A stretch of 16,938 nucleotides of DNA from Promethearchaeota archaeon (GTDB lineage: Archaea > Asgardarchaeota > Lokiarchaeia > Sigyniarchaeales > SOKP01): the NCBI GenBank assembly GCA_048941285.1, contig JBHLNS010000061.1, positions 1-16,938 of the forward strand, in the 5' to 3' direction. The position numbers and the translations under genes are program-made. The notes below the pieces were generated by a model, which searched no databases, was not told the DNA's origin, and saw only the letters and a list, made by a program, of their open reading frames with translations. Shown here one piece after another: positions 1 through 16,938 of this stretch (position 1 is its first letter; each line of letters starts with the position of its first letter).

Positions 1-18
1 TTTTGAAGATTTTTTCAT
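1..18 (-). CDS. 5' end of a gene running off the left edge (MKKSSK...), product unknown
   Basis: The minus strand reads GAATGAGGTATTAGA-ATG AAA AAA TCT TCA AAA. ATG is at 18-16 with a GAGGT Shine-Dalgarno-like motif just upstream. Only 6 codons are visible. Confidence 0.45.
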
Positions 19-265
19 TCTAATACCTCATTCTTTTTTTATCAATTTTTCTAAAATGATCACTTTTTTCCATCAATGACGGAAGATTGTTAAGTTTATA
101 TAATAGATCGTGAATTTCGATCGCCCTTCGATTATATCATTGATGTAAAATGATCAAACTAAAAATGAGACAACATTATATTTAACTTTTATGTCAATTT
201 GTTCAAAAAAAGTTATTCATATAGGGGTTCAAACTATAGACTAAGAAAAGATATAACCAGAAATA

Positions 266-976
266 TTACTTTTTCAAAATAAAATACATTCTTCTATTAT
301 CTTTTCCTTTATTGACTGTTTTCGTCACTTCTATCTTACCGATTTCTTTTAAATGTTTAATATGAGTTCCACCATCGACTTGTTCATCGATATCACCTAT
401 TTTAACGATACGGAATTCTTCAATTTTCTCGGGTAAACCGATAGCTAAACGTGCCAAACCTGGTTTTCCTAAAACTTCATCTCTTGACATGTAATCGATT
501 GTTATTGGTAAATCTTGATCGATTATCTTATTTGCCTCATCTACATAAACTCGCAATTTTTCAGGAGAGTAATTTTTCATTGAAAAATCCATCCTCGTTT
601 TATCTAATTCAATTTGATTACCTGTTATTTTTGCATCAGCCCTATTATAAAGGATATTACTGATTAAATGAGAAGCTGTATGATATCTCATAAATGTGTA
701 TCTACGTTCCCAATCAATTTCACAACTTACAACATCACCCTCCTTTAGTCCAGGTTTGTCTATTTCATGGCTAATTTTGCCAGAGAATTTACCAACGTAC
801 ACTACCTTAAATTTTTCATCGTTTTTGGTGATGAAACCTTCATCCCAAGGTTGACCTCCCCCTTTAGGATAAAAAGCGGTTTTATCAAGAACGATATATT
901 TATAGTCTTTTACATTAACGACTTTTGCGTTCCAACTTTTAAGATAAGAATCATCCATATACAATGCTCTTGCCAT
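266..976 (-). CDS. alaXM: Alanyl-tRNA editing protein AlaX-M (free-standing AlaRS editing domain)
   Basis: Motifs LY.DDSY, LDKTAFYPKGGGQPWDEG, IDWERRY..MRYHTASHL (HxxxH) and DGGTH (CxxxH position). The start is moved from 1015 to the ATG at 976 (MARALY..., 236 aa), which matches the family N-terminus. Confidence 0.93.
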   Translation of the reverse strand: MARALYMDDSYLKSWNAKVVNVKDYKYIVLDKTAFYPKGGGQPWDEGFITKNDEKFKVVYVGKFSGKISHEIDKPGLKEGDVVSCEIDWERRYTFMRYHTASHLISNILYNRADAKITGNQIELDKTRMDFSMKNYSPEKLRVYVDEANKIIDQDLPITIDYMSRDEVLGKPGLARLAIGLPEKIEEFRIVKIGDIDEQVDGGTHIKHLKEIGKIEVTKTVNKGKDNRRMYFILKK

Positions 977-1115
977 AAAATTTAAAAAAATACTATACCT
1001 TATAATTTTAATCATTTTGGTGGATTCCAGAAGGTTTTACACCATCTAATATTTCTCATCTTATAAATTACATCATAATAAGTGTTAGGAAAAAAAATGA
1101 ATAAATAATAAGATT

Positions 1116-1129
1116 TACATAATTATGTA
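1116..1129. promoter_or_regulatory. Perfect 14-bp palindrome TACATAATTATGTA, candidate transcription-factor site
   Basis: Self-complementary. Lies in the divergent alaX/LRR intergenic region, just upstream of a TATA-like TTTAATAA (~1136-1143) before the LRR gene. Confidence 0.4.
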
Positions 1130-1182
1130 TACCTATTTAATAAAAGTTACAATCTCTTAGAAAGAATTACGGTGTAAAGGTT

Positions 1183-2220
1183 ATGAAGTCTGTTGAAATT
1201 GCAGGCAATAAATTCGAAGTTCAAGGCGAGTTTCTTGATCTAGGGCTTCTAGAGATAAAAGACATGGATGAAATATTAGGCTTATCAAAGTTAAAAGATT
1301 TAAAGAATTTAGAGTTAAGCTCAAATCAAATAGTACATATAAAAGGTCTTGAAACTTTAAATGAGTTAGAAATATTGAATTTAGGAAGCAATCAAATAGT
1401 TACAATTAAAGGTTTAGATAACCTAGAAAACCTCAAGATTTTACATTTGGTAAGCAATCAAATAACAGAAATTAAAGGTTTGGAAAAACTAGAAAACTTA
1501 GAGGAACTTTATTTAAGAGGGAATCAAATAACTGATATTGCGGGGTTAAACAACCTAAAATCGTTAAAAAGGTTGGATCTTTCTTGGAATAATATCAATG
1601 AGATTAAAGGTCTCGAAGGGTTAACAAATTTAGAAGTCCTATGGATTATGGGAAATCAATTAAAGCAAATTAAAAATCTTGAAAGCTTGGAAAGCTTAGA
1701 AGTATTAAATCTCGGAGGAAATCAAATTGAAAGCATAGCTGGTCTAAAAAATTTAAAAAATTTAAGAAGTTTTTATGTAAATAATAATCAAATTCAAAAA
1801 ATCCAAGGATTAGACGATTTAGAAAATTTAGAAACTCTATGGCTCAATACAAATAAAATTTCAGAAATAAAAGGGTTAGGCAATTGTAAAAATTTAAGAA
1901 TTTTAAATTTAAAGCAAAATGAAATAAATCAGATAAAAGGGTTATATAATTTAACAAATTTAGAAAATCTATTCCTTTCCGAGAACCAAATAGGAGAAAT
2001 TAAAGGTCTCGAGCCTCTCACGAAATTAGAAACGCTTGACCTAAGTCAAAATCGTATTATTCAGATAAAAGGATTAGAATCCTTGATGAATTTAAAAGAT
2101 TTATGGCTTGCAGATAACCTTATCCCCCAAAAAATAATTGATAAATTGGGAGGCTTAGATTCTGGTGGTTGTGCAAATGATCCAATGAAATTTGTCCAGT
2201 ATTCTCTTATTAATTTGTAA
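1183..2220 (+). CDS. Leucine-rich repeat protein, SDS22-like class (22-aa repeats)
   Basis: 12 complete tandem 22-aa repeats of consensus LxxLxNLxxLxLxxNQIxxIKG, plus partial repeats at each end. No signal peptide or TM segment. Confidence 0.95.
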   Translation: MKSVEIAGNKFEVQGEFLDLGLLEIKDMDEILGLSKLKDLKNLELSSNQIVHIKGLETLNELEILNLGSNQIVTIKGLDNLENLKILHLVSNQITEIKGLEKLENLEELYLRGNQITDIAGLNNLKSLKRLDLSWNNINEIKGLEGLTNLEVLWIMGNQLKQIKNLESLESLEVLNLGGNQIESIAGLKNLKNLRSFYVNNNQIQKIQGLDDLENLETLWLNTNKISEIKGLGNCKNLRILNLKQNEINQIKGLYNLTNLENLFLSENQIGEIKGLEPLTKLETLDLSQNRIIQIKGLESLMNLKDLWLADNLIPQKIIDKLGGLDSGGCANDPMKFVQYSLINL

Positions 2221-2323
2221 TTTACTTTACAGTTTTTTAAAGTTTAAAAAATAATCTATAAAAATAATATTTTCTTCAAATAACATTAATTAAACTAATT
2301 TTAAAAAAAGGATAATTTTGTAG

Positions 2324-3583
2324 GTGAATATTTTGGAGTTAAATCCATTTGAAGTTGCTAAAAAGCAAATTGATATCGTTGCCAAAGAGATGGGGTTAGA
2401 TCCAAATGTGAGAGAATATCTTAAAAGAGTTGAAAGAGCGTTAATTGTAACAATCCCTATACAGATGGATGACGGTTCACTTCAAATTTTTGAAGGATAT
2501 CGAGTTCAACATAGTACTGTAAGAGGACCTGGAAAAGGAGGAATAAGATATTCTCCAGAAGTCACATTAGATGAAGTTAAAGCATTAGCTACTTGGATGA
2601 CTTGGAAATGCAGTCTTTTAAACTTACCTTTAGGAGGAGCTAAAGGAGGAGTATGTGTAGATCCGAGAAAGTTATCTAAAAGAGAATTAGAACGCTTAAC
2701 AAGAAGATATGCATCTGAAATAATAAATATGATCGGGCCTGATATTGATATTCCTGCTCCTGACGTTAATACAAATGCCCAGATAATGGCATGGATAATG
2801 GATACTTATAGCATGAATAAAGGTAGATCTGTGCCTGGGGTTGTAACCGGAAAACCTATTGAGATAGGAGGGTCAGTTGGTAGAGAGTCGGCAACAGGCA
2901 TGGGCTTATTCTATATACTTGAAGCTATGTGTGAAAAATTAAATTTAGAATTGAAAACGTTAAATATTGTAGTTCAAGGCTTTGGAAATGTTGGTGGGAC
3001 GATTGCTGATTTATTATACAAAGAAGGATGTAAAGTTATGGCAGTTTCAGACATTTCAGGAGGAATTTATTATTCTGAAGGATTGGAAATTGATAAATTA
3101 TTAGAATGGACGCAAAAGGGTAATTATTTAAAAGATTATCAAGACAAAAATTACCAAGTGATTACAAATGAAGAACTATTAACTCTTGAATGTGATGTTT
3201 TAATTCCGGCAGCTTTAGAAAACCAAATAACGCAAACTAATGCTGATAAGATTAAATGTAAAATTATTTTAGAAGGTGCTAATGGCCCAGTTATACCTGA
3301 GGCAGATAAAATTTTATTTAAAAAAGGTATTTTTGTGATACCCGATATCCTAGCAAATGGTGGAGGTGTTTGTGTTTCTTATTTTGAGTATGTTCAAGAT
3401 ATTCGTGCTTATTTCTGGGAATTAGATAGAATAAATAAAGAACTAAAAAAGATTATGTTAAAGGCATTTGAAGACGTATATATCCTTTCAAAAGAAAGAA
3501 ACATAAATCTTCGTACAGCAGCGTATATCATTGCTGTATCAAGAATTGCCAAAGCAATCGAATTACGGGGAATTTTTCCATAA
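2324..3583 (+). CDS. gdhA: Glutamate dehydrogenase (Glu/Leu/Phe/Val dehydrogenase family)
   Basis: GYRVQH, RGPGKGGIRY, GGAKGG (catalytic Lys), PAPDVNT, TGKP..GGS.GR, VQGFGNVG Rossmann motif, EGANGP and PDILANGGGV. GTG start. Confidence 0.96.
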   Translation: MNILELNPFEVAKKQIDIVAKEMGLDPNVREYLKRVERALIVTIPIQMDDGSLQIFEGYRVQHSTVRGPGKGGIRYSPEVTLDEVKALATWMTWKCSLLNLPLGGAKGGVCVDPRKLSKRELERLTRRYASEIINMIGPDIDIPAPDVNTNAQIMAWIMDTYSMNKGRSVPGVVTGKPIEIGGSVGRESATGMGLFYILEAMCEKLNLELKTLNIVVQGFGNVGGTIADLLYKEGCKVMAVSDISGGIYYSEGLEIDKLLEWTQKGNYLKDYQDKNYQVITNEELLTLECDVLIPAALENQITQTNADKIKCKIILEGANGPVIPEADKILFKKGIFVIPDILANGGGVCVSYFEYVQDIRAYFWELDRINKELKKIMLKAFEDVYILSKERNINLRTAAYIIAVSRIAKAIELRGIFP

Positions 3584-3603
3584 TATAATCATAAACTATT
3601 TAG

Positions 3604-3625
3604 TTTTATTCCATTTTTCTTTTTT
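3604..3625 (+). terminator. Oligo-T tract, probable archaeal terminator of gdhA
   Basis: TTTTATTCCATTTTTCTTTTTT about 20 nt after the gdhA stop codon. Confidence 0.4.
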
Positions 3626-3871
3626 ATAACTGAAGCGAATTATTACGAGATCGTCCGACAGAAATTAACATTAGGCACTCTGTATGCCCCGAAACATAAG
3701 AAGATAATTGAATTACTAGAAATATTTTGGAATGAAGAAGAAATAAAAATACTCTCTCATTTTGAAGGGACTGAAAGAGACATAACAATAAAACAATTAG
3801 AATAAAAAACTGGTATTCCAAAAGAAAAATATAGAATCGGTAAGAGAACTTTTTTTGAACTAATATTATAA
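3626..3871 (+). pseudogene. Degraded 5' gene fragment, resembling the N-terminus of Lokiarchaeia 4Fe-4S-binding proteins (from memory)
   Basis: The plus frame reads ITEANYYEIVRQKLTLGTLYAPKHKKIIELLEIFWNEEEIKILSHFEGTERDITIKQLE*KTGIPKEK..., with normal protein composition. ATA sits where ATG is expected. An in-frame TAA at 3803-3805 interrupts an HTH-like LE(E)KTGIPKE motif. The frame ends at TAA 3869-3871. Confidence 0.6.
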
Positions 3872-3961
3872 ACTCTATTTTTTTCATAAATATTTAGATT
3901 AGAAAAATTAGTAAAAAAAATTAGAATTTGATGTGAAAGAATTATTTTTTAGATTTTAAAA

Positions 3962-4393
3962 TTATTCTCCTCTTAGGTCTCTTAATGCTTCTCCTACCAT
4001 TCCATTGATCTCTCCATATGCTATTGCATCTTGAAGATTGCCGTCAATTTGAAGGTCTCCACTCATATAAGCACTAGTAGCATCAATCTCACCAGCTCCT
4101 AAACCTGCCCATGTAGCACCTGTTGCTTTCATGGTGACACTTGGATCATCTGCTTCACCTTCACCATAATCTACAGAGCCCTCTCCAACTTTCACCCAAT
4201 ATTTATAGTCCGCATCAGTATATTCGAATTGGACAAGTATCTCGTCCATATCTTCTACTTCTTCTTTAATATCTTCATTTTCTTGAGCAAATTGTTTCAT
4301 AGCTTCTGCCAATAGAAGTGCATCAGAGGGTTTTCGTTCACCTTCTCCTTCTACCAAATTTTTTAATTTTTTAAGTAAATCTTCACTAACCAT
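3962..4393 (-). CDS. SCP2 sterol/lipid-binding domain protein
   Basis: C-terminal half Y.YWVKV.EG.V.YGEGE.DDPSVTM.A....W..L..GEIDATSAYMSGDLQIDGNLQDA matches the SCP2 fold signature (..AYM.G.L.I.GN). Confidence 0.88.
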   Translation of the reverse strand: MVSEDLLKKLKNLVEGEGERKPSDALLLAEAMKQFAQENEDIKEEVEDMDEILVQFEYTDADYKYWVKVGEGSVDYGEGEADDPSVTMKATGATWAGLGAGEIDATSAYMSGDLQIDGNLQDAIAYGEINGMVGEALRDLRGE

Positions 4394-4458
4394 TTATATT
4401 CAACTTTTGCCTATAATGTAAATTTTCTTAATACAAAGTTAATGTTATAAATTTCGAA

Positions 4459-4475
4459 TATATTAAAAGGTTTTA
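4459..4475 (-). promoter_or_regulatory. BRE + TATA promoter of the SCP2 gene
   Basis: The minus strand reads TAAAACC-TTTTAATATA about 65 nt upstream of the ATG at 4393. Confidence 0.45.
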
Positions 4476-4612
4476 TTTATGGTGAGAAGGATTTATTTCC
4501 ACTAAAACCTTCTTTTTTCGCATTAACGAAAAATTTTTATTTATTTTTAAAGAAAGGTATTATTTAATTGATTAAAATAAAAAAAAGTAAAAAAATTTAT
4601 TGAATTTAATAA

Positions 4613-5710
4613 TTACAGGCTTTCTGCTTGCACATTTGTGCTACCTGTAGATGTCATTCCAGTAAAAGTATACGTATTAGTTGCTGTGTTATAATCATTC
4701 GATGTAATTATTTTTGGATTAGCTCCACTCTCACTAAATCCTCCAGACCCAATCGGAGTATAGCTATTTGAACCTGTGGAAGTAGAACAAGTAAATTTTG
4801 CCCCTATATTTGCTAAGTTATCTCTATAATACACATTAATACTACCTGTTGAGGTCACTAATGAACCATTAATATTAGCACCCATTTCAGTATATTGCAG
4901 AATATTTATCCCGATACTTCCTGTTGAACTTTCCAATCTCCAAGTATACCCTTCAGCGTATTTCATATTATAACTGTTAAAGCCGATAGAACCAGTAGAA
5001 ACCGTTCCTGTAAAATGTCCCCCAATAGAACATTTTGAAAAATTAAAAGTCATACTTCCAGTTGATGTAAATGCCCTTAAATTATGAATAAAATTAACAT
5101 CCTTTGCAGTTAATGCGACTGATCCTGTGCTAGTGCTTAGTTCTACATCCCCTTGGAACAAGTTATTTTTGCCAGCATTCAAAAATATAGATCCAGTAGA
5201 AGTTCTCAATGTAGTATTATTAACAATTACATTATCAGGAACATTCATATTTATCCCACCAGTGCTGCTTAGAATATTAAGGTCATATACTACATCAGTT
5301 CTTAGGGTTAGATTAATTTGTACTTGCCGAAAAACACCAAAAATAAACCAAGTTGTTGCTTTTGCGTCAACTGTGAGCGTTGTTATAGGTGTGCTTTCAT
5401 TAGCCCATGATATCGGGTGAAAGAAATCTGAAAATGATGATCCTTCTACTAAAATACCTTCAATATGTATTTTCAAATCAACTTTAGCGTAATAATCAGT
5501 TGGTGTTTGATTATAATTAATCAAAATTGATCCAATATCAGAATTAATATTAATTCGCTCTATAGAAGATGGAGATGTTGGTTCATAATAATAAGTATTC
5601 TCATAATCAATTGCACCCCAAGTCGTAAAGATTAAAATCCCAAATGTAGTCCCTATAGTTACAACACAAATCGCTACAATAATCAATACCGCAATATGAA
5701 TTCTCTTCAA
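4613..5710 (-). CDS. Membrane-anchored DUF4097/putative-adhesin-like beta-repeat protein
   Basis: N-terminal hydrophobic helix (IAVLIIVAICVVTIGTTFGILIF) followed by nine [T/S/V]STG[S/G] motifs plus SDIGSI. Ser/Thr/Asn-rich. TTG start. Confidence 0.75.
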   Translation of the reverse strand: MKRIHIAVLIIVAICVVTIGTTFGILIFTTWGAIDYENTYYYEPTSPSSIERININSDIGSILINYNQTPTDYYAKVDLKIHIEGILVEGSSFSDFFHPISWANESTPITTLTVDAKATTWFIFGVFRQVQINLTLRTDVVYDLNILSSTGGINMNVPDNVIVNNTTLRTSTGSIFLNAGKNNLFQGDVELSTSTGSVALTAKDVNFIHNLRAFTSTGSMTFNFSKCSIGGHFTGTVSTGSIGFNSYNMKYAEGYTWRLESSTGSIGINILQYTEMGANINGSLVTSTGSINVYYRDNLANIGAKFTCSTSTGSNSYTPIGSGGFSESGANPKIITSNDYNTATNTYTFTGMTSTGSTNVQAESL

Positions 5711-5845
5711 TTAAACCATCTTTTTTAAAGATTTTTTTATGATTTAGACCTAACTTTTAAAGTATTTAAATAATTTTTAGACTAATATTTGTCTTTTTAA
5801 GATTTTTCTTTTAAAAAAAAGAGATTTTTTTATAAAATTTAACAA

Positions 5846-6361
5846 TTAAATCATTTTAATAATAGACTGAGCAAATTTCTTCGCTTTTTCAAGATCCTCT
5901 GTATTTGGCCGTCCTTTGAGCCTTTTTTGATGTTCTTCAGCTTCCTTTCTTTTTTCTAGAGGTAATTTATCCATCATTGATTTAATAGTCTGTTTTGGGA
6001 TACCAATATTTTCACCCATGCAGTCAAATTCTGATAAAATATTTGAATTACTTTTCTTGATTGCTCTTTTAACTAATTTAAATCCATCTTGATAAGAATC
6101 AGCGCTAGCATGAGTACAAAAGAACACGAAATTTTGAGGTAATGATTGAGCAGCATTTATTAAATCTGAAAGTGATTTATTAACACGACTTGCATAAATC
6201 CCTGATCCTAAAAATATTAAATCATAATCCTTTAAACTCAGAGGATTAACATCTTTAACTGGTTTTAAATCAAGATCATGTCCTTTTAACCCTTCCTTAA
6301 TACTCTGAGCAACTTTTTCGGTATTTCCCGTATTTGAAAAGTAAGCAACAAGAATTTTCAT
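5846..6361 (-). CDS. Flavodoxin family protein
   Basis: MKILVAYFSNTGNTEKVA (FMN phosphate-binding loop), YDLIFLGSGIY, FFCTH and C-terminal GRPNTEDLEKAKKFA. Confidence 0.9.
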   Translation of the reverse strand: MKILVAYFSNTGNTEKVAQSIKEGLKGHDLDLKPVKDVNPLSLKDYDLIFLGSGIYASRVNKSLSDLINAAQSLPQNFVFFCTHASADSYQDGFKLVKRAIKKSNSNILSEFDCMGENIGIPKQTIKSMMDKLPLEKRKEAEEHQKRLKGRPNTEDLEKAKKFAQSIIKMI

Positions 6362-6434
6362 TTTTTTATCTCTTTAAAATTTCTAAAAATTAAATTGATA
6401 ATTTATGAATTTAATGAAATCTAATAAAAAAATT

Positions 6435-7343
6435 TTAATTTTCAAGTTGTAAATTGAAAAAATTTATCGCATTCTCTATTGTTTTTTCACTTACTTTTCT
6501 TTGAGGAATATTATGAGAGAAAGCAATGGCTGCAATTGAATATCTAACATTTGAAGGAACATTTAAAGGTCCTCTTTTGTATGGATGTTGATAATAAGAA
6601 TCAGTTTCAGTTACTAAAGACTCTAAAGGTGAAAGTCTAGTAACTCTTCGCCATCGATCAAAACCAAAAGCAGAACTAGGGACTGAAAGCATAAATCCTT
6701 GACTTGGTAGGGTTCTTCCATATTCTTCAGGCCCAGAAAAACAATGCCACAGTACTCTATGACAATCTATTTTATACTCCTTTAGAATATTAAGTATTTC
6801 TCTGTTTACCCCATCTTTTTTGTTAAATCTATGTTTCGGATTTTGTCTATCAACCTCATTCTCTGCAGCATTTCTTACATGCAGAATATAAGGTTTATCG
6901 AGATCTCTAGTTAATTCAAAAATTAGTTCAAGAACTTCAACTTGTTTATTTCTTTTATCTAAAGTTTTAGCGTGATGGAAATCTAGCCCTATTTCTCCAA
7001 TCCCAAGGTATTTATCAGGATTATTTTGGATAAATTTAATCCATTCTTTCCATTCTTCATCAAATCTATCTTTTGGGGTATAGGTTACTGTTTGTGGTGC
7101 AAAACCACATGTAAATCCAAAATTTTTATTAATTTTTTTAATAAAATCCAACGTTAAACTTAGCGTTTGCATATCTATTGTGCTAGATATTAAAAATTGG
7201 CCTCCATTTTTGAAAAAATTTGAATATTGTTCTTTATCTGAAGGTAATTGATCGTTCTTGGGTCGGTGAAATGGCAAATGGCAATGAACATCAATAAATT
7301 TTAAATTTGGCTCAGGTTCTGGAATATCAATCCTTTTAGGCAT
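6435..7343 (-). CDS. tatD: TatD family metal-dependent DNase/hydrolase
   Basis: IDVHCHL (HxH), IGEIGLDFH, ILHVRNA, WHCFSG, VTETDS and N.P.NV. Confidence 0.9.
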   Translation of the reverse strand: MPKRIDIPEPEPNLKFIDVHCHLPFHRPKNDQLPSDKEQYSNFFKNGGQFLISSTIDMQTLSLTLDFIKKINKNFGFTCGFAPQTVTYTPKDRFDEEWKEWIKFIQNNPDKYLGIGEIGLDFHHAKTLDKRNKQVEVLELIFELTRDLDKPYILHVRNAAENEVDRQNPKHRFNKKDGVNREILNILKEYKIDCHRVLWHCFSGPEEYGRTLPSQGFMLSVPSSAFGFDRWRRVTRLSPLESLVTETDSYYQHPYKRGPLNVPSNVRYSIAAIAFSHNIPQRKVSEKTIENAINFFNLQLEN

Positions 7344-7458
7344 ATTATATATATGTTAAATGAAATTATTAATAACTTTGAATGATTATCTTTTAAAATA
7401 AATAGCTGTATTAAGATTTTATCAAATCTTTAAATAATGTCCTTTATTAAAAACTAGT

Positions 7459-7872
7459 ATGGTTGAGAAGTTGAAGTCTAAACTTGAACAATTAGAAATA
7501 AGAAAAAAGGAACTACAACCTAAAATAGATGAGATTAACGCAAAAAGGGAAGAAGAACTCCTAAAAGTCAATAAAAAATATGACCATATGATATATGATG
7601 TTAACTACATAGCTGAACAATTAGAAAATGAATTCTGTAACGATTTAATTAAATCTTATATAGAAATTGTAACACGCGAATTTGATAGAAAACGAAGTTC
7701 TGACATTTATGAGGTCTCAAATGAATTTAAAAATTATAGAAAACTAATTGTTGAATTCGATATGTTCCCTGAAGAATTAATAGATAAAATACAAAAGGTA
7801 ATAGAAGGTGCCCCAATAGAGAATATAATGTATGATCTTGACAAAGTTCAAAAAAAATATATGAAATATTAA
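7459..7872 (+). CDS. Hypothetical protein with N-terminal coiled coil
   Basis: 137-aa ORF with ATG start, K/E/L heptad-rich N-terminus and codon usage like neighbouring genes. Divergent from tatD. Confidence 0.8.
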   Translation: MVEKLKSKLEQLEIRKKELQPKIDEINAKREEELLKVNKKYDHMIYDVNYIAEQLENEFCNDLIKSYIEIVTREFDRKRSSDIYEVSNEFKNYRKLIVEFDMFPEELIDKIQKVIEGAPIENIMYDLDKVQKKYMKY

Positions 7873-8025
7873 TTTTTACATTCTTTTGGTTAAAATTATC
7901 TAGACTGCTCCCCAAAAAAGAAGAATAAATCCCCAATTTTTGATATTATTTAGGTATTACATAGGTAAATATGTATATTTGATTCTCTTGGATTATAACA
8001 GAATTATAGTTATAATAATATAAAA

Positions 8026-8169
8026 ATGGAGTTATTTGAAGAAGAAGTCGAAATTTATAACTCTAAAATGAAGAACCTAGCATGGCTTTACGATGAACTA
8101 AGACTCCAACCTGAAATATTAAAAGATATTATCAACGAGAGAGGGCAAAAATTACCATTAAATGTATAG
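8026..8169 (+). CDS. Small hypothetical protein, 47 aa (not in the ORF track)
   Basis: ATG 8026 to TAG 8167-8169 encodes MELFEEEVEIYNSKMKNLAWLYDELRLQPEILKDIINERGQKLPLNV. Amphipathic helical composition. Fills an otherwise empty gap and overlaps the convergent pcp 3' end by 12 nt. Confidence 0.55.
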   Translation: MELFEEEVEIYNSKMKNLAWLYDELRLQPEILKDIINERGQKLPLNV

Positions 8170-8730
8170 ATCCTTTTTCAAATTAATTTTTATTATTGAG
8201 CTTAATATTGTCTTAACTTTTTGAATATATTCAGGTAAATTTCCTTCTGAAGGTATATGAATAAATATAACGGGATATTCCTTTTTTGAAAGATAAAGCG
8301 CCCAATAATAAAGGTAATTACATATATAGAATCCAGGAAAAAAAGATATTGAGATTTTTTCCTTATCTTCGAGACTTGCGTAAATTCCATTAAGGTTTAA
8401 AATAGTTTTAATCCAAGGAGGAGAATTGAATTTTATTGGTCCAAATTTAAACTTATTATCTTCATCATCTCCTAACTTAAAGTTCCATGCATTATATTCA
8501 AGGTTGAAATTTCTTTTTGTATGTATTCCTAAAAGCACTACTAATTCAGGATTAGATTGTAACTTATATAAAATTCCTTTATAAATTCTAATACTCTCTT
8601 TCCAATTCACAGGTATTATTTTTTTTATAAAGTGAAATTCATCAAGTTCAAAGGGTAATTTCTTCACTATTTGACTACTTAAATTTACGGTATACCTGCC
8701 AAATGGACCAAAACCTGTTAAAATAATCAA
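8158..8730 (-). CDS. pcp: Pyroglutamyl-peptidase I (pyrrolidone-carboxylate peptidase, peptidase C15)
   Basis: ILTGFGPFG...N.S, FNLEYNAWN (catalytic Glu), GFYICNYLYY (catalytic Cys) and IFIHIP (catalytic His). TTG start. Confidence 0.88.
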   Translation of the reverse strand: MIILTGFGPFGRYTVNLSSQIVKKLPFELDEFHFIKKIIPVNWKESIRIYKGILYKLQSNPELVVLLGIHTKRNFNLEYNAWNFKLGDDEDNKFKFGPIKFNSPPWIKTILNLNGIYASLEDKEKISISFFPGFYICNYLYYWALYLSKKEYPVIFIHIPSEGNLPEYIQKVKTILSSIIKINLKKDLYI

Positions 8731-8801
8731 ATTGAAACAAAATTAGAGATAAATTTTCTATTAAAATTTAAAAAAATGTACAGAAAAAAATCTTTTTGAT
8801 A

Positions 8802-9221
8802 CTAATCTAAGGCAGCTTGTTTTGCTTTCTCTTTTTCCAAAGTAGCTAATTGTTTTTCTAAAGATTTTATTTCTGATTGAACTTCTTTTATCTGATTTTT
8901 CTTATCATTATCAATTTCTTTCAATTTGGCGTTTAAAGCCTTCGATTTTTCATTTTTCAGCTGATTTAGTGATTTACTAGCCAGTTGAGCAGAAGATTTC
9001 TTTTCTTTCTTTTTCTGGGTCCACTCTTCTACTTTTTGAATAGCTTCATCTCTCAAATTTTCTTCTTCATTTAATTTTAATTTAGCAGCGTCAATTTTAG
9101 GATCAAATTCCTCTTCGATTTCTGCTTCTGCTGAAGCTTCTTTTTTTGAAGCCTCTTCTTCAATTCTGGTTATTTCATCTTCTTTTGCGCTGATCTGACC
9201 TCTAATATACTCTTCAGACAT
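8802..9221 (-). CDS. Hypothetical all-coiled-coil protein
   Basis: 139 aa, almost entirely E/K/A/Q/L in heptad pattern, with a single Pro and a single Gly. Confidence 0.85.
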   Translation of the reverse strand: MSEEYIRGQISAKEDEITRIEEEASKKEASAEAEIEEEFDPKIDAAKLKLNEEENLRDEAIQKVEEWTQKKKEKKSSAQLASKSLNQLKNEKSKALNAKLKEIDNDKKNQIKEVQSEIKSLEKQLATLEKEKAKQAALD

Positions 9222-9386
9222 ATTACATCATTTTTTATTAATTCAAATTCTATTATTTTATATTATAATTTTGTTAAATAATCAAATCTTTTAAATTTTA
9301 GGCTTAGTATAGCTATTTAAAGATAAATCGCTTTTTAACCATTTTATTAGGTTATTTAAGGGTAATTTGTTAGCTTTTTATAATTA

Positions 9387-9905
9387 TTATTCATCCTTTA
9401 TAGTGAATTCCCATGCACACCAATAGTTTTCCGGATGTTTATCTGGAGGACATGCAATGCATTTTGTTTCAATACGAGGATCTATAGTTTTAGCAAATAA
9501 ACTATATTCTGGTATGCCCACTTGCTTACAAGGAAAATCTGTAAGTCCTTTACGTTTTCTAGCAGATTGAACTCGACAATCATTCATTCGAAATACACAT
9601 TTATAGTCTGAAATCTTAAAAGTTTCTTGTTTGTTAATATTAGCATAAACTCTATATTTTAAAGCTTCTATTAATGCTGGGATTCCTCCATTTTCGGAGA
9701 TTTTAAATCGATCCTTAATCCTTTTTGCCTCAATCACGGTAAATTTCTTCCACTGCGCTATATCAAGATCTATAGCTTTATCAAGTCCAAATTCATTCTC
9801 TACTGCTTGAAACCAAGTACCATCAATAGCTAGCCAATTTTTAGAGAGATCTTCAATATAATTTAATAATTCTTCCTTCGAAAGACTTTCAATATCTTCT
9901 CTCAA
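9387..9905 (-). CDS. DUF6125 family protein (Cys-rich, probably metal-binding)
   Basis: KNWLAIDGTWFQAVE..FG...A, MNDCRVQSARKRKGL.DFPCK.VG and IDPRI.T.CIACPPD.HP..YWC.WEF match the DUF6125 pattern as I recall it. TTG start. Confidence 0.8.
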   Translation of the reverse strand: MREDIESLSKEELLNYIEDLSKNWLAIDGTWFQAVENEFGLDKAIDLDIAQWKKFTVIEAKRIKDRFKISENGGIPALIEALKYRVYANINKQETFKISDYKCVFRMNDCRVQSARKRKGLTDFPCKQVGIPEYSLFAKTIDPRIETKCIACPPDKHPENYWCAWEFTIKDE

Positions 9906-9951
9906 ATTTAAAACCCATTAAAATAGAAAAACTTTATTCATGAGAATTTTA

Positions 9952-9964
9952 GAAAGCTTATATA
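9952..9964 (+). promoter_or_regulatory. BRE + TATA promoter, probably for the aconitase gene
   Basis: GAAAGC-TTATATA is a close match to the archaeal BRE/TATA consensus. It implies a TSS near 9986-9988. Confidence 0.5.
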
Positions 9965-10124
9965 CTTGAGTGTAGTTTCACCTCTGATAAAGTAAAATTT
10001 CTTAAAAATTAGGGGATAAAGGTGGGTTGACTCTAAAAGAAAAATTTAATAGTATTTTAAATTTAATTATTTTAGTATTTACTTTATCCAGTAATGCATA
10101 AAATTAATAAATTTGTTGAATAAA

Positions 10125-12050
10125 ATGGGAAAAACTTTAACCGAAAAAATTATTGAAGCCCATCTAGTAGAGGGAACCTTAGAAAGAGGATCGGATATAA
10201 GCATTAAAATAGACCAAACCCTTACACAAGATGCCACTGGAACTATGGCATATCTACAGTTTGAAGCTATGGGTATTGAGCGTGTACAAACTGAGCTATC
10301 AGTTAGTTATATTGACCATAATACATTACAAGAGGATTATAAAAACCCCGATGATCATAGATATTTACAAAGTATAGCAGCCAAATATGGAATTTATTTA
10401 TCTCGTCCAGGGAATGGTATATGCCACCAAGTTCATCTAGAAAGGTTTGCTCGTCCAGGTAAAACACTTCTGGGTTCAGATAGCCACACTCCTACTGGAG
10501 GTGGAGTAGGAATGATTGCAATAGGAGCAGGAGGGCTGGATGTTGCTGCAGCGATGGCAGGAGAACCCTTTAGTTTAAAAATGCCGAAAATTGTAAATGT
10601 ACATTTAACTGGCAAGCTATCTAATTTCGTGTCTGCTAAAGATGTTATATTGGAAGTTTTACGAATACTTGGTGTAAAAGGAGGAGTGAATAAAGTATTA
10701 GAATATACAGGACAAGGAGTAAAAACCTTATCAGTTCCAGAACGGGGAACGATTACAAATATGGGAACTGAAACAGGTGCAACTACTTCAATATTTCCAT
10801 CTGACGAGATTACAAGAGAATTTCTTAATTCTCAAGAAAGAGGAGATCAGTGGATTTCTTTAAAAGCTGATCCAGATGCTAGATATGATGAAAAAGTTGA
10901 AATTGATTTAAGTAAAATTGAACCACTTATAGCGGAACCTCATAGTCCAGGGAATATAAAGAGTGTTAAAGAAATCGAGGGTTTAAAAGTAGATCAGGTA
11001 TGTATTGGGTCTTGTACAAATAGTTCATTACGAGATCTTAAAATTGCGGCAAATATGTTAAAAGGCAAGACTATAAATCAAAACGTAAGCCTTACAGTAT
11101 CCCCAGGCTCAAGACAAGTTGTGGATCATATGATCCGTTCTGGAGAAATGGGTTATTTTGTTGAAGCCGGTGCTAGAATACTTGAAAATACTTGTGGGCC
11201 ATGTATTGGGATGGGACTTGCTCCAAAAAGCGACGCAGTTTCATTAAGAACCTTTAACAGAAATTTTCTTGGCAGATCTGGAACAAAAAGTGCTAAGGTA
11301 TACCTTGTAAGCCCAGAAGTAGCTGCTATGGCCGCAATAGAAGGAAAAGTAATAGATCCTAGAAAATTTGAAAAGAAGTTCAACATCGAAATGCCAGAGA
11401 AGTTTTTGGTAAATGATAATATGATTATTCCACCATTACCGTTGGAAAAGGCAAAAGAAGTGGAGATTATTAGAGGCCCAAATATAAAACCTTTACCTGA
11501 ATTTAATCCTTTAACAAATAAGTTAGAAGGAGAAGTTCTTTTAAAAGTTGAAGACGATATAACAACAGATCATATAATGCCTGCTGGAGCACAAATATTG
11601 CCATTAAGGAGTAACATACCAGAAATAAGCAAACATGTTTTCAAAGTGATTGATGATTCTTTTCATGACCGGGCTATAGAAAAAGGAGGAGGGTTTATTA
11701 TTGCTGGCGATAACTATGGACAAGGTTCAAGTCGTGAACATGCTGCAATTGCCCCTAAGTTTCTTGGAGTTAAAGCTGTTATCGTAAAAAGCTTTGCTCG
11801 TATACATTTAGCTAATCTTGTAAATTTTGGAATCGTTCCATTAACTTTTGTAAATAAAGAAGATTATAATAAAATTTCGCCTGGAGATCGAATCGATATT
11901 GATTTAACTACAATCAATACGGGTAAAGTTTTATTAAAAAACCTTTCAAAAAATCTTGATATTGAATTAACTCATTCATTAAGTGACCAAGATTTAAAAG
12001 AGTTAATGGCGGGAGGAAAACTTACCCTTATAAAGCAAAAACATACATAA
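10125..12050 (+). CDS. acn: Aconitate hydratase (single-chain, small 'Aquifex-type' putative aconitase)
   Basis: QDATG, IDHN, GICHQV, GSDSHT, 4Fe-4S cysteines in IGSCTN and CGPCIG, RTFNRNF.GR, and a swivel domain with ITTDHI and NYGQGSSREHAA. The likely start is ATG 10125 (MGKTLTEKI) rather than TTG 10113. Confidence 0.92.
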   Translation: MGKTLTEKIIEAHLVEGTLERGSDISIKIDQTLTQDATGTMAYLQFEAMGIERVQTELSVSYIDHNTLQEDYKNPDDHRYLQSIAAKYGIYLSRPGNGICHQVHLERFARPGKTLLGSDSHTPTGGGVGMIAIGAGGLDVAAAMAGEPFSLKMPKIVNVHLTGKLSNFVSAKDVILEVLRILGVKGGVNKVLEYTGQGVKTLSVPERGTITNMGTETGATTSIFPSDEITREFLNSQERGDQWISLKADPDARYDEKVEIDLSKIEPLIAEPHSPGNIKSVKEIEGLKVDQVCIGSCTNSSLRDLKIAANMLKGKTINQNVSLTVSPGSRQVVDHMIRSGEMGYFVEAGARILENTCGPCIGMGLAPKSDAVSLRTFNRNFLGRSGTKSAKVYLVSPEVAAMAAIEGKVIDPRKFEKKFNIEMPEKFLVNDNMIIPPLPLEKAKEVEIIRGPNIKPLPEFNPLTNKLEGEVLLKVEDDITTDHIMPAGAQILPLRSNIPEISKHVFKVIDDSFHDRAIEKGGGFIIAGDNYGQGSSREHAAIAPKFLGVKAVIVKSFARIHLANLVNFGIVPLTFVNKEDYNKISPGDRIDIDLTTINTGKVLLKNLSKNLDIELTHSLSDQDLKELMAGGKLTLIKQKHT

Positions 12051-12100
12051 TAGTAAAATAAACAAAAATTTTTTTTATTCTTTTTAAACTTATCATTTTA

Positions 12101-12883
12101 ATGTTTGATAAAAAATTCAAGCAAGATCCAAAAGAACGATTTTCTTCAAGAGTAGAACGATACATCAAATATAGACCAGGCTATCCTAAAGAAATAATTA
12201 CATTCTTGAAAGAGAAAAGAATTTTACATTCTAATTCAACAATTGCTGATATTGGGTCTGGTACAGGCATATTAAGTCAATTATTTCTCAAAGAAGGAAA
12301 TTATGTATATGGAATCGAGCCTAATGTTGATATGAGAACAGCAGCAGAAAAATTGTTAAGTAAATATCCAAAATTTATAAGTATTGACGGTTCTGCAGAA
12401 AATACTACATTAGATTCCAAGAGTATTGATATAATTACAGCAGGTCAAGCATTTCATTGGTTTGATTTAGAAAAAGCAAGACTAGAGTTTTTACGTATTC
12501 TTAAATCAGGAGGGTGGATTATTTTAATTTGGAATCGTCGGAAAAAGGATACAAACGAATTTTTAAAAGAATATGAAAAATTCCTCTTAAAATATGGTAC
12601 AGATTATAAAACTATAGAGCAAAGCAAACTTAACTTTCGTAAATTTTTTAGTGGAGATAAATTAGACAAAAATTATGAGAGAGAAAAATTCGATAATCAT
12701 CAGATATTTGATTATGATGGTTTAGAAGGGCGATTACTCTCAACTTCATATATCCCATTAGAAAAACATCCTAAATATGACGATATGCTACTTGACTTAA
12801 AGAAATTATTCGAAAAATATCAACAAGACAAGCTTATTAGGTTTGAATATGATACAGAGATAATTTATGGACAACTAATCTAA
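12101..12883 (+). CDS. Class I SAM-dependent methyltransferase
   Basis: RFS..VE.Y.KYRPGYP, IADIGSGTG (motif I), GIEPN..M, GSAE.T.L, DIITAGQAFHWFD and EF.RILK.GG. Confidence 0.92.
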   Translation: MFDKKFKQDPKERFSSRVERYIKYRPGYPKEIITFLKEKRILHSNSTIADIGSGTGILSQLFLKEGNYVYGIEPNVDMRTAAEKLLSKYPKFISIDGSAENTTLDSKSIDIITAGQAFHWFDLEKARLEFLRILKSGGWIILIWNRRKKDTNEFLKEYEKFLLKYGTDYKTIEQSKLNFRKFFSGDKLDKNYEREKFDNHQIFDYDGLEGRLLSTSYIPLEKHPKYDDMLLDLKKLFEKYQQDKLIRFEYDTEIIYGQLI

Positions 12884-12896
12884 GCTCAATAAAAAT

Positions 12897-13892
12897 TTAA
12901 TGTTCTTTTAAATAATAATTGATAGTTCCCTTTATCATTTCATATTTTTTAAGTGAAGTGGAAATTTCCCCTCTTTTTAATAGCTCTAATCCATCATCAT
13001 TCAATTTCTTAACTTTCTCCTTTAATTCTTCAAATTGAAAGTCTTTTTGGAGTATTATTAGAGTTTTTGAATATTCTTCAACAATTTCAGTTTTTCCTAC
13101 TGATTGAGCAAGCTTAATAAATGAATCGCATTTTATAATTGCTTTTTCAAAATCTTTCTTTTCCTGCAGATTTTTTATTTCATTTTTAAACGTTTCAAGT
13201 GTTTTTATTACTTTTAGATACGATTTTTCCACATTTAAAACGTCAGCATTAATATATTCTAATTCTTTAAGATGTTCTTCAATTCTATTTTCTTTTAGTT
13301 GTTTTATAATGTCTGTTAGTTTTGGTTTAAGTTCATCAAAAAGGAATTTTTCCTTTAATTCAATACTTTGTGCAATTATTTTTTGGGCTTTATCTATTAA
13401 TTCTTTCTTTTTTTTAGCTTCTAAATGGCTTTGCTCAAGATCATACCATTTTTTATTTAATTCATCTTCATTAATTTGAGAAAGTAAATTTTTAGCTTTT
13501 TCTAGTGTTTCTTTTGTTTTTATGAAATCTTTAACATCGAAACCAGCTTTAAAACTATATTCCAAATTATTTAAACCATTTTTTAACTCTTTTATTTTCT
13601 CAAGTCTTAGCCTCTCTTGTTCAGCACGTAATTTTTCACGATCTCTTTCCTCTTTTTCTTCGAATAGTTTTTTTATTCGAGCAATAAATTCTTCTTGTTC
13701 TTGAACAAAAGAGTTTAATCCTTCCGGCTTAGCTAATTCGATAATTTCATAAGCAAGTGATAAAGCTTCTTTTAATTGCCCTTTTATATATGACTGACCT
13801 TGAACAGCAAGCCTATTATCAATTTGTTCTACTATTCTAATCATCCTTTTTTCTTCCTTTTCTTCTAAAGTTTCTGTTTGATCTTCAGTCAT
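12897..13892 (-). CDS. Helical-repeat/coiled-coil protein, headless paralog of the rod region of 13912-15534
   Basis: 331 aa, all-alpha. Residues ~100-280 align without gaps to residues ~244-424 of the upstream protein. Confidence 0.88.
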   Translation of the reverse strand: MTEDQTETLEEKEEKRMIRIVEQIDNRLAVQGQSYIKGQLKEALSLAYEIIELAKPEGLNSFVQEQEEFIARIKKLFEEKEERDREKLRAEQERLRLEKIKELKNGLNNLEYSFKAGFDVKDFIKTKETLEKAKNLLSQINEDELNKKWYDLEQSHLEAKKKKELIDKAQKIIAQSIELKEKFLFDELKPKLTDIIKQLKENRIEEHLKELEYINADVLNVEKSYLKVIKTLETFKNEIKNLQEKKDFEKAIIKCDSFIKLAQSVGKTEIVEEYSKTLIILQKDFQFEELKEKVKKLNDDGLELLKRGEISTSLKKYEMIKGTINYYLKEH

Positions 13893-13911
13893 ATTCCTAT
13901 ATCCCTTTTAT

Positions 13912-15534
13912 TTAACTTTGATAGTCCTGTAAATGTATTATTATCTGTTCAAATAATTCTAATGAATCTGAACAAAACCCATCATCTAAAGCATCAATAG
14001 CATTTTTACTTAAAAGCTCTATTTTTTCTAAAAATTGTTTAGCGGCATTAAATTTAGAAATATAGTCATCCCATTTCTTTTTTATGTCATTATTTACAAT
14101 TTCTGAGAGAATTATTGATCCATTTTCAAGAATAGCTTTCATTTTATCAATTTCCATTGAATTTAAAGATAAATTGAAATTTTTTTCTAAGTTTAGAAGC
14201 TGTGATTCAAGTTCTTTTTGTTTTTCTTTGTACTCCTCTATTTCTTTAATCTTTATTTTTGTTAATTCTAAAACTTTAGTATAACTTTCTGCTATTTCAA
14301 TTTTCCCTATTAATTGAGCAAAACCGATAAGTTGAGTACAATCTTTTACAATTTGATTTAACTGATTATTTTCACTCTCGTTTTTTATTCTCTTTTCTAA
14401 TTCTGTAATATCTCTAATAATATTATTATATGATTGTTCAGAAGCTTCTGTTTCATCTTTCAATAGATTTAATTTACTTCGATATTCTGGAACATCATTA
14501 ATATCTAATTGTCTACTGAATTCTTCAATTTTTATTTTCAATTCAGAATATTGATGATTTTCTTTTAATTCTGGGAACTTTTTAGAAAATTTATCAAATC
14601 TCTTAATAAATTCTAATTTTTCTTTAGTATCTTGTACTTTTTTATTTAGATTCTCCCATTTTGTCCTAATTTTTTCATCTAATAGATTTGAGAGAAGAGT
14701 TATTCCATTTTCAAAAATCTCAGTTGCTTTAGATAAATCAAGATTTTCTAAAGAGGAGTTTAATTCTTTTTCTAATAAAATGAGATTATTTTTTATCTTC
14801 TCTTGTCCCGAATTCCAATTTCTTTTTTCCTTTAAGATTAATTCTTTAGCACTTGGTATTAAAGATAAATCATATATACTTTCAAATTTTTCAATAAAAT
14901 CTTTAACCAGGTTATGAGCTTCTAGTACTTTATTAGAAGATATTAATTCCTTATATTCCTTCTCAACTTTAATTGTCTCTTTTTCTAATTGAGAGACAAT
15001 TTCTTTATTTTCATATTTTTCAGTTAACTCTGATATTAACCTTTTTTGTTCTGTTGCAAGAGCATCGTCTTGTATTTTTTTTGCTAATTCTATAATTTCT
15101 TTCAATAGATTAATTGCATTTTTATATTGTTCAGATTTTATTAATTCCTCTGATTTATCTTTTAAAGCATCTACTTTTTCTAAAATTGGCAAAACTGATT
15201 TTTCTTGATGATTTATAATTTTATATAATTCTTCTTTTCTGATATTTAAATTATAAAAGAATTCTAATGGTTCAGCCCTCATATCAAAAGTAATATTTCT
15301 AATAATTCGAAAATCAGGGAATTCATCTTTTAATAACACACGAATTTGAGAAATATGGTTTTTTAAAGCTTGAGTTGCATTTCTCCCAATCCATATATAC
15401 ATTGTTTTTATTTTTTGGATATAAATAGCTAAAATATTTACAATTGTAAACACTTCTTTAATGTTTGCATAAGCTATCTCATCAAAAGTTCCATCAAAAT
15501 TAAGCTTGAAAGTTTTTATCATATGTTCAACCAT
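13912..15534 (-). CDS. Protein with an N-terminal divergent gelsolin-like domain and a long helical-repeat rod
   Basis: Residues 34-96 contain ILAIY..KIKTMYIWIGRNAT...long helix...ITFDMRAEPLEFF, matching the gelsolin-repeat hallmarks (Y/F).W.G..(A/S) and E(P/S).EF. The remaining ~440 aa are helical modules with an internal repeat (244-305 vs 439-500). Confidence 0.75.
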   Translation of the reverse strand: MVEHMIKTFKLNFDGTFDEIAYANIKEVFTIVNILAIYIQKIKTMYIWIGRNATQALKNHISQIRVLLKDEFPDFRIIRNITFDMRAEPLEFFYNLNIRKEELYKIINHQEKSVLPILEKVDALKDKSEELIKSEQYKNAINLLKEIIELAKKIQDDALATEQKRLISELTEKYENKEIVSQLEKETIKVEKEYKELISSNKVLEAHNLVKDFIEKFESIYDLSLIPSAKELILKEKRNWNSGQEKIKNNLILLEKELNSSLENLDLSKATEIFENGITLLSNLLDEKIRTKWENLNKKVQDTKEKLEFIKRFDKFSKKFPELKENHQYSELKIKIEEFSRQLDINDVPEYRSKLNLLKDETEASEQSYNNIIRDITELEKRIKNESENNQLNQIVKDCTQLIGFAQLIGKIEIAESYTKVLELTKIKIKEIEEYKEKQKELESQLLNLEKNFNLSLNSMEIDKMKAILENGSIILSEIVNNDIKKKWDDYISKFNAAKQFLEKIELLSKNAIDALDDGFCSDSLELFEQIIIHLQDYQS

Positions 15535-15580
15535 AAAAGCTCATCTTTCAACCATGCAATAAACTAGTTAAAGAAGATAC

Positions 15581-15595
15581 TTTTAAACGTTTGCG
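15581..15595 (-). promoter_or_regulatory. BRE + TATA promoter of the gelsolin-like operon
   Basis: The minus strand reads CGCAAACG-TTTAAAA, implying a TSS near 15555-15559. Confidence 0.55.
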
Positions 15596-15690
15596 ATTAG
15601 AAATTAGAAATTACGTCATTTTTTAAAAAAAGCCAAATTTACGTATCTTAATAATACAGAACACAAATAAGTCAATCAATTTAATCCAAA

Positions 15691-16476
15691 TTATTTTATT
15701 GGTTTTAATTTCCAAATTTTATATGATTCTAATACAAAAATTACTGTTCCCAAAATTAAAAAAAATAATAAAAGTAAATTAATGGGATCATAAAAGAAAT
15801 GTAACCCCTGAATCATAATAAGTATTAAAAATATAATAAATCCAAATGAATAGAATATCAAATAGAGTGAAATTTTGGGAATAGTTCGACTTCCAATGCG
15901 AAAAAATAATCTTAAAACACCAATTTTCACCTCTTCGTTTAAGGAATATTTACCTTCTTCATCATCTTTTGAGATAATTCCTGCTTTAAGTAATTTAGAA
16001 ATTTGATAAGAAACTGTTCCAGAAGATGATAAATTTAATGCTTTTTGTATTTCCCTTACTCCTGCATGCCTATGAGTAAAAAAATACCAATAAATTTGCA
16101 AAGTTTTACCTTGCAAATAATCCTCAGGAATTTCAGCTTTGATTTTTGGTATTTCCTCTAAGATTTCTATAGGTTCAGGAGTAATTTTTTCAATACGAGG
16201 TTTTTCTAAGAAATGAATCCCTATAATAAAAAAACCGTAACAAATGAATACAATAATTGAAAAGTACAGAAAAAAATCTATGATTTGTTGATTGATAATA
16301 CTTTGAGAATACATAATTAAGAAGTATATTGTCATTATACCTTGTAGGATTGTCAGGCAATGAATAATTCTTTTGAATGTATAATTTAATAATGGTTTAT
16401 AATGATTTTTTCCGAGTTTAGATCCAAAATTACTTTCAGATTCTTTTTTATTACTATGGCTTTCTTGGGAACTCAT
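15691..16476 (-). CDS. Membrane-tethered winged-HTH protein (2 TM - wHTH - 2 TM), putative transcriptional regulator
   Basis: Central LQGKTLQIYWYFF....AGVREIQKALNLSSSGTVSYQISKLLKAGII.KDDEEGKY is a wHTH. Hydrophobic pairs lie at approximately aa 38-57 and 65-90, and at approximately aa 203-223 and 232-251. Confidence 0.85.
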   Translation of the reverse strand: MSSQESHSNKKESESNFGSKLGKNHYKPLLNYTFKRIIHCLTILQGIMTIYFLIMYSQSIINQQIIDFFLYFSIIVFICYGFFIIGIHFLEKPRIEKITPEPIEILEEIPKIKAEIPEDYLQGKTLQIYWYFFTHRHAGVREIQKALNLSSSGTVSYQISKLLKAGIISKDDEEGKYSLNEEVKIGVLRLFFRIGSRTIPKISLYLIFYSFGFIIFLILIMIQGLHFFYDPINLLLLFFLILGTVIFVLESYKIWKLKPIK

Positions 16477-16568
16477 GATTAAGGTTTCTTTTCTCTAAAA
16501 TTATTGATTCTTTTTCAATTTTTATATTTTATTGAAAATATCAAAATAAATTTTATTGCTAGAATTCG

Positions 16569-16588
16569 TTGTTCAAAAGTTCGAACAA
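16569..16588. promoter_or_regulatory. Inverted repeat TTGTTC-N8-GAACAA, candidate operator
   Basis: Arms at 16569-16574 and 16583-16588, directly downstream (minus sense) of a TATA box TTTAAATA at 16603-16596 for the wHTH gene. Confidence 0.5.
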
Positions 16589-16753
16589 AATAATGTATTT
16601 AAAGTTAAAACGGGTATATTTTTGTGAAGACTAAGATAAATTTCTAGTCTAAAAATTACGATGTGTCAAAAAAATTAAATATGTCAAAAGAAATGATTAA
16701 TAGAATTATTTTGAGTGAAAATTTAAAAAAAGAAAAATACTAAGATGATTTTA

Positions 16754-16938
16754 ATGAGTATGCTTAAATATCTTATAAGGAGATTATTAGCAGCAATACC
16801 GGTTATATTTGGAGTTTTAACCTTAACCTTTATTCTCTCGAAATTAATGCCAGGAGATCCAGTGTACGCGTTGTTAGAAGCGCATGGAATTAGTGATCCT
16901 CTCCCCGAGGTGGTTAACGAATGGAGAAGACAATTAGG
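16754..16938 (+). CDS. dppB: Peptide/nickel ABC transporter permease (DppB/OppB family), 5' partial
   Basis: Manual translation gives MSMLKYLIRRLLAAIPVIFGVLTLTFILSKLMPGDPVYALL..., the classic DppB/OppB N-terminus (Y..RRL...IP......T..F......PGDP). Alternative in-frame ATGs at 16745 and 16760. Runs off the right edge. Confidence 0.9.
   Translation, partial: MSMLKYLIRRLLAAIPVIFGVLTLTFILSKLMPGDPVYALLEAHGISDPLPEVVNEWRRQL

Follow-up and report, generated by a model that had tools for sequence, protein, structure and literature searches.

The ORF at 13912-15534 of the stretch of DNA analysed here (the window; 16,938 nucleotides) encodes a protein of 540 aa in which a divergent, ProGel-type gelsolin domain (the head) is predicted to be followed by an all-helical chain of modules (the rod), and this protein is best explained as a lineage-specific member of the Asgard 1DGelX class. 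Our best explanation, to which we give an even chance of being right, is that this 1DGelX-class member, with its gelsolin head on a modular rod, functions as a filament-associated linker of Lokiactin. We regard it as a moderately new part of the Asgard actin toolkit, i.e. as the version of an already described protein class that arose when one order put a ProGel-type head on a long modular rod whose length evolves by unit duplication.

From the ORF list and its translation, the ORF lies on the minus strand and comprises an ATG start and 540 aa plus a stop; the start is confirmed by the family alignment, in which M1 is the first residue in all 38 aligned members. The original prediction had left the strand unstated. 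A total of 135 relatives of the 540-aa protein were found at E<=1e-3, and among the relatives listed, 99 of 119 are 536-548 aa in length; judged from these sequence comparisons, the gene is under selection. An NCBIfam search with the protein gave no match above noise. The source genome encodes Lokiactin (441 bits to PF00022) and other gelsolins, with four PF00626 matches above the cut-off at three loci, the 540-aa ORF not being among them. The features discussed below are listed in Table 1.

Table 1 Features of the head-rod gene and the adjoining paralogue, with positions in the window
Feature	Positions	Strand	Basis
Whole ORF: gelsolin-like head, then helical modular rod	13912..15534	(-)	ORF list and translation
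Head, aa 1-99: predicted ProGel-type gelsolin domain	15238..15534	(-)	Head profile, AF2, Foldseek, VIA-align
Long helix of the head, aa 55-71: presumed main actin-contact helix	15322..15372	(-)	AF2 helix position and invariant columns
Rod, aa 100-540: seven predicted modules, each a long helix (34-48 aa) and a short helix (15-18 aa)	13915..15237	(-)	AF2
Internal repeat copy 1, aa 214-344	14503..14895	(-)	HHalign self-comparison of the rod alignment
Internal repeat copy 2, aa 409-536	13927..14310	(-)	HHalign self-comparison of the rod alignment
C-terminal cap, aa 501-540	13915..14034	(-)	Recurs in most length variants of the family
Headless rod paralogue, 331 aa, immediately downstream	12897..13892	(-)	BLASTP
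Spacer of 19 nt from the ORF stop to the following ATG, purine-rich immediately ahead of it	13893..13911	(-)	Sequence reading

The gelsolin-like head

The original prediction had placed a gelsolin-like domain at the N-terminus on the basis of two motifs, YIWIGRNA and EPLEFF, which are indeed present at aa 46-53 and aa 88-93, respectively, and profile, model, and structural comparisons agree with this assignment. A profile built from 12 head sequences matched Thor ProGel best among the PDB chains (7c2f_B, E 5.2e-7), followed by adseverin (E 5.8e-6), villin (E 3.8e-5), and Loki 2DGel (E 7.6e-3); the single head sequence, used without a profile, matched ProGel with E 0.096. In the AF2 model of the head (pLDDT 86.6, pTM 0.79), strands at aa 6-11, 17-20, 34-39, 44-49, and 79-84 form a mixed β-sheet between a long helix (aa 55-71) and a shorter one (aa 90-96), which is the arrangement of the gelsolin/ADF-H fold and the one anticipated for this domain. 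Using this model as the query, the top Foldseek match was again 7c2f_B (E 8.6e-6, TM 0.81 by target), and VIA-align superposed the model on ProGel with Z 11.9 and an rmsd of 1.9 Å over 88/88 residues; among the matches listed, all remaining top matches in both searches were gelsolin-family domains. We conclude that the predicted fold of aa 1-99 is that of a divergent gelsolin domain of the ProGel type. Thor ProGel (7C2F chain B), the closest relative of the head by sequence and by structure, has the W-x-G core in common with it (W48 and G50, invariant in the family and in the broad 12-sequence head alignment and candidates for the W and G of the gelsolin 'DWG' motif), but ProGel is a free-standing protein of 94 aa whereas the head is fused to a rod, and the two are 20-22% identical. 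The head profile matched aa 1-120 of the ORF only and a second gelsolin domain is absent; the calponin-homology (CH) family in Pfam did not match the protein.

PF00626, which had been named as a check on the head, did not recognize it, matching neither the whole protein nor the head alone at E<=1. Among more distant head-bearing proteins, the PF00626 scores were 20.9 and 18.7 bits (cut-off 21), with 16.4 and 16.6 bits for others. Counting against a gelsolin head, the full-length family profile gave 11 weak matches in the PDB, the best being a designed helical repeat (E 0.029), and none was a gelsolin, spectrin, or MIT chain.

The head is much more constrained than the rod: 45 of its 116 columns are invariant vs 18 of 424 in the rod, and the median identity to the query is 77% vs 45%. 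Such constraint would be expected of a head whose binding partner is itself highly conserved; Lokiactin is 96-100% identical between genera within the same family. Six of the residues invariant in the 38-member alignment (Q55, L57, K58, I64, R65, and K69) lie in the long helix of the head, which we presume to be the main actin-contact helix.

The modular rod and its variation in length

In the AF2 model of the full-length protein (mean pLDDT 80, rod blocks mostly 85-96, pTM 0.47), aa 100-540 are all-helical and predicted to fold into seven modules of ~60 aa that start at aa 100, 157, 227, 287, 350, 412, and 482. Thus, the about seven helical modules of 60-65 aa in the original prediction are recovered as seven units in the model, whereas by sequence only three of the 21 module pairs compared with HHalign stand out, i.e. 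M3 and M6 (98.7% probability, E 2.3e-16), M4 and M7 (94.2%, E 1.1e-7), and M1 and M5 (78%). The other 18 pairs fell below 50% probability, and seven repeats on sequence alone were rejected. The claim that two of the modules are clear repeats was borne out: aa 214-344 and aa 409-536 align over 128 columns with 24% identity (HHalign probability 98.2%, E 3.9e-14), documenting a genuine duplication in the rod alignment. Within this repeat, the motifs QEKIKNN...SSL (aa 244-262) and ENGITLL...TKW (aa 275-293) of the first copy correspond to QKELESQ...LSL (aa 439-457) and ENGSIIL...KKW (aa 470-488) of the second, 18 of 50 residues are common to the two 50-aa stretches, and W293 and W488 are both invariant in the 38 aligned family members. 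In the same alignment, L508, L516, I531, and Y538 of the C-terminal cap are invariant, and the cap (rod-HMM positions 390-429) again forms the very C-terminal end in many representatives of 302-928 aa and also in forms of 775 aa.

Between relatives, the rod is longer or shorter by whole units. Specifically, head proteins of 345, 540, and 737 aa differ by steps of ~195 aa, which correspond to one unit, and the same rod is present in 47 of the 51 head-bearing cluster representatives of at least 290 aa, which have total lengths of 298-1417 aa; across relatives the rod spans about 190 to about 1300 aa. Using the family profile, the head-plus-rod family was found in 76/100 genomes of its own order (Sigyniarchaeales) and in 0/200 genomes from 28 other families of the phylum. 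The profile matched 20/33 genomes of the same genus, and therefore the protein seems dispensable. Among 16 ORFs of other Asgard families that carry a head plus an X region, there were 0 rod-HMM matches; the X of these proteins consists of a P/S/T/K-rich linker plus a β-rich domain. In the ESM Atlas, the rod had no named look-alike, and its first match (0.83) was a 348-aa Promethearchaeota cluster.

The headless paralogue and a proposed linker

The ORF immediately downstream encodes a paralogue of the rod that lacks a head (31% identity to the 540-aa protein over 210 aa, E 2e-18) and is the sole other rod match in the source genome. A rod-only ORF is directly downstream of the head-rod gene in 10 of 11 loci of relatives, the eleventh locus ending at a contig edge, and in 3/3 examined loci of other genera, and we conclude that the two genes form a conserved unit. 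The short spacer (Table 1) together with the equally tight spacing in relatives suggests a single transcript, and we infer that the two genes are co-transcribed. Apart from one protein with a compositional His-rich match, the long relatives and the paralogues had no known domains in Pfam. Among members of the genus, paralogue length stays at ~317-355 aa, compared with 345, 540, or 737 aa for the head protein. Because the length of the paralogue does not track this series, side-by-side pairing of the two proteins along the whole rod is argued against, and we downgraded such a pairing.

In the linker that we favor, the head would dock on Lokiactin at the gelsolin/cofilin site, i.e. the subdomain 1/3 cleft, by analogy with Thor ProGel on rabbit actin. 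The modules may be small three-helix bundles strung together through continuous long helices, which would give an extended spacer ~20 nm long, a shape taken from alignment ranges only. A second contact would come from the rod, either alone or with the co-transcribed paralogue, by self-association, by binding to the side of a filament, or by binding another partner, and this contact could convert a single-domain protein that binds actin weakly into a linker by which Lokiactin filaments are bundled or tethered, its reach depending on rod length. Severing or nucleation, as described for Thor 1DGelX, may go along with linking. Counting against a linker are the single head per chain, the modest pTM of the full-length model, and the weak binding of the nearest solved relative, Thor ProGel having a Kd of 337 µM for rabbit actin (PMC7444086). 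Should the two proteins link filaments or space them, the eukaryotic head-plus-rod crosslinkers would have a counterpart that evolved independently, and, because the head is conserved and lengths vary naturally, linking by the pair would offer a tractable handle on the organisation of Lokiactin bundles.

A bolder version, to which we assign a small chance, is that the head-rod protein and the headless paralogue together make a heteromeric, length-tunable rod that cross-links or tethers Lokiactin filaments and sets their spacing by the number of modules. With an equally small chance, such a rod would follow a β-/α-spectrin-like logic, independently invented in one Lokiarchaeial order, and shape actin-filled protrusions. 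If this were true, archaea would have a cytoskeletal linker system of the head-plus-rod kind that carries its own molecular ruler.

Relation to 1DGelX proteins and other systems

The architecture had at first been taken as undescribed; however, Akil et al. 2020 (PNAS) had already defined 1DGelX proteins in Asgard archaea, which combine one gelsolin domain with a domain X predicted to be a coiled coil (PMC7444086). Thor 1DGelX was reported to bind rabbit actin with a Kd of 7.7 µM and to nucleate, sever, and bundle actin without calcium, severing being robust and nucleation occurring at low concentration, and the authors propose a filament side-binding element in its C-terminal extension (PMC7444086). 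The 540-aa protein likewise has one N-terminal ProGel-related domain of the gelsolin/cofilin type, no second gelsolin domain, and, in aa 100-540, an all-helical C-terminal part in the place of the helical/coiled-coil domain X. In contrast to the Thor protein, domain X is here predicted to be a 440-aa chain of seven modules, includes an internal duplication, and was found only in its own order. Thor 1DGelX ran near actin on gels and, therefore, is much shorter than 540 aa (PMC7444086), and the lack of family-profile matches in the 28 other Asgard families suggests that the Thor domain X differs from the rod. The description of 1DGelX in PMC7444086 makes no mention, in the sections available to us, of a conserved headless paralogue or of stepwise variation in length.

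These data bear directly on a second reading, unlikely on balance but serious, in which the protein is not a linker but a regulator of actin dynamics of the 1DGelX type, with bundling as a side effect. This is the mechanism proposed by the authors for Thor 1DGelX, which severs and nucleates (PMC7444086); it would make one head per chain sufficient and a dimer unnecessary, and an elongated rod with a roughly constant module length could track the subunit repeat of the filament. However, because the rod was not found in the 200 genomes screened outside its own order, the Thor result is not transferable through homology of domain X, and neither the range of rod lengths nor the conserved paralogue has an obvious need in severing. 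Because Thor 1DGelX both severs and bundles, the claim in the original prediction that the protein resembles a crosslinker rather than a severing gelsolin is not warranted. Should the protein only sever or nucleate like Thor 1DGelX, the class would still gain a structurally distinct domain X.

We give a slim chance to a third reading, in which the head does not bind actin but makes a protein-protein contact similar to that of the gelsolin-like domain of Sec23/24, the whole protein serving as a helical scaffold or forming filaments in a process that does not involve actin. The gelsolin fold is also known from proteins without demonstrated actin binding, e.g. Sec23a (PMC7444086, figure legend), the head shares little identity with ProGel and is unmatched by PF00626, and within the window no actin or actin-regulator gene adjoins the head-rod/paralogue pair. 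Against this, the best sequence and structure matches of the head are all actin-binding gelsolin-family domains, the first being ProGel, which was crystallised on actin; the near-threshold PF00626 scores of the more distant proteins with such a head connect it with true gelsolins; and the head is extremely conserved, as is Lokiactin.

In structural searches, the full-length model had no Foldseek match at E<=1e-3, and VIA-align superposed the ~62-aa pieces aa 112-174, 242-305, 371-434, and 436-496 on three-helix units, among them MIT domains, with rmsd 1.0-1.7 Å and Z 8.6-10.3, i.e. short of the Z of ~13 up to which the tool urges caution for helical bundles. It is very improbable that the rod is an MIT/TPR-like array of peptide-binding three-helix units that adapts actin filaments to partners with short helical motifs, e.g. 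ESCRT-III-type proteins. In favor of such an array, the ~62-aa pieces superpose on the MIT domain 2w2u_B (Z 9.7, rmsd 1.2 Å, 63 residues) and also on 2cpt, 4a5x, 2jq9, Vta1, and the katanin p60 N-domain (Z 9.3-9.7, rmsd 1.2-1.6 Å, and 59-64 residues for the MIT-type superpositions), and TPR-type matches just after the head are weak in the family profile (PP5 TPR, E 0.31) and in some relatives, yet designed three-helix proteins score equally, the MIT and TPR families in Pfam were unmatched at E<=1, and the TPR matches in Foldseek had E>=6e-3 and an rmsd of tens of angstroms.

Returning to the linker, in drebrin/Abp1-type proteins an N-terminal ADF-H domain precedes charged helical or coiled-coil regions that help to bind or bundle F-actin. 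Like the 540-aa protein, they combine a single N-terminal domain of the ADF-H/gelsolin superfamily with helical segments, but these are not tandem three-helix modules, and the SH3 or proline-rich tails of these proteins are absent here. With spectrin and α-actinin, the 540-aa protein would have in common the logic of an actin-binding-type head carried by a rod of repeated three-helix units, neighboring units apparently being connected through one continuous helix, and it has in common a rod length that evolves by unit duplication. In contrast, the head of spectrin and α-actinin is a pair of CH domains rather than a gelsolin domain and their modules are about 106 aa rather than about 62 aa, and no spectrin or α-actinin chain was among the Foldseek or VIA-align matches listed. 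The 1DGelX class has been reported in Lokiarchaeota too (PMC7444086, PMC9433394), and the GC14_75 assembly, in which three 1DGelXs were counted (PMC9433394), also carries a 45%-identical member of the head-plus-rod family.

The gelsolin-like head domain

The head-rod protein (head, aa 1–99; rod, aa 100–540) carries all the motifs quoted in the original prediction at their predicted residues, including W293 and W488. A match of the head to PF00626, the Pfam check suggested at that stage, was not obtained: Pfam gave nothing at E ≤ 1 on the head-rod protein, and across the source assembly (GCA_048941285.1) the four PF00626 matches above the cut-off lie at three other loci. Against the PDB, the lone head sequence weakly matched 7c2f_B (E 0.096), which is ProGel, the free-standing gelsolin-domain protein of Thor, crystallised on rabbit actin. 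An exhaustive HMMER search with aa 1–120 against 1.84 billion cluster representatives returned 76 proteins at E ≤ 1e-3, and in 75 of these the match starts within the first 38 residues, the sole exception being a low-complexity match. A profile built from the head and 11 short members of this set (alignment A2) matched ProGel (E 5.2e-7), adseverin (5.8e-6), villin (3.8e-5) and, more weakly, Loki 2DGel (7.6e-3) and Heimdall 2DGel (0.04). The AF2 model of the head on A2 (pLDDT 86.6, pTM 0.79) has the strands and helices in gelsolin-domain order. Foldseek with this model placed 7c2f_B at the top (E 8.6e-6; TM 0.81 by target), the remaining matches listed being gelsolin-family domains throughout, and VIA-align superposed it on all 88 ProGel residues (Z 11.9, rmsd 1.9 Å), with 50 of the 50 listed entries from the gelsolin family. 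Because profile, AF2 fold, Foldseek and VIA-align agree, the gelsolin reading of the original prediction is right, and we conclude from profile and model that the head belongs to the ProGel type of gelsolin domain, in divergent form. Its sequence is far more constrained than that of the rod (invariant columns: 45 of 116 vs 18 of 424).

Architecture of the rod

For the full-length protein we used an alignment of 38 family members (A1), giving an AF2 model with mean pLDDT 80 and pTM 0.47 in which the head was badly modelled, so that the head-only model is preferred. From aa 100 this model contains seven units (M1–M7, starting at aa 100, 157, 227, 287, 350, 412 and 482), each with a long helix (34–48 aa) and a short helix (15–18 aa). 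By sequence, aa 214–344 and 409–536 are a duplication (probability 98.2%, E 3.9e-14), and of the module pairs only M3~M6 (E 2.3e-16), M4~M7 (1.1e-7) and M1~M5 (1.8e-5) stand out, the 18 others not doing so. The clear internal repeat that had been proposed is therefore borne out, and the seven helical modules are recovered in the AF2 model but, by sequence, only as these three pairs. Judged on these comparisons, the repeat takes the form of a super-repeat, three modules and about 195 aa long.

Foldseek with the whole full-length model found no PDB match at E ≤ 1e-3. VIA-align of the rod against 48,161 representative chains superposed pieces of ~62 aa (aa 112–174, 242–305, 371–434 and 436–496) on three-helix units, namely MIT domains of Vps4/SKD1/MITD1, Vta1, the katanin p60 N-domain and designed bundles, with Z up to 10.3 and rmsd 1.0–1.7 Å; because these Z values lie below the level under which the tool itself urges caution with helical proteins, we take them to reflect similar geometry rather than kinship. 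Each piece runs from the middle of one long helix through the short helix to the middle of the next. From the model we infer that the rod is a chain of small three-helix bundles with shared continuous helices, predicted to be elongated overall. This connectivity would be the same as in spectrin repeats, whereas the unit is ~106 aa in spectrin and ~62 aa here.

Gene pair, length series and distribution

The head-rod ORF is followed by a headless rod paralogue, which aligns with it at 31% identity over 210 aa (E 2e-18), is acidic at its N-terminus and matches no Pfam family. No other of the 8713 six-frame ORFs in the source assembly matches the rod, and phmmer detects no second head copy there. 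A rod-only ORF lies directly after the head-rod gene in 10 of 11 relatives' loci, the eleventh ending at a contig edge, and pairs of 352+347 aa and 775+695 aa are found in other genera. The convergent methyltransferase gene downstream is kept within the genus; the upstream gene is not conserved, the membrane protein directly upstream of the head-rod ORF not keeping this position in relatives.

We found 135 relatives at E ≤ 1e-3; where a source name is given, it is 'hypothetical protein' from a Promethearchaeota/Lokiarchaeota assembly. They include Lokiarch_48210 of GC14_75 (45% identity). Among the 119 listed, 99 have 536–548 aa, 4 have 559–569, 6 have 735–739, 3 have 345–347 and 7 other lengths (partly fragments). 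The 345-aa form has one ~195-aa unit fewer and the 737-aa form one more. A rod HMM matches 52 of 74 head-bearing representatives and 47 of the 51 with at least 290 aa, these 47 spanning 298–1417 aa; the first modules and last 40 residues are common to many rod-bearing representatives, and long relatives and paralogues have no additional Pfam domain.

Across the phylum, the protein query matches 53 of 301 sampled genomes at E ≤ 1e-5, all of them in two families (46/68 and 6/7) of a single order, that of the source assembly, against 0/225 elsewhere. The family profile matches 69/91 and 7/9 in the same families, including 20 of 33 genomes of the genus, and 0/200 in 28 other families. The head profile alone matches 170 of the 301 genomes, strongly only in the same order. 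Many genomes of the family also have, away from these loci, free-standing ORFs of ~160–200 aa that match only rod residues ~115–250 (for example, G225:C7:97990-98397 and G147:C199:2773-3192); none was found in the source assembly.

Features of the head-rod locus, the remaining window and the source assembly
Feature	Position	Strand	Description
Head-rod ORF	13912-15534	-	ATG start, 540 aa; sole ORF at this position
Headless rod paralogue	12897-13892	-	331 aa; 19 nt downstream of head-rod ORF, same strand
TTTAAAA	15581-15587	-	TATA-box-like heptamer, 47-53 nt upstream of head-rod ATG; possible archaeal promoter element of the two-gene unit
Predicted membrane protein	15691-16476	-	261 aa; central winged-helix motif; weak HTH_5/HTH_24/MarR matches, E 0.004-0.01
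Leucine-rich-repeat protein	1183-2220	+	345 aa, almost wholly repeats; LRR_4, 11 stretches, E 7.3e-78
'STGS'-repeat protein	4613-5710	-	365 aa; N-terminal hydrophobic segment, numerous repeats containing 'STGS'; no Pfam match at E ≤ 1e-4
Antisense ORF	5127-5420	antisense to 4613-5710 (-)	97 aa; probably spurious
Small charged ORF	7459-7872	+	137 aa; highly charged, probably helical; no Pfam family
Small charged ORF	8802-9221	-	139 aa; highly charged, probably helical; no Pfam family
Second-type head-plus-X protein	L006:1417-2496 (contig C30)	+	359 aa

The window has a G+C content of 24–35%, and its remaining genes (AlaX-like editing domain, LRR protein, glutamate dehydrogenase, SCP2, flavodoxin, TatD, pyroglutamyl peptidase, DUF6125, aconitase and methyltransferase) are unrelated housekeeping or uncharacterised genes.

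Relation to 1DGelX proteins and possible function

Akil et al. (PMC7444086) defined the Asgard class with a single gelsolin domain and a predicted coiled-coil domain X (1DGelX) and state that Lokiarchaeota have similar architectures. The architecture class is therefore already in print; the original view of an undescribed architecture falls for the class and is fair for this particular rod. In that work, Thor 1DGelX was shown to bind rabbit actin with a Kd of 7.7 µM and to nucleate, sever and bundle actin without calcium, and a filament side-binding element was hypothesized within the C-terminal extension. Two 1DGelX proteins were counted in MKD1 and three in GC14_75 (PMC9433394), and five of nine gelsolin-homology proteins of L. 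ossiferum were enriched in Lokiactin co-IP (PMC13716822). The name 'Lokiarch_48210' was not found in the literature searched; a search on Asgard gelsolin, coiled-coil and actin-binding gave nothing relevant besides Akil et al. 2020; and the text available to us gave no account of this rod, its paralogue operon or its length series; the supplementary information might list the family.

Our working hypothesis, which we regard as evenly balanced, is that the head-rod protein belongs to the 1DGelX class and serves as a linker or spacer associated with actin filaments. The head would bind Lokiactin in the manner of ProGel, the rod would provide a second contact for bundling or tethering, perhaps with the paralogue, and rod length would set the reach. 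Three observations count against the crosslinker idea: there is a single head per chain, paralogue length does not track head-protein length within the genus, and the matches listed in the fold searches include none of spectrin type. It is possible, if unlikely, that the protein is instead a severing or nucleating regulator, activities seen in Thor 1DGelX, with the rod lying along one filament. That the gelsolin fold serves a non-actin contact appears improbable, and an MIT/TPR-like adaptor array, to which the MIT superpositions correspond in geometry, very improbable.

A second head-plus-X type is present in 15 of the weaker head-bearing proteins, from other families and from the order of the source assembly, in which X consists of a linker rich in P/S/T/K and a C-terminal domain that is beta-rich; the rod HMM had no match at E ≤ 10 among 16 ORFs. 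The source assembly contains one protein of this type (359 aa). It has a gelsolin-like head of a different kind, matching the head profile at E 1.4e-9, then a linker and, at the C-terminus, a motif resembling HeH/Rho_N (E 2.9e-5), and its type has relatives of about 285–335 aa in several Asgard families.
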